Shown piece by piece: positions 1-64,000 of a DNA stretch of 64,000 nt; the first letter of the stretch is position 1, and each line of letters opens with the position of its first letter. The DNA is from an uncultured Clostridia bacterium (lineage in GTDB: Bacteria; Bacillota; Clostridia; TANB77; CAG-508), in assembly GCA_947629555.1 (NCBI GenBank), contig CANRED010000002.1:3071-67070 (forward strand), read 5' to 3'. The notes under the pieces are model-generated. The model had not been told where the DNA came from, made no database searches, and saw nothing but the letters and a program-made list of their open reading frames with translations. The position numbers were made by a program, and so were the translations under genes.

Positions 1-774
1 GCTGTAAAGTATTATACAAATGCAGAAGAATTTACAAATTGGGTAACAACCAACTTAGATTGGGTTAATGCAAACATGGCAATGAGAAACAATAAATACT
101 TAAAAAACAGTCATGAAGAATTTGATGTTGACCAAAAAATTTTTAATATAAATACGGGAGATAATGATCCCGAAGACCCAACCTCAATATTTGCACAACA
201 TAAAACCAATGTCATAAAATATTCAATACAGGATAATTTAAATCAAGCGATAACTGCATATAGTCAAGGATCAGTTTCAACATATGATTTCAAATTACCT
301 AATTTGGATTTAGATGAGTGGGATAGAGTAGCCTCTAATATATGTATGCTAACGTTTATGCAAGGTGTACCAATAGGAACTAAATATTATAATGGATATT
401 CATTAGTGCAAAGCACTAGAAATAAATTATATGTTTCACCAGATAGTTTATACTTTATATCAGAAGGAGATAATTATTATCATAAAATAGATTGTCCATA
501 CCTACAAGGAGATAATATACAGGGATTCTCTAATTTCGATTTTTTACCTAAAAAATCAAGTGTAAGATCTGATGAAGATCCATATTATATGTATGTAGAT
601 GAATATGGAAATCCATTGCAGGCATGTTACTATTGTATTGTAGATTCTAATAATTATGAAAGCGTAAATTGGACTACCATTGTTGCAAAAAGAAAGGCAT
701 ATTATACGGCTTTAGCAAGAGAAAAATATAGAAGATATACAGCAACTGATAACCTAGAATATAATATTAATTAA
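1..774 (+). CDS. hypothetical protein, 5' end outside the window
   Basis: Frame 1 is open from base 1 into the listed ORF 76..774 (stop TAA 772-774). No family recognised by eye. A hairpin terminator follows. Confidence 0.5.
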   Translation, partial: AVKYYTNAEEFTNWVTTNLDWVNANMAMRNNKYLKNSHEEFDVDQKIFNINTGDNDPEDPTSIFAQHKTNVIKYSIQDNLNQAITAYSQGSVSTYDFKLPNLDLDEWDRVASNICMLTFMQGVPIGTKYYNGYSLVQSTRNKLYVSPDSLYFISEGDNYYHKIDCPYLQGDNIQGFSNFDFLPKKSSVRSDEDPYYMYVDEYGNPLQACYYCIVDSNNYESVNWTTIVAKRKAYYTALAREKYRRYTATDNLEYNIN

Positions 775-780
775 AAAAAC

Positions 781-820
781 AAATGAGATACTAAAAAAAT
801 TAGTATCTCATTTGTTTTTA
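781..820. terminator. bidirectional rho-independent terminator between convergent genes
   Basis: AAATGAGATACT (781-792) pairs with AGTATCTCATTT (802-813). A- and T-rich runs flank the stem on both sides. Confidence 0.7.
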
Positions 821-827
821 GTTATTA

Positions 828-1382
828 CTAAATTTCCATTTGACTACTTAAAAATCCTGCTGCCGATTGTACTACTTTAAGTTCTGTTTCTCCCATTTTT
901 GCATTTTGTTCTTTTGAAAGTAAAATAACACTACCAATTACGTCACCATCAGATACAATCGGATATATAACTTGTGAATTATATTTTCTTTCTTTATTAT
1001 CGTTTTGAGTTATAGGTAAAGCAATTTCATTATTTTCTTTACTAGTGTAAACTTCTTTATTTTCTAAAACTTTTTCAAGTTCTGGACTTAAAGTTTGTTC
1101 TAAAAATTCCTTTTTAGAACCACCAGAAACTGCTATAACTGTGTCTTTATCTGTTATACAAGCAATATGACCTGTTGTTCTAGATAAAGTTTCTGCATAA
1201 CCACTAGCAAATTCAGAAAGTTCTCCAATAGGAGAATATTTTTTTAATATAACTTCTCCTTCTTTATCTGTAAAAATTTCTAAAGGATCACCTTCTTTTA
1301 TGTGTAAAGTTCTACGAATTTCTTTTGGTATAACAATTCTTCCTAGATCATCAATTCTTCTAACTACTCCTGTTGCCTTCAA
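828..1382 (-). CDS. spoVT: stage V sporulation protein T (AbrB-family regulator with GAF-like C-terminal domain)
   Basis: N-terminus KATGVVRRIDDLGRIVIPKEIRRTLHIKEGDPLEIF is the SpoVT/AbrB swapped-hairpin motif. I place the start at TTG 1380-1382, which is preceded by AAGGAGG; the tracked ORF extends further upstream through promoter-like sequence. Confidence 0.9.
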   Translation of the reverse strand: MKATGVVRRIDDLGRIVIPKEIRRTLHIKEGDPLEIFTDKEGEVILKKYSPIGELSEFASGYAETLSRTTGHIACITDKDTVIAVSGGSKKEFLEQTLSPELEKVLENKEVYTSKENNEIALPITQNDNKERKYNSQVIYPIVSDGDVIGSVILLSKEQNAKMGETELKVVQSAAGFLSSQMEI

Positions 1383-1594
1383 ACTAATTACCTCCTTTAT
1401 TTTAACGCAAAGTACACTGATAAAAATATGGTGTCTTAGCCAAATTACACTAATTTTTGTGTTTATAAATAGTATTACTGCAAAAAAACTTTTTATACAC
1501 AAAATTTACAAAAAAATGCAATGTTTTTTTGTAAAACACTTGTAAAAACTAATGAAAAGTGTGTATAATATAACTGTTTATAGGAGGAATAATA

Positions 1595-3355
1595 ATGAAA
1601 GCAATCGAATTAAGAGAAAAATATTTAAATTTTTTTAAAAGTAAAGGACATACTATAATACCAAGTAGTTCATTAATACCGGAAAATGATCCATCTGTAT
1701 TATTTACTACAGCAGGAATGCATCCACTAGTACCATACTTATTAGGAGAGGCTCATCCAGGTGGAAAAAGACTTACAGATTATCAAAAATGCTTACGTAC
1801 AGATGATATAGAAGAAGTTGGAGATACAGGACATTTAACATATTTTGAAATGATGGGTAACTGGTCTTTAGGAGACTATTTTAAACAAGAATCAATAAAT
1901 ATGAGTTATGAGTTTTTAACAAAGGAACTAGGAATTCCAAGTGAAAAAATATCTGTAACTTGTTTTGAAGGAGATAAGGATTGTCCAAGAGATAGTGAAG
2001 CAGCAGAAATTTGGGAGAAGGTAGGAATTCCAAAAGAAAGAATATATTTCTTTGGTAAAAAAGAAAATTGGTGGGGACCAGCAGGAACACATGGGCCATG
2101 TGGACCAGATACAGAAATATTTTATGATACAGGAAAAGAAAAATGTTCAGATAACTGTAATCCAGCTTGTAATTGTGGAAAATACTTAGAAATATGGAAT
2201 AATGTATTTATGCAATATAACAAAACAGAAGATGGAAAATATGAAGAGTTAAAGCAAAAGAATGTAGATACAGGTTTAGGACTAGAAAGAACAACAATGA
2301 TACTACAAGGAAAAGAAAATGTATTTGAAATAGAAATATTTAAACCAATTATAGATAAATTAGATAGTTTAGCATTAAATAAAAATAATGAAAGTTATAG
2401 AATTATTGCAGACCATTTAAGAGCAAGTATAATGCTAATATTAGATGGGGTAAAACCAAGCAATATAGAGCAAGGTTATATATTAAGAAGATTAGTAAGA
2501 AGAGTAATAAGACATTTAAGAAAATTAGGAATAGACACTAATGAATTAAGAAATATTGCAAAATTAAATATAGATACAATTAAGAACATGTATCCAGAAT
2601 TAGAGAAAAAACAAAATGAAATATTAAATACATTAGAAGAAGAAAAAAATAAATTTATAAAAACATTGGAAAATGGAGAAAAAGAATTCGAAAAAGCAAT
2701 AAATAAAGCAAAGCAAGAAGGAAAAGATGTAATAGATGCATCAACAGTATTTAAGTTATACGAAACTTATGGATTTCCAACAGAAATAACAGAAGAGTTG
2801 GCAAAGGAACAAGGATTTAAAATAAATAATGAAGAAGTAGAAAAACTATATAAAGAGCATCAAGAAAAATCTAGGGTAGGAGCAGAGCAGAAATTTAAAG
2901 GTGGATTAGCAGAAAGAAATGAAGAAACAATATGTTATCATACAGCAACACACCTTTTGCATAAAGCATTGAGAATAGTATTAGGCGATCATGTTGCACA
3001 AAAGGGTTCAAATATTACAACAGAACGACTTAGATTTGACTTTTCACATCCACAAAAAGTAACGCCAGAAGAACTAAAAAAGGTAGAAGATATCGTTAAC
3101 GAGCAAATACAAAGAGATTTACCAGTTGTATGTGAAGAAATGACACTAGAAGAAGCAAAGAAAAGTGGAGCGATAGGTTTATTTGAAAATAAATATGGAG
3201 AAAGAGTAAAAGTATATACAATAGGGGATTTCAGTAAAGAAATATGTGGAGGACCACATGTAGAGCATACAGCACAATTAGGAAAATTTGTAATAAAAAA
3301 AGAAGAAGCAAGTTCTGCAGGAGTAAGAAGAATAAAAGCAATATTAATAAGATAA
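1595..3355 (+). CDS. alaS: alanine--tRNA ligase, short form (586 aa) with no C-Ala domain
   Basis: Class II AlaRS N-terminus (FFKSKGHTIIPSSSLIPENDPSVLFTTAGM, YFEMMGNWSLGDYFK, GPCGPDTEIF). Editing-core motifs HTATHLLH and CGGPHV are present. The protein ends just after GVRRIKAI. Confidence 0.85.
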   Translation: MKAIELREKYLNFFKSKGHTIIPSSSLIPENDPSVLFTTAGMHPLVPYLLGEAHPGGKRLTDYQKCLRTDDIEEVGDTGHLTYFEMMGNWSLGDYFKQESINMSYEFLTKELGIPSEKISVTCFEGDKDCPRDSEAAEIWEKVGIPKERIYFFGKKENWWGPAGTHGPCGPDTEIFYDTGKEKCSDNCNPACNCGKYLEIWNNVFMQYNKTEDGKYEELKQKNVDTGLGLERTTMILQGKENVFEIEIFKPIIDKLDSLALNKNNESYRIIADHLRASIMLILDGVKPSNIEQGYILRRLVRRVIRHLRKLGIDTNELRNIAKLNIDTIKNMYPELEKKQNEILNTLEEEKNKFIKTLENGEKEFEKAINKAKQEGKDVIDASTVFKLYETYGFPTEITEELAKEQGFKINNEEVEKLYKEHQEKSRVGAEQKFKGGLAERNEETICYHTATHLLHKALRIVLGDHVAQKGSNITTERLRFDFSHPQKVTPEELKKVEDIVNEQIQRDLPVVCEEMTLEEAKKSGAIGLFENKYGERVKVYTIGDFSKEICGGPHVEHTAQLGKFVIKKEEASSAGVRRIKAILIR

Positions 3356-3370
3356 AACTTTCCTTCATTG

Positions 3371-3428
3371 TGTAGGGAACAGACCAACGTCGTTCCGTTT
3401 GAGGTGTCACCGAAGGTGACGGAGGGTT
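3371..3428 (+). repeat. REP-like unit A plus module 2 hairpin
   Basis: TGTAGGGAACAGACCAACGTCGTTCCGTT (3371-3399) is identical to 59324-59352. It is followed by GTCACCgaaGGTGAC (3406-3420) and GAGGGTT. Confidence 0.85.
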
Positions 3429-3442
3429 CTGATTTAAAATAA

Positions 3443-3796
<354 letters not shown>

Positions 3797-3862
3797 AATC
3801 TAGACTAAAATTCATAAATATGTTATAATAAATATATATGGATTTCTAGGAGGTGTTAAAAC

Positions 3863-4552
3863 ATGTTTGATAGAAAATATGGAAAAGTTTTAACAGTATT
3901 CTTAATAATTGCAATAATAGCAATAATTGCTTTATTAGGTTTTTGGTTATATGATAATATAAAAGGAGATAAAATAAAAAAAGATGCAGAAGCTGGAATA
4001 GAAGAGTTTAATAAAAACAATGGAATTACAGCAGATGCAACACCAGACGTTGAAGAGTCTCCAGATGTAGATGATAGTGAAATACCAGACATAGTAGAAA
4101 CATCACCAATACCTTCTATAAATACTGGAAGTGGTTCAAGTCAAAATAAATATGGTGGATTTGTAATGTTAGGATATATTGAAATACCAAGAAACGATGT
4201 AAAAGTGCCAATATTAGAAAAGGCTACTCCAAAATCACTTCAAATAGCAGTAGGAACTATATATCCAGCACATCCAGAATTAAATGAACCTGGAAATGTA
4301 GTAATTGCAGGTCACAATTATAGAAATAAATTATTCTTTTCAAACAATAAAAAATTAGAAAATGGGGACAAAATATACATAACTGATGCAAGTGGAAGAA
4401 AATTAACTTATGAGGTATATGATAAATTTGAAGCAACTCCTGAAGATACATCTTTTTATTTAAGAGATACAAATGGAGTCCCAGAAATTACATTAACTAC
4501 TTGTACACAAGATAGTAGTAAAAGAATGATAATTTTAGCAAAAGCCCAATAA
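3863..4552 (+). CDS. sortase family transpeptidase, N-terminally membrane anchored
   Basis: An N-terminal TM helix is followed by VIAGHNYRN (catalytic His region) and the ITLTTCTQ (TLxTC) catalytic Cys motif. Confidence 0.8.
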   Translation: MFDRKYGKVLTVFLIIAIIAIIALLGFWLYDNIKGDKIKKDAEAGIEEFNKNNGITADATPDVEESPDVDDSEIPDIVETSPIPSINTGSGSSQNKYGGFVMLGYIEIPRNDVKVPILEKATPKSLQIAVGTIYPAHPELNEPGNVVIAGHNYRNKLFFSNNKKLENGDKIYITDASGRKLTYEVYDKFEATPEDTSFYLRDTNGVPEITLTTCTQDSSKRMIILAKAQ

Positions 4553-4557
4553 AATGC

Positions 4558-4586
4558 TTGACAAATTAAATAATATAGATTAAAAT
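4558..4586 (+). promoter_or_regulatory. sigma-A type promoter upstream of the tRNA pair
   Basis: TTGACA (4558-4563), 17-nt spacer, TAAAAT (4581-4586). Confidence 0.55.
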
Positions 4587-4588
4587 AT

Positions 4589-4623
4589 AAATTACTGTTT
4601 GATTTTAAATCAAACAGTAATTT
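4589..4623. repeat. 35-nt near-perfect palindrome between the promoter and tRNA-His
   Basis: AAATTACTGTTTGATTT (4589-4605) pairs with AAATCAAACAGTAATTT (4607-4623), leaving one central base. Confidence 0.8.
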
Positions 4624-4626
4624 AAT

Positions 4627-4704
4627 GGTGGATGTAGCTCAGTTGGTTAGAGCGCTAGTTTGTGGCACTAGAGGCCGTGGGTTCGAGTCCCATCTTCCAC
4701 CCCA
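4627..4704 (+). tRNA. tRNA-His (GTG)
   Basis: Manual cloverleaf: an extra G-1 faces discriminator C, D arm GCTC/GAGC, anticodon loop TTGTGGC, T loop TTCGAGT, CCA encoded. There is one T-T mismatch in the acceptor stem. Confidence 0.85.
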
Positions 4705-4721
4705 CAAACTAAATATTACAT

Positions 4722-4797
4722 TGGGGTGTAGCCAAGTGGTAAGGCACCAGACTTTGACTCTGGCATTTCGGCGGTTCGAGTCCTCCCACCCCAGCCA
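4722..4797 (+). tRNA. tRNA-Gln (TTG)
   Basis: Acceptor TGGGGTG/CACCCCA, anticodon stem CCAGA/TCTGG with loop CTTTGAC, T loop TTCGAGT, CCA encoded. Confidence 0.85.
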
Positions 4798-4856
4798 AAT
4801 AATGAGAAATTTACAATAAGTAGATTTCTTTTTTTATGGGAAAATCGATGCAGACT

Positions 4857-4890
4857 GTAGGGGTCGCTTAGGTCAAGCGACCCCTTTTTT
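4857..4890 (+). repeat. REP-like variant B (GTAG plus alternative GC stem), terminator-like
   Basis: GTAG followed by GGGGTCGCTT aggtc AAGCGACCCC and then TTTTTT. Confidence 0.8.
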
Positions 4891-4932
4891 AGTGAATGGT
4901 GAAGAGTGAATAGTTAATAATGAATGGTACAA
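4891..4932. repeat. three tandem copies of a 14-bp unit
   Basis: AGTGAATGGTgaag / AGTGAATAGTtaat / AATGAATGGTacaa, starting at 4891, 4905 and 4919. Confidence 0.6.
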
Positions 4933-4955
4933 AATTTGCTTTGGCAAATTTTGCT

Positions 4956-4983
4956 GTAGGGAACAGACCGGGGCGTCGTTCCG
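4956..4983 (+). repeat. REP-like unit C
   Basis: GTAGGGAACAGACCGGGGCGTCGTTCCG, preceded by a separate 9-bp hairpin AAAATTTGC/GCAAATTTT (4931-4952). Confidence 0.8.
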
Positions 4984-5008
4984 TATGGCTCTACACACTA
5001 AAGCGAAT

Positions 5009-5042
5009 CAAAAAACATGCGGGTTGTAAATTTACAACCCGC
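5009..5042 (-). terminator. rho-independent terminator of the small minus-strand ORF
   Basis: GCGGGTTGTAAA/TTTACAACCCGC is a perfect 12-bp stem (5019-5042), followed by a T-run on the minus strand (A-run 5010-5015). Confidence 0.75.
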
Positions 5043-5053
5043 GTGCCGATTAG

Positions 5054-5284
5054 TTAAAGACGAGGGAATCTATCCCTAAGTGCTTTATTGACTGCTGCCA
5101 ATACAGACTCACATTCTTGTCTTCTAATCTTAAGAGACTCGATTTGGGTTCGAGTTTTCTGAGAATTTGGCTTATTTGAGAATTTCAAAATAGCTGCAAT
5201 GTGTTTATCGATATTAGCTATCTGTAATTCAAGCCGTCCCTTAGATAATTGGAGATCGTTTTGATGAATCATATCAGGTCCCAT
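5054..5284 (-). CDS. small hypothetical protein (76 aa, predicted helical)
   Basis: I place the start at ATG 5282-5284, preceded by AAAGGAGG. It has its own terminator. Codon choice (CGG, CGA, CGT, CTC, ATC) is atypical for this AT-rich window. Confidence 0.55.
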   Translation of the reverse strand: MGPDMIHQNDLQLSKGRLELQIANIDKHIAAILKFSNKPNSQKTRTQIESLKIRRQECESVLAAVNKALRDRFPRL

Positions 5285-5445
5285 GTAAAGACCTCCTTTC
5301 AAAAATTTATAATTTAATTATACTATAAAATTATAAAAATGGCAAATAATTGAAATAAAATGATAAAATAGTGTTGCAAAATATACATAATGTGATATAA
5401 TATAAAGGCTTTTTAGCAATATGTAAAAGAAGGGAAGAATAATAA

Positions 5446-6738
5446 ATGAGTTTAAAAATTGAAAAAACAGAGCAAAAAAACGAATTAAAATTAGAATTTA
5501 GCATAGAGGCAGAAAAATTTGATAATGCAATAAAAACAGTATACGAAAAAAATGCTAAATACTTTAATATACCAGGATTTAGAAAAGGTAAAGCACCAAT
5601 GAATATAGTAGAAAAATATTATGGAAAAGAAATATTTTATGAAGATGCGTTCAATGAAATAGTACCAGAAATATATGATAATGAATTAAAAGAAAATAAC
5701 GTAGAAGCAGTTAGCAAACCACAAATAGATATAGTGCAAATGGAAAAAGGAAAAGATTTAATATTTACAGCAATAGTTCAAACAAAGCCAGAGGTAAAAC
5801 TTGGAAAATATAAAGGTATAGAAGTAGAAAAAGTTGAGTATAATGTATCTGATGAAGATGTTGAACATGAATTAGGACACATGGCAGAAAAGAATGCAAG
5901 ATTAATTACTATAGAAGATAGACCAGTTGAAAATGGAGATATTACAGTAATAGATTTTGAAGGATTTGTTGATGGTAAAGCTTTTGAAGGTGGTAAGGCA
6001 GAAGGACATGAATTAACAATAGGAAGTAATACTTTTATTCCAGGATTTGAAGATCAAATTATAGGAATGAAAATAGACGAAGAAAAAGATATAAATGTTA
6101 AGTTCCCAGAACAATATTTTTCAGAAGAATTAGCTGGAAAAGATGCAGTATTTAAAGTAAAACTACACGAAATAAAGAAAAAAGAATTACCAGCAATAGA
6201 TGATGAACTTGCAAAAGATATAAGTGAATTTGATACATTGGCAGAACTAAAAGCAAGCATAAAAGAAAAAATACAAAAAGAAAATGAAACAAGAGCAAAA
6301 TACGAAACAGAAGATGCAGTTATAAAAGCTGTTGCAGAAAAAACTGAAATTGATATTCCATCTGGTATGATAGATGCAGAAATAGAAAACAACATAAAAG
6401 ATGTTGAAAATAGATTAAGCTATCAAGGAGCAACATTAGATCAATACTTAAAAATGATGGGAAAAACAATGGAAGAATTTAAAAATGAATATAAACCACA
6501 AGCAGAACAAACTGTAAAACAAAGATTAATATTAGATGCAGTTGCTATTGCAGAAAATATAGAAGTTGAAGAAAAAGAGATAGATGAAAAAATAAAAGAA
6601 ATGGCAGAAAGATATGGTAAAAAAGAAGAAGAAATAAAAAATAACGAACAATTAAGAAATTACATAAAACAAAACAATAAAATAGAAAAAACAATAGCAT
6701 TCTTAGTAGACAATGCAAAACTTAAAACAGCAAAGTAG
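5446..6738 (+). CDS. tig: trigger factor
   Basis: N-terminal ribosome-binding motif GFRKGKAP, a central FKBP-like PPIase region, 430 aa, and the conserved tig-clpP-clpX gene order. Confidence 0.95.
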   Translation: MSLKIEKTEQKNELKLEFSIEAEKFDNAIKTVYEKNAKYFNIPGFRKGKAPMNIVEKYYGKEIFYEDAFNEIVPEIYDNELKENNVEAVSKPQIDIVQMEKGKDLIFTAIVQTKPEVKLGKYKGIEVEKVEYNVSDEDVEHELGHMAEKNARLITIEDRPVENGDITVIDFEGFVDGKAFEGGKAEGHELTIGSNTFIPGFEDQIIGMKIDEEKDINVKFPEQYFSEELAGKDAVFKVKLHEIKKKELPAIDDELAKDISEFDTLAELKASIKEKIQKENETRAKYETEDAVIKAVAEKTEIDIPSGMIDAEIENNIKDVENRLSYQGATLDQYLKMMGKTMEEFKNEYKPQAEQTVKQRLILDAVAIAENIEVEEKEIDEKIKEMAERYGKKEEEIKNNEQLRNYIKQNNKIEKTIAFLVDNAKLKTAK

Positions 6739-6746
6739 AATCGCTT

Positions 6747-6816
6747 GTAAGGAACAGACCAGGGCGTCGCTTCCGTTCATCAAAGGCATACTTAATATGC
6801 TAAGGATTATAATAAA
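6747..6816 (+). repeat. REP-like unit D (degenerate GTAA) plus module 3
   Basis: GTAAGGAACAGACCAGGGCGTCGCTTCCG, then CCGTTCATCAAAGGCATACTTAATATGCTAAGGATTATAATAAA. The second part is about 85 percent identical by eye to 46421-46466. Confidence 0.8.
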
Positions 6817-6834
6817 TTCAAAGGAGGAAAAGAT

Positions 6835-7437
6835 ATGATAAACGATAGTTTAGTACCTTATGTAATTGAACAAACAAACAGAGGAGAAAGGTCTTATGAC
6901 ATATTCTCAAGATTATTAAAGGACAGAATAATATTTTTAAGTGAAGATGTAAATCAAGCAACAGCTAGTTTAGTAGTTGCACAAATGTTATTTCTAGAAT
7001 CAGAAGATCCAGACAAAGAAATACATTTTTATATAAATAGTCCAGGTGGATCTATAACAGATGGAATGGCAATATATGATACAATAAATTATATAAAATG
7101 CCCAGTATCTACAATATGTGTAGGTATGGCAGCAAGTATGGGAGCATTTCTTTTAGCAGCAGGAACAAAAGGAAAAAGATTTGCTACACCAAATGCTGAG
7201 ATAATGATACATCAGCCATTAATAGGTGGAGGCGGAATTACAGGTCAAACAACAGAAATAAAAATTCATGCTGAACACATGGTAAGAACTAGAGAAAAAT
7301 TAAATAGAATATTAAGTGAAAGAACAGGAAAACCACTAGAGCAAATAGAAAAAGATACAGAAAGAGATAACTTTATGACAGCTGAGCAAGCATTGGAATA
7401 TGGAATAATTGACGGAATAATGGATAAAAGAGTATAA
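6835..7437 (+). CDS. clpP: ATP-dependent Clp protease proteolytic subunit
   Basis: Typical ClpP sequence ([18 protein letters not shown], active-site [17 protein letters not shown]). Confidence 0.95.
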
Positions 7438-7495
7438 TTCTAAAGAAGAAAAATAGAAGTATATTTACTTCTACAAAAGAAAGGAATGTAAATTA

Positions 7496-8809
7496 ATGTC
7501 TAATAAAAATGAGATTTCCAAGGGAATAAGATGTTCTTTCTGTGGCAAAAGCCAAGAATTAGTTAAAAAAATTATTGCGGGACCAAGTGTATATATATGT
7601 GATGAATGTATAGAAGTCTGCAATAGTATATTAGAAAACGAAACATTTGAAGATGTTGAATATGAAGACGTAAAAAAAGAAAAAATACCAACACCAGCCG
7701 AAATAAAAAAGATATTAGATGAATATGTTATAGGTCAAGAAAATGCTAAAAAAACATTAGCAGTGGCAGTTTATAATCATTATAAAAGAATAAATAATGA
7801 AGAAGCTATAGAAGATGTTGAAATACAAAAAAGTAATGTATTACTTATTGGACCTACAGGATGTGGAAAAACAGAACTTGCAAAAACATTAGCAAGAATA
7901 TTAAATGTACCTTTTGCTATAGCAGATGCAACAACACTTACAGAAGCAGGATATGTTGGAGAAGATGTTGAAAATATTTTGTTAAAACTTATTCAAGCAG
8001 CTGATCAGGATATAGAAAAAGCTGAAAAAGGTATAATATATATAGACGAAATAGATAAGATATCAAGAAAATCTGAAAATCCATCTATAACAAGAGATGT
8101 TAGTGGTGAAGGTGTACAACAAGCGTTATTAAAAATAATAGAAGGTACAGTTGCTTCAGTTCCGCCACAAGGTGGAAGGAAACATCCACATCAAGAGTTT
8201 TTACAAATAAATACTGAAAACATATTATTTATTTGTGGTGGTGCTTTTGAAGGATTAGAAAATATAATAAAAGATAGAACTGGTAAAAAATCTATAGGTT
8301 TTGGTGCTTCAATAGAAAGCAAAAAAGATGCAGACAAATATAAAATTCTTCAAGATATGTTACCACAAGATTTATTAAAATTTGGTATGATACCAGAGTT
8401 TATAGGAAGATTGCCTATAATAGCAACATTAGAGGAATTAGATAAAAATGCATTAATAGAAATAGTAACTAAACCAAAAAATGCATTAATAAAACAATAC
8501 AAAAAATTATTTGAATTAGATGATGTAGAATTAGAATTTGAGCATGATGCACTAGAATTAATAGTTGAAAAGGCAATAGAAAGAAACACTGGTGCTAGAG
8601 GATTAAGATCAATAATAGAAGATACAATGAGAGATATAATGTTTGAAATACCAGGAAATAGCAAAATAGAAAAATGTATAATAACAAAAGCAACAGTAGA
8701 AGGAAAAGAAGGACCAAAGCTAACAATAAATGAAAACAAACAGCCTAAGGATACAATAAAAAAGAAAAAATTATCTTCAACAAATAGAAAAGATGATAAA
8801 ACAGCATAA
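7496..8809 (+). CDS. clpX: ATP-dependent Clp protease ATP-binding subunit ClpX
   Basis: N-terminal zinc finger CSFCGK...CDEC, Walker A GPTGCGKT, Walker [10 protein letters not shown]. Confidence 0.95.
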
Positions 8810-8888
8810 AAATATAATAATATGAACATAAAGGGTACTAAAAAAGTGCCCTTTTATATTGCTTATATTTAACAATGAAACTAAAAAC

Positions 8889-8917
8889 TTGAAAAAAATG
8901 GAAATATGTGGTATAAT
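8889..8917 (+). promoter_or_regulatory. near-consensus sigma-A promoter
   Basis: TTGAAA (8889-8894), 17-nt spacer, TATAAT (8912-8917). Confidence 0.65.
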
Positions 8918-8949
8918 TTATGTATACTTTATAAAGGAGGTTTGACATC

Positions 8950-9111
8950 ATGAGTAAGAAAAAACGGTCATTACAAAAGCAGGCAAAACAAAATTCACCG
9001 GCGAGGAAGGCAAAGGCTGCTAAAAAAGCTAAATATGCTTCTCCTGAATCAAAAATCAGATGGGAGCAAAAAAAGGCCGCTAGGCAGAAAAGGCAAGGAC
9101 CTTCGAAATGA
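8950..9111 (+). CDS. small Lys/Ala/Arg-rich basic protein (53 aa), absent from the ORF track
   Basis: AAGGAGG (8934-8940) lies 9 nt before the ATG. Translation: MSKKKRSLQKQAKQNSPARKAKAAKKAKYASPESKIRWEQKKAARQKRQGPSK. It has its own promoter and terminator. Confidence 0.6.
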   Translation: MSKKKRSLQKQAKQNSPARKAKAAKKAKYASPESKIRWEQKKAARQKRQGPSK

Positions 9112-9128
9112 GCAGTAAATTTTGCTTT

Positions 9129-9167
9129 ATGCATACAATGAAGAAATTCATTGTATGCATTTTTTTG
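9129..9167 (+). terminator. rho-independent terminator
   Basis: ATGCATACAATG (9129-9140) pairs with CATTGTATGCAT (9149-9160), followed by TTTTTT. Confidence 0.8.
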
Positions 9168-9248
9168 CTCAAAATCATTATTTAAAACATTGTAAAAATA
9201 ATGTATAAATGATATAATCATAAAATAAATTACAAAAAGGAGGAAAAT

Positions 9249-9929
9249 ATGTCTTTTATTATAGGAATAGATGGACCAGCAGGAAGTGGTAAGGGAACAT
9301 TAACAAAATTAATAGCAAAAAAATTTGGATTAACACATATAGATACAGGAATAACTTATAGAGCAGTGGCAAAAGCGGTATTAGATAATAATATAAAGTT
9401 AGATGAGAAAGAAAAAATAATAGAAATAGCAAGAAATGTAGACATACAAATAGTGCCTGAAGAAAATGTAGATAAAGTATTCTTAAATGGAAAAGATGTA
9501 ACTCAAGATATAAGATCAAAAGAAGTTACAGCAATAGTATCTCAAGTATCATCAATAAAAGAAGTAAGATTACTTATGGTAGAATTGCAAAGAAAACTAG
9601 CTAAAGGTAAGAATGTAATAATGGAGGGAAGAGATATTTGTACATATGTATTCCCTAATGCAGATATAAAAATATATTTAAAAGCATCACTGGAAGAAAG
9701 AGCAAGAAGAAGATTTGAAGAAAATAAGCAAAAGGGTATTAACATGTCTTATGAAGAAATTTTAGAAAGCATAAAATTGCGAGATGAAAATGATATGCAT
9801 AAAGAAATAGGCTCATTGCAAGTTGCAGAAGATAGTATTGTTGTAGATACAACAGGATTAGAAATTGAGCAGTCATTAGAAAAATTATCAAAAATTATAG
9901 AAGAACGTATTAAAGAAATTAAAATTTGA
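9249..9929 (+). CDS. cmk: cytidylate kinase
   Basis: IGIDGPAGSGKGT P-loop and a typical Cmk length. Confidence 0.9.
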   Translation: MSFIIGIDGPAGSGKGTLTKLIAKKFGLTHIDTGITYRAVAKAVLDNNIKLDEKEKIIEIARNVDIQIVPEENVDKVFLNGKDVTQDIRSKEVTAIVSQVSSIKEVRLLMVELQRKLAKGKNVIMEGRDICTYVFPNADIKIYLKASLEERARRRFEENKQKGINMSYEEILESIKLRDENDMHKEIGSLQVAEDSIVVDTTGLEIEQSLEKLSKIIEERIKEIKI

Positions 9930-9987
9930 TTTTATTAGTTACCATGTTTTCAAAAAAACTACTTGAACAAGAAAGGAATTAAAATTT

Positions 9988-10566
9988 ATGAAAAGAAAAA
10001 TAATTAAAGCTGTTATAAGGTTTTATATGAGAATAGTATTTAGAATAAAAATTATAGGAAAAGAAAATATACCTAAGGAAGGTGCTTGCATAATTTGTGC
10101 AAATCATAAAAGTTACTATGATCCACCTCTTGTTGTTGCTTTCAATAAAAGACATATAAATATGATAGCAAAAAAAGAATTATACAAAAATCCATTACTT
10201 GCTTGGCTTGGAAAAACTTTTGATGTATTTCCAGTAGAAAGAGATGGAAAAGATATAGAAGCAGTTAAGCATTCATTAAAAATATTAAAAAATGGAGGAA
10301 TCTTAGGAATATTCCCTGAAGGAACAAGACATGGAATGGAAAAGGGAATAAAAGTAAAAAGTGGCGCAGTACAAATGGCATTAAAAGCAGGAGTACCAAT
10401 AATACCTGCCGGAATAAATGGAGAATATAAAATATTTAGAAAAATAACAATAACTTATGGAGCCCCAATATACTATGATAAAAACGAAATAAATGCACAG
10501 AATAAAGAGAAATTAGATGAATTAACTACAGAATTGATGAATACAATAGTTGGTTTGACAAAATAA
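9988..10566 (+). CDS. plsC: 1-acyl-sn-glycerol-3-phosphate acyltransferase
   Basis: Acyltransferase motifs NHKSYYDP (HX4D) and FPEGTR. Confidence 0.85.
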   Translation: MKRKIIKAVIRFYMRIVFRIKIIGKENIPKEGACIICANHKSYYDPPLVVAFNKRHINMIAKKELYKNPLLAWLGKTFDVFPVERDGKDIEAVKHSLKILKNGGILGIFPEGTRHGMEKGIKVKSGAVQMALKAGVPIIPAGINGEYKIFRKITITYGAPIYYDKNEINAQNKEKLDELTTELMNTIVGLTK

Positions 10567-10735
10567 TACAAATGTTATATAATATATATTCGGTTTTGAA
10601 AGATAATTGCCATTTGGCATTATTGTTCAGTGAAAGAAAATCAATACTACACTTTTGTTTTTTCTTTCTCAAACAATTAGCCAAATGACTATTCTTTTTA
10701 AAAATAATATATTGAAAAAAGGAATGAGTACAGTT

Positions 10736-12544
10736 ATGAATAATAAAAATATTAGAAATGTAGCAATAATAGCACACGTTGATCATGGAAAAACAACGCT
10801 AGTAGATGCACTATTAAAACAAAGTGGTACATTTAGGGATAATGAACAAATAGAAGAAAGAGTAATGGATTCCAATGATTTAGAGAGAGAAAGAGGAATA
10901 ACAATACTTGCAAAAAATACATCTGTAATGTATGGAGATGTAAAAATAAATATAGTTGATACTCCAGGACATGCTGATTTTGGTGGAGAAGTAGAAAGAG
11001 TATTAAAAATGGTTGATGGAGTTGTACTTTTAGTAGATGCTTTTGAAGGTGCTATGCCTCAAACAAGAGAGGTTTTGAAAAAATCTTTAGCATTGAATTT
11101 AAAACCAATAGTAGTAATCAATAAAATAGATAGACCAGGTTCACGTCCATTAAAAGTAGTTGACGAAGTTTTAGAACTATTTATAGAATTAGGTGCAAAC
11201 GATGATCAATTAGATTTTCCAGTTGTATATGCTTCTGGAAAACAAGGTGTTGGAAAATTAAATTTAGATGATGAAGCAACAGATCTAAAGTGCTTATTTG
11301 AGACAATAATAAATACGATAGAACCACCAGCATGCAATCAAGATGGACCTATGCAAATGCTAGTATCAAATATAGATTATGATGAATATGTAGGAAGAAT
11401 GGCAGTAGGAAGAATTGAAAGAGGAATTATAAAAAACGGAATGCCAGTAGTTGTATGCAAAAAGGATAAAACAGAAAATGCAAAAATTACAAAATTATAC
11501 ACTTATGCAGGATTAAAAAAGATAGAAGTTGAAGAAGCACTAGCAGGAGATATAGTTGAAATTGCAGGCGTTACAGATATAAATATAGGAGATACAATTT
11601 GTGATATTAATAATCCAGAAAAAATAGATTTCGTAGATATAGATGAACCTACTGTATCAATGACATTTAGCGTAAATGATGGACCTTTCGCAGGACAAGA
11701 AGGACAATTTGTTACATCAAGACATTTAAGAGATAGATTATTTAAAGAATTAGATAGAAATGTTAGTTTAAGAGTAAAAGAAACAGATAGAGCAGAAAGC
11801 TTTGAGGTTTCAGGTAGAGGTGAATTACATTTATCTGTATTAATAGAAACTATGAGAAGAGAAGGATTTGAATTATTAGTATCTCGTCCAAAAGTTATAT
11901 TCAAAGAGGAAAATGGAAAAAAACTTGAGCCAATGGAAAGACTAGTAGTAACGGTTCCAGAAGAATTTTTAGGAAATGTAATAGAAAAATTAGGAAAAAG
12001 AAAAGGCGAAATGGTTAATATGGAGCCAACAGGAGATGGACACACAAAAGTAGAATTTAAAATACCTGCAAGAGGACTAATAGGATATAGAACAGAATTT
12101 ATGACAGATACAAAGGGTAATGGAACAATGAATAGTGTGTTTGACGGATATGAAGAATATAAAGGGGATATATCTGCAAGAACAAGAGGCACAATAGTTG
12201 CATTTGAAAAAGGAACATCTGTAACTTATGGTTTATATAATGCTCAAGATAAAGGAGAGCTATTGATAGGACCAGGTGTCGAAGTATATGAAGGAATGAT
12301 AGTAGGATTAAACTCTAGATCAGAAGATTTGGCAATAAATGTATGTAAAGAAAAGCATTTAACAAATACAAGAGCATCTGGATCAGATGATGCTTTACGT
12401 TTAGTTCCGCCATTACAATTCTCATTAGAGAAAGCAATAGAATTTATAAATGATGATGAATTAGTAGAAGTTACACCAAAAAATATTAGATTAAGAAAGA
12501 AAATATTAGATACAAAGACAAGAGAAAGAATGGCCAGACGATAA
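10736..12544 (+). CDS. typA: translational GTPase TypA/BipA
   Basis: IRNVAIIAHVDHGKTTL, DTPGHADFGGE, NKIDR. The start is placed at MNNKNIRN (ATG 10736); ATG 10724 is an alternative. The tracked 10655 start looks like an upstream over-extension. Confidence 0.9.
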   Translation: MNNKNIRNVAIIAHVDHGKTTLVDALLKQSGTFRDNEQIEERVMDSNDLERERGITILAKNTSVMYGDVKINIVDTPGHADFGGEVERVLKMVDGVVLLVDAFEGAMPQTREVLKKSLALNLKPIVVINKIDRPGSRPLKVVDEVLELFIELGANDDQLDFPVVYASGKQGVGKLNLDDEATDLKCLFETIINTIEPPACNQDGPMQMLVSNIDYDEYVGRMAVGRIERGIIKNGMPVVVCKKDKTENAKITKLYTYAGLKKIEVEEALAGDIVEIAGVTDINIGDTICDINNPEKIDFVDIDEPTVSMTFSVNDGPFAGQEGQFVTSRHLRDRLFKELDRNVSLRVKETDRAESFEVSGRGELHLSVLIETMRREGFELLVSRPKVIFKEENGKKLEPMERLVVTVPEEFLGNVIEKLGKRKGEMVNMEPTGDGHTKVEFKIPARGLIGYRTEFMTDTKGNGTMNSVFDGYEEYKGDISARTRGTIVAFEKGTSVTYGLYNAQDKGELLIGPGVEVYEGMIVGLNSRSEDLAINVCKEKHLTNTRASGSDDALRLVPPLQFSLEKAIEFINDDELVEVTPKNIRLRKKILDTKTRERMARR

Positions 12545-12619
12545 AACCTTTTTATAAAAAACACAAATATATTATTTTTATGCACCAAGGTTAAGCAATC
12601 TTTATCGGATTTTAATATA

Positions 12620-12646
12620 GTAGGGAACGACGCCCTCGTCGTTCCG
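12620..12646 (+). repeat. REP-like unit E (canonical copy)
   Basis: GTAGGGAACGACGCCCTCGTCGTTCCG has a perfect 9-bp stem GGAACGACG/CGTCGTTCC with loop CCCT. It is identical to 15348-15374 and 46397-46423 and is followed by CTTTTTG. Confidence 0.9.
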
Positions 12647-12676
12647 CTTTTTGTTATATTGATAGGAGATAAATTA

Positions 12677-13267
12677 ATGAATAAAATTGAACTACAAAAA
12701 ATAAAAGAAAAAGCACTAGAAGAACATATACCAATAATAATGGACGATACTTTAGAAGAAATACAAAAAATATTAATACAAAGTAAGCCAAATAAAATAT
12801 TGGAAATTGGAACTGCAGTGGGATATTCTGCAATATGTTTTAGCGAATTTTTAAGTGAAAATGGAAAAATAGATACAATAGAAAGAGATGCAGATAGAGT
12901 AAATGAAGCAAGAAAAAACATAAAATTAACAGAAGTAGAAGAAAAGATAAATATATATGAAGGAGACGCAGTAGATATACTTCCAACATTGAATGAAAAA
13001 TATGATATAGTATTTATTGATGCTGCGAAAGGCAAATATCCTTTTTTTCTACAACAAGCAATAAGAATGATAAAGAAAAATGGAATAATAATAGCAGATA
13101 ATGTTTTATATAAGGGATATGTAATGGGAGATTACAATAAACACAAACAGCGTACCGCAGTAAGAAATTTGCGAGAATATATAAAAGAAATAACAGAAAA
13201 TGAAAATATAGAAACAAAAATATTAGAAGTAGGAGATGGACTTGCAATAAGTAAAATAATAGCTTAA
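12677..13267 (+). CDS. class I SAM-dependent O-methyltransferase (family 3, YrrM/TrmR-like)
   Basis: SAM-binding ILEIGTAVGYS and FIDAAK motifs. Start at ATG 12677, after TAGGAGA. Confidence 0.75.
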   Translation: MNKIELQKIKEKALEEHIPIIMDDTLEEIQKILIQSKPNKILEIGTAVGYSAICFSEFLSENGKIDTIERDADRVNEARKNIKLTEVEEKINIYEGDAVDILPTLNEKYDIVFIDAAKGKYPFFLQQAIRMIKKNGIIIADNVLYKGYVMGDYNKHKQRTAVRNLREYIKEITENENIETKILEVGDGLAISKIIA

Positions 13268-13308
13268 TTAAGAACCTTTAGACATTTTGAATGTTTAAAG
13301 GTTCTTAA
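13268..13308. terminator. bidirectional hairpin terminator between convergent genes
   Basis: TTAAGAACCTTTA (13268-13280) pairs with TAAAGGTTCTTAA (13296-13308), with an inner ACATT/AATGT pairing. Confidence 0.7.
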
Positions 13309-13862
13309 ATCATTACTTTAGCATGTGCAATACAAGATAAAATAGTATCTACAATATATATTAAACATAAAATCTTAATAATAGTTGATTGAATTAAAAC
13401 AGGAATCTTTTTAATGATTCTTTTATTCAACTGCTTTTTCATAAACGGATGAATATGGTTTATAAATAAAATAGCAGAAACACCCCAAACAAAAGAAAAT
13501 AATACAGATATTCTACCGTTTAAATTAAAAAATTCATTTGTATAATCCCACCAATGAGCCATAAAAGCACCTTCAAGTGCAAAACTAACAAAATATTCAA
13601 AGGCAGAAAATACAATCATAGACATAAAAAATAGTTTAAAAGAATTTTTTTGATATTTTCTTAAAAATATTAATAAAATTAAGGCACCATATCCATAAAT
13701 AGGACACATTGGTCCAAAAAGAAAGCCTCTTTTTACAAAATGACCTAACTCGTAAACAGCATATAAAGTTTCAAAGCACCAACCTAAAAAGGCATAAATA
13801 AAAAAATATAATATATAATTTTCAAGTTTTGATAATCTAACCTTTTTATTATTATTTTTCAT
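13305..13862 (-). CDS. polytopic membrane protein (putative ABC-transporter type IV / CmpB-like family)
   Basis: Multiple TM helices and the FIYAFLGWCFETLY motif typical of that family. Start at ATG 13860-13862, after GGGGGA. Confidence 0.6.
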   Translation of the reverse strand: MKNNNKKVRLSKLENYILYFFIYAFLGWCFETLYAVYELGHFVKRGFLFGPMCPIYGYGALILLIFLRKYQKNSFKLFFMSMIVFSAFEYFVSFALEGAFMAHWWDYTNEFFNLNGRISVLFSFVWGVSAILFINHIHPFMKKQLNKRIIKKIPVLIQSTIIKILCLIYIVDTILSCIAHAKVMI

Positions 13863-13982
13863 TAATATCCCCCAATTTTCAACTGTACATATCATATCAA
13901 AAATGAATACAAAAGTAAATAACTAATGTTGATTATTTATAATATATATTATATAATTATTAGGTATTTATTAGAATTACTT

Positions 13983-14007
13983 GTAGGGGTGGCATTGTAT
14001 GCCACCC
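13983..14007 (+). repeat. REP-like variant F (GTAG plus alternative GC stem)
   Basis: GTAG followed by GGGTGGCAT tgt ATGCCACCC. Confidence 0.8.
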
Positions 14008-14034
14008 GCAATAGGTTAAAGGAGAAATATTATA

Positions 14035-15279
14035 ATGTATAATTTATTAGGAATAAGTAATGAAATAGTAGAATTATCAGAAAAAGTAGAAGAAGAATTA
14101 TCAGAAATATTTAAAAAAGTAAATAAAAATTGTGAAAAAACTAGCATGAAAGTATTAAATGCTTTTCAAGAAAATAATGTTTCAGAAATGCATTTTGGTT
14201 CAACTTCTGGATATGGATATGGAGATATCGGAAGAGACACTATAGAAAAAATATTTGCTAAAGTTTTAGGCGCAGAGGATGCGTTAGTAAGAAATCAATT
14301 CATATCTGGTACACATGCTCTAACCGTTACATTATTTGCAATGCTAAGGCCAAATGATATAATGTTAAGCATAACAGGAAAACCTTATGATACATTAGAT
14401 CAAGTAATAGGATTAGAAGAGAATGATAGTTCACTACAATCATATAATATAAACTATGAACAAATAGATTTAATAGATAGTAAATTTAACATTGAAGCAA
14501 TAAAGAAAAGAGCAGAAAAAAATGATATAAAATTAATAACAATACAGCGCTCTAGAGGATATGCTTTAAGGAATAGCTTAACTGTGGAAGAAATTGGAGA
14601 GGCAATAAAAGCAATAAGAGGAGTTAATAAAACTGCAATAATAATGGTAGATAATTGTTATGGAGAATTTGTACAAGAAATAGAACCAATAGAAGTTGGT
14701 GCAGACTTAATAGTGGGCTCATTAATAAAAAATTTAGGCGGTGGAATTGCACCAAATGGCGCTTATGTTGCAGGAAAAGAAAAATTAATAGAACTTGTTG
14801 CAGAAAGATTAACAGCACCTGGACTAGGAAAAGAAGTTGGACCAACACTTGGAATAAACAAAAGTATTTTACAAGGGCTTTTTATGGCACCACATGTGGT
14901 TGCAAGTAGTTTAAAAACAGCAATATTTGCAAGTAGAATATTGGAAAAATTAGGATATAAACCAAATCCATTATATAATGAAAAAAGAGCGGATATAGTT
15001 CAAACTATAGAATTTGGAGATAAAGAAAAATTAATAAAATTCTGTCAAGGAATACAAATGGGTTCACCAGTAGATTCAAAATCAATACCAGAACCATGGG
15101 ACATGCCAGGATATACAGACAAGGTAATAATGGCAGCAGGAGCATTTACAGCAGGTTCATCAATAGAATTAAGCTGTGATGCACCAATAAGACCACCTTA
15201 TGTTGCATTTCTACAAGGTGGATTAACCTATGAATATGGAAAATTAGGAGTTTTAAAAGCAATACAAAATATAATGTAG
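14035..15279 (+). CDS. YnbB-like PLP-dependent enzyme (methionine gamma-lyase / aluminium-resistance family)
   Basis: HFGSTSGYGYGDIGRDTIEKIFAKVLGAEDALVRNQFISGTHA matches the family N-terminal signature. 414 aa. Confidence 0.75.
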   Translation: MYNLLGISNEIVELSEKVEEELSEIFKKVNKNCEKTSMKVLNAFQENNVSEMHFGSTSGYGYGDIGRDTIEKIFAKVLGAEDALVRNQFISGTHALTVTLFAMLRPNDIMLSITGKPYDTLDQVIGLEENDSSLQSYNINYEQIDLIDSKFNIEAIKKRAEKNDIKLITIQRSRGYALRNSLTVEEIGEAIKAIRGVNKTAIIMVDNCYGEFVQEIEPIEVGADLIVGSLIKNLGGGIAPNGAYVAGKEKLIELVAERLTAPGLGKEVGPTLGINKSILQGLFMAPHVVASSLKTAIFASRILEKLGYKPNPLYNEKRADIVQTIEFGDKEKLIKFCQGIQMGSPVDSKSIPEPWDMPGYTDKVIMAAGAFTAGSSIELSCDAPIRPPYVAFLQGGLTYEYGKLGVLKAIQNIM

Positions 15280-15405
15280 GGAACAGCACACTCTTGGCTC
15301 CATTATGTAGGAGTCGATGCCCACATCGACCCGTTGGAGCTGTCACTGTAGGGAACGACGCCCTCGTCGTTCCGTTGGAGCTGTCACCGAAGGTGACTGA
15401 GGGTT
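15276..15405 (+). repeat. cluster of three REP-like units plus module 2 (BIME-like)
   Basis: GTAG at 15276, 15307 and 15348. The 16-nt direct repeat CCGTTGGAGCTGTCAC occurs at 15331-15346 and 15372-15387. The terminal hairpin is GTCACCgaaGGTGAC (15383-15397). Confidence 0.9.
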
Positions 15406-15424
15406 ATAAAAAGGAGAAAAATAA

Positions 15425-16675
15425 ATGAAGGTAATTGTAATTGGAGGAGGACCAGCAGGAATGCTAGCAGGGATTAGCGCAGCAAAACAAGGAGACTCTG
15501 TAACAATATTAGAAAAAATGAATTCATGTGGTAGAAAATTACTAATAACAGGAAAAGGAAGATGCAATATAACAAGTAGCCTCAACATGGATGAATTTAT
15601 AAAGAATATACCAGGAAATGGTAGATTTTTGTATAGTGCATTTAAAAACTTTACTAATACAGATATAATACAAATGTTAGATAAAGAAGGAGTAAAAGTT
15701 AAAGGCGAAAGAGGAAATAGAATATTCCCATTATCAGATAAATCACAGGATGTACTAAACGCACTATTAAAAATATTAAAAAAATTAAATGTTACAATAA
15801 AAACGAACGCAAAAGTAAAAGATATTATTGTAGAAAATGATGTTGCAAAAGGTGTCGTATTAGAAGATGAAAAAATATATGCAGATAAAATAATACTTGC
15901 AACAGGAGGAAAAAGTTATCCTGAAACAGGATCTACAGGAGATGGATTTAAAATAGCAAATAAAATAGGACATACTGTTACAGAATTAAAGGCATCATTA
16001 GTTCCGTTAGAAATATATGAATCATATTTATATAAACAATTACAAGGATTAAGTTTAAAAAACGTAGGAATAAAGATAAAAGATATAGAAAAAAGTAAAA
16101 TAATATATGAAGATTTTGGAGAAATGATATTTACGCACTTTGGTGTATCTGGACCAACTATATTAAGTGCTTCAGCAATATTATTAAGGTACAAAAATAT
16201 AGATGAACTATTAAAAAATAAGAAAATAAAGTTATATATAGATTTAAAACCCGCACTTACAGAAGAACAATTAGATTTAAGAATAAGAAGAGATTTTGAA
16301 GAAATAAAAAATAAGCAATATAAAAACAGTTTAGATAAGTTATTGCCTCAAAAATTAATACCTTCAATTATTTATTTAAGTGAAATAAATGAAAACAAAC
16401 AAGTTAATGAGATAACAAAAGAGGAAAGAATAAAATTAGTAAAATTATTGAAAAATTTTGAGGTAACAATAAAAATGTTTAGACCAATAGAAGATGCAAT
16501 AATAACAGCAGGAGGAATTGATACAAAACAAATTAATCCTAAAACAATGGAATCAAAAGTAATAAAAAATTTGTACTTTGCAGGAGAAATAATTGATGTA
16601 GACGCATATACTGGAGGATTTAATTTGCAAATAGCATATTCAACCGGATATACTGCGGGAATGCATATAGAGTAG
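15425..16675 (+). CDS. HI0933/BaiN-family FAD-dependent oxidoreductase
   Basis: N-terminal VIVIGGGPAGM dinucleotide-binding motif, KGRCNIT, and C-terminal GEIIDVDAYTGGFNLQ typical of the family. Confidence 0.8.
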   Translation: MKVIVIGGGPAGMLAGISAAKQGDSVTILEKMNSCGRKLLITGKGRCNITSSLNMDEFIKNIPGNGRFLYSAFKNFTNTDIIQMLDKEGVKVKGERGNRIFPLSDKSQDVLNALLKILKKLNVTIKTNAKVKDIIVENDVAKGVVLEDEKIYADKIILATGGKSYPETGSTGDGFKIANKIGHTVTELKASLVPLEIYESYLYKQLQGLSLKNVGIKIKDIEKSKIIYEDFGEMIFTHFGVSGPTILSASAILLRYKNIDELLKNKKIKLYIDLKPALTEEQLDLRIRRDFEEIKNKQYKNSLDKLLPQKLIPSIIYLSEINENKQVNEITKEERIKLVKLLKNFEVTIKMFRPIEDAIITAGGIDTKQINPKTMESKVIKNLYFAGEIIDVDAYTGGFNLQIAYSTGYTAGMHIE

Positions 16676-16683
16676 GAGATAGT

Positions 16684-17319
16684 ATGGAATTTAAATTTAA
16701 AACAATACGTGAAAATGTAACTGCACAAATTGTAGAAAAAAAGTCAAAGTTTATTGCTAATATGTTTTATGTAGAAACAATAGAAGAAGCGGATAGAATA
16801 GTAAAAGAAATAAAAAAGAAATATCATGATGCAAGGCATAATTGTTTTGCATATATATTAGAAACAGGAGAGCAAGAAGGCTTGCTTGTAAAATATAATG
16901 ATGATGGAGAGCCAAGTGGAACAGCAGGTGCGCCTATGTTAAACATACTTGCAAATGAAGGTTTATCTAATGTATTAGTTATAGTTACAAGGTATTTTGG
17001 CGGAATACTATTAGGAACAGGAGGTTTAGTTAGAGCATATTCAGAAGCGGTTAAGGAAGCATTAAATATTGCAAGTTATGTAGAAAAAACAAAAGGAAAT
17101 GTTGTAGAAATCGAAATAGAATATAATGATTTGGATAAAGTAAAATATTATTTAAAACAAAATAATATAAAAATAGTAGAAAATACATACAAAGAAAACG
17201 TTATTTTAAAGGTAGAAATGAGAAAAGAACAATTAAAAGAATTTACAAATAATTCCAAAAATATGAATTTTAAAATAATAAACTACAACATTTTAGAAGA
17301 AAAAAACATTGAAATATAA
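16684..17319 (+). CDS. YigZ/IMPACT family protein (UPF0029)
   Basis: KSKFIA...ARHNCFAY...DDGEPSGTAG motifs. Confidence 0.8.
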   Translation: MEFKFKTIRENVTAQIVEKKSKFIANMFYVETIEEADRIVKEIKKKYHDARHNCFAYILETGEQEGLLVKYNDDGEPSGTAGAPMLNILANEGLSNVLVIVTRYFGGILLGTGGLVRAYSEAVKEALNIASYVEKTKGNVVEIEIEYNDLDKVKYYLKQNNIKIVENTYKENVILKVEMRKEQLKEFTNNSKNMNFKIINYNILEEKNIEI

Positions 17320-17359
17320 ACAAAAAATTCAAAAAATAGAAAAAATTTCCAAAAAAGTA

Positions 17360-17388
17360 TTGCAATACTATTAAAATTGTACTATAAT
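17360..17388 (+). promoter_or_regulatory. sigma-A type promoter upstream of spo0A
   Basis: TTGCAA (17360-17365), 17-nt spacer, TATAAT (17383-17388). It is followed immediately by TTCGAA, which partly resembles a 0A box (TGTCGAA). Confidence 0.5.
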
Positions 17389-17437
17389 TCGAAATGTAAA
17401 ATTTTTACAAAAATTATACTTTAGAGGAGGAATTGTT

Positions 17438-18256
17438 TTGAAAGAGAAAATAACAGTTTTAATTGCAGATGACAATAGGGAATTTGTAAATACCCTAGTA
17501 GGTCATTTAGAACAAGAAGAAAATATGGAGGTAATTGCATTAGCAAAAGATGGTGAAGAAGCTTATGAAATGATTATAAACACACAACCAGATATTGTAT
17601 TATTAGATGTAATAATGCCACATTTAGATGGATTAGGTGTGCTAGAGAAAATAGGTAAGGCTAATATGGCAAAACAACCAACATTTATAATGTTATCAGC
17701 AGTTGGTCAAGATAAAATAACACAAAAAGCTATTAACTTAGGTGCAGAATATTACATAGTAAAACCATTTGATATTGAAATATTAATACAAAGAATGAAT
17801 GAAATAAAATATTATCAACCAAGTCAATCAAAAACAACATTTATAAATAAAGAGATAAGAGCTCCATACATAGATATAAGTAATACAGATAAAAAGAAAG
17901 AGGGGGCACTAGAGGCATTAGTTACAAATGTAATACATGAGGTAGGTGTACCTGCGCATATAAAAGGATATCAATATTTAAGAGAAGCAATAATGATGGT
18001 AATTGAAGATATTGAAATAATTAATCAAATAACAAAATTACTTTATCCAGAAATTGCAGAAAAGTTCCATACAACACCAAGTAGAGTAGAAAGAGCAATA
18101 CGTCATGCAATAGAAGTTGCTTGGTCAAGAGGACAAAACGAAACAGTAGAAAGTATATTTGGATATACTGTATCAGCAGCAAAAGGAAAGCCAACAAATA
18201 GTGAATTTATCGCAATGATAGCTGATAAATTAAGACTAGAATTAAAGAGTGCGTAA
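17438..18256 (+). CDS. spo0A: sporulation master regulator Spo0A
   Basis: Receiver domain ([15 protein letters not shown]) plus the Spo0A-specific C-terminal DNA-binding region ([31 protein letters not shown]). TTG start after GGAGG. Confidence 0.95.
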
Positions 18257-18303
18257 TTAAATAAGAAAATTGGTCGAACGAAAGCTTTAGATGAAACTAA
18301 TAA

Positions 18304-18345
18304 ATACAAAACAGTAAGAAATTTATCTTACTGTTTTGTATGTTT
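18304..18345 (+). terminator. rho-independent terminator after spo0A
   Basis: 16-bp stem ATACAAAACAGTAAGA/TCTTACTGTTTTGTAT followed by GTTT. Confidence 0.75.
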
Positions 18346-18388
18346 AATCTATTTTAAACAATATTTTTATAAAAAACTAAAAAAAGTA

Positions 18389-18417
18389 TTGACAAAAAAA
18401 ATCGTAAGTATTATAAT
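18389..18417 (+). promoter_or_regulatory. consensus sigma-A promoter for tRNA-Gly
   Basis: TTGACA (18389-18394), 17-nt spacer, TATAAT (18412-18417). Confidence 0.65.
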
Positions 18418-18437
18418 AAATAACTGTTAGAGGTAAC

Positions 18438-18511
18438 GCAGGTGTAGTTCAATGGTAGAACCCCAGCCTTCCAAGCTGGCTACGTGGGTTCGATTCCCAC
18501 TACCTGCTCCA
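18438..18511 (+). tRNA. tRNA-Gly (TCC)
   Basis: Acceptor GCAGGTG/TACCTGC (one mismatch at the T-stem end), anticodon stem CCAGC/GCTGG with loop CTTCCAA, T loop TTCGATT, CCA encoded. Followed by the hairpin AATTACGAAC/GTTCGTAATT plus a T-run. Confidence 0.85.
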
Positions 18512-18557
18512 AACAAAAAATTACGAACTTTATTAGTTCGTAATTTTTTTGCACTTA

Positions 18558-19736
18558 TTATTCTTTTGGATAATCTTCTACATATCCAATTTGTGAATCT
18601 ATTTCAATCCAAGTTCCATCTTCCATTTGTATTTCATTCCACTGATGTTCCCACTTATTTGCATTAATATGTTTACTTTGTAAACCAGCTGCATTACACA
18701 TTAAAGTAACAGCTTTACAACGACCAGAGCATGCAGCCTTTTTTAAAATAAGAGCGGCATAGGCTTCATTTCCAAAATTTGTTTTATAATCTTCAAGAGA
18801 TTGATCCTCTTGTCTTTCTACATTATCAGCAATATAATAGCAAATTGCTTTTGCTTTTTCATAATTAGTCATTCCAGGTGTTATAATTCGAGAAACTACA
18901 CGTTTAGCCTCTGCTTGAGCAAGTGACAATCTACCAGCAAGTGTACTTTCAGGAGATGCACTACTTGAACTTCCGGAAGAAGTATTTCCACTAGTTGAAC
19001 TACCACTAGAAGAACTACTTGATTTTTTATTATTAGATGTACTACCACTAGTAGTTGGCTTAGGGGAAGGAGTAACAGCTTTTTCTTTTACTGTAACAGT
19101 AAATTCTTGAGTTGTTTCATTTTTATTTTTATCTACTGCTTTTGCAGTTAGTGTATATGTACCTGCTTTATTAGCATCAAATTCTCCTTCTACAATTACT
19201 TCTAAATCGCCATCTATTTCATCTTTTGCAGTAATACCTTGTTTTACATCAAAAGTGTCACCTTCTGTTATTTCAATATCTTGTACACCAGATAGTACTG
19301 GTTTTTGAGTATCTACAATTTCCCATATAAATTCCTTTTGTGATACAATATTTTGATTTAAAAATAAAACTTTATCACAACTAATAGTTATTTTAATTTT
19401 AACATTTCCAACATCTTCAAAAATATATTCTTCAGATGGACTAAAAACTTCATCATTAATTTTTATTTCAATTATACTATTTTCAGCAAGTTCATTACTG
19501 GCAACGAGTTTTCCTAAAATATTTTCATAAGTTATACTATCTCCATATTCAATAGTTTCTTGAATTTCTTTTATAGCATTTGCATTTTTTATTTGTATGT
19601 TGTTTTTTTCATTTTGAATATAAAAATATCCGCCAATAATTAAAGTAACAGCTAGTAAAATCAAAATAATAAATATAATTAAAAATACTTTTAGACCTGT
19701 ATGTTTTTTCTTAGGAAGTTTCTCTTCATCAGACAT
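18558..19736 (-). CDS. membrane-anchored surface protein with Ig-like (DUF5011-type) domain, Ser-rich linker and transglutaminase-like C-terminal domain
   Basis: N-terminal TM helix. Ig-like segment KPVLSGVQDIEITEGDTFDV...GTYTLTAKAVDKNKNETT. A poly-Ser/Gly/Thr linker. C-terminal Cys...His...Asp arrangement (AACSGRC, WEHQWNE, WIEIDS). Confidence 0.6.
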   Translation of the reverse strand: MSDEEKLPKKKHTGLKVFLIIFIILILLAVTLIIGGYFYIQNEKNNIQIKNANAIKEIQETIEYGDSITYENILGKLVASNELAENSIIEIKINDEVFSPSEEYIFEDVGNVKIKITISCDKVLFLNQNIVSQKEFIWEIVDTQKPVLSGVQDIEITEGDTFDVKQGITAKDEIDGDLEVIVEGEFDANKAGTYTLTAKAVDKNKNETTQEFTVTVKEKAVTPSPKPTTSGSTSNNKKSSSSSSGSSTSGNTSSGSSSSASPESTLAGRLSLAQAEAKRVVSRIITPGMTNYEKAKAICYYIADNVERQEDQSLEDYKTNFGNEAYAALILKKAACSGRCKAVTLMCNAAGLQSKHINANKWEHQWNEIQMEDGTWIEIDSQIGYVEDYPKE

Positions 19737-19918
19737 ATTAATTCCTCCTTTGTATACTATAATATAATTATATTACTTTATTCGACAATTTTCAAATAAA
19801 ATAATATGGAAAATATTGCGTGATTATTACTAAAATTTATGATAAAAATATACACATTTAAGGAAATATATGGTATACTTATTATATTGCTATAAAAATA
19901 ATATATAAGAGGTGACTT

Positions 19919-20824
19919 ATGGGATTTTTCGAAAAGCTAAAAACTGGATTAGGCAAAACAAGAGATTCATTTAATGAAAAAATGAACAATGTATTTAGTG
20001 CATTTAGAAAAGTGGATGAAGAATTATTAGATGAATTAGAAGAAATATTAATAATGTCAGATATAGGTGTTGAAACATCAACTAAAATAATATCAAATTT
20101 AAGAGATAGAATAAAAAAAGAAAAAATTACAGAAGAAACTGATGTAAAAAAAGCATTAAAAGAAGAAATGGTAAAAATATTAGAGGAACCCAATAAAGAA
20201 TTAAAATTAAATACAAAACCATCAATTATATTAGTTGTAGGAGTTAATGGAGTAGGAAAAACTACTTCAATAGGTAAAATCGCAAATAGACTGAAAAAAG
20301 ATGGAAAAAATGTAGTAATTGCAGCAGCAGATACATTCAGGGCAGCAGCGGTAGAACAATTAGAAATATGGGCAAATAGAGCAGGGGCAAAACTTATAAA
20401 AAAAGACGAAGGTTCAGATCCGGCATCTGTAATATTTGATGCAATAAAGGTAACAAAAGAAGAAAATGCTGATGTATTAATTTGCGATACAGCAGGAAGA
20501 TTACACAATAAAAAATATCTTATGGATGAATTACAAAAAATAAAAAAAGTTATAGACAGAGAATTGCCAGAATGTGATAAAGAAATATTGATTGTTTTAG
20601 ATGCTACAACAGGACAAAACGCAATTTCACAAGTAAAGGCATTTAAAGAAACAGTAGATTTAACAGGTATTGTACTTACGAAATTAGATGGAACAGCAAA
20701 GGGAGGAGTAATTTTAGGAATAGTATCCGAAAACGACATACCAGTTAAGTTTATAGGAGTAGGAGAACAAATAGATGATATGGAAATATTTAATGCTGAA
20801 GAATTTGTTGATGCAATAATATAG
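19919..20824 (+). CDS. ftsY: signal recognition particle receptor FtsY
   Basis: NG domain motifs GVNGVGKTT, DTAGR, TKLDGTAKGG. Confidence 0.95.
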   Translation: MGFFEKLKTGLGKTRDSFNEKMNNVFSAFRKVDEELLDELEEILIMSDIGVETSTKIISNLRDRIKKEKITEETDVKKALKEEMVKILEEPNKELKLNTKPSIILVVGVNGVGKTTSIGKIANRLKKDGKNVVIAAADTFRAAAVEQLEIWANRAGAKLIKKDEGSDPASVIFDAIKVTKEENADVLICDTAGRLHNKKYLMDELQKIKKVIDRELPECDKEILIVLDATTGQNAISQVKAFKETVDLTGIVLTKLDGTAKGGVILGIVSENDIPVKFIGVGEQIDDMEIFNAEEFVDAII

Positions 20825-20832
20825 GAGGTAAT

Positions 20833-23595
20833 ATGCAAACAGAAAATGGAAAAATAGAAATACAAAAGAAAAGTAAAAAAAGAATGTTACTTGTTTTGAT
20901 TTTTTTAGCTATATATCTATTATATTGCTATATTACACTTAGAGGAAATTATTTAGCAGTATTAGAAATAGGAGAGCAATATACAGATGTATTTACAAAA
21001 AATGTATATTATAAAATAATTTGTAGTTTTGCTAATTTTGCAGTTATATTCTTAAGCATTTACATAACTACAAACATAATAAAAAAAGGATTAAAAAAGT
21101 TTTTTGCAGAAGAAAAGAAACCGTTCCCTAAATTACCAAATAAGTCAATAGCATTTATTGTAAGTATTATTGTAACAATGTTTGCTTCAGATATGTTAAC
21201 GCAAAAAGTTATGCTTATGTTTCATAGTGGATGGTTTGGTGAGACAGATCCAATATTTAATTTAGATATAGGATATTATATGTTTCAAAAACCATTTATA
21301 GAATTTATATTAATATATTTTATGGTATTAATTATAGCACTTACTATATATATAGCAGCTTATTACATAATAGTTTTCAATAAATACTTTCAAGAAGGAA
21401 TAAATCCGGAAACTTTAAAGAAAAATACCTTTATAAAGCAATTAATGGTAAATATTATGATTATTGCAATATTAATATCTGGATTAGTATTTGTAAAAAC
21501 ACAAGATATATTGTATGGCAGTATTTTAAATTTAGCTAACAGCGAGAAAACAACATTATTAGGAGCAGGATTATCTGATGTTACAATAAAATTATGGGGA
21601 TATAGAATACTTGCAGTATTGATAACTGTTTGTGTATTTTTAGCAATTAGATTTTTTAAGAAATCAAAAACAAAAAAACTTATTGTATCTTTGTTTGTAA
21701 TACCAGTTTATTTAATAATTATGTTTGTTATAATTATTGGATTTGACTTGTTATATGTTAATCAAAGCAAATTAGATAAAGAAAAAGAATATATATATTA
21801 TAACTTAAGAAACACAAAACAGGCTTATGGAATTGATATACAAGAAATAGAAATAGATAATAGTCAAATTGAAGAGCTAGAAGAAATAAAAGATTACGAA
21901 GAGGTTTTAAATAATATTAATTTAGTAACAAGAAATGTAACACTTGAAAATTTGCAACTGTATCAAACAAATTTAGGATATTATAACTATAAAAATCCAA
22001 AGATTGGATTATATGATATACAAGGAAAATCATCACTTGTGTATGTAACTCCAAGGGAAATAGTAAGTAATGCAACAGGAAGAACTTATAATAATAAAAC
22101 ATATCAATATACACATGGATATGGTGCAGTTATTACATCTGCTGTTTCAACATCAGAATTAGGGAATGTTAATTATATACAAAAAGAATTTGATTTATCA
22201 GATGAAAAGATAGATATAAATGAGCCTAGAATATATTTCGGACTATCAACAGATGAAACTGTTGTAACTAAAGCAAAAAACACATTAGAATATGATTATC
22301 CAAAAACAAATACAACAAATAGCGAAAATACATATAATGGACAATCTGGATTAAATTTAAACTTTTGGGATAGATTAATTTTAGGAATATCAAAAGGAGA
22401 TTTAAAATTAGCATTCTCTACTAATGTAACTAAAGATAGTAAGATATTAATAAATAGAAACATAGTAGAACGTGCAAAAACAATAATGCCGTATTTAATG
22501 TATGATACTAATCCATATATGGTAATTACAGATGCCGGAAAATTAGTATGGGTACTAGATGCATATACAACTTCAAATAATTATCCATATTCTCAAGAAA
22601 CAATAATAGAAGTAGATGGATTTAAACATAAAATTAATTACATAAGAAATTCAGTAAAAGTATTAATTGATGCGTATGATGGAACAGTAAAATTTTATTT
22701 AACAGATAAAACTGATCCAATAGCAATGGCATATAATAACATATATCCAACTTTATTTGAAGAAAACGAAATACCAAAAGATATAGGAAAACATATTGTA
22801 TATTCAGAATATTTATATAATATTCAAGCACAAATGATATCACTATATCATGATGTACAAACAGAAGTATTGTATAGAGCAGATGATGTGTGGACAATAG
22901 CAGATCAAAATATTTCTAATGTATCAGCAAATTCAGCTACTCCGATAGAACCATATTATACTGTTGTAAAAACAGTAGATTCAGAAGAAAGTAAATTAGG
23001 ATTAGTAGTACCATATACACAAGTTGGAAAGCAAAATATTGTATCATACTTAATAGGTACATATGATAACAACAGTAAAGCTCGATTAACTATATACAAA
23101 TATAAAGAAGGTAGCAATATATTAGGACCAATTCAGTTAGATACTCAAATAGAAGAGGATGAAGAATTAAATAATGAAATTGCTTCGATAAATGTTACAG
23201 GAACAAAAATTATAAGAAATATGATAATAGTTCCAATAGACAATGCGTTGTTGTATGTAGAACCAATTTATCAAGTTATGCTTAATGAAAATCAAGAACC
23301 AAGGTTAAAAAAGGTAGTAGTGGCAACAGGAACAAAGCTAGCTATAGGAAATAACCTAGAAGAGGCCCTAACAAATCTTTCATCACAATATGCAGTAAAT
23401 ATAGAAGTAGAAAATACTGAAACAATAGAAGATTTAATAAAAGCAATAATAAAAGCAAATAATAATTTAGAAGAATCTAGTGAAAGCAACGATTGGGAGC
23501 TAATTGGAAAAGATTTACAAAGGTTACAAAATTTAGTAAACGAATTAGAAAAAAGAGTTGAAGAAGATAAACAAAATGACTATGTACAAGAATAA
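20833..23595 (+). CDS. UPF0182-family large membrane protein
   Basis: About 920 aa, with several N-terminal TM helices followed by a large extracytoplasmic region. The overall layout matches the UPF0182 (COG1615) family as I recall it. Confidence 0.65.
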   Translation: MQTENGKIEIQKKSKKRMLLVLIFLAIYLLYCYITLRGNYLAVLEIGEQYTDVFTKNVYYKIICSFANFAVIFLSIYITTNIIKKGLKKFFAEEKKPFPKLPNKSIAFIVSIIVTMFASDMLTQKVMLMFHSGWFGETDPIFNLDIGYYMFQKPFIEFILIYFMVLIIALTIYIAAYYIIVFNKYFQEGINPETLKKNTFIKQLMVNIMIIAILISGLVFVKTQDILYGSILNLANSEKTTLLGAGLSDVTIKLWGYRILAVLITVCVFLAIRFFKKSKTKKLIVSLFVIPVYLIIMFVIIIGFDLLYVNQSKLDKEKEYIYYNLRNTKQAYGIDIQEIEIDNSQIEELEEIKDYEEVLNNINLVTRNVTLENLQLYQTNLGYYNYKNPKIGLYDIQGKSSLVYVTPREIVSNATGRTYNNKTYQYTHGYGAVITSAVSTSELGNVNYIQKEFDLSDEKIDINEPRIYFGLSTDETVVTKAKNTLEYDYPKTNTTNSENTYNGQSGLNLNFWDRLILGISKGDLKLAFSTNVTKDSKILINRNIVERAKTIMPYLMYDTNPYMVITDAGKLVWVLDAYTTSNNYPYSQETIIEVDGFKHKINYIRNSVKVLIDAYDGTVKFYLTDKTDPIAMAYNNIYPTLFEENEIPKDIGKHIVYSEYLYNIQAQMISLYHDVQTEVLYRADDVWTIADQNISNVSANSATPIEPYYTVVKTVDSEESKLGLVVPYTQVGKQNIVSYLIGTYDNNSKARLTIYKYKEGSNILGPIQLDTQIEEDEELNNEIASINVTGTKIIRNMIIVPIDNALLYVEPIYQVMLNENQEPRLKKVVVATGTKLAIGNNLEEALTNLSSQYAVNIEVENTETIEDLIKAIIKANNNLEESSESNDWELIGKDLQRLQNLVNELEKRVEEDKQNDYVQE

Positions 23596-23610
23596 TATGA
23601 ATATAAATAA

Positions 23611-23643
23611 AAAAATCATCCAAACTACATTTGGGTGATTTTT
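23611..23643 (+). terminator. hairpin terminator after the UPF0182 gene
   Basis: AAAATCATCCAAA pairs with TTTGGGTGATTTT (one G-T wobble). It abuts the next start codon. Confidence 0.55.
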
Positions 23644-23644
23644 C

Positions 23645-23926
23645 ATGTTAAAGGATTTAAAAAATAAGATAGATAAAATATACGAAAATTTTGAAAAGGC
23701 AAATATAATGGAAATAACATATATATTGGGCAACAAAAAAGAAATACTAAAAAGAAATTTTATTGCAGGCATTTCAAGAGGAGTAGGAATAGGAATAGGA
23801 GTTACATTAATAACAGCTTTATTAGTGTATATATTGCAAAAAATAATATTATTAAATATTCCAATTATAGGAGATTATATATCGGATATAGTAGAAATTG
23901 TAGAAAACAATGCTGGTAAGGTCTAA
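23645..23926 (+). CDS. small membrane protein (DUF5665-like)
   Basis: 93 aa, with NFIAGISRGVGIGIGVTLITALLVYIL in the TM region. Confidence 0.55.
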   Translation: MLKDLKNKIDKIYENFEKANIMEITYILGNKKEILKRNFIAGISRGVGIGIGVTLITALLVYILQKIILLNIPIIGDYISDIVEIVENNAGKV

Positions 23927-23991
23927 AAATATGTTTACAAAAAGTATATAATGATATAAAATGTATAAGAATTATTTTCGGTAAGGAGAGA

Positions 23992-25053
23992 ATGATAATG
24001 AAAATGAAAAGAATAATAATAGCCATAATATTAATTGCAATATTATCTGGAATTGCAGTAGTAATAAATAAGAATAAAAATGAAGAGGTACCTATAGAAG
24101 AAAATACAAATGTTGTAGATACTGAAGAAAAGGAAATAGAAGAACAAGAAGTTGCAGATAATCCTTTAGCAATTCATGGAGCATTAAAAGTAGAAGGAAC
24201 AAATATAGTTGATAAAAATGGACAAGTAATGCAATTAAAAGGAATAAGTACCCATGGATTACAATGGTATCCACAATATGTAAATAAAGAAGCATTTAAG
24301 TATATGATGGATGAATGGGGAATAAATGTTGTAAGACTTGCAATGTATTCAGACCCAAATGTTGGATATAAAAAAGAAATTCATAAAACAGTAGAAGAAG
24401 GTATAAATTACGCAACAGAACTAGGATTATACGTTATAGTAGATTGGCATATTTTATCAGATGGTAATCCTAACTTACATAAAACAGAGGCGATTGAATT
24501 TTTTAAAGAAATTGCAAATCTTTATAAAGATAATGAAAATATAATATATGAAATCTGTAATGAGCCAAATGGAAACGTAACGTGGGAAAGAGATATAAAG
24601 CCTTACGCACAGGACGTAATAAAAGAAATAAGACAAATAGATGTAGATTCAATAATAATATGTGGAACACCAACTTGGTCACAAGATGTGGATATTGTTG
24701 CGAAAAGCCCAATAGAAGGATATGATAATATTATGTATGCATTACATTTCTATGCAGCAACACATACTGACTGGCTAAGAAATAAAGCACAACAAGCCAT
24801 AGATAGTGGATTACCAATATTTGTGTCAGAATTTAGTATATGTGATGCATCTGGAAATGGAGCAATCGATTATAATCAAGCAGAAGAATGGATAAAATTT
24901 TTAAGTAAAAATAATATAAGTTGGGTATTATGGAATCTATCAAATAAGCAAGAAACATCTGCAATAATATTATCAAATTGTAACAAAACAACTGGCTGGT
25001 TACAAGAAGAATTATCAGAAACAGGAAAATGGTTTGTAGAAAAATTAAAATAA
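23992..25053 (+). CDS. glycoside hydrolase family 5 (endoglucanase-like), membrane anchored
   Basis: N-terminal TM helix. GH5 catalytic signatures ICNEPNG (acid/base Glu) and FVSEFS (nucleophile Glu). Alternative starts at 23998 and 24004. Confidence 0.8.
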   Translation: MIMKMKRIIIAIILIAILSGIAVVINKNKNEEVPIEENTNVVDTEEKEIEEQEVADNPLAIHGALKVEGTNIVDKNGQVMQLKGISTHGLQWYPQYVNKEAFKYMMDEWGINVVRLAMYSDPNVGYKKEIHKTVEEGINYATELGLYVIVDWHILSDGNPNLHKTEAIEFFKEIANLYKDNENIIYEICNEPNGNVTWERDIKPYAQDVIKEIRQIDVDSIIICGTPTWSQDVDIVAKSPIEGYDNIMYALHFYAATHTDWLRNKAQQAIDSGLPIFVSEFSICDASGNGAIDYNQAEEWIKFLSKNNISWVLWNLSNKQETSAIILSNCNKTTGWLQEELSETGKWFVEKLK

Positions 25054-25080
25054 ATTTAGATGCCTTGGTTCCCTTATTAT

Positions 25081-25122
25081 ATGGAACGGACTAGGGTGTC
25101 GTTCCAATCCACGAAGACATAC
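25081..25122 (+). repeat. decayed REP-like unit H plus module 3 remnant
   Basis: GGAACGGACtagggtGTCGTTCC keeps the stem, but TGTAG is replaced by TATAT. It is followed by AATCCACGAAGACATACC, which resembles the CGAAGGCATACT of module 3. Confidence 0.6.
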
Positions 25123-25160
25123 CAGAGGAGAATTAAAATTACCCAAAAGGAGTTTTAAAT

Positions 25161-26108
25161 ATGAAAAAAGTATCTGTAGTAATACCTATGTACTATGAAG
25201 AAGAAGTTGCACAAGAATGTTATGAAAGAGTAGTAAAAGTATTAAAGAGCATACAAGATTATGAATACGAAATTATATTCATAAATGATGGCAGTAAAGA
25301 TAAAACATTAGAAATATTAGAAGCAATAGCAAAACAAGATAAAAATGTAAAAATAATATCTTTTTCTAGAAATTTTGGACATCAAGCAGCAGTAACAGCT
25401 GGAATAAAATATGTAACAGGAGATGCGGTAGTTATAATAGATGCAGACTTGCAAGATCCACCTGAATTGATACCAGAAATGCTAAAATTATGGGAACAAG
25501 GAAATGAAGTGATATACGGAAAAAGAAAAACAAGACAAGGAGAATCTAGATTTAAATTATTAACAGCAAAGTTATTTTACAAGACATTAAATGCATTATC
25601 TGATGTTGACATACCAAAAGATACAGGAGATTTTAGACTAGTAGATAAGAAAGTTATAGATGTAGTAAACTCAATGCCAGAACATAACAAATTCTTAAGA
25701 GGATTATTTAGTTGGGTAGGTTTTAAGCAAACGGCTTATGAATATGAAAGAAAAGAAAGATTTGCAGGCAAAACAAAATATCCATTTAAGAAAATGTTGA
25801 AATTAGCAGGAGATGGAATAATAAGTTTTTCTAGTAAACCACTAAAAATAGTAGGTGGACTAGGTATAATATCGATAATATTATCAATTATAATACTTAT
25901 ATATTCATTAATTTCATATATATTTGAACTAAATAGCTTAACTCCTGGCTGGACTTCAATAATGGTAGCAATAACTTTATTTAGTGGAGTGCAACTGTTA
26001 TCAATATGGGTAATGTCTGAATATATGGCAAGAATTTATGATGAAACAAAAAATAGACCACAGTATATAATAGATAAAAAAATAAATGTAAATGAGGAAG
26101 AACAATGA
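25161..26108 (+). CDS. GT2 polyprenyl-phosphate glycosyltransferase (GtrB/CsbB-like) with two C-terminal TM helices
   Basis: VVIPMYYEEE, INDGSKD and IDADLQDPPE motifs, plus a C-terminal membrane anchor. Confidence 0.8.
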   Translation: MKKVSVVIPMYYEEEVAQECYERVVKVLKSIQDYEYEIIFINDGSKDKTLEILEAIAKQDKNVKIISFSRNFGHQAAVTAGIKYVTGDAVVIIDADLQDPPELIPEMLKLWEQGNEVIYGKRKTRQGESRFKLLTAKLFYKTLNALSDVDIPKDTGDFRLVDKKVIDVVNSMPEHNKFLRGLFSWVGFKQTAYEYERKERFAGKTKYPFKKMLKLAGDGIISFSSKPLKIVGGLGIISIILSIIILIYSLISYIFELNSLTPGWTSIMVAITLFSGVQLLSIWVMSEYMARIYDETKNRPQYIIDKKINVNEEEQ

Positions 26109-26277
26109 TAAAATTAATTGAAAAAATAATTGATTTCTTTATAAAGTTATTGGGACGAGAAGTATTTTAGTAGATAAATTAGGTTGGAATGGACTAATTT
26201 GTAAAGTATTAGTAAACATATTAGTAATTATATTAAATTATATAGCAAGCAAATTGATTATATTTAAAAAGAAGTAG
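26105..26277 (+). pseudogene. GtrA-family flippase remnant (internal deletion plus frame change)
   Basis: ATG 26105 overlaps the GT2 stop (ATGA) and the frame stops at TAG 26168-26170 after 21 codons. A different frame (26179-26277) encodes LGWNGLICKVLVNILVIILNYIASKLIIFKKK, which matches the C-terminus of the intact GtrA at 43495-43926 (IVIILNYIASKLVIFKSK). Confidence 0.7.
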
Positions 26278-26329
26278 ATGAAACAGTAAAAAATTAGTAT
26301 ATGTTTATATAATATTGTCGCATTTTGCC

Positions 26330-26358
26330 TTGACAAATTATAGCATAAAGTATAAAAT
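26330..26358 (+). promoter_or_regulatory. sigma-A type promoter upstream of the wecA/tagO-like gene
   Basis: TTGACA (26330-26335), 17-nt spacer, TAAAAT (26353-26358). Confidence 0.55.
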
Positions 26359-26382
26359 TGTTCCTAAAGGAGATTGAAAAAT

Positions 26383-27462
26383 ATGTGGGGAGATATAGCA
26401 ATAGCATTTTTACTGGCTTTTATAACATCATATGTTTTTACACCTTTTTCAATAAGATTAGCGAAAAAAGTCAAAGCATGGGATATTCCCAAAGATAAAA
26501 GAAAAATACATAAAAAGCTAATGCCAAGATTAGGTGGATTAGCAATTGTTATAGGATTTTTAACGTCAACAATATATTTAATTATTGTAATGTCATTAGA
26601 AAATAAGTTAGATATAATAAGTGATGATAATTATAAAAAAATTATAGGTGTTTTTATTGCTATAGCTGTTTTAGAATTATTTTGCTATTTAGATGATACT
26701 AAAGGAATAAAACCTATAATTAAGTTGTTTGGACAGCTATGTGCTGCTATTATTGTTATAAAAAGTGGATTGGTAATAGACAGAGTATTTATACCAGGAA
26801 AAGAAACGTTTATCACAAATGAAATATTTTTAAATATACTTACAGTAGTTTGGATTGTAGGTATAACAAATGCTATAAATTTAATGGATGGTTTAGATGG
26901 TTTGTCTAGTGGAATTTCGTTAATTGCATCTATATGTTTAACAATAATATTTGCATTAGGAAATTCTCCAATAATTTCAATTATATTTGCTACAGCATTA
27001 GCAGGAGGAATATCTGGATTTTTACCATTTAATTCTAATCCAGCACGAACTTTTATGGGAGATACAGGATCTAACTTTATAGGATTTTTATTGGCGATTA
27101 TATCAATAATGGGAGTAGTAAAAACATATACTGCAATAATACTTATTGCTCCATTATTAATATTAGCATTACCAATTTTTGATACATGTTCAGCAATGCT
27201 AAGAAGAATAATTAAACATAAATCTATTAAAGCTGTATTTGTTGCAGATAGAGAACATATACATCATAAATTAATAGATAGAGGATATACACAAAAACAA
27301 GCAGTAGCCATATTATATGGAATAAGTGCAATATTTGGATTAACTGCTATTATATTAATAGAAAGTGGATTCTGGAAAGCGTTATCATTTATTTTATTTG
27401 TTGCAGCAATAGTAGCAATAGGATATAAAGATATTCTAAAACCACAAAAACAAAATAAATAA
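26383..27462 (+). CDS. GT4-family (MraY/WecA/TagO) undecaprenyl-phosphate HexNAc-1-phosphate transferase
   Basis: Polytopic membrane protein with NAINLMDGLDGL and MGDTGS motifs. ATG 26383 is preferred over the tracked TTG 26374 because of RBS spacing. Confidence 0.85.
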   Translation: MWGDIAIAFLLAFITSYVFTPFSIRLAKKVKAWDIPKDKRKIHKKLMPRLGGLAIVIGFLTSTIYLIIVMSLENKLDIISDDNYKKIIGVFIAIAVLELFCYLDDTKGIKPIIKLFGQLCAAIIVIKSGLVIDRVFIPGKETFITNEIFLNILTVVWIVGITNAINLMDGLDGLSSGISLIASICLTIIFALGNSPIISIIFATALAGGISGFLPFNSNPARTFMGDTGSNFIGFLLAIISIMGVVKTYTAIILIAPLLILALPIFDTCSAMLRRIIKHKSIKAVFVADREHIHHKLIDRGYTQKQAVAILYGISAIFGLTAIILIESGFWKALSFILFVAAIVAIGYKDILKPQKQNK

Positions 27463-27497
27463 TCTAGGAATAAATATACTAGGAGGAAATAAATACA

Positions 27498-28976
27498 ATG
27501 AGTAGAAAGCAAAAAAACAAAGAAAATGATAAAAGAAAAGGTAATAATATATTGCGCATTATTTTTATAATTATGACAATAGCATTTATTATAATAAGTA
27601 TAAGATTTTATTATTCTATTATAAATATGAATATGCTACCATCTTTGTATACAATAATTTTTACTGTTATAATTGCAGTAATTACAGTATTATTAGTTAT
27701 AGGTTTATCTAAAAAACATAAAACTTTAAAATTAAATATTATTTGTTTAATTTTAATAATTATAATGTCATCTATTTATGTTTTTGCCAATAAATATGTA
27801 GATGTAACAATGGAATTTTTAAGTAAAATACTTACAGAAATAGTTGAAGTAGAAGAATATTACGTTGTAGTAAAAGCTGATAGTCAATATAATGATTTAA
27901 ATGATATAAAAAATGAAGAAGTATATGTATTTCAAGTAGAAAATGAAATAACAGAAAAAATATTTTCAAATACAAATGTAGAAATAAGATTTGCAGATAA
28001 TTTAGTAACTTTAGGAAATGAACTAGTAAATAATCAAATAGATGCTATAGTTGTAAGTTCATCACAATATACTATGTTATCAGATCAAATAGAAAATTTC
28101 GCTAGTAAAACTAAAATTATAAAAAAAGAAATGCGCATAATAGAAAATCAAGCTACAATAGAAGATGCAAATTCAAAATATACTATAAAAGATAAGGTAT
28201 TTAATATATATATTAGTGGAATAGATACATTTGGAAACATAGAAGCAGTATCTAGAAGTGATGCAAACATGGTAGCAACAATAAATTTAAATACACATGA
28301 AGTACATCTTACTTCAATTCCAAGAGATTATTATGTAACATTACATAGTAAAAAAGCAAAAGACAAGTTAACACATTCTGGAAATTTTGGCATAGCAGAA
28401 ACAGTTACAACTGTTGAAGATTTACTTGATATAGATATAAATTATTACTTGAGAATTAATTTTACAACTGTTATAAAATTAGTAGATGCATTAGGTGGAA
28501 TTGATGTATATTCTGAATATGAGTTCTCACGCCATGGATACGATTTAAAAAATCAATATAATTTCAAAAAAGGATATAATCATCTAAATGGGGAAGCAGC
28601 ATTACTATTTAGTAGGGAAAGACTTTTAATACCTGATGGAGATAATCAAAGAATAAAAAATCAACAAAAAGTAATAGAAGCAATTATGAATAAAGTTTTA
28701 AATAGTAAAACAATATTAACTAAATATACAGATATTTTAAACTCGTTATCTCAAAGTTTTAACACTAATATAGATCAAGACGAACTTAGCAATATAGTAA
28801 AAATGCAATTAGAAAGTATGCCTAAGTGGAAAATTACTGAAGTTTCATTAACAGGAAAAGATGCGGAAAGAACCACTTATTCATTAGGAACTCAACCACT
28901 ATATGTTATGCTTCCAGATAATGATTCAATAGAGCATGCAAAAGATGAAATAAATAGAGTAATGCAAGAAAGATAG
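27498..28976 (+). CDS. LytR-CpsA-Psr (LCP) family glycopolymer ligase
   Basis: N-terminal TM helices and the LCP core (SIPRDYYV, LFSRERL). Confidence 0.85.
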   Translation: MSRKQKNKENDKRKGNNILRIIFIIMTIAFIIISIRFYYSIINMNMLPSLYTIIFTVIIAVITVLLVIGLSKKHKTLKLNIICLILIIIMSSIYVFANKYVDVTMEFLSKILTEIVEVEEYYVVVKADSQYNDLNDIKNEEVYVFQVENEITEKIFSNTNVEIRFADNLVTLGNELVNNQIDAIVVSSSQYTMLSDQIENFASKTKIIKKEMRIIENQATIEDANSKYTIKDKVFNIYISGIDTFGNIEAVSRSDANMVATINLNTHEVHLTSIPRDYYVTLHSKKAKDKLTHSGNFGIAETVTTVEDLLDIDINYYLRINFTTVIKLVDALGGIDVYSEYEFSRHGYDLKNQYNFKKGYNHLNGEAALLFSRERLLIPDGDNQRIKNQQKVIEAIMNKVLNSKTILTKYTDILNSLSQSFNTNIDQDELSNIVKMQLESMPKWKITEVSLTGKDAERTTYSLGTQPLYVMLPDNDSIEHAKDEINRVMQER

Positions 28977-29170
28977 CCTAAGATATAAAAATCATAATAA
29001 TATGTAACGAATTGAGTATAAATTTGTTACATATTATTATTTTATTAAGAAAAATACTTGCAAATATAAAAATAATGTAATATAGTAAGAAAAGATGTTA
29101 AATATGCATTTAAAATAGAATAAAACTGCAAGAAAAATATAGTAGAAAAAATGAAAAGTAGGAGTGAATT

Positions 29171-30373
29171 ATGAAAATATTAGCAATATGTCAACATTAT
29201 TATCCAGAGCAATTTAGAATAACAGATATATGTGAAACTCTTGCTAATCAAAGAAATGATGTTACTATATTAGCGGGATTACCAAACTATCCAACAGGCA
29301 TAGTTCCTAAAGAATATAAATTTTTTAGAAAAAGAAAAGAAATAATAAACAATGTTAAAGTAATAAGATGTTTTGAAATAGGAAGAAGAAAAGGAAAAAT
29401 TTGGAGAATATTAAATTACTTAAGTTATATGATTTCTGCAAGTTTTAAAGCAATATTTTTAAAAAGAGATTTTGATGCTATATATGTATATCAATTATCT
29501 CCTATAACAATGGCGATACCAGCTATTATATATAAAAAAACTCATAAAAATAAAAAAATTAATTTATATTGCTTAGACTTATGGCCAGATAGCCTTTTAG
29601 TTGAAAATTTTAGTAAAGACGGAAAAGTATATAAAATAACAAAAAAACTTAGCAAATGGGTTTATAATAAATTCGATTCAATATCAGTAAGTTCTGAAGA
29701 ATTTAAAAACTATTTTAGAGAAGAACTAAACATTGATAAAGACATTGTTTATATGCCACAATATGCTGAAGATTTATTTAGTAATATAGAACAAAAATCA
29801 ATAAATAAAAGTGATTCCATTAATTTGGTTTTTGCTGGAAATATAGGAAAAGCACAAAGTGTTGAAACAATAATAAGTGCTGCTTCAAAATTAGAAAATC
29901 AGAAAATAAAAATACATATTGTAGGTGATGGAACTTCTTTAGAAGAGTGTAAGGAATTAGCTAAAAAACTGGGAGTAGATAATATAACATTTTATGGAAG
30001 AAAACCAATAGAAGAAATGAATTATTATTATAATATGGCAGATGCAATGCTAATAACATTATCCAATAATGAGGTGATTAATAAGACTATACCTGGAAAA
30101 TTGCAATCATATATGGCTGCAAGAAAACCAGTTATTGGTGCTATAAGTGGTGCAGCAAATAATATAATAAAAGAATCCGAATGTGGATATTGTGTAGATT
30201 CAGAAGATTACATAGGTTTAGCAGATATAATGGATAAATTTGCTTTAGATAGTGCAGAAGGAAAAATTAAAATGGCTAATAATTCTTATAATTATTATAA
30301 AGAAAACTTTGCTAAAGAAAAGTTTATAAATAAATTATTAAATATATTACAAGGGGGAATTAATAATGTTTAA
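29171..30373 (+). CDS. GT4 glycosyltransferase, WbuB-like (candidate L-FucNAc transferase)
   Basis: The N-terminus MKILAICQHYYPEQFRITDICE resembles WbuB-type enzymes. It is adjacent to fnlABC-like genes. Confidence 0.6.
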   Translation: MKILAICQHYYPEQFRITDICETLANQRNDVTILAGLPNYPTGIVPKEYKFFRKRKEIINNVKVIRCFEIGRRKGKIWRILNYLSYMISASFKAIFLKRDFDAIYVYQLSPITMAIPAIIYKKTHKNKKINLYCLDLWPDSLLVENFSKDGKVYKITKKLSKWVYNKFDSISVSSEEFKNYFREELNIDKDIVYMPQYAEDLFSNIEQKSINKSDSINLVFAGNIGKAQSVETIISAASKLENQKIKIHIVGDGTSLEECKELAKKLGVDNITFYGRKPIEEMNYYYNMADAMLITLSNNEVINKTIPGKLQSYMAARKPVIGAISGAANNIIKESECGYCVDSEDYIGLADIMDKFALDSAEGKIKMANNSYNYYKENFAKEKFINKLLNILQGGINNV

Positions 30374-31388
30374 AGGAAAAACTTTAATGATTACAGGAGG
30401 TACAGGTTCTTTTGGACATGCTGTGCTAAATAGATTTTTAGATACTGATATAGGAGAAATTCGTATATTTTCACGTGATGAAAAAAAGCAAGATGACATG
30501 AGAAAAGAATATAATAATGATAAAATAAAATTTTATATAGGAGATGTTCGTGATATATCAAGTGTGAGAAATGCTATGCATGGTGTAGATTATATTTTTC
30601 ATGCAGCAGCATTAAAACAAGTACCAAGTTGTGAGTTCTTTCCGCTAGAAGCTGTTAAAACTAATGTACTAGGAACTGAAAATGTATTACAAGCTGCAAT
30701 AGATGAAGGTGTTAAAAAAGTAATTTGTCTTTCAACAGATAAGGCTGCATATCCAGTAAACGCAATGGGAACATCAAAAGCAATGATGGAAAAAGTAGTA
30801 GTTGCAAAATCTAGAACTGTTGACCCAAATAAAACAACAATATGTGCTACAAGATATGGAAATGTTATGTGTTCAAGAGGTTCAGTAATACCTTTATTCA
30901 TAGATCAAATAAAAGCAGGTAAACCATTAACTATTACAGAACCTAAAATGACTCGTTTCATTATGAGCTTAGAAGAAGCAGTTGAACTTGTTGTATTTGC
31001 TTTCCAAAATGCAAGCTCAGGAGATATAATGGTACAAAAAGCACCAGCATGCACTATTGAAGTATTAGCACAAGCTGTAAAAGAACTTTTTGGAGCAACA
31101 GATACAGAAACAAAAATTATTGGAATACGTCATGGAGAAAAAATGGATGAAACTCTTCTTACAAGAGAAGAATGTGCACATGCTATTGATATGGGAAATT
31201 TTTATAGAGTTCCATGTGATAAAAGAGATTTAAACTATGATAAATATTTCGTTGATGGAAATCAAAAAATGGTGCAAATACCAGAATTTAATTCTAACAA
31301 TACGGAATTATTAAATGTAGAGCAAGTAAAAGAAAAGCTATTAGAATTAGATTACATAAAAAATGAATTAGCAAATTGGAAAAAATAA
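30366..31388 (+). CDS. UDP-GlcNAc 4,6-dehydratase/5-epimerase (FnlA/CapE/WbjB type)
   Basis: LMITGGTGSFG Rossmann motif and CapE-like sequence throughout. First gene of the three-gene L-FucNAc set. Confidence 0.85.
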   Translation: MFKGKTLMITGGTGSFGHAVLNRFLDTDIGEIRIFSRDEKKQDDMRKEYNNDKIKFYIGDVRDISSVRNAMHGVDYIFHAAALKQVPSCEFFPLEAVKTNVLGTENVLQAAIDEGVKKVICLSTDKAAYPVNAMGTSKAMMEKVVVAKSRTVDPNKTTICATRYGNVMCSRGSVIPLFIDQIKAGKPLTITEPKMTRFIMSLEEAVELVVFAFQNASSGDIMVQKAPACTIEVLAQAVKELFGATDTETKIIGIRHGEKMDETLLTREECAHAIDMGNFYRVPCDKRDLNYDKYFVDGNQKMVQIPEFNSNNTELLNVEQVKEKLLELDYIKNELANWKK

Positions 31389-31416
31389 TATTGTTTTTTT
31401 CGGGAGGAAAAAAGTT

Positions 31417-32526
31417 TTGAAGATATTAGTAACAGGAGCTAAAGGGTTTATTGGTAAAAATCTTATAGCTGAATTAAAAAATAGAAATTGCAATGAAATA
31501 TATGAATGTGATATAGATACAACAGATGAAGAATTAGATGAATATGCTAAAAACTGTGAATTCGTAGTTCATTTAGCAGGAGTTAATAGACCAGAAAAAG
31601 AAGAAGACTTTATGAAAGGAAACTTCGGATTTACATCTGTTCTATTAGGAAAATTAAAAAAATATGAAAACAAATGTCCTGTATTAGTTACATCATCAAT
31701 TCAAGCTAAATTAGATAATCCTTATGGAATAAGTAAAAAAGCAGGAGAAGACTTGATGTTTTCTTATTCAAAAGAAACAAACGCAAAAGTTATAGTATAT
31801 AGGTTACCAAATGTATTTGGAAAATGGTGCAGACCAAACTATAATAGTGCTGTTGCAACATTTTGCAATAATATAGCAAGAAATTTAGAAATAAAGGTTA
31901 ATGATCCTAAAGTAGTAATGCAATTAGTATATATAGATGATGTAGTAGAAGAAATAATTTCTGCATTAAATGGAAAGGAACATATAGATAATAATTTTGG
32001 ATATATTCCAACTGTACATACAATAACATTAGGAGAAATAGTGGATTTACTATATAGTTTTAAAAAGTCAAGAGAAAATTTAATGTTACCTAATATGAAA
32101 GATGAATTTACAAAAAAACTATATAGTACATATTTAAGTTATTTACCAGAAAATGAGTTTAATTATACTTTAAAAATGAATGTAGATAATAGAGGTTCTT
32201 TCACAGAAATGTTAAAAACAATTGATAGAGGCCAAGTATCTATAAATATATCAAAACCTGGAATTGTAAAGGGAAACCATTGGCATCATACAAAAAATGA
32301 AAAATTTATTGTAGTAAGCGGAAAAGGAGTAATACGTTTTAGAAAAATAGATTCTAGCGAAGTAATTGAATATTTTGTAAGTGGAGACAAAATAGAGGTA
32401 GTTGATATTCCATGTGGATATACACATAATATTGAAAATATAGGTGATACAGATTTAGTAACTGTAATGTGGGCTAACGAAATATTTAATCCTGATAAAC
32501 CAGATACATATTATATGGAGGTATAG
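31417..32526 (+). CDS. UDP-2-acetamido-2,6-dideoxy-hexulose reductase (FnlB/CapF/WbjC type)
   Basis: N-terminal SDR fold (ILVTGAKGFIGKN) plus a C-terminal cupin-like domain (GNHWHHTKNEKF). TTG start after GGGAGG. Confidence 0.8.
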   Translation: MKILVTGAKGFIGKNLIAELKNRNCNEIYECDIDTTDEELDEYAKNCEFVVHLAGVNRPEKEEDFMKGNFGFTSVLLGKLKKYENKCPVLVTSSIQAKLDNPYGISKKAGEDLMFSYSKETNAKVIVYRLPNVFGKWCRPNYNSAVATFCNNIARNLEIKVNDPKVVMQLVYIDDVVEEIISALNGKEHIDNNFGYIPTVHTITLGEIVDLLYSFKKSRENLMLPNMKDEFTKKLYSTYLSYLPENEFNYTLKMNVDNRGSFTEMLKTIDRGQVSINISKPGIVKGNHWHHTKNEKFIVVSGKGVIRFRKIDSSEVIEYFVSGDKIEVVDIPCGYTHNIENIGDTDLVTVMWANEIFNPDKPDTYYMEV

Positions 32527-32530
32527 TAAA

Positions 32531-33655
32531 ATGGAAAAATTAAAATTAATGACAATAATTGGTACGAGACCTGAAATAATAAGACTTTCAGCAGTTATTA
32601 AATGCGCAGACAAATATTTTAATCATGTATTAGTTCATACAGGACAGAATTGGGATTACACATTAAATCAAGTTTTTTTTGATGATTTAGGATTACGAGC
32701 ACCAGATTATTATTTAGATAGTGTTGGAAAAGACTTGGGAGAAACTATGGGGAATATTATAGCTAAGTCTTATGATGTTATGCTAAAAGAAAAACCAGAT
32801 GCTGTACTTTTATTAGGGGATACAAATTCAGCTTTATCTGCAATTTCAGCAAAAAGATTAAAAATACCAATTTTCCATATGGAAGCGGGAAATAGATGTT
32901 GGGATTGGAATGTATCTGAAATGATTAATAGAAAAATAGTTGATCATATTTCTGATATAAATTTACCATATACAGAACACTCAAGAAGATATTTACTTTC
33001 AGAAGGAATAGATGGAAAAACAATATTTGTTACAGGTTCACCTATGAGAGAAGTTTTAAGAGACCATATAGAGCAAATAGAAAAAAGTGATATTCTAGAA
33101 AAATTAAATTTAGAGAAGAATAAATACATATTATTATCATCTCATAGAGAAGAAAATATAGATAATGAAGAAAATTTCATGTCATTAATGAGTGCAGTTA
33201 ATGACATTGCAGAGAAATATCAAATGCCAGTTATATATTCAACACATCCAAGAAGTCAAAAATATATAGATAAAAGAAATTTCAAATTTCATCCATTAGT
33301 ACAAAATTTAAAGCCATTTGGGTTTATGGATTATAATAAATTACAAAAAAATGCTTATTGTGTCTTATCAGATAGCGGAACATTATCTGAAGAAAGTGCT
33401 ATGCTTGGCTTTGCAGGAGTATTAATACGTACATCAACAGAAAGACCAGAAGTATTAGATAAAGGTTCTGTTGTAATTGGCGGAATTACAGACAAGACTG
33501 TCGAACAGGCTTTAGAACTTGCAGTATCAATGAGAGACAATAACGAAGAAGTTGTTATGGCAGAAGATTATGCAGATACAAATGTTTCTGTTAAAGTAGT
33601 AAAAATAATACAAAGTTATACAGACATAGTAAATAGAACAGTTTGGGGGAAATAA
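32531..33655 (+). CDS. non-hydrolysing UDP-HexNAc 2-epimerase (FnlC/CapG/WbjD type)
   Basis: The GTRPEIIRL N-terminal motif and HTGQNWDY are typical of WecB-like epimerases. Third gene of the set. Confidence 0.85.
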   Translation: MEKLKLMTIIGTRPEIIRLSAVIKCADKYFNHVLVHTGQNWDYTLNQVFFDDLGLRAPDYYLDSVGKDLGETMGNIIAKSYDVMLKEKPDAVLLLGDTNSALSAISAKRLKIPIFHMEAGNRCWDWNVSEMINRKIVDHISDINLPYTEHSRRYLLSEGIDGKTIFVTGSPMREVLRDHIEQIEKSDILEKLNLEKNKYILLSSHREENIDNEENFMSLMSAVNDIAEKYQMPVIYSTHPRSQKYIDKRNFKFHPLVQNLKPFGFMDYNKLQKNAYCVLSDSGTLSEESAMLGFAGVLIRTSTERPEVLDKGSVVIGGITDKTVEQALELAVSMRDNNEEVVMAEDYADTNVSVKVVKIIQSYTDIVNRTVWGK

Positions 33656-34840
33656 ATGGAAAAAAAACTTGTACAAATTAATGTAGTATGTAATGGAAGT
33701 ACAGGTAGAATAATGACTCAGATTCAGCAAAAAGCAGTAGAAAATGGTTGGAAAGCATATTCATTTTATGGAAGAGGAAAACCTGCCAATGAATATTGTT
33801 ACAAAATATGCAATAAATTAGATATTTTATGGAGTGTGTTCCTTACAAGAGTTTTTGATAAACACGGGTATGGATGTAAAAGAGCGACTAAAAAATTAAT
33901 AAGGCGAATAGAAAAAATAAATCCAGATGTTATACAACTACATAATATTCACGGATATTACTTGAATATAAAAATTTTATTTAATTATTTAAAAAATTGC
34001 AATAAAAAAATAGTATGGACATTGCATGATTGTTGGGCTTTTACAGGACATTGTGCTCATTTTACAATGAAAGGCTGTAATAAATGGCAAATACAGTGTG
34101 AAAATTGTCCACAGAAGAAGACATATCCTATCAGCAATTTAATAGATAATTCCAAGAAAGCATATAACCAAAAGAAAGAATTATTTACTAATATAAAAAA
34201 CTTAACTATTATAACACCATCAGAATGGTTAGCAAAATTAGTAAAACAGTCTTTTTTAGGTAATTATAATGTAAAAGTTATTAATAATGGAATTGATTTA
34301 GAAGTTTTTAAGCCTACTGCAACAATAGATATAAGAAAAAAATATAATATTCCAGCAGATAAGAAAATAATATTAGGTGTTGCTGCAATTTGGAATCAAA
34401 AAAAAGGACTAGATGAATTTATTGAGTTAAATAAATATATAAGTTCAGAATTTCAAATTGTACTAGTAGGCTTAAATAAAAAACAAATACAAGAATTACC
34501 TAAAAGTATGATAGGAATTGAAAGAACAGAAAATGTTGAGGAACTGGCAAACTTATATTCTACAGCATTTGTATTTGTTAATCCTACCTTTGAAGATAAT
34601 TTTCCAACCACAAATTTGGAAGCATTAGCTTGTGGAACACCTGTAATTACGTATGATACAGGAGGAAGTGCAGAATGTTTAAATGATGATGTAGGAAAAA
34701 AAGTAAATACTGGTGATATTAAATCATTATTTGAGGCTATTAATCAAATTGATAAAAATTCAGAATTATGCTGTAGTAGAGGACAAGAATTTGATTCAGA
34801 AAATGTATATAATAAATACTTAAAAATATATAATGAATAA
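33656..34840 (+). CDS. group 1 glycosyltransferase (WcaC-like, Cys-rich insert)
   Basis: HDCWAFTGHCAHF...C..W..C..CP insert and a C-terminal GT-B EX7E region (EDNFPTTNLEALACGTPVI). Confidence 0.7.
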   Translation: MEKKLVQINVVCNGSTGRIMTQIQQKAVENGWKAYSFYGRGKPANEYCYKICNKLDILWSVFLTRVFDKHGYGCKRATKKLIRRIEKINPDVIQLHNIHGYYLNIKILFNYLKNCNKKIVWTLHDCWAFTGHCAHFTMKGCNKWQIQCENCPQKKTYPISNLIDNSKKAYNQKKELFTNIKNLTIITPSEWLAKLVKQSFLGNYNVKVINNGIDLEVFKPTATIDIRKKYNIPADKKIILGVAAIWNQKKGLDEFIELNKYISSEFQIVLVGLNKKQIQELPKSMIGIERTENVEELANLYSTAFVFVNPTFEDNFPTTNLEALACGTPVITYDTGGSAECLNDDVGKKVNTGDIKSLFEAINQIDKNSELCCSRGQEFDSENVYNKYLKIYNE

Positions 34841-34877
34841 TTTAATTAATATTTATGTAAAATATGAAAGGTAAAGT

Positions 34878-35993
34878 ATGAAAGTATTAGTTCTTACAAA
34901 TATTCCATCTCCATATAGAGTGGATTTCTTTAATGAATTAACAAAATACTGTGAATTAACTGTATTGTATGAAAGAAATAATGCAAAAACTAGAGATGCT
35001 AATTGGTTAAAAGCAGATAACATTAAATTTAATATCGAGTACTTAAAAGGAATAAAATATGGAGAAGATTTAAGTTTCTCTATTTCCGTATTAAAGTATT
35101 TAAAAGACAAAAGCTATGATATTATATTGATAAGTGGATATAGCAGTTTAACTACTATGCTTGCTATTAGATATTTAAGTAAAAACAAAAGAGAATTTGT
35201 ATTTAATTGTGATGGTGGTTTAATAAAAGAAGATAGAAAAATTGTAAAAAAAATAAAAGAATATTTTATTTCAAAACCTACATATTGGCTTAGCACTGGT
35301 AAATCAACTGATGATTATCTACAGCATTACGGTGCAAATAAAGATAGAATATTTAGATATCCTTTTACCTCTATACGACAAGATGAAATAATGGAAAATA
35401 AATTAAAAGAAGATGAAATAAATAATATAAAAAATGAATTAGGTATAAAAGAACAAAAAGTATGCATTTCTGTAGGACGATTTATATATGGGAAGGGATT
35501 TGATATATTAATAAAATCAGCTCAGTTTGTTGATTCCAATATAGGTATATATATAATAGGTGGAAATCCTACAAACGAGTATAAAAATTTAATTGAAAGT
35601 TTAAAACTAAATAATATTCATTTCGTTGAATTTAAGACTAAAGTAGAATTAAATAAATATTATAAAATTGCAGATGTATTTGCACTTCCAACGAGAAGTG
35701 ATGTATGGGGATTAGTAGTAAATGAGGCAATGGCAAACGGATTACCAATTATAACAACAAATAAATGCGTTGCTGGTTTAGAATTAATAGAAGATAACAA
35801 AAATGGATATATAATACCAGTAGATGAATATAAAATTTTAGCAGAAAAAATAAATGAAATATGTAGTAATCAAACTTTAAAAGAAGATATGGGTAAACAT
35901 AATATAGAAAAAATTAAAAAATATACTGTAGAAAATATGGCATTAGAATATATGAAAATTTTTAAATATATATTAAAGGAAAAAGAAAAATGA
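34878..35993 (+). CDS. group 1 glycosyltransferase
   Basis: GT-B C-terminal motif (WGLVVNEAMANGLPIITT). Confidence 0.75.
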   Translation: MKVLVLTNIPSPYRVDFFNELTKYCELTVLYERNNAKTRDANWLKADNIKFNIEYLKGIKYGEDLSFSISVLKYLKDKSYDIILISGYSSLTTMLAIRYLSKNKREFVFNCDGGLIKEDRKIVKKIKEYFISKPTYWLSTGKSTDDYLQHYGANKDRIFRYPFTSIRQDEIMENKLKEDEINNIKNELGIKEQKVCISVGRFIYGKGFDILIKSAQFVDSNIGIYIIGGNPTNEYKNLIESLKLNNIHFVEFKTKVELNKYYKIADVFALPTRSDVWGLVVNEAMANGLPIITTNKCVAGLELIEDNKNGYIIPVDEYKILAEKINEICSNQTLKEDMGKHNIEKIKKYTVENMALEYMKIFKYILKEKEK

Positions 35994-37153
35994 AAATAGT
36001 TTATGTATCTAGTTTAATATCAAATAAAAAAATAAATTATATTATAAATAATTCAAAAGAAAAACCGCTACAATCCGTACAAAAATATCACAGAATGATA
36101 TGTGAAGGATTTGCAAAAAATGGTGTAAATATACAAACATTATCAGCAATTCCAATGTCATCAAAAATATGCAAAAAAAAGATATGGTTTGAAAAGCAAG
36201 AAAAAGAAAATGGAGTTATATATACATATTTGCCATTTATTAATATAAAAGTTATTAGACAAATTTGCTTATTTTTATTTTCTATTATTTTACTTTTAAA
36301 AGAGTGTATTTATCATCGAAAAGAAAAAGTATTTATTTGTGACTTTCTAAATACTACTATTTCTACTACTACATTAATAATGTGTAAAGTATTTAGAATA
36401 AAATGTGTTGCTGTTGTAACAGATCTTCCTAAAGATATAGGAGGAAAATATAGTATTAGTAGAAAAATAAATAAATTTTTACAAAATAAGTATGATGCAT
36501 ACATATTAGTAACAAAGTATATGAATGATATATTAAATAAAGGAAATAGAAAACCATATATAATTATAGAAGGTTTGACAAATGTAGAGTTAATCGATAA
36601 TAAAAGTTATAATAAATATTCTAATAAAGTGTGTATGTATGCAGGTGGATTATATGAAAAATATGGAGTTAAAAATTTAATAGATGCAATTTTGCAAATA
36701 GACAAAAATGATATAGAATTACATTTATATGGTTCAGGAGATTTAGAAAATTATATAAAAAGCCTTAATAATAAAAAAATAGTATATAAAGGAGTTGTTA
36801 CGAATGATAAAATTATGGAGGAAGAGCGAAAAGTAACATTATTAATAAATCCAAGATTTATAAATGGCGATTACACTAGATATTCTTTTCCATCAAAAAA
36901 TATGGAATATATGTCATCTGGAACACCTGTATTAACTACTAAATTAGCAGGAATACCAGAAGAATATTACGAATACACTTATTGCTTTGAAGGCGAAAGT
37001 GTAAAAGAATATGCTAATAAAATTAATGAAGTTTTAAATAAAACTAAATCAGAATTAGATGAAAAGGGAAAAAAAGCCCAAGAGTTTGTCTTAAAAAATA
37101 AAAATAATATTGCTCAAACAGAAAGAGTAATCAAATGGTTACAAAAAGTTTAA
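35990..37153 (+). CDS. group 1 glycosyltransferase
   Basis: GT-B C-terminal motif (FPSKNMEYMSSGTPVLTT). Its start overlaps the previous stop. Confidence 0.7.
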   Translation: MKIVYVSSLISNKKINYIINNSKEKPLQSVQKYHRMICEGFAKNGVNIQTLSAIPMSSKICKKKIWFEKQEKENGVIYTYLPFINIKVIRQICLFLFSIILLLKECIYHRKEKVFICDFLNTTISTTTLIMCKVFRIKCVAVVTDLPKDIGGKYSISRKINKFLQNKYDAYILVTKYMNDILNKGNRKPYIIIEGLTNVELIDNKSYNKYSNKVCMYAGGLYEKYGVKNLIDAILQIDKNDIELHLYGSGDLENYIKSLNNKKIVYKGVVTNDKIMEEERKVTLLINPRFINGDYTRYSFPSKNMEYMSSGTPVLTTKLAGIPEEYYEYTYCFEGESVKEYANKINEVLNKTKSELDEKGKKAQEFVLKNKNNIAQTERVIKWLQKV

Positions 37154-37169
37154 AATTGGAGGCAGTTAA

Positions 37170-38426
37170 ATGATAAAATCCATGGATAAAATAATGAATA
37201 AATTAAGCTCAAATTCAAATAAAATTTTTGACTTTTATATAATATTATTAATATGTTCGATTATAGTATTTAGTAGAAATACTATGATAACAAGTTGCAT
37301 CATAGGATTTGAAAATTCATTTTTTTTAGTAGCAATTTTGTTTATTCCATTGTATATTATTGCATTAAAAAAATTAATACATAGACAGATAAATTTAAAA
37401 AAGTTGATAGGAATTTTTGTTATGATTGTAGCTGTAGTATTATCAATAATATTAAAAAAAGATATACAATTTTACAATTTTTCTATATTATATTATATTC
37501 TTTCTTCTATAATATTGATTTTAACAGTAGATTCAAAAAAAATACAAAAATATTATATTAATATAATGTTTGTAATAGCAATATTTTCTTTAATTACAAC
37601 ATATTTAATTAAGCCACTTATATTTATATTTAGATTAGAAAATTTAATAAAAGATACATGCTTTATTATAACAAATTCAAGCAATTATTATTTCTTAAAT
37701 TTAGGATTAGGATTTGCACTTTTTGATAGGAGCTATGATAGAAATTATGGAATTTTTACTGAACCAAGCTTCTTTCAATTTTATCTAATAATATCTATTG
37801 TAATGTTAATATTCTTGAAAAATAAGAGAAAAATAGATTGGGGTAAAATTGTAATTTTTATGCTTACTGTATATACTACAAAATCTGCTGTTGGAGTTAT
37901 TGTGCTAGCTCTTGTAGTTGCTACTTATGTATTTAAATATATAATAGACAATAGGAAAGATTATAAAAAAATATGTAAAATATTAGTATGTATATCTATT
38001 GCATTAGTTATTCTATTATGCATACCAAATATACGAAAAAATATAAACTTTATTTATGAAAAAATTACAATTAAGAACGAATCTTCAATATCTCGTTTCG
38101 GTAGTATAGAATATACAGTTAAAAATTTTATAAGTAGTCCTATTATAGGAAATAAAATTAGTGATATCTTGAAATATGAAAATGACTTAACAAATACTAT
38201 TTTTACAATAGGTGCAGTTTATGGAATAATACCATTTTTATGTGTAATATATTTTACAGCAAAACTATCATTGAAATTTAAAGAGAAAAAGATTATTGCT
38301 TTTTGTATTTTTATCATTTTTATGTTAGCAAGTAATTCGCATTTATTTATTGGTATACATTCTTTTTGGATGATTCTATTATTAAGTTATGGGGAGGTAA
38401 AGAATGAAAGTACTTTGGATAGTTAA
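37170..38426 (+). CDS. O-antigen/oligosaccharide repeat-unit polymerase (Wzy-like)
   Basis: About 10 or more predicted TM helices and a very hydrophobic, AT-skewed gene. Its position between glycosyltransferases in a Wzx-containing locus fits a polymerase. Confidence 0.55.
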   Translation: MIKSMDKIMNKLSSNSNKIFDFYIILLICSIIVFSRNTMITSCIIGFENSFFLVAILFIPLYIIALKKLIHRQINLKKLIGIFVMIVAVVLSIILKKDIQFYNFSILYYILSSIILILTVDSKKIQKYYINIMFVIAIFSLITTYLIKPLIFIFRLENLIKDTCFIITNSSNYYFLNLGLGFALFDRSYDRNYGIFTEPSFFQFYLIISIVMLIFLKNKRKIDWGKIVIFMLTVYTTKSAVGVIVLALVVATYVFKYIIDNRKDYKKICKILVCISIALVILLCIPNIRKNINFIYEKITIKNESSISRFGSIEYTVKNFISSPIIGNKISDILKYENDLTNTIFTIGAVYGIIPFLCVIYFTAKLSLKFKEKKIIAFCIFIIFMLASNSHLFIGIHSFWMILLLSYGEVKNESTLDS

Positions 38427-39663
38427 TACAATTTTCCCATATCCAGCAGAACAAATTGGAATAGATAAAACGGCTTTTGGTGGATGGCTTAATGGATTAT
38501 CAACTAGTTTAAAGAAATACGATAATATAGAATTAGCTATAGCAACTTTATATAATGGTAAAAATATAAAAAAATTCGATGATGGAAAAGTTATTTATTA
38601 TTTAATTCCAGGCATTTTTAATGAAAAATATGACAAAAAATTAGAGAAATATTGGAAAGAAATAAATGCTGATTTTAAACCAGATTTAGTTCATATACAT
38701 GGAACAGAATTTCCTCATGGACTTGCATATCAAAATGCATGTAAAGACACAAAAACTATTGTATCAATTCAGGGATTAGTATCATCAATTGCAAAAGTTT
38801 ATCTAGCCAATATACATGTAAAAGAAATTATAAAAAATATTACATTAAGAGATATATTGAAAAAAGACAATATTTTACAAGCACAAAAGAAATTTTATAA
38901 AAGAGGAATTTATGAAAAAGAAATAATCAAAAATGCTACTGCAATACTTGGAAGAACAACTTGGGATTATGCAAATTGCAAAGCTATAAATGATAAGTTA
39001 ACATATTACACTTTGAATGAAACGTTAAGAGATGAATTTTATAAAAATAATTGGGATATTAACAATGTAGAAAAACATACAATTTTCATAAGTCAAGGAG
39101 CATATCCAATAAAAGGATTGCATTATGCACTTAAAGCACTGAACATTATGAAAAATAAATATCCAGATGTGAAATTATATGTTGCTGGTGATAATATAAC
39201 TAAAAGAAATACATTAGAACAAAAGTTAAAACTTTCTGGATATGGAAGGTACATAATAAATTTAATTGAAAAATATAAATTAAATAATAATGTTATTTTT
39301 TTAGATGTACTTAGTGAAGAAAAAATATTGGATAGATTATTAAAAACACATGTATTTGTTAGTCCTTCGGCTATAGAAAATAGTTCTAATTCATTGGGAG
39401 AAGCAATGCTGTTAGGAATGCCTTGTGTAGCATCAAATGTAGGTGGAACAATGGACATGTTAGTTCATAAAAAAGAAGGATTTTTATATCCATATACAGA
39501 ACCAGCTATGCTTGCTTATTACATATCACAGTATTTTGAAAATAATGATTTATGTATAGAATATGGAAAAAATGCAAAACAAGTTGCAAGTCAGAGACAT
39601 AATCCACAAGAAAACACAAAAAAAATTATAGACATTTATAAAAGTATTATAGGGGAGGATTAA
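38404..39663 (+). CDS. group 1 glycosyltransferase
   Basis: GT-B C-terminal motif (ENSSNSLGEAMLLGMPCVASNVGG). Confidence 0.75.
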   Translation: MKVLWIVNTIFPYPAEQIGIDKTAFGGWLNGLSTSLKKYDNIELAIATLYNGKNIKKFDDGKVIYYLIPGIFNEKYDKKLEKYWKEINADFKPDLVHIHGTEFPHGLAYQNACKDTKTIVSIQGLVSSIAKVYLANIHVKEIIKNITLRDILKKDNILQAQKKFYKRGIYEKEIIKNATAILGRTTWDYANCKAINDKLTYYTLNETLRDEFYKNNWDINNVEKHTIFISQGAYPIKGLHYALKALNIMKNKYPDVKLYVAGDNITKRNTLEQKLKLSGYGRYIINLIEKYKLNNNVIFLDVLSEEKILDRLLKTHVFVSPSAIENSSNSLGEAMLLGMPCVASNVGGTMDMLVHKKEGFLYPYTEPAMLAYYISQYFENNDLCIEYGKNAKQVASQRHNPQENTKKIIDIYKSIIGED

Positions 39664-39665
39664 AT

Positions 39666-41189
39666 TTGAGAACAACTAATTCCATAAAAAATGTTATAAT
39701 ATCTGTAATATCTAATTTAATCTCAGTAATATTTGGTTTTATTACACAAAAAATATTATTACAACAACTGGGAGTAGAAATTCTAGGTGTTAATAGTTTA
39801 TTTACTAGTATTATGTCTATGATGGCAATTGCAGAATTGGGATTTGGTGTATCAATACTATATAATTTATATAGACCTATAGCAGAAGACAATAAAGAAC
39901 AAATCAAATCTCTTATGAACTTTTATAAAAAAAGTTATCATTGTATAGCAGGAATAATATTAGTTATTGGATTATGCATATTGCCGTTCTTAAATAATAT
40001 TGTTGGCAAAACAATAGATAATATAAATATTTATATTGTATTTTTGCTTTTCGTTGGTGATACAATTGCATCATATTTATTATCTTATAAAAGATCATTA
40101 TTATATGCATACCAAAAAAATTACATCGTAGACATTATACATATATTATACATATTAGTATTAAATATATTACAAATAATAATTTTATATTTGACAAAGT
40201 CATTTATATTATTTTTAGCATTAAAAATAGTGTGTAGATTTGCAGAAAATATTATTATATCTATAATTGTAAACAAAAAATTTCCATTTATAAAGGAAAA
40301 AAATGTTGCAAAAATAGAAAGAAACATATTAGATGATATAGTAAGAAAAGTAAAGTCTTTGTTTTTACATAGAATTGGAGGAATTGTAGTATTAGGTAGT
40401 GATAGTATTGTCATAACTAAATTTTTAGGAATAGCTACGATGGGAATATATTCTAATTATAATGTTGTGTTAAATGCACTTAATAACCTTTTAACACAAG
40501 TTTTAAATGGCGTTACAGCAAGTGTAGGCAATTTGTTAGTAACAGAAAATGAAGATAAAACCTATAATATATATAAAAAAATGAATTTTGTAAATTTTTT
40601 AGTATATAGTTTTGCAACTATAGGTATATACACATGCATACAGCCTTTAATAAAAATATGGGTTGGAGAAAGTTACTTAATAGCCCAATCAGTTCTTATT
40701 GTAATTTGTATTAATTTTTATTTACAAGGGCAGAGAAATACAATGAATGTTCTAAAAAATGCAGCAGGAATTTTCTATGAGGATAGGCATATTCCATTAG
40801 TAGAAGCAACTGTAAATTTAGTATCTTCAATAATTTTAGTTAAAATATTTGGATTAGCAGGAGTCTTTATCGGTACTATAATAAGTGTAAGTGTTTTGTT
40901 TTTATATAGCTATCCTAAATATGTATACAAGCCATTATTTAACAAACCAAAATTAAAATATATAGAAGAAATTATTAAATATTTTATACTAATGGTGGCA
41001 GTAGGAATTATTATAACGGTAATAATTAATCATATAATAATAGGAAATTTATATATGCAATTAATAGTAAATATAATTGTATGTACAGTTTTGTTTATAT
41101 GTATAAATTATATAATATTTCGAAAAACAGATGAATTTAAATATTGTAAAGAAATATTTTTAAATTTTTTATTACATAAAAAACTATAA
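39666..41189 (+). CDS. Wzx-type oligosaccharide flippase (MOP superfamily)
   Basis: About 14 predicted TM helices, 507 aa, an N-terminus typical of polysaccharide biosynthesis proteins. TTG start after GGGGAGGA. Confidence 0.7.
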   Translation: MRTTNSIKNVIISVISNLISVIFGFITQKILLQQLGVEILGVNSLFTSIMSMMAIAELGFGVSILYNLYRPIAEDNKEQIKSLMNFYKKSYHCIAGIILVIGLCILPFLNNIVGKTIDNINIYIVFLLFVGDTIASYLLSYKRSLLYAYQKNYIVDIIHILYILVLNILQIIILYLTKSFILFLALKIVCRFAENIIISIIVNKKFPFIKEKNVAKIERNILDDIVRKVKSLFLHRIGGIVVLGSDSIVITKFLGIATMGIYSNYNVVLNALNNLLTQVLNGVTASVGNLLVTENEDKTYNIYKKMNFVNFLVYSFATIGIYTCIQPLIKIWVGESYLIAQSVLIVICINFYLQGQRNTMNVLKNAAGIFYEDRHIPLVEATVNLVSSIILVKIFGLAGVFIGTIISVSVLFLYSYPKYVYKPLFNKPKLKYIEEIIKYFILMVAVGIIITVIINHIIIGNLYMQLIVNIIVCTVLFICINYIIFRKTDEFKYCKEIFLNFLLHKKL

Positions 41190-41214
41190 TTAATTAAAGG
41201 GGGAACTTTATAAA

Positions 41215-41961
41215 ATGGAAGAAAATGAAGAAAAGAAAGATGTATTATACATAGTTGTACCAGCCTATAATGAGGAGGAAAATATATTAAACGTAATTGA
41301 ACAATGGTATCCTATAGTAGAAAAATATAATGGAAAAGGAAAGTCAAGATTTGTTATATTAAATGATGGTAGCAAAGATAATACATCTAAAATAGTAAGA
41401 GAGGAAATGAAAAATAAACCATTATTAGAAATAGTGGATAAGGAAAACTCAGGTCATGGAGCAACTGTATTATATGGTTATCAGTATGCATTAGATGCGG
41501 GTGCAGATTTTATATTTCAAACTGACTCAGATGGACAAACTAAGCCAGAAGAATTTCATGAATTTTGGAAATTACGTTATGAATATGATATGGTTATTGG
41601 ACATAGAAATAAACGTGAAGATGGTGCTTCAAGAATTTTTGTTACAAAAGTTTTGAAATATGTTATTAAATTAATTTTTGGTGTAACAGTTATTGATGCA
41701 AATACACCATTTAGATTAATGAATAAAGAATCATTAAAAGAATGTAAGAAATTGATACCTGATGATTTTAATTTATCAAATGTAATTTTATCTATCGTAT
41801 ATACAAAAAAAGGGTATAAAGTAAAATATATTCCTATTACATTTAAACCAAGACAAGGAGGAGTAAATTCTATTAATTTAAAGAAAATTTTTGGAATTGG
41901 AAAGAAAGCATTAAAAGATTTTAGAGCAATTAACAAAAATTTAAAAAGAGAGGGACTTTAG
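41215..41961 (+). CDS. GT2 glycosyltransferase (polyprenyl-phosphate sugar synthase-like, soluble)
   Basis: VVPAYNEEEN, LNDGSKDNT and QTDSDGQ motifs. Confidence 0.75.
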   Translation: MEENEEKKDVLYIVVPAYNEEENILNVIEQWYPIVEKYNGKGKSRFVILNDGSKDNTSKIVREEMKNKPLLEIVDKENSGHGATVLYGYQYALDAGADFIFQTDSDGQTKPEEFHEFWKLRYEYDMVIGHRNKREDGASRIFVTKVLKYVIKLIFGVTVIDANTPFRLMNKESLKECKKLIPDDFNLSNVILSIVYTKKGYKVKYIPITFKPRQGGVNSINLKKIFGIGKKALKDFRAINKNLKREGL

Positions 41962-41962
41962 A

Positions 41963-43492
41963 ATGAAAAAGAAATTATCAAATATACTAATTGTCATAAT
42001 TTTGGCTATTATTGCATTTTTAATATGTATGAAGAGTCCAACCGATATTTTTTCAAAAGGTGAAGGATCTTACACAGATTCTAGTGTTTTTAAATATATA
42101 GGGCTAAGTATGACAAAAGGGTATGTACCATATCTTGAACTTTTTGATCATAAAGGGTTACTATTATATTTTATCAATTATATTGGAGTAATAATATCTC
42201 CTACAATAGGAGTTTGGATAATTGAATTTATTTTTATGTTTATTTCAGTATTATTTACTTATAAATTGGCAAGAAAATTTACTTCTAAACCAATTTCATT
42301 ACTCATTACTGGAATAGCATTTAGTCAAATATATAATTACTTTCAAGGTGGAAATCTCTCAGAAGAATACGCATTGCCGTTTCAAATAATTTCTTTATAT
42401 ATTTTGTTTGACTTCTTTTTAAATCCTGAAAAGTATTCTAGCAAAATACAAAAAGAAACATCAAATTTATTTAGAATAAATTTTAAATTATTTAATATTC
42501 CAGTATTTATTTGTGGAATTTGCTTTGCTTGTGTAATATTTTTAAGAGCTAATATGATTTCTGTTTGGATTGTGTTTGGAATTATGGTATTAATATATTG
42601 TATAGCAAATAAGAAATATTTGGAACTACTAAAATTTGCTTTATCATTTTTACTTGGCGCATTAGTAGTTACTATTCCTATACTTATATATCTTTTAAAA
42701 AATGGTGCATGGGAAAGCTTTATAAATGATTATATTTTATTTAATATTAAATATTCTTCTAATGCTAAAAAAATGGATAAAATTGATACATTAGTAACTT
42801 TTTTCAATACAGCGGTAACAAGATTTGCCTTTATAATAATGGCAGTAAAAGTATATATGCAGATTAAAAACAAAGAAAAATGTTATTTTAATTTAGGATA
42901 TTTGGCTTATATGTTCGTAACATTGCTTTTAATCAGTATGTCTGGATATAATTTTGGACATTACGGAATGACAATGATACCTGCATTAATATATCCATAT
43001 TGCATAATGTATCAATTTTTAGAAAAAGAATACATAAAAAATATAGGGATTAATCTAATGGTAACAGCATATTTGCTATATTCAATAATAATTCCAGTAG
43101 GGTTGCAATTTTCAGTAGATTGTTTAAGAGATATATCTAATAGACCTACAACAGCTTATTCAGATGAATTAATAGATTATGTTATTGAGAATACAAAAGA
43201 AGATGAGTTAATATCTGTTTTTGGAAACAACAATAATTTTTATTATATAACAAATAGACAGTCAGCTTCAAAATATTCTTATCAAACGCCAATAGCAGAA
43301 GATAATAAAGAAATTGTGAATGAGTATTTTAATGATTTAAGAGAAAACAAACCAAAATTAATTATTTGGGATATAGATGTTTCGTACTATTCTGAGATGG
43401 TAGAGACAATGACAGAATTTTTAGATGAAAATAATTATAAATTAGTAAAAGATGGAAATATAAAAATTTATGAGATAAATGGAGAAATATAA
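41963..43492 (+). CDS. large polytopic membrane protein, putative GT-C type glycosyltransferase
   Basis: Many TM helices followed by a soluble C-terminal domain of about 110 aa. It is sandwiched between the GT2 and GtrA genes. Confidence 0.5.
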   Translation: MKKKLSNILIVIILAIIAFLICMKSPTDIFSKGEGSYTDSSVFKYIGLSMTKGYVPYLELFDHKGLLLYFINYIGVIISPTIGVWIIEFIFMFISVLFTYKLARKFTSKPISLLITGIAFSQIYNYFQGGNLSEEYALPFQIISLYILFDFFLNPEKYSSKIQKETSNLFRINFKLFNIPVFICGICFACVIFLRANMISVWIVFGIMVLIYCIANKKYLELLKFALSFLLGALVVTIPILIYLLKNGAWESFINDYILFNIKYSSNAKKMDKIDTLVTFFNTAVTRFAFIIMAVKVYMQIKNKEKCYFNLGYLAYMFVTLLLISMSGYNFGHYGMTMIPALIYPYCIMYQFLEKEYIKNIGINLMVTAYLLYSIIIPVGLQFSVDCLRDISNRPTTAYSDELIDYVIENTKEDELISVFGNNNNFYYITNRQSASKYSYQTPIAEDNKEIVNEYFNDLRENKPKLIIWDIDVSYYSEMVETMTEFLDENNYKLVKDGNIKIYEINGEI

Positions 43493-43494
43493 AT

Positions 43495-43926
43495 ATGAAA
43501 GAATTAATAAAGAAGTATAAATCATTTATTATGTATGCAATATTTGGAATTTTAACTACTATAATTAATTTAATATGCTATGAAGTATTATATAATCATA
43601 TAGGTGTTTCAAATATAATAAGTAATATAATAGCATGGATTGCTGCAGTTGCTTTTGCATATATTACAAACAAAATTTGGGTATTTGAGAGTAAAAGTCT
43701 AGCAATCAAAGTAATATTGCCAGAAATATGGAAATTTATTAGTTGCAGATTAGCAACTGGAATATTAGACTTAATTATTATGTATATTGGTGTAGATATT
43801 TTAAGTGGACCATCTACAATATTAAAAATTATTTCTAATATTATAGTGATTATTTTAAATTATATAGCAAGTAAACTTGTAATATTTAAGAGTAAAAAGG
43901 AAGGAATTAAAAATGAAAAAATATGA
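43495..43926 (+). CDS. GtrA-family polyprenyl-phosphate-sugar flippase
   Basis: 143 aa, four TM helices, GtrA-like N-terminus (FIMYAIFGILTTIINL) and C-terminus (LNYIASKLVIFKSK). Confidence 0.8.
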   Translation: MKELIKKYKSFIMYAIFGILTTIINLICYEVLYNHIGVSNIISNIIAWIAAVAFAYITNKIWVFESKSLAIKVILPEIWKFISCRLATGILDLIIMYIGVDILSGPSTILKIISNIIVIILNYIASKLVIFKSKKEGIKNEKI

Positions 43927-45019
43927 TTACTTAATAGTAGGTGCTGGACTTTTTGGCGCTACATTTGCAAATAAAGCAAAACAGGCAGGAAAATCAGTAT
44001 TAGTTATTGATAAAAGAAATCACATAGCGGGTAATGTATATACAGAAAATATAGAAGGAATCAATGTACATAAATATGGTGCTCATATTTTTCATACAGA
44101 TGATAAAGAGGTTTGGAATTATGTGAATTCATTTGTAGAATTTAATAGATATACAAATTCACCAATAGCTAGAATAGGTAATGAAATATATAATATGCCA
44201 TTTAATATGAATACATTTTCTAAGATATGGCCAGATGTGTTTACTCCAGAAGAAGCACAAAAGAAAATAGAAAAAGAAAAATCTGAAATGGATGGTAAAA
44301 TACCAACAAACCTAGAAGAGCAAGCTATTTCGTTAGTGGGCAGAACAATTTATGAAAAATTAATAAAAGGATATACAGAAAAGCAATGGAATAGAGAGTG
44401 TAAGGAGCTACCAGCTTTTATTATAAAGAGATTGCCAGTAAGATTTACTTATGATAATAATTATTTTAATGATAAATACCAAGGGATACCAATAGGTGGT
44501 TACACTAAATTAGTAGAAAAAATGTTAGAAGGAATTGAAGTAAGGTTAAATGAAGATTATTTTGATAACGAGAATTATTATAATAGTATAGCGGATAAAA
44601 TAGTATATACAGGTATGCTAGATGAATATTTTAAGTTTTCATTAGGAAGATTAGAATATAGATCATTAAAGTTTGAAACAAAAATAATGGACATAAATAA
44701 TTATCAAGGTAATGCAGTTGTTAATTATACTGGCAGAGAAGTAGATTATACTAGAGTAATTGAACACAAACATTTCGAATATGGTATACAACCAAAAACA
44801 GTAGTAACATTTGAGTATCCAGATGATTGGAATCCTAGTAAAGAAGCATATTATACAATTAATGATGAAAAAAATAATAATTTAGCGGAGAAATATAGAG
44901 AATTATCTTTGAAAGAAAAAAACGTAATATTTGGAGGAAGACTTGCTGAATATAAATATTACGATATGGATGATGTTATAAAAAGAGCATTAGAATGTGC
45001 AAAAAAGTTAATAGTATAA
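43913..45019 (+). CDS. glf: UDP-galactopyranose mutase
   Basis: YDYLIVGAGLFGATFA FAD motif, GNVYT, HKYGAHIFHT, and C-terminal GRLAEYKYYDMD. Confidence 0.9.
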   Translation: MKKYDYLIVGAGLFGATFANKAKQAGKSVLVIDKRNHIAGNVYTENIEGINVHKYGAHIFHTDDKEVWNYVNSFVEFNRYTNSPIARIGNEIYNMPFNMNTFSKIWPDVFTPEEAQKKIEKEKSEMDGKIPTNLEEQAISLVGRTIYEKLIKGYTEKQWNRECKELPAFIIKRLPVRFTYDNNYFNDKYQGIPIGGYTKLVEKMLEGIEVRLNEDYFDNENYYNSIADKIVYTGMLDEYFKFSLGRLEYRSLKFETKIMDINNYQGNAVVNYTGREVDYTRVIEHKHFEYGIQPKTVVTFEYPDDWNPSKEAYYTINDEKNNNLAEKYRELSLKEKNVIFGGRLAEYKYYDMDDVIKRALECAKKLIV

Positions 45020-45094
45020 ACACAAAAGCAAAATACCACAAACGAATTCTGTTATAATAAAAGTGTATTAACTAAAATTATTTTTCAAAAATAC

Positions 45095-45123
45095 TTGCAT
45101 TCAAAAAATATTATTGCTATAAT
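45095..45123 (+). promoter_or_regulatory. sigma-A type promoter of the carAB leader
   Basis: TTGCAT (45095-45100), 17-nt spacer, TATAAT (45118-45123). Confidence 0.6.
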
Positions 45124-45172
45124 AAGTCAAGTGAAAATTTTTTAAAAAAGTGTCGAATTTGGAGGTATAAAG

Positions 45173-45298
45173 ATGAAACCATTAGTTATATCAGCAAAAT
45201 CAATAATAAATAAATTCAAGGGCACTTTTATTTCTAATTGTATATATTATTATTTGCAGAGATTGTTTTTTCAACAGTCTCTTTTTTTTGAAAAATAA
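45173..45298 (+). other. candidate 41-codon leader ORF reading through the attenuator hairpin
   Basis: GGAGG (45161-45165) lies 7 nt before ATG 45173. Translation: MKPLVISAKSIINKFKGTFISNCIYYYLQRLFFQQSLFFEK. The stop TAA 45296-45298 lies just before the carA RBS. Confidence 0.4.
45258..45289 (+). terminator. intrinsic terminator/attenuator between the promoter and carA
   Basis: AGAGATTGT (45258-45266) pairs with ACAGTCTCT (45274-45282) with one G-T wobble, followed by TTTTTTT (45283-45289). Confidence 0.65.
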
Positions 45299-45314
45299 TA
45301 GGAGGAAGGAAAAA

Positions 45315-46379
45315 ATGATAGGCTATTTAGTTTTAGAAAATGGAGAAGTTTTTGAAGGAGAGCGAATAGGATACATTAAAGATGCTATATGCGAAGTAGT
45401 ATTCAATACATCAATGGCAGGGTATCCAGAAGTATTTACAGATCCATCATATTGCGGACAAGGTATGTGCATGACATATCCGCTAATTGGAAACTATGGA
45501 ATAATACCAGAAGATTATGAATCTAAAAAAATGTGGATGAGCGCAATATTCATACATGAATTAGCACCATTGCCAAGTAATTTTAGAACACAAAAAACGC
45601 TAAATGAGTTTTTAGTAGAGAACGAAGTACCAGGATTAACAAAAATAAATACAAGAAAATTAACTAAAATATTAAGAAACTATGGAACAATGAAAGGAAT
45701 GCTAACAGATGATATAACAAACATAGATAAAATAATAGAAAAAATAAAAAATGAAAAAATAACTGGTTTAGTAGGTAAGGTAACCTGTAAAGAAAAATAT
45801 ATTGTAGGAAATGGCAGCATAAAAGTAGCACTATTAGATTATGGAGCAAAAGAAAATATAATTAGATGTTTAGTAAAAAGGAATTGCACAGTAACAGTAT
45901 TTCCAGCAGATACAACAGATATAAATGTAAATGATTTTGATGGAATAATGCTATCTAATGGACCAGGAGATCCAGAAGATTGTAAAGTACAAATAGAAAC
46001 AATAAAAAAACTATATAATTCAAACAAACCAATATTTGGAATATGTTTAGGTCACCAATTAATGGGACTTGCAACAGGTGCAAAAACAGCAAAATTAAAA
46101 TATGGGCATCGTGGACCAAATCATCCAGTAAAGGACTTAGAAACGGGAAGAGTATATATAACATCACAAAATCACGGGTACTACATACTAGAAGATACAA
46201 TAGATAAACAAATAGCAGAGGTATCTCACATAAATTTAAATGATGGAACAGTAGAGGGGTTAAAATACAAAAATAAAAATATAATGACAGTACAATTCCA
46301 CCCAGAAGCATGTCCAGGACCACAAGATTCAGAATATTTATTTGATGAATTTATAAAAATGATAAAAAACAAACGATAA
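45315..46379 (+). CDS. carA: carbamoyl-phosphate synthase small (glutaminase) subunit
   Basis: MIGYLVLENGEVFEG N-terminus, active-site GICLGHQL, and HPE near the C-terminus. ATG 45315 follows AGGAGGAAGGA. Confidence 0.95.
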   Translation: MIGYLVLENGEVFEGERIGYIKDAICEVVFNTSMAGYPEVFTDPSYCGQGMCMTYPLIGNYGIIPEDYESKKMWMSAIFIHELAPLPSNFRTQKTLNEFLVENEVPGLTKINTRKLTKILRNYGTMKGMLTDDITNIDKIIEKIKNEKITGLVGKVTCKEKYIVGNGSIKVALLDYGAKENIIRCLVKRNCTVTVFPADTTDINVNDFDGIMLSNGPGDPEDCKVQIETIKKLYNSNKPIFGICLGHQLMGLATGAKTAKLKYGHRGPNHPVKDLETGRVYITSQNHGYYILEDTIDKQIAEVSHINLNDGTVEGLKYKNKNIMTVQFHPEACPGPQDSEYLFDEFIKMIKNKR

Positions 46380-46396
46380 AAGTATATTGAAAAATT

Positions 46397-46466
46397 GTAG
46401 GGAACGACGCCCTCGTCGTTCCGTTCTTCGAAGGCATACTTAATGTGCCGTAGTGTTATAATAAAA
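46397..46466 (+). repeat. REP-like unit I (canonical) plus module 3
   Basis: GTAGGGAACGACGCCCTCGTCGTTCCG, then TTCTTCGAAGGCATACTTAATGTGCCGTAGTGTTATAATAAAA. Confidence 0.9.
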
Positions 46467-46487
46467 ATAAATAAGGAGATGCTAACA

Positions 46488-49400
46488 ATGCCAAAGAATG
46501 AAAAAATAAAAAAAGTATTAGTAATAGGTTCTGGACCAATAGTAATAGGACAAGCAGCAGAATTTGACTATGCAGGAACACAAGCATGTTCAGAACTAAA
46601 AAAGGAAGGAATAGAAGTTGTACTTGTAAACTCAAACCCAGCAACAATAATGACAGACAAGCACATGGCAGATAAAATATACATAGAACCACTAACAGTA
46701 AAAACTGTACAAAAAATAATAAAGAAAGAAAAACCAGATAGCATATTACCAAATTTGGGAGGACAAACAGGCTTAAATTTAGCAATGGAACTAGCAGAAA
46801 CCGGTTTCTTAGAAGAAAATAATGTGCGATTACTTGGAACATCACCAGAAGGAATAAAAAAGGCAGAAGATAGACAAGCCTTCAAAGATACAATGGAAGA
46901 AATTGGAGAACCATGTATTGCAAGTAAAGTAGTAACAGAAGTAAAAGATGCATTAGATTTTGCAGAAGAAATAGGGCTTCCTGTAATAGTAAGACCAGCC
47001 TATACTTTAGGTGGCACAGGTGGCGGAATTGCATACACAATGGAGGAGCTAGAAGAAACTGCCGCAAATGGACTAGATTTATCAAGAGTTCATCAAGTAT
47101 TAATAGAAAAATGTATAGCAGGTTGGAAAGAAATTGAATATGAGGTAATGAGAGATGCAAAAGGAACTTGTATAACAATATGTAATATGGAAAATATTGA
47201 CCCTGTTGGGGTGCACACAGGAGATAGCATAGTTGTTGCACCATCGCAAACCTTAGCAGATAAGGAATATCAAATGTTAAGAACATCAGCAATAAAAATA
47301 ATATCTGCATTAAAAATAGAAGGTGGTTGCAATGTTCAATTTGCATTAAATCCAAATAGTTTCGAATATGCAGTAATTGAGGTAAACCCAAGAGTAAGTC
47401 GTTCATCAGCATTAGCATCAAAAGCAACAGGCTACCCAATAGCAAAGGTTGCAACAAAAATTGCTATAGGATATTCATTAGATGAAATACAAAACGAAGT
47501 AACTAAAAAAACTTATGCTTGTTTTGAGCCTGTGCTAGACTATGTTGTAGTAAAAATACCAAAATGGCCATTCAAAAAATTCTTAACAGCAACAAGAACT
47601 TTAGGTACGCAAATGAAGGCAACAGGAGAAGTAATGGCAATAGCACCAAGTCTAGAAGCAGGACTTATGAAAGCAATTCGTTCACTAGAAGAAAATGTAG
47701 AAGATATGAACTTACCAAAATTTCAAAAACTAAGCAACATAGAAATAATAAAGGAATTAAACAATATAACAAATGAAAGAATATGGGTAATTGCAGAAGC
47801 TTTAAGAAGAGGACTAACAATAGAGCATATTCATCACATAACAACAATAGATAAATTCTTCATAAGCAAAATAAAAATACTAGTTGATATGGAAAAAACA
47901 TTAGCAAATACACCATTAACACCAGAACTTTTAAGAAGAGCAAAAGAGTTAGGATATCTAGATAAAACAATAGCTAAATTAACAGGAAAAACAGAAGATG
48001 CAATAAAGAAAATGAGAACAGAAAATAATATTGTAGCAAATTTTAAAATGGTAGATACATGTAGTGCAGAGTTTGAGGCAAAAACTCCATATTACTATTC
48101 AAGTTATGATGAAGAAAACGAAGCAAATGCTAATACAGGTAAAAAGAAGATAATGGTATTAGGCTCTGGACCTATAAGAATTGGGCAAGGAATAGAGTTT
48201 GATTATTGTAGTGTACACTGTGTATGGGCATTGAAAGAGGCAGGATATGAAACAATAATAGTAAACAATAATCCAGAAACAGTTAGCACGGATTTTGATA
48301 TAGCAGATAAACTATACTTTGAACCATTAACAAAGGAAGATGTAGAAAATATAGTAGAAAACGAAAAGCCTTATGGAGCAATAGTACAATTTGGAGGACA
48401 AACAGCAATAAAATTAACAAAAGCACTAACAGAAATGGGAGTAAGAATATTAGGAACATCAGAAAAAAATATGGATAGAGCAGAAGATAGAAAAGAGTTT
48501 GATGATGCATTAAATAATTGTGGAATACCACGACCAAAAGGAGAGACAGTATTTACAGTTGACGAAGCAATAAAGGTAGCAAATAACCTAGAGTATCCAG
48601 TTTTAGTTAGACCATCTTATGTTTTGGGTGGACAAGGCATGGCAATAGCCTATGATGATAAAGAGGTAGAAACTTTTATAAATGAAATAAATAAAATTGC
48701 ACAAGAGCATCCAATATTAGTAGATAAATATATGTTAGGTAAAGAATTAGAAGTAGATGCAATCTGTGATGGAGAAGATATATTAATTCCAGGAATAATG
48801 GAACACTTAGAAAGAGCAGGAGTTCATTCAGGAGATAGTATATCTGTATATCCAACACAAAATATATCTGAAGAACATCAAAAAACAATAATAGAATATA
48901 CAGAAAAAATTGCAAAAGAGTTAAATATAATAGGCGTGCTAAATATTCAATTTATAATATGCAAGGGACAAGTATATATAATAGAAGTAAATCCTCGTTC
49001 TAGTAGGACGGTACCATATATAAGCAAAGTAACAAACTTACCAGTAATAGATATTGCAACAAATGTAATATTAGGTAAAAAATTAAAAGATATGCCTTAT
49101 GGAACAGGAATATATAGAAGAAGCGAATATGTGGCAATAAAAATGCCAGTCTTCTCATTTGAAAAAATTAAAAATGCAGATACAAGTCTAGGACCTGAAA
49201 TGAAATCTACAGGAGAAGTTTTAGGTGTATCAAAAGATTTTTCAGAGGCATTGTTCAAGGCATTTATAGGAAGCGGAATGAAAATACCACAAGAAGGAAA
49301 TGTGCTAATTACAGTAAGGGATAAAGATAAACCGGAAATATTACCAATAGCTAAAAAGTTAGAGAAAAAAGGCTTTAACGTATATGCAACAAGGGGTACT

Positions 49401-49688
49401 GCAAAATACTTAGAAGAAAATAATGTAAAAGTAAATGTTGTAGAAAAAATATGGGAAGGACAAAATAGTATATTAGAATTAATGCATTCAGGTAAGCTAA
49501 ACTTTATCGTAAATACACCTACAAAAGGAAAAGAAGAAAGTAGAGACGGATTTAGAATAAGAAGAACTGCAGTAGAATGCAAAATCCCATGCTTTACCGC
49601 AATAGATACAGTAAATGCTTTATTAGATGTTATAGAAAATAATAAAAAAGAAGAACAAATAGAAGCAGTAAATATAATTGATGTGTAG
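46488..49688 (+). CDS. carB: carbamoyl-phosphate synthase large subunit
   Basis: KKVLVIGSGPIVIGQAAEFDYAG, duplicated ATP-grasp halves, and a C-terminal MGS-like domain. ATG 46488 follows AAGGAGA; the tracked start 46443 would read through the repeat. Confidence 0.95.
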   Translation: MPKNEKIKKVLVIGSGPIVIGQAAEFDYAGTQACSELKKEGIEVVLVNSNPATIMTDKHMADKIYIEPLTVKTVQKIIKKEKPDSILPNLGGQTGLNLAMELAETGFLEENNVRLLGTSPEGIKKAEDRQAFKDTMEEIGEPCIASKVVTEVKDALDFAEEIGLPVIVRPAYTLGGTGGGIAYTMEELEETAANGLDLSRVHQVLIEKCIAGWKEIEYEVMRDAKGTCITICNMENIDPVGVHTGDSIVVAPSQTLADKEYQMLRTSAIKIISALKIEGGCNVQFALNPNSFEYAVIEVNPRVSRSSALASKATGYPIAKVATKIAIGYSLDEIQNEVTKKTYACFEPVLDYVVVKIPKWPFKKFLTATRTLGTQMKATGEVMAIAPSLEAGLMKAIRSLEENVEDMNLPKFQKLSNIEIIKELNNITNERIWVIAEALRRGLTIEHIHHITTIDKFFISKIKILVDMEKTLANTPLTPELLRRAKELGYLDKTIAKLTGKTEDAIKKMRTENNIVANFKMVDTCSAEFEAKTPYYYSSYDEENEANANTGKKKIMVLGSGPIRIGQGIEFDYCSVHCVWALKEAGYETIIVNNNPETVSTDFDIADKLYFEPLTKEDVENIVENEKPYGAIVQFGGQTAIKLTKALTEMGVRILGTSEKNMDRAEDRKEFDDALNNCGIPRPKGETVFTVDEAIKVANNLEYPVLVRPSYVLGGQGMAIAYDDKEVETFINEINKIAQEHPILVDKYMLGKELEVDAICDGEDILIPGIMEHLERAGVHSGDSISVYPTQNISEEHQKTIIEYTEKIAKELNIIGVLNIQFIICKGQVYIIEVNPRSSRTVPYISKVTNLPVIDIATNVILGKKLKDMPYGTGIYRRSEYVAIKMPVFSFEKIKNADTSLGPEMKSTGEVLGVSKDFSEALFKAFIGSGMKIPQEGNVLITVRDKDKPEILPIAKKLEKKGFNVYATRGTAKYLEENNVKVNVVEKIWEGQNSILELMHSGKLNFIVNTPTKGKEESRDGFRIRRTAVECKIPCFTAIDTVNALLDVIENNKKEEQIEAVNIIDV

Positions 49689-49705
49689 TAATACATGAGA
49701 AAATT

Positions 49706-49739
49706 ACCATGCCGTTAAACACGGTGTGGTTTTTATTTT
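49706..49739 (+). terminator. rho-independent terminator after carB
   Basis: ACCATGCCGT pairs with ACGGTGTGGT (two G-T wobbles), followed by TTTTTATTTT. Confidence 0.7.
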
Positions 49740-49779
49740 GTATGAAAAACAGATTTTTAATGTACACCAAATTTCATTA

Positions 49780-49852
49780 GAAGTTAATATATATTTATTC
49801 TCAGAGCAGCAGTCTTGTCGAACTTTTCTTTCGAAAAATATATATTAACTTC
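49780..49852. repeat. foldback element with 17-bp perfect AT-rich inverted repeats
   Basis: GAAGTTAATATATATTT (49780-49796) pairs with AAATATATATTAACTTC (49836-49852). The 39-nt interior contains TCGAA/TTCGA. Confidence 0.75.
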
Positions 49853-49978
49853 CTTAACACTACTTTAGCCCCCAACAAAAAACTAACAGTAAAATTCGAA
49901 TTTTATTTGAATAATGTAAATATTTATGATAAAATATAAACCTATGAATTGAAATTATTAAGGGTAAGGAGAGACTGT

Positions 49979-51688
49979 ATGATTAATATAAAAGAAGAGA
50001 TTGCAAATTCAATTGCAAAAACAGTAAATTTAGATGAAAAAGAATTAGCAAATTATATAGAAATACCACCTAATAGTGATTTGGGTGATTATGCTTTTCC
50101 ATGCTTTAAATTGGCAAAGGAATTAAAAAAAGCACCACCAATGATAGCAAACGAAATAAAAGAAAAAATAGTTATAGATGAAAATATTTTAGAAAAAGTA
50201 GAAATTCAAGGTGGATATCTAAATTTCTATGTAAATAAGCAAATGCTTGCAAAAGAAGTATTAACAGAATTAGATAATAAAAAAGAAAAGTTTGGTTCAG
50301 TAAATATAGGAGAAGGCAAAAATGTTGTAATAGATTATTCTTCACCAAATATTGCAAAGCCTTTCCATATAGGACATTTAAGATCAACAGTAATAGGTGG
50401 AGCTTTATATAAAATATACAAGTTTTTAGGATACAATAGTGTTGGTATAAATTACTTAGGAGACTGGGGAATTCAATTTGGAAAAGTAATGACAGGACTA
50501 GAATTATGGAAAGATGAATACGATTTAAGTAACAATACAATAGATGCGGTTTTAAAAATATATGTAAGATTTAGCAAAGAAGAAAAAGAAAAGCCAGAAA
50601 TGACAGATATGGCAAGACAAGCTTTTAAAAAATTAGAAGATGGAGATAAACAAGCATTAGAAACTTGGAAATGGTTAAGAGAAATAAGTTTAGCAAATTA
50701 TGAAAAAACATATAAATTACTAAATGCAAAATTTGATTCATACAATGGAGAAGCATACTACAATGACAAGATGGATAAAGTAGTAGAAGAACTTGAACAA
50801 AAAGGATTATTAAAAGATTCACAAGGTGCAAAAATAGTAGATTTAGAAGAATTTGATATGCCACCATGCATAATAATAACATCAGCTGGAACAACAATAT
50901 ATGCAACAAGAGATTTAACTTCTCTAGAAGATAGAATAAACAAATACGATTTTGAAAAGGCTTTATATGTTGTTGGAAATGAGCAACAATTACATTTCAA
51001 GCAAGTATTTAAAGTATTAGAATTAATGGGATATGAAAAATATGCAAAAAGATGTGAGCATATACCATTTGGTTTAGTCGTAGATAAAGATGGAGAAAAA
51101 ATTGGCTCAAGAAAAGGAAATTCAGTTTTATTAGAGGATATATTAAATGAAGCAATAGAAAAAGTAAAAAATATAATAAACGAAAAAAATCCAGATTTAC
51201 CAGACAAAGATGAGGTCGCAAGAAAAGTTGGAGTAGGTGCAATAATATTTAACGATTTATCAAATAGTAGAATAAAAGATGAAATATTCGATTGGGATAT
51301 GTTATTAAATTTCCAAGGAGAAACAGGACCATATATACAATATATATATGTAAGAACAAATAGTGTATTAACAAAAGCAGGATATACTCCAAGCATAAAA
51401 GATGTAGATTTCTCTAAGGTAACAGAGAAAGAAGCATTTGATATAATAAAATTACTATATTCATTTAGTGACGTTGCAATTCAAGCAGCTGCTAAAAACG
51501 AACCATCCGTTATATCAAGATACTTAATAGATTTAAGTCAAGCTTTCAGTAATTATTACAATCAATATCACATTTTAACAGACGATAAAGCTATACAAGA
51601 TGCACGACTATACTTAACTTATGCTGTAGGAATAGTATTAAAAACAGGTGCAGAATTATTAGGAATGGAAATGCCAGATAGAATGTAA
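49979..51688 (+). CDS. argS: arginine--tRNA ligase
   Basis: SSPNIAKPFHIGHLRS (HIGH region), an anticodon-binding C-terminal domain, ending in RM. ATG 49979 follows GGAGAG. Confidence 0.95.
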   Translation: MINIKEEIANSIAKTVNLDEKELANYIEIPPNSDLGDYAFPCFKLAKELKKAPPMIANEIKEKIVIDENILEKVEIQGGYLNFYVNKQMLAKEVLTELDNKKEKFGSVNIGEGKNVVIDYSSPNIAKPFHIGHLRSTVIGGALYKIYKFLGYNSVGINYLGDWGIQFGKVMTGLELWKDEYDLSNNTIDAVLKIYVRFSKEEKEKPEMTDMARQAFKKLEDGDKQALETWKWLREISLANYEKTYKLLNAKFDSYNGEAYYNDKMDKVVEELEQKGLLKDSQGAKIVDLEEFDMPPCIIITSAGTTIYATRDLTSLEDRINKYDFEKALYVVGNEQQLHFKQVFKVLELMGYEKYAKRCEHIPFGLVVDKDGEKIGSRKGNSVLLEDILNEAIEKVKNIINEKNPDLPDKDEVARKVGVGAIIFNDLSNSRIKDEIFDWDMLLNFQGETGPYIQYIYVRTNSVLTKAGYTPSIKDVDFSKVTEKEAFDIIKLLYSFSDVAIQAAAKNEPSVISRYLIDLSQAFSNYYNQYHILTDDKAIQDARLYLTYAVGIVLKTGAELLGMEMPDRM

Positions 51689-51702
51689 AGGGAGTATATA
51701 TC

Positions 51703-52461
51703 ATGAATAAAAAAACTTATATAATAATTAGCATTATAGTAATCATTGCTATTGCACTTGTTATAGGATTGATTATTTATAACAACGCAAAATCAAATGA
51801 TAATCTAAAAGAAGATATAAAAATTAATCAAGAAGAAAATAATGAAAATGAGGAAGATGAAAGTATGCAAGCAGAAACACAAAAAAATCCAATTGTAACA
51901 ATGAAAATAAAGAATTATGGAACAGTAAAAATGGAATTATATCCTAAATATGCACCTAATACAGTAGCAAATTTTGTTAAATTAGTAAAAGAAGGATTTT
52001 ATAATGGATTAACATTCCATAGAGTAGTTGCAAATTTTGTTGTACAAGGTGGAGGTAGAGATGAAACAGAAAGTTTCACAATACCAGGTGAGTTTAGTAT
52101 AAATAATTACAAGAGAAATACATTAAGGCATGAAAAAGGTGTATTATCAATGGCAAGAGCAGATTATAGCATGTTTGGAGATGCTGAAGTCGCAAAAAAA
52201 GGATATGATTCTGCATCAACTCAATTCTTTATAATGCTAGAAGATCATAGAAGCCTAGATGGATATTATGCAGCTTTTGGAAAAGTAATAGAAGGAATGG
52301 AAACAGTAGAAAAAATGGGAGAATTAGAAACAGATTCTCTTACAGATAAACCACTTAATCCACCTGTTATTGAAAGCATGACAGTAGAAACATTTGGAGT
52401 AGACTATGGAGAACCAACAAGGTATGAGCCATTTGATATTAATGCGTATGTTAATAGGTAA
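51703..52461 (+). CDS. cyclophilin-type peptidyl-prolyl isomerase, membrane anchored
   Basis: N-terminal TM helix and the FHRVVANFVVQGG cyclophilin signature. Confidence 0.85.
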   Translation: MNKKTYIIISIIVIIAIALVIGLIIYNNAKSNDNLKEDIKINQEENNENEEDESMQAETQKNPIVTMKIKNYGTVKMELYPKYAPNTVANFVKLVKEGFYNGLTFHRVVANFVVQGGGRDETESFTIPGEFSINNYKRNTLRHEKGVLSMARADYSMFGDAEVAKKGYDSASTQFFIMLEDHRSLDGYYAAFGKVIEGMETVEKMGELETDSLTDKPLNPPVIESMTVETFGVDYGEPTRYEPFDINAYVNR

Positions 52462-52476
52462 TAAAAGAGGTTGTAT

Positions 52477-53277
52477 ATGAATAAAACAGAGATATTAGAA
52501 AAATATTCAAAACAAGAAGATAAATTATTAATATCAAAGATATTAGATAAAGTAGATATTTGTAAAAGAAAAAACATGGTAACATGTACAGATTTTCTAG
52601 ATATGTACCAATTAAAAATTGCAAAGGTTGCATTGAATTTAACAAAATGCAACCATATTTTATATGGTGGATATGAAGAGGCAAGCAGAGAAATGGTAAT
52701 AATTTATCCAGAAAAATTAACAGAAGAAATGATATTTAGTAATATTAATAACTATATGCAAGTAGTCAGAATAGAGCTTCCTAAAAATTTGTGTGGACAA
52801 TATCTACATAAAGATTATTTAAGCGGTGTAATGAAATTAGGCATAAAAAGAGAAAAATTTGGAGATATAATTGTAGAAGAAAATGGAGCAGACATAGTAG
52901 TAAATGAAGAAATTGCAGAATACCTAGAACAAAATTTGAAACAATTAACAAGATTTAGTAAATCAAAAGTAACTATACAAAAAATAGAGAATATTAGAAA
53001 AGTAGAATTAAAGAAAGAAGATATAAGAATAGTTGTACAATCATTAAGATTAGACAGTATAGTTGCACAACTAGCAAATACATCAAGAACAAATGCAAAT
53101 GAAATAATAATACAAGGCAGAGTGTTTATAAACTATGAAGAACAATTAAAAACAGATAAGCAAATAAAAGAAAAAGATATAATAGTAATACGAGGAAAAG
53201 GAAAATTTGAAATAGATAAAATTGAAGGAATAACGAGAAAAAATAAGCAAATACTAACAATAAAAAAATATATTTAA
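52477..53277 (+). CDS. ylmH: YlmH-like RNA-binding protein with S4 domain
   Basis: The C-terminal S4 motif (RLDSIVAQLANTSRTNANEIIIQGRVFINYE) and N-terminal domain are typical of YlmH. ATG 52477 follows AAGAGG. Confidence 0.7.
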   Translation: MNKTEILEKYSKQEDKLLISKILDKVDICKRKNMVTCTDFLDMYQLKIAKVALNLTKCNHILYGGYEEASREMVIIYPEKLTEEMIFSNINNYMQVVRIELPKNLCGQYLHKDYLSGVMKLGIKREKFGDIIVEENGADIVVNEEIAEYLEQNLKQLTRFSKSKVTIQKIENIRKVELKKEDIRIVVQSLRLDSIVAQLANTSRTNANEIIIQGRVFINYEEQLKTDKQIKEKDIIVIRGKGKFEIDKIEGITRKNKQILTIKKYI

Positions 53278-53380
53278 AAAAATATATAAAATATGAAAAA
53301 ACAATTGCCATTTTAAAAGAAATGTAATATAATTGTAAAGAAATTGTAACAATAATGTAATAAAGAAAGGACAGATGCTG

Positions 53381-54382
53381 ATGTTCGGCTTTGGACAAGA
53401 TATAGGAATAGATTTAGGAACAGCTACAGTAATAGCATATGTAAAGGGAAAAGGAATAGTATTAAGAGAACCTTCCGTTGTTGCTGTAAATAATGTAACA
53501 AATGAGGTTTTAGCTGTTGGACAAGAAGCCAGAAAAATGTTAGGTAGAACACCAGGAAATATAGTAGCAACAAGACCATTAAGAGATGGAGTTATATCAG
53601 ACTATACAGTTACTGAAAAAATGTTAAAGCATTTTATAGGCAAGGTATGTGGAAAGTTTGTATTTGCACCTAGAATAATGATATGTATACCTTCAAGAGT
53701 AACAGAAGTAGAGAAAAAGGCAGTAATAGATGCTGCAACACAAGCAGGAGCAAGAAGAGTGTATTTAATAGAAGAGCCAATAGCAGCAGCAATAGGTGCA
53801 GGAATAGATATATCAAGACCATGTGGAAACATGATAGTAGATATAGGCGGAGGTACAACAGATATTGCAGTAATAGCATTAGGTGGATCTGTAGTTAGTA
53901 CATCTATAAAAGTAGCAGGAGATAAATTAGATGAATACATTGTAAAATATGTAAAAAAGAAACACAATGTAATGATAGGAGAAAGAACAGCAGAAGACCT
54001 AAAAATAAATATTGGTTGTGTATATCCAAAAATTCAAGATACAGAAATGGAAATAAGAGGTAGAGATTTAATTACAGGATTACCAAAAACAATAAAAATA
54101 CATTCAAGTGAAATGATGGAAGCATTAAAAGAACCTGCAGATATGATTATAGATGCTGTACACAGCGTATTAGAAAGAACGCCACCAGAACTTGCGGCAG
54201 ACATAAGTGATAGAGGAATATATATGACAGGTGGAGGATGCTTAATAGATGGATTGGACAAGTTACTTCAAGAAAGAACAGGAATAAACGTAATGGTAGC
54301 AGATGATGCAATATCATGTGTAGCATTAGGAACAGGAAAAGCATTAGATAATTTAGATATATTAGATGGAAGAAAAAAATAG
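53381..54382 (+). CDS. mreB: rod-shape determining actin homologue MreB/Mbl
   Basis: MFGFGQDIGIDLGTA, EPIAAAIGAG, DIGGGTTD motifs. ATG 53375 is an alternative start. Confidence 0.95.
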   Translation: MFGFGQDIGIDLGTATVIAYVKGKGIVLREPSVVAVNNVTNEVLAVGQEARKMLGRTPGNIVATRPLRDGVISDYTVTEKMLKHFIGKVCGKFVFAPRIMICIPSRVTEVEKKAVIDAATQAGARRVYLIEEPIAAAIGAGIDISRPCGNMIVDIGGGTTDIAVIALGGSVVSTSIKVAGDKLDEYIVKYVKKKHNVMIGERTAEDLKINIGCVYPKIQDTEMEIRGRDLITGLPKTIKIHSSEMMEALKEPADMIIDAVHSVLERTPPELAADISDRGIYMTGGGCLIDGLDKLLQERTGINVMVADDAISCVALGTGKALDNLDILDGRKK

Positions 54383-54457
54383 CATTTTGGGGACAGACAT
54401 TTTGGGGACGTGTTAAAAAAACATCTAGATGTTTTTTTAACACGTCCCCAAAATGCT
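54383..54457. repeat. 58-nt perfect palindrome with a duplicated 12-nt arm end
   Basis: CATTTTGGGGAC occurs twice (54383-54394 and 54398-54409). The arm at 54398-54425 is the exact reverse complement of 54428-54455 (28 bp, loop TA). Confidence 0.9.
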
Positions 54458-54533
54458 ATTTTAAACTATTGAAAAAAGTACAAAAATACGATATTATATA
54501 TTAGTTAAAAAACTAGATTAATCGGAGGAATAA

Positions 54534-55815
54534 ATGAAAAAAGTAGCATTTTATACATTGCGGTTGCAAAGTAAATCAGTATGAAACAAATGCAATGATA
54601 CAAAAATTCATTCAAAATAATTATGAAATAGTAGATTTTGAAGAATTTGCAGATATATATGTTATAAATACTTGTACAGTTACCAATATGTCAGATAAAA
54701 AATCAAGGCAAATTATAAGGAGAGCAAAGCACATAAACAATAATTCAATTTTAGTTGTTGTTGGTTGTTATGCACAAGTAGCAAAAGAAAAATTAGAAAA
54801 GATAGATGAAGTGGATATAGTACTAGGAAATAATGAAAAAGGCAATATAGTAGAATTGGTAGAAAATTACGAAAAAAATATTGTATCTGATGTAATGCAA
54901 CAAAAAGAATTTGTTGAATTCGGTACTACTACATATACAGAAAAAACAAGAGCAGTAATAAAGGTACAAGACGGATGTGACAGATTTTGTTCATATTGTA
55001 TAATACCATATGCAAGAGGAAGAGTAAGAAGTAGAAAACTTAAAAACATTGTAGAAGAAATTACTGAAATCGCTAATGAAGGAATAAAAGAGGTTGTAAT
55101 TACAGGCATACATGTAGCATCTTACGGAAAAGATTTTAAAGATGGTACTGAATTAATTGATTTATTAGAAGCTATAAATAATATTTCTGGTATAGAAAGA
55201 ATACGTTTAGGTTCATTAGAACCAACAATAATAACAGAAGAATTTTTAAGTAGATTAACAAAATTAGAGAAAATATGTGACCATTTTCATTTATCTTTGC
55301 AAAGCGGATGTAATGAAACTTTAAAAAGAATGAATAGAAAATATACTATAGAAGAGTTTGAGCATATAGTTAATTTATTAAGAAATGCTTACCCCAATGT
55401 AGCATTAACAACTGATATAATAGTAGGTTTTCCCGGAGAATCAGAAAACGAATTTGAATGTACATATAAGTTTTTAAGTAAAATAAAATTTATGAAAATG
55501 CATATATTTAAATATTCACAAAGAAATGGAACAAAAGCTGCTATAATGGAAAATCAAATAGATGGAAATATTAAAGAAGAAAGAAGCAATAAACTTATTG
55601 AATTATCTGATAAAAATGAAGCAGAGTTTATGAAACAATACATAGGAAAACAAATTGATGTACTATTTGAACAAATTGTAGGAAATTATATAGAAGGGCA
55701 TACAAAAAATTACATGGTAGTAAAAGTTCCAAAAGATGCAGAACTAGAAAACAAAATAAAAACAGTAACTATAACTAAATTTAATAATCTTGCATTAGAA
55801 GGAGAAATAAATTAA
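54534..55815 (+). pseudogene. mtaB: tRNA methylthiotransferase MtaB (YqeV-like) with a 1-nt frameshift near the 5' end
   Basis: ATG 54534 follows GGAGGA and encodes MKKVAFYTL. An extra C at about 54561 then shifts the frame, giving a stop at 54582-54584. The other frame continues GCKVNQYETNAMIQKF into the tracked ORF 54595..55815, which carries the radical-SAM motif CDRFCSYC. Confidence 0.8.
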
Positions 55816-55885
55816 AAATTCTTTACATTAAAAATGCCCAATGATATAATTACCAAGGAAAATTTAAATTATAAAAGGAGTAATT

Positions 55886-57349
55886 ATGATTACTTTAGAG
55901 CAAGTTATAAAACTTTTAGATAATAAAAAACTTATACGAAATAAAGATTGCAAAGAAGATACACAAATAGAATTTATATCATACGATTCTAGGAATATAA
56001 AGCCAAATTCATTGTTCTTTTGCAAGGGTGAACATTATAAAACAGAATATTTGGAGCAAGCAATAAGTAAGGGAGCAGTTGTATATATTTCTGAAGAGAA
56101 ATATGATATTAATGCACAATATATAGTAGTTACAGATATACAAAAAGCAATGGCGATAATTGCTGCAGAATTTTATGGATATGCTTTTAGAGACTTAGAA
56201 ACAATAGGAATAACTGGAACCAAGGGAAAAACTACAGTAACATGTTTCATACAAAATATATTAAATGAATATACAAAATCAAGAACAGCAATAATATCTA
56301 CAATAAATACATATACAGGGACAACAGATGAATTATCTCAAATGACAACACCAGAAGCAGTAGATTTACAAAGATTATTTTATGAAGCAAAGCAAAATAA
56401 TTGCAAATACTTAACTATGGAAGTAAGCTCACAAGGATATAAAAAAGACAGAGTATACGGAGTAGAATTTAAAAATGGAATATTTTTAAACATAGGAGAA
56501 GATCACATAAGTGCTAGAGAACATCCGAATTTTGAAGACTATTTACATTGTAAAATACAGTTAGTAAAAAATTCAAAAAGAGTTATAATAAACAAAAATA
56601 CAGACTATTTTAATGTAATATATAGTGAAAGTAAAAATGCACAACAAGTAATTACTTATGGAACGGATGAGACGGCAGACTACTATTATTCAAATGTAGA
56701 AAAAACAAAATTAGGATTTAAGTTTAATGCAATAAGTAAAGCTAATAATTATAATCAAAAATTTGAAATAAATATACCAGGAAGATTTAACATTGAAAAT
56801 GCACTAGTAGCAATTACATTAGCAAAACAATTAGGAGTTGATGATGATAGTATAAGATTAGGACTTCTAAAAACAGTAGTAAAAGGTAGAATGAACGTTT
56901 TCGAAAAAAACGGAATAACTGTAATTGTAGATTATGCACATAACAAACTAAGTTATACAAAATTATATGAATCATTAAAATTAGATTATCCAAATCGTAG
57001 AATAGTATCTGTAGGAGGATGTGTAGGAGGAAAAGCCTATAATAGAAGAGAAGAGTTTGGAAAAATTGTTGGAGGAAATTCAGACTATGTATATTTAACA
57101 GCTGTTGACCCACAGTATGAAAAAGTTGAAGATATATGTAGAGATATAGCTTTATATATTGATGATAAAAGTAAATATGAAATAATACCAGATAGAAAAA
57201 CTGCTGTAGAAAAAGCAATAACATCTGCAAAAGAGGGAGATGTTGTTGTTTTAGTTGGAAAAGGTGAAGAAGAATATCAAAAAATAAATGGAATATCTGA
57301 AAAGTATGAGTCAGATTTAGCAATAGCAAAAAGAATGTTAAAAATTTAA
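55886..57349 (+). CDS. murE: UDP-MurNAc-L-Ala-D-Glu:diamino acid ligase
   Basis: GITGTKGKTT P-loop and Mur ligase middle and C-terminal domains. Substrate is uncertain (see findings). Confidence 0.9.
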   Translation: MITLEQVIKLLDNKKLIRNKDCKEDTQIEFISYDSRNIKPNSLFFCKGEHYKTEYLEQAISKGAVVYISEEKYDINAQYIVVTDIQKAMAIIAAEFYGYAFRDLETIGITGTKGKTTVTCFIQNILNEYTKSRTAIISTINTYTGTTDELSQMTTPEAVDLQRLFYEAKQNNCKYLTMEVSSQGYKKDRVYGVEFKNGIFLNIGEDHISAREHPNFEDYLHCKIQLVKNSKRVIINKNTDYFNVIYSESKNAQQVITYGTDETADYYYSNVEKTKLGFKFNAISKANNYNQKFEINIPGRFNIENALVAITLAKQLGVDDDSIRLGLLKTVVKGRMNVFEKNGITVIVDYAHNKLSYTKLYESLKLDYPNRRIVSVGGCVGGKAYNRREEFGKIVGGNSDYVYLTAVDPQYEKVEDICRDIALYIDDKSKYEIIPDRKTAVEKAITSAKEGDVVVLVGKGEEEYQKINGISEKYESDLAIAKRMLKI

Positions 57350-57429
57350 AAAATATATTGCAAAAAGAAAATTAATGCTATATTATAATAAAGTATAATA
57401 TATTTTGTAAATATACTAAGGAGGAAAAA

Positions 57430-58143
57430 ATGAATAAACAAACAAATGAAAATGAATTAAACTGTACAAATATAGAAAATCAAGGAACAGTACCAGAAAA
57501 TATAGAAAATGCATTTAGTGATTTAATATCAGAATATTTTGAAAATGATACAACACAAAATGCTGATAATATACAAACAGGAACAGTACTAGATTGGGAT
57601 TCAGTAGCAAATGGGCAATTATTTACAAACAATCAAACTCAAGAAAATGCACAAAATGTTGTAACAAATAATAATAATAATAATGTATTATATAATAACC
57701 TTGAAACAATAAATGAAAAAATTACACCGACCCAAGAAGTACAAAATAATGGTATAAATGGAATATATAAAAATTTACAATCAGCTACAGATAATATTAA
57801 TTATCAAAATAATGTAAATAATATGTTATACAACGAAATAGGAAATGTAAATACACAATCAACAAATGGTAACCCTTATGGAGTAGTACCAGTAGAAGAA
57901 AATTTATTAACAGGAGTAGATAATAGTACAAATAATGCAGAGACTATAAATTCAACTAATACACAAGGAACAGATTTTAAATTAACACAAGCAAATCTAC
58001 CTGTTAAAATAGGATTCTGGACAAAAGTAAGAAACTTCTTTATGGCGGATTCTAAAATATTATATTCAGTGAACCAAACACAGACTAATACCGGATTATG
58101 GAACAAAGTACAAAATTTCTTTTCATTTGGAAAAAATAAATAA
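57430..58143 (+). CDS. Asn/Gln/Thr-rich low-complexity protein with two C-terminal WxKVxNFF motifs
   Basis: Good RBS (AAGGAGG). No signal peptide or TM segment visible. Contains an NNNNNN run. GFWTKVRNFF and GLWNKVQNFF lie near the C-terminus. Confidence 0.6.
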   Translation: MNKQTNENELNCTNIENQGTVPENIENAFSDLISEYFENDTTQNADNIQTGTVLDWDSVANGQLFTNNQTQENAQNVVTNNNNNNVLYNNLETINEKITPTQEVQNNGINGIYKNLQSATDNINYQNNVNNMLYNEIGNVNTQSTNGNPYGVVPVEENLLTGVDNSTNNAETINSTNTQGTDFKLTQANLPVKIGFWTKVRNFFMADSKILYSVNQTQTNTGLWNKVQNFFSFGKNK

Positions 58144-58164
58144 TTAAAACTATATAAATATTTA

Positions 58165-58194
58165 AAAAGAATACTTGCCAAGTATTCTTTTTTG
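58165..58194 (+). terminator. rho-independent terminator
   Basis: AAAAGAATACTT pairs with AAGTATTCTTTT around loop GCC, and the right arm runs straight into further T residues. Confidence 0.75.
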
Positions 58195-58205
58195 GTATAA
58201 AATAG

Positions 58206-59273
<1,068 letters not shown>

Positions 59274-59323
59274 AACTACAAGAAAGTATAAAAATCTAAC
59301 ACACCCATAAATGCAGTAAAATT

Positions 59324-59352
59324 TGTAGGGAACAGACCAACGTCGTTCCGTT
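59324..59352 (+). repeat. REP-like unit J
   Basis: TGTAGGGAACAGACCAACGTCGTTCCGTT, identical to 3371-3399. Confidence 0.9.
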
Positions 59353-59453
59353 AAAAATATATCATACGAAAAATAGATTTATCTATGGTTAAATCTACTA
59401 GAAATCGGGTGCTAAATTTATATTTTCTATATGTTACAAATAGGTTTTTAATT

Positions 59454-59478
59454 GGGGCGGGGCTTGACTCCGCTTACA
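59454..59478 (-). repeat. REP-like variant K in inverted orientation
   Basis: The minus strand reads TGTAAGCGGAGtcaagCCCCGCCCC, that is GTAA plus the stem GCGGAG/CCCCGC (one G-T wobble). Confidence 0.55.
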
Positions 59479-59500
59479 TAAATTTTAGGAGGAAAATTTT

Positions 59501-60688
59501 ATGAGTAAAAAAACAATTAGAGATATTGATGTAAATGGTAAAAAGGTGCTAGTAAGATGCGACTTTAATGTACCACAAGATAAAGAAACTGGTGCAATAA
59601 CAGATAATAGAAGAATAAAAAGTGCATTACCTACAATACAATATTTAATAGATAATAATGCAAAAGTAATACTTTGTTCACATTTGGGTAGACCAAAGGG
59701 AGAAGTAAACGAAAAATATTCTTTAAAAATAGTTGCAGATGAATTAAGTAGGCTTTTAGGAAAAGAAGTAAAATTAGCTAAAGATATAGTCGGAGATAGT
59801 GCAAAAGAACTTGTATCTCAAATGAAGAATGGTGATGTAGTATTATTAGAAAATGTAAGATTTGATGCAAGAGAAGAGAAAAATGATAGAGAATTATCAA
59901 AAGAACTAGCAAGTTTAGCAGAAATATATGTAAATGATGCTTTTGGAACAGCTCATAGAGCACATAGTTCAACAGCAGGTGTAGCTGAATTTTTACCAGC
60001 AGTTTCAGGATTTTTAATAGAAAAAGAAATAAGATTCTTAGGAGATGCTTTACAAAATCCAGAAAGGCCATTCGTTGCAATACTAGGTGGAGCCAAAGTA
60101 TCAGATAAAATAGCGGTTATAGAAAAACTAATAGAAAAAGTAGATAAATTACTAATAGGTGGAGGAATGTCATTTACTTTCTTAAAAGCACAAGGACACA
60201 ACATAGGAAAATCAATTTGTGAAGAAGATAAATTAGATTTAGCAAGGGAATTGTTAGAAAAAGCTAAAGCAAAAGGTGTTGAAATAGTATTACCAATAGA
60301 TTCAAATATAACAACAGACTATTCAAATGATACAGAAAATAAAATAGTACATTCACAGAATATACCAGATGGTTGGGAAGGATTAGACATTGGACCAGAC
60401 ACTATAGCTAAATTTAAAGAAATATTAAAAACAGCAAAAACAGTAATGTGGAATGGACCATTAGGAGTTTGCGAATTTTCAAAATATGAAACAGGGACAA
60501 AAGAAATAGCAACACAATTAGGTAATATAGATGCAGTAACAATAATAGGTGGAGGAGATTCTGCAGCAGCAATAGAAAAACTTGGCTTGGCAGATAAAAT
60601 GACTCATATATCAACAGGTGGAGGAGCATCGTTAGAATTTTTAGAAGGAAAACAACTACCAGGAATAGAATGTTTACAAGATAAATAA
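59501..60688 (+). CDS. pgk: phosphoglycerate kinase
   Basis: [22 protein letters not shown] motifs. Confidence 0.95.
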
Positions 60689-60714
60689 ATATTCCATATA
60701 GAAAGGATGGTAAT

Positions 60715-61464
60715 ATGAGAAAAAAAGTAATAGCAGGAAATTGGAAAATGAATAAACTTCCAAATGAAGCAATAGAATTAATAGAAAAATTAACTCCACT
60801 TGTAAAAGATACAGATAACGAAGTAGTAGTATGTGTACCATACATAGATTTATTTTATGTTTTAATGCAAGCACAAGGAACAAATATAAAAGTAGGTGCA
60901 CAAAATATGCACTGGGAAGAAAAAGGTGCATATACAGGAGAAATATCTGGAGAAATGCTAAGTAAAATGGGAGTTGAATATGTTATAATAGGACATTCAG
61001 AAAGAAGAGCATACTTTGCAGAAACAGATGAAACAGTAAACAAAAAAATAAAAGCAGCACTATCATATAATTTAAAACCAATAGTTTGCGTTGGAGAATC
61101 ATTAGAACAAAGAGAAGCAGGAGTCGCAAAGGATGTAATAACAAAACAAACGGAATTAGCTTTAGCAGGGATTGCACCAGAAAGCTTAGAGAAAATAATA
61201 ATTGCTTATGAACCAATTTGGGCAATAGGAACAGGAAAGACAGCAACAAAAGAAGATGCAAATGAAACTATTAAATGGATAAGAGAAAAAATTGTCGAAA
61301 TATATGGACAAAAAATAGCGGATGGAGTTATAATACAGTACGGCGGAAGCGTAAAATCTTCTAATGCAAAAGATTTATTTGAAATGAGCGACATAGATGG
61401 TGGATTAGTAGGTGGAGCAAGCTTAGATGCAGAAGAATTTGCAAAAATCGTAAACTACAAATAG
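60715..61464 (+). CDS. tpiA: triosephosphate isomerase
   Basis: [26 protein letters not shown] motifs. Confidence 0.95.
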
Positions 61465-61570
61465 ACATAAAAACACATGGCAAATTGTATGGGTTGCAAG
61501 CTATACAATCCGCACTCCAAAAGGAACATAAAGTATTTTACAAATAATAAAGAAAGAGGACGATATAACT

Positions 61571-63100
61571 ATGGATAAAAAAGTTACAATGCTAATGATA
61601 TTAGACGGATATGGAATAAATACAAAAGAAGACGGAAATGCAGTAAAACAGGCAAATACACCAACATTAGATAAATTAATAAAACAAAATCCAAATACTC
61701 AAATTCATACTAGTGGATTAGATGTAGGTTTACCAGAAGGACAAATGGGAAATTCAGAGGTTGGTCATACTAATATTGGTGCAGGAAGAATAATATATCA
61801 AGAATTAACAAGAATTACAAAATCAATAGAAGACGGAGACTTTTTCAGTATACCAGAACTTGTAAATGCTATAGATAATTGTAAAAAACACAATTCAAAA
61901 TTACACATAATGGGATTATTATCTGATGGTGGAGTTCATAGTCATATACGTCATTTATATGCATTATTAGAACTTGCAAAAAGAAAAGATTTTTCAGATG
62001 TATATGTTCATTGCTTTTTAGACGGAAGAGATACACCACCAGCATCAGCAGAAATGTATATAGCAGAACTAGAAAAGAAAATGACTGAAAAAGGTGTTGG
62101 AAAAATAGCAAGCATAATAGGTAGATTTTATGCAATGGATAGAGATAAAAGATGGGAAAGAATAGAAAAAGCATATAGAGCATTAGTAGATGGAATTGGA
62201 GAAAAAGCAGGAAGCGCAATAAAAGCAATAGAAGATTCTTACCAAAAAGAAGTTTTTGATGAATTCGTTGTTCCAACTATTATATGTAATGGTGAAGAGC
62301 CAATAGCTACAATAGGTGAAAACGATTCTGTAATATTCTTTAACTTTAGACCAGATAGAGCAAGAGAAATAACTAGAACACTTGTAGATAAAGATTTTAA
62401 TGGGTTTGAAAGAAAATTCTTTAATTTATATTATGTATGCTTTACAAACTATGATGAAACATTGCCAAATGTTAATATAGCATTTAAAAAGGATGAAATA
62501 AAAAATACTTTTGGAGAATATGTAAGCAAACTAGGTTTAACGCAATTAAGAATTGCGGAAACAGAAAAATACGCACATGTTACATTTTTCTTTAATGGAG
62601 GGGAAGAAAAACAATATCCGGGAGAAGATAGAATACTTGTGCCTTCACCAAAAGTAGAGACTTATGATTTAAAACCAGAAATGAGCGCAATTGAAGTAAC
62701 AGATAAAGTTGTAGATGCAATAATGCAAGAAAAATATGATTGTATAATATTAAACTATGCAAATCCAGATATGGTAGGACATACAGGAAATTTTGATGCT
62801 GCTGTAAAGGCAATAGAAACAATAGATGCTTGTGTTGCAAGAGTATTAGAAGCAATAGAAGCTAAAAAAGGAACATTATTAATAACAGCAGATCATGGAA
62901 ATGCAGAGCAAATGATAGATTATGCTACAGGCGAGCCACATACAGCACATACAACAAATGTAGTACCTTTAATATTGGTCGGTAGAGACGAGTATAAACT
63001 AAAGTCTGGAAGACTTGCAGATTTAGCTCCAACAATGTTGGATTTAATGGGATTAGAAAAACCTCAAGAAATGACAGGAGAATCCCTATTAATAAAATAG
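61571..63100 (+). CDS. gpmI: 2,3-bisphosphoglycerate-independent phosphoglycerate mutase
   Basis: ILDGYG, GNSEVGH, TADHGNAE motifs. 509 aa. Confidence 0.95.
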   Translation: MDKKVTMLMILDGYGINTKEDGNAVKQANTPTLDKLIKQNPNTQIHTSGLDVGLPEGQMGNSEVGHTNIGAGRIIYQELTRITKSIEDGDFFSIPELVNAIDNCKKHNSKLHIMGLLSDGGVHSHIRHLYALLELAKRKDFSDVYVHCFLDGRDTPPASAEMYIAELEKKMTEKGVGKIASIIGRFYAMDRDKRWERIEKAYRALVDGIGEKAGSAIKAIEDSYQKEVFDEFVVPTIICNGEEPIATIGENDSVIFFNFRPDRAREITRTLVDKDFNGFERKFFNLYYVCFTNYDETLPNVNIAFKKDEIKNTFGEYVSKLGLTQLRIAETEKYAHVTFFFNGGEEKQYPGEDRILVPSPKVETYDLKPEMSAIEVTDKVVDAIMQEKYDCIILNYANPDMVGHTGNFDAAVKAIETIDACVARVLEAIEAKKGTLLITADHGNAEQMIDYATGEPHTAHTTNVVPLILVGRDEYKLKSGRLADLAPTMLDLMGLEKPQEMTGESLLIK

Positions 63101-63110
63101 TTTTTATAAA

Positions 63111-63252
63111 AATAATCTATATATAATTTTCAAATGAACGAATGTGGGGACCGACAAATTACAGTATGTTGAAGAATTTACGAAAGTAAAATTCGGCATA
63201 CATACTGTTATGCAGTTGGGAGTGAATTTAGAAAATTATATATAGATTATTA
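63111..63252. repeat. 142-nt foldback element with 21-bp perfect terminal inverted repeats
   Basis: AATAATCTATATATAATTTTC (63111-63131) pairs with GAAATTATATATAGATTATT-type arm GAAAATTATATATAGATTATT (63232-63252). Inner helices are ACAGTATGT/ACATACTGT and GAATTTAC/GTAAAATTC. Confidence 0.8.
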
Positions 63253-63316
63253 TAGGAAAATTAAATTTAGTTATTAATATTATAAATATATATGAAAATT
63301 GAAAGGAGCAATAAAA

Positions 63317-64000
63317 ATGATTTATTCAAAAGAAGTAGAAGAAATGTGTCCAGTTGCAAAAGGAGTAGACCATGGACCAGCCCCAATTCCAGAAGAAGGA
63401 AAATGGGTAAAATCTAAAGAAATTAAAGATATTTCAGGATTAACACATGGTATTGGTTGGTGTGCGCCACAACAAGGAGCATGTAAATTAACATTAAATG
63501 TAAAAGAAGGAATAATACAAGAAGCATTAGTTGAAACAATAGGATGTTCTGGAATGACACATTCAGCAGCAATGGCAGGAGAAATATTAGTAGGAAAAAC
63601 AATATTAGAAGCGTTAAATACAGACTTAGTTTGTGATGCTATAAATACTGCAATGAGAGAATTATTTTTACAAATAGTATATGGAAGAACACAATCTGCT
63701 TTTTCAGAAGGAGGATTACCAATAGGTGCAGGACTTGAAGACTTAGGAAAAGGAACAAGAAGCCAAGTTGGAACAATATATTCAACATTATCAAAAGGTC
63801 CAAGATACTTAGAATTAGCAGAAGGATACATAACAGATATAGGTTTAGACAAAGACAATCAAATAATAGGATATAAATATGTAAACTTAGGAAAAATGAT
63901 GGAAAACATAAAAAAAGGAATAGAGCCATTAGAAGCAATAGAAAAAGCATCAGGAAAATATGGTAGATTTGATGAGGCGGTTAAAATAATAGACCCACGT
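63317..64000 (+). CDS. NifU/IscU-like Fe-S scaffold-domain protein, 3' end outside the window
   Basis: Not in the ORF track because no stop is reached. AAAGGAG precedes ATG 63317. The stretch GWCAPQQGACKLTLNVKEGIIQEALVETIGCSGMTHSAAMAGEILVGKTILEA resembles the IscU pattern of Cys residues. Confidence 0.5.
   Translation, partial: MIYSKEVEEMCPVAKGVDHGPAPIPEEGKWVKSKEIKDISGLTHGIGWCAPQQGACKLTLNVKEGIIQEALVETIGCSGMTHSAAMAGEILVGKTILEALNTDLVCDAINTAMRELFLQIVYGRTQSAFSEGGLPIGAGLEDLGKGTRSQVGTIYSTLSKGPRYLELAEGYITDIGLDKDNQIIGYKYVNLGKMMENIKKGIEPLEAIEKASGKYGRFDEAVKIIDPR

Follow-up and report, generated by a model that had tools for sequence, protein, structure and literature searches.

REP repeats have been studied mostly in Proteobacteria and Cyanobacteria. 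The BIMEs of E. coli and the REPINs of Pseudomonas, clusters of REPs with defined linker motifs, are regarded as the units on which RAYTs act. GTAG-tagged REPs, described by Di Nocera, De Gregorio, and Rocco in 2013, carry a 5' GTAG directly before a GC-rich palindrome. They are extragenic and present in high copy number, they form head-to-tail dimers, trimers, and larger mosaics, and their termini coincide with the TAG stop codons of flanking ORFs; some families lie inside larger "target" palindromes (PMC3733652). In the REPtrons of TnpA_REP subclass 2.4, which equals Bertels group 4, REP copies located in frame inside the tnpA_REP gene are a signature of the subclass (Quentin et al. 2018, PMC6006769). 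Members of the IS200/IS605 family (IS608, ISDra2) employ a Y1 HuH enzyme, subterminal hairpins, and a 4-nt guide, located 5' of the hairpin foot, by which the cleavage site is chosen; their single-strand transposition is strand specific, and insertion occurs 3' of a short target (PMC8266576). In TnpA_REP, GTAG guides cleavage to C|T on either the 5' or the 3' side of REPs (PMC8266576). Characterized RAYT relatives cut single-stranded DNA at C|T beside the REP and then rejoin it, and a REPtron enzyme is expected to bind and cut the single strand of its own REP at C|T or C|A.

We analyzed a window of 64,000 nucleotides from the genome of an uncultured Clostridia bacterium (G000; its contigs are designated C1, C15, and so on), in which the spacer between a ynbB-like and an HI0933-like gene is occupied by GTAG-headed repeats. 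This block belongs to a well-documented kind of bacterial repeat, of which it is an ordinary case, and it leaves the current picture of REPs unchanged. The repeats of G000 are like GTAG-tagged REPs in all the features listed above (PMC3733652). However, the host is a Clostridia bacterium of low G+C content (27.7%), and PMC3733652 makes no mention of Firmicutes or Clostridia. The G000 clusters also differ in being almost solely direct (35 same-strand neighboring REP pairs genome-wide, against 2 true inverted pairs) and in the association of the REPs with a particular linker module, a double hairpin with covarying arms. The locus adds to the repeat class a low-GC Clostridia host with head-to-tail clusters. 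BIMEs and REPINs likewise contain defined linkers but are built from inverted REP pairs, whereas this block and nearly all G000 clusters are head to tail: the three units here are all co-oriented, and they do not form an inverted pair joined by a short linker into a long hairpin.

Organization of the ynbB-HI0933 spacer

The spacer is bounded by a ynbB-like PLP enzyme gene (positions 14035 to 15279, forward strand; 414 amino acids; Pfam Met_gamma_lyase PF06838, E=1.7e-176) and an HI0933-like flavoprotein gene (15425 to 16675, forward strand; Pfam PF03486 and PF22780). A preliminary description had it that three TGTAG units plus a terminal hairpin fill 130 nt. The letters are exact, base for base, with units starting at 15275, 15306, and 15347, but unit 1 is not a hairpin unit, and the whole spacer measures 145 nt. 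Its final 19 nt (15406 to 15424) are an AT-rich, non-repeat region that contains the ribosome-binding site of the next gene (GGAG, 15413 to 15416) and resembles the whole 11- to 12-nt spacer of two congeners, G005 and G001. The units, all on the forward strand, are unit 1 at 15275 to 15305 (TGTAGGGAACAGCACACTCTTGGCTCCATTA), unit 2 at 15306 to 15346 (TGTAGGAGTCGATGCCCACATCGAC followed by CCGTTGGAGCTGTCAC), and unit 3 at 15347 to 15387 (TGTAGGGAACGACGCCCTCGTCGTT followed by CCGTTGGAGCTGTCAC), after which a tail extends to 15405 (CGAAGGTGACTGAGGGTT). The duplicated 16-mer described previously is indeed exact at 15331 to 15346 and 15372 to 15387, and no comparable match was obtained in 100 shuffles, even with 3 mismatches allowed. 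The terminal hairpin is also present, at 15383 to 15397.

Units 2 and 3 each consist of TGTAG, a 9-bp stem, and a 4-nt loop, and both carry the 5' GT[AG]G at the foot of a palindromic stem-loop that marks GTAG-tagged REPs; unit 1 by itself does not. The hairpin of unit 2 (15306 to 15332, forward strand; TGTAG plus GAGTCGATG / CCCA / CATCGACCC) belongs to the GGGTCGAT/GAGTCGAT family, here called REP-A. That of unit 3 (15347 to 15373, forward strand; TGTAG plus GGAACGACG / CCCT / CGTCGTTCC) is an inverted repeat and a canonical member of the largest family, REP-B. Unit 1 joins what is left of a REP head, 10 to 12 nt, to an arm of 15 nt. Its 5' part (15275 to 15290, forward strand; TGTAGGGAAC...) is a truncated REP-B-type head that lacks the 3' stem arm. 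This head matches the TGTAGGGAAC family, with 111 genomic occurrences, and has no hairpin partner downstream; the same remnant is found in a paralog at C1:68240. The arm that follows (L; 15291 to 15305, forward strand; CTCTTGGCTCCATTA) is, as judged from predicted folds, the left arm of a recurrent palindromic module and would pair with GGAGCT of the first 16-mer (15337 to 15342), thereby enclosing unit 2. The first 16-mer (15331 to 15346, forward strand; CCGTTGGAGCTGTCAC) is the 5' part of the matching right arm, R, and ends at a GTCAC|TGTAG junction. The complete R arm (15372 to 15405, forward strand; CCGTTGGAGCTGTCACCGAAGGTGACTGAGGGTT), as assigned from sequence and folds, includes the hairpin GTCACC-GAA-GGTGAC (15383 to 15397).

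At its left end, the block touches the upstream gene: the TAG at 15277 to 15279 closes the ynbB-like ORF and overlaps the first TGTAG. We doubt the suggestion that the stop codon comes from this GTAG. G002, G005, G009, G015, and G023 share the C-terminus (...AIQNI-X*) and the stop position, and among these five relatives with equal protein length three (G005, G023, and G015), all free of repeats, already have TAG at that position. Since the stop lies at an ancestral position and is TAG in repeat-free relatives, the repeat probably abuts or replaces the native stop and may not supply it.

REP families and RAYT-like genes in the genome

A genome census identified 198 intact units of GTAG plus a GC-rich hairpin in 1.30 Mb, in about six stem families. 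The copies are dispersed and mainly extragenic, 181 of the 198 lying outside long ORFs, and between co-directional genes 100 are in the sense and 12 in the antisense orientation. In the REP-A family, GGGTCGAT has 27 copies and GAGTCGAT has 4; the REP-B stem GGAACGAC occurs 82 times. A relaxed REP-B pattern (GTAGGGAACGNCGCCCNCGNCGTTCC) gave 75 matches in G000 and none in the reversed control. Elsewhere in the genus, the same pattern matched 129 times in G004, 22 times in G005, and 0 to 1 times in four other species. The linker is also recurrent: the L-arm pattern CTTGSCTCC(C/A)TT(A/G) has 19 genomic copies, 12 of which form an intact double hairpin with covarying arms, and the REP-B plus R unit occurs about nine times.

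This genome encodes two RAYT-like proteins of about 190 amino acids with NHIH, WQ..YYEH, and YIxNNP motifs, one on C15 (C15:231-788; 185 amino acids; PNHIHMI, WQRGYYEH, YIENNP) and one on C1 (C1:113234-112634; about 190 amino acids; PNHIHGI, WQKSYYEH, YIQNNP). The best family match of both was the REP-associated tyrosine transposase NF047646, at 70 and 63 bits, scores that fall below the NCBIfam equivalog cut-off of 80. Against the PDB, the sole match of the C15 protein was E. coli TnpA_REP (4ER8). REP copies lie inside both genes. Each holds an inverted pair in frame, of GGGTCGGCG-type copies in the C15 gene and of REP-B copies in the C1 gene, the latter including the same 27-mer as unit 3, so that for REP-B a TnpA_REP-type Y1 HuH gene is physically associated with the same REP, as in a REPtron. 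The motifs (NH[IFV]H, WQ, and YIxNNP), the length (about 194 amino acids in the subclass), and the in-frame REPs agree with subclass 2.4 as defined in Table 1 and the text of PMC6006769, an assignment made by motifs and layout, not phylogeny. The REPs are also long and canonical, with a stem foot of three G-C pairs, a further likeness to that subclass (PMC6006769). In contrast to subclass 2.4, the C1 gene has a premature stop, an in-frame TAA at codon 7, and no REP-A-bearing RAYT gene was found in this genome. Judging from this stop, the REP-B-bearing gene may be dead.

Compared with IS200/IS605 elements (IS608, ISDra2), the G000 repeats share the Y1 HuH enzyme, hairpins, 4-nt guide, and strand specificity, but no transposase lies within the element, and the spreading unit is a 130-nt mosaic and not a defined left-end/right-end element. 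A fixed target, proposed earlier as GTCAC or a similar short sequence, was not found among 187 heads. CAC precedes TGTAG in 6 of them, a roughly fourfold enrichment over the 0.8% background, and AC in 42 (22%), which speaks in part for such a target; against it, about 70% of heads have no C at -1. In this genome of 27.7% G+C, C stands before TGTAG in 30% of heads, and GTCAC|TGTAG itself occurs three times. GTCAC or CAC also follows other REPs, for example at C30:11191.

Origin of the block and of its junction

The order ynbB-HI0933 is kept in 30 relatives, with the HI0933-like gene as the downstream partner in nearly all, and in most of them the spacer measures 0 to 19 nt, indicating that the block is an insertion. 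Within the genus, the spacer is short in G001 (12 nt) and G005 (11 nt), and three other congeners carry different insertions at the same place (G002, 64 nt; G004, 141 nt; G006, 149 nt). The whole block did not turn up in any of the 84 other genomes of the family that were searched, although REP-A and REP-B heads do occur there. Metagenome contigs were scanned for exact matches to the 3' end of ynbB, as a way to strain-level variants in unit number, and gave none. The preliminary description had anticipated variation among orthologous spacers and a second junction of the same type, and had taken the family to have been active here; both are found, and the idea of activity is borne out. At most ATAA/TATAA is shared as a target-site duplication at the locus, which is not meaningful in AT-rich DNA; ATAAAA also follows other R-arm copies.

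The junction between ynbB and HI0933 reads ...GGAGCTGTCAC|TGTAGGGAAC... It had been attributed to an insertion or an unequal recombination in this very spacer, an attribution that the paralogs contradict. A block at C1:68240-68040, a G000-specific insertion between murD and arsR, has the same layout of unit 1, unit 2, junction, and unit 3, is about 90% identical, and contains the identical CGTTGGAGCTGTCAC|TGTAGGGAAC junction, truncated in the same way, at C1:68117. A single-REP paralog at C1:91711 is the same as the block except that it lacks precisely 41 nt, namely REP-B and the 16-mer. From these two paralogs we conclude that the odd junction is inherited from a composite that was copied as a block and was not formed in this spacer. 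The C1:68240-68040 copy has a different tail after REP-B, which calls for one or more additional recombinations or replacements, and in one of the two three-unit copies a hairpin loop carries a further insertion of 48 nt. What looks like a local "nested insertion" can thus have been inherited with a composite that is spreading as a block, and the locus offers a natural series of REP cluster growth, from an empty site through a one-REP paralog to two copies with the 41-nt addition.

The best overall explanation, which we consider probable, is that the spacer is a compound block of GTAG-headed REP repeats and linker modules, a passive passenger with a RAYT-type cut-and-join scar, and that it was recently inserted into a former intercistronic gap of 11 to 19 nt in the lineage of this species. 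The ancestral composite would have comprised a dead REP-B head fused to L, with REP-A nested between L and the matching R. A 41-nt unit, made up of REP-B and 16 nt from the start of R or an equivalent circular permutation, would then have split R before its terminal hairpin. This addition would have happened once, in the progenitor composite, and the finished block would subsequently have been copied to at least two spacers of G000. The repeats are presumably substrates of the RAYT-like Y1 (HuH) transposases of the genome. Because RAYT relatives cut at C|T and the GTCAC|TGTAG junction has that form, we read it as a likely scar of a cut-and-join event at AC|T, and we count the C (30%) and AC (22%) before TGTAG in favor of this reading. 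Intact R arms read C|C at the break and not C|T, which speaks against it.

The junction could have arisen by such RAYT-type cutting and joining or by microhomology recombination: CAC or GTCAC is present on both junction partners, and 3 to 5 nt of microhomology (CAC/GTCAC) could explain it without a transposase. Extended to the whole block, this gives an account in which dispersed composites exchange sequence by microhomology-mediated or ectopic homologous recombination, gene conversion, or template switching. The modules do occur in many shuffled combinations, with REP heads truncated at loops and tails swapped, a REP at C12:36723 and another at C13:10775 are flanked by duplicated L arms, the intact L/R loop TTATGTAAGGGAG is similar to the REP head TGTAGGGA/TGTAGGAG and thereby supplies homology for exchange, and the REP-B RAYT gene has a premature stop. 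Recombination alone nevertheless leaves unexplained the arrival of the block in essentially empty spacers (11 to 12 nt here), the strong single-strand orientation bias (100:12), and the lineage-specific bursts of an invariant 26-mer (75, 129, 22, and 0 to 1 copies in one genus). These three features match RAYT-associated REP families (PMC6006769, PMC3733652), and we regard a purely recombinational origin as doubtful. Far less credible is an in situ tandem duplication or unequal crossing-over of a 41-nt unit followed by divergence. Two adjacent 41-nt units with identical 16-nt tails would suggest it, as would the tandem REP arrays with a 31- to 32-nt period elsewhere in the genome (e.g., C13:37695 and C8:22141). 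Yet the heads of units 2 and 3 differ at 8 of 25 positions, mostly in compensatory pairs, against a 100% match of the tails; each head is canonical for a different REP family of 30 to 80 or more copies, which rules out a simple tandem duplication; and the identical junction recurs at another locus. Together, these observations largely rule out duplication in situ.

The block gives the operon transcript three sense-strand hairpins, and a selected cis-regulatory RNA (an intercistronic stabilizer, attenuator, terminator, or processing site) might tune ynbB against HI0933. The sense-strand bias (100:12), the covariation of the L/R double hairpin among copies, and the folding of the spacer, which is better than that of shuffles (z = -2.6 as RNA and -4.1 as DNA), would fit such a role, and REP effects on mRNA stability are known (background cited in PMC3733652). 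We nevertheless find this improbable. Nearly all relatives lack the block and have the two genes almost abutting, and an Rfam scan of positions 15000 to 15700 found no family: the best hit had E=1.7 and scored 19.7 bits, with the gathering score at 49.9. At this locus, no T-run follows the terminal hairpin. Stem mismatches are symmetric (20 G.T and 21 A.C), with no sign of selection on the RNA strand, and orientation is inseparable from replication direction, just 5 units lying between lagging-strand genes. Neither the length of the ynbB product nor the ribosome-binding site of HI0933 is altered by the block, which is probably a passive passenger.

The central junction at this locus is known from the G000 assembly alone. 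Independent Logan contigs support the left part only, to ...GGAGCTGT, and an independent ENA contig supports the right part, starting inside REP-B (GGGAACGACG...) and continuing through the R arm into the HI0933 gene. The contigs found to encode the locus break or switch inside the repeats, and one join, of the spacer to a PMT-family gene, may be a Logan chimera. Among the source rabbit-gut samples, runs ERR10663762-64 have a ynbB product identical to the one here. For MAG practice, such repeats break or mis-join short-read assemblies exactly at spacers of this kind.

An unlikely but specific elaboration of the RAYT-based reading is that, in these Clostridia, the whole head-to-tail mosaic, of about 130 to 200 nt, and no single REP or inverted doublet, spreads as a block through a subclass 2.4 RAYT acting at AC|T and lands preferentially at stop codons. 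REP heads would be nested in the covarying double-hairpin linker, and a native (T)GTAG or TAGG would serve as the landing pad. If true, this would be a mode of REP propagation unlike the REPIN model. Both copies of the block start at or beside the stop of the upstream gene, as do independent insertions at two loci of G004, and the TAG already present at the ynbB stop in three repeat-free relatives also bears on this reading. As a general rule, GTAG as target and TAG stops as landing pads was unconvincing across loci and remains a weak lead: relatives have TAG at the stop of an RsmB-like gene in 1 of 1 case and of a GlmU-like gene in 0 of 2, and TrmFO was uninformative. At murD of G004, the stop TAG is clearly supplied by the repeat, all relatives having TAA there.

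Composition of the block and its REP families

The cluster of GTAG-headed palindromic repeats (REPs) between the ynbB-like and HI0933-like genes comprises unit 1 (TGTAGGGAACAGCACACTCTTGGCTCCATTA, 15275-15305), unit 2 (TGTAGGAGTCGATGCCCACATCGAC followed by the 16-mer CCGTTGGAGCTGTCAC, 15306-15346), unit 3 (TGTAGGGAACGACGCCCTCGTCGTT followed by the same 16-mer, 15347-15387) and a terminal CGAAGGTGACTGAGGGTT that runs to 15405. The preliminary description of this sequence, including the units, the duplicated 16-mer and the TAG at 15277-79, was exact base by base. That TAG closes the ynbB-type ORF (Met_gamma_lyase, 414 aa), and the HI0933-like ORF starts at 15425. The exact 16-mer is present twice in the window, and a match to it arose in none of 100 shuffled sequences. 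Unit 1 by itself forms no hairpin. In predicted folds, the CTCTTGGCTCCATTA that makes up its 3' half is paired with GGAGCT in the first 16-mer, enclosing unit 2, and the spacer folds better than shuffled sequences (z = -2.6 as RNA and z = -4.1 as DNA).

We scanned the source genome (G000; 1.30 Mb, 45 contigs, 27.7% G+C; the window is C2:3071-67070) for REP units, defined as GTAG and, after it, a GC-rich stem of 7 bp or more. This analysis revealed 198 intact units, about 1 per 6.6 kb, with 181 of the 198 located outside long ORFs. The stem of unit 3, GGAACGAC (REP-B), was represented by 82 copies. The REP-A stem of the unit 2 type, GGGTCGAT, had 27 copies, and the variant that constitutes unit 2 itself, GAGTCGAT, had 4. 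Stems GGGTCGGC, GGGTCGCA, GGGTTGCA and GGAACGGC had 26, 16, 10 and 9 copies, respectively. Within the genus, REP-B copies numbered 75 in G000, 129 in the relative G004, 22 in G005, 1 in G002 and 0 in three other genomes. Units between co-directional genes were in sense orientation in 100 cases and antisense in 12; neighboring units formed 35 head-to-tail pairs and only 2 that were truly inverted.

A conserved 5' module (TTGyATAGGAAAAATCGATGCAAAC) directly precedes the TGTAG of several REP families at about 20 G000 loci (e.g., C1:83628 and C12:10734), and many "REP units" therefore exceed a head plus hairpin. At these loci, the C|T before TGTAG is a portion of a conserved element. A (CA)n microsatellite adjoins a REP cluster at a contig end (C30:11050-11060).

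Insertion into the ynbB-HI0933 spacer

In 30 relatives, we identified the orthologs of ynbB and of the HI0933 gene that follows it. In most of them the gap is 0 to 19 nt, corresponding to the ribosome-binding site alone, and several more distant relatives have an additional gene between the two. Within the genus, the spacer carries no repeat in G001 (12 nt) and G005 (11 nt), a single, different TGTAG unit in G002 (64 nt), different units, one exact REP-B among them, in G004 (141 nt), and another element in G006 (149 nt). These short or differently filled spacers indicate that the G000 block is lineage-specific, and the spacer has been struck independently several times. The earlier proposal that the repeat family has been active here is borne out by relatives whose spacers, far from being identical, are empty or hold other insertions. 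In G008, which belongs to another genus of the family, the spacer (locus L012, contig C12) contains three tandem AT-rich palindromic repeats of ~110 nt (...TTTTTTGCCTCACATGGCTTCGAGGGTAAAGTCTGCGAAG...). These are unrelated to the block repeats, which indicates that repeat insertion at the site is not limited to a single kind.

The first GTAG had been proposed to supply the ynbB stop codon; the stop is probably native instead. The ynbB product ends (...AIQNI-X*) at an identical position in G000, G002, G005, G009, G015 and G023. The stop is TAG in G005 (AAA TAG GAG), G023 (TTG TAG GAG) and G015 (TTG TAG GAT) and TAA in G002 and G009. Protein length was unaltered by the insertion, and TAG accounts for only 19% of long-ORF stops in G000. 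Probably, the TAG was already present before insertion, and the repeat head abuts or replaces it. In G000, the GTAG of three further units ends a long ORF; the same comparison for these had a mixed outcome, and the TAG of murD in G004 is clearly repeat-supplied, all relatives having TAA. GTAG termini of REPs frequently coincide with TAG stops (PMC3733652). Two G004 stops fall within the GTAG of another REP-like family, those of ynbB (CTG TAG|GGGCGGACGG, locus L008) and murD (GTG TAG|GGGCACCG, locus L102). In the G004 ynbB spacer, the native GAG ribosome-binding site has another TGTAG immediately before it, and the insert is thus flanked by TGTAG on both sides.

Origin of the internal junction

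The core of the R arm, the right arm of the flanking palindrome module (GGAGCTGTCAC), occurs 17 times in G000 and usually continues as CGAAGGTGACTGAGGGTTC. At only two sites, the window block and C1:68117, does it break off at GTCAC and give way to TGTAG, so a second junction of this type does exist in the genome. The latter site belongs to a paralog (C1:68240-68040) with the same three-unit layout, namely, a REP-B head remnant with the L arm, REP-A, CGTTGGAGCTGTCAC|TGTAGGGAAC... and REP-B, and with ~90% identity to the window block across the three-unit span. This paralog differs in a 48-nt hairpin module set in the loop of REP-A and in the tail that follows REP-B. It lies between murD and an arsR-type gene and is missing in relatives (the G002 spacer is 95 nt without it). 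Another paralog, at C1:91711, consists of the L arm, REP-A and a complete, decayed R arm; aligned with the window block, it leaves a gap of exactly 41 nt, the length of REP-B plus the 16-mer. A search of 84 other family genomes turned up single REP-A and REP-B heads but not the whole composite. In the simplest history, a one-REP composite would have gained the 41-nt REP-B unit once, and the finished block would then have been copied into new spacers. The preliminary description read the junction as an insertion or unequal recombination at this site. The family was indeed active here, but the junction was inherited: it is identical in the C1 paralog and the block would have been copied whole, so it is no evidence of an event in the ynbB-HI0933 spacer.

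Independent contigs cover the locus in part. Logan contigs from three runs encode an identical ynbB product and match the block through unit 1 and REP-A as far as ...GGAGCTGT, and an ENA contig begins inside REP-B and extends through the R arm into HI0933. Since the former reach the left part and the latter the right, the sequence across the central junction here comes from the G000 assembly. Two of the Logan contigs (L119, ERR10663764, and L120, ERR10663762; 2744-2880) then run into the C1:91711 tail and the downstream PMT-family gene, switching exactly at a 31-mer common to the ynbB spacer and C1:91711. With exactly 31 nt in common between the loci at the switch, the join probably reflects chimeric assembly at k=31; those samples could possibly contain a true rearrangement between the repeats instead.

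The 41 nt cannot have come from tandem duplication followed by divergence, as the heads of units 2 and 3 differ at 8 of 25 positions, mostly in compensatory pairs, and each is canonical for a separate REP family. The duplicated 16-mer leaves 17 possible positions for the insertion point, and in one description a unit "TGTAG...GTCAC" would have been placed after GTCAC. The REP-associated tyrosine transposase (RAYT, or TnpA_REP; Y1 HuH) cuts single-stranded DNA at C|T (one enzyme also at C|A) 5' or 3' of the REP, with GTAG as a guide, and rejoins the resulting end to a free 3'-OH (PMC8266576). The C|TGTAG junction matches the form of such a cut-and-join, and the sequence context of other heads fits as well: of 187 heads, 30% have C and 22% have AC before TGTAG, CAC is 4-fold above local background, GTCAC|TGTAG occurs 3 times in G000, and CAC also precedes many REP-B copies in G004 and G005. 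A RAYT scar is therefore the more likely, although unproven, mechanism. The model is weakened by the intact R arms, which read C|C at the break point, by the 70% of heads that have another base in place of the C, and because the cognate gene may be dead. Recombination without a transposase could also have made the junction, using the CAC/GTCAC shared there as microhomology. By these counts, the suggestion that insertions occur directly 3' of GTCAC or a similar short target holds only in part.

The ~48-nt hairpin module (ACTACGTATAyTGAkGyTGT-AACTCACATAyGTTCGA-ACArCCTCArCA) is located in REP hairpin loops at C1:68190-68143 (-), C1:57182 (-), C31:4039 (+) and probably C17:24835 (+). Its copies show compensatory stem changes and a conserved 17-nt loop, and its presence inside a REP loop is a second level of nesting. 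A ~60-nt double-hairpin linker (CTTGSCTCCCTTA-nnn-TAAGGGAGSTG + GTCACC/GGCGC/GGCAC-GAA-complement + GGAGGGTTCTAT) was seen at 12 G000 loci (e.g., C13:17716, C22:15594 and C6:53477); both stems covary across copies, and a REP always lies at most ~60 nt upstream. Within the window, R arm copies are at 15372-15405 and 3388-3428.

RAYT-like genes and possible effects of the block

G000 has four Y1_Tnp matches, two strong and of the IS200 type (125-128 bits) and two weak, in ORFs of ~190 aa at C15:231-788 (+) and C1:113234-112634 (-). The two weakly matching proteins are 38% identical to each other and share the motifs NHIH, WQ..YYEH and YIxNNP. Among protein families, both match NF047646 ("REP-associated tyrosine transposase") best, scoring 70 and 63 bits where the cut-off is 80, and the C15 protein has a single PDB hit, 4ER8, which is TnpA_REP of E. 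coli. Each CDS contains, in frame, an inverted pair of one REP type, REP-B in C1 and the GGGTCGGCG type in C15; a RAYT-like gene bearing REP-A was not found in G000. According to Quentin et al. 2018, an in-frame REP pair inside the gene is unique to TnpA_REP subclass 2.4 (PMC6006769), and the G000 genes share this layout. In this low-GC Clostridia genome, the element is a compound REP cluster, arranged head to tail, of a RAYT subclass-2.4-type system. Codon 7 of the C1 gene is an in-frame TAA (MENKLS*RKG...); the gene may have been inactivated recently, or the stop may be a strain variant. Among GGGTCGGCG-type REPs genome-wide, the commonest stem mismatch is G.A (38 cases), which by our own reading of the stem arms occupies a single fixed site in the GGGTCGGCG/CGACGACCC family. 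It resembles the bulge needed by E. coli TnpA_REP for recognition.

The block region had no Rfam match, and no T-run follows the terminal hairpin at this locus. REP stems contained 20 G.T versus 21 A.C mismatches, and with such similar frequencies nothing points to selection on the RNA strand. The sense-strand bias of REPs is inseparable from replication direction, as 83% of G000 genes follow the GC skew in orientation and the gaps between lagging-strand genes hold only 5 units. Most simply, the block is a tolerated insertion at an operon junction that kept the downstream ribosome-binding site. It could possibly affect mRNA stability or the relative expression of ynbB and HI0933. Some copies of the double-hairpin linker are followed by a T-run, and those could be terminators.
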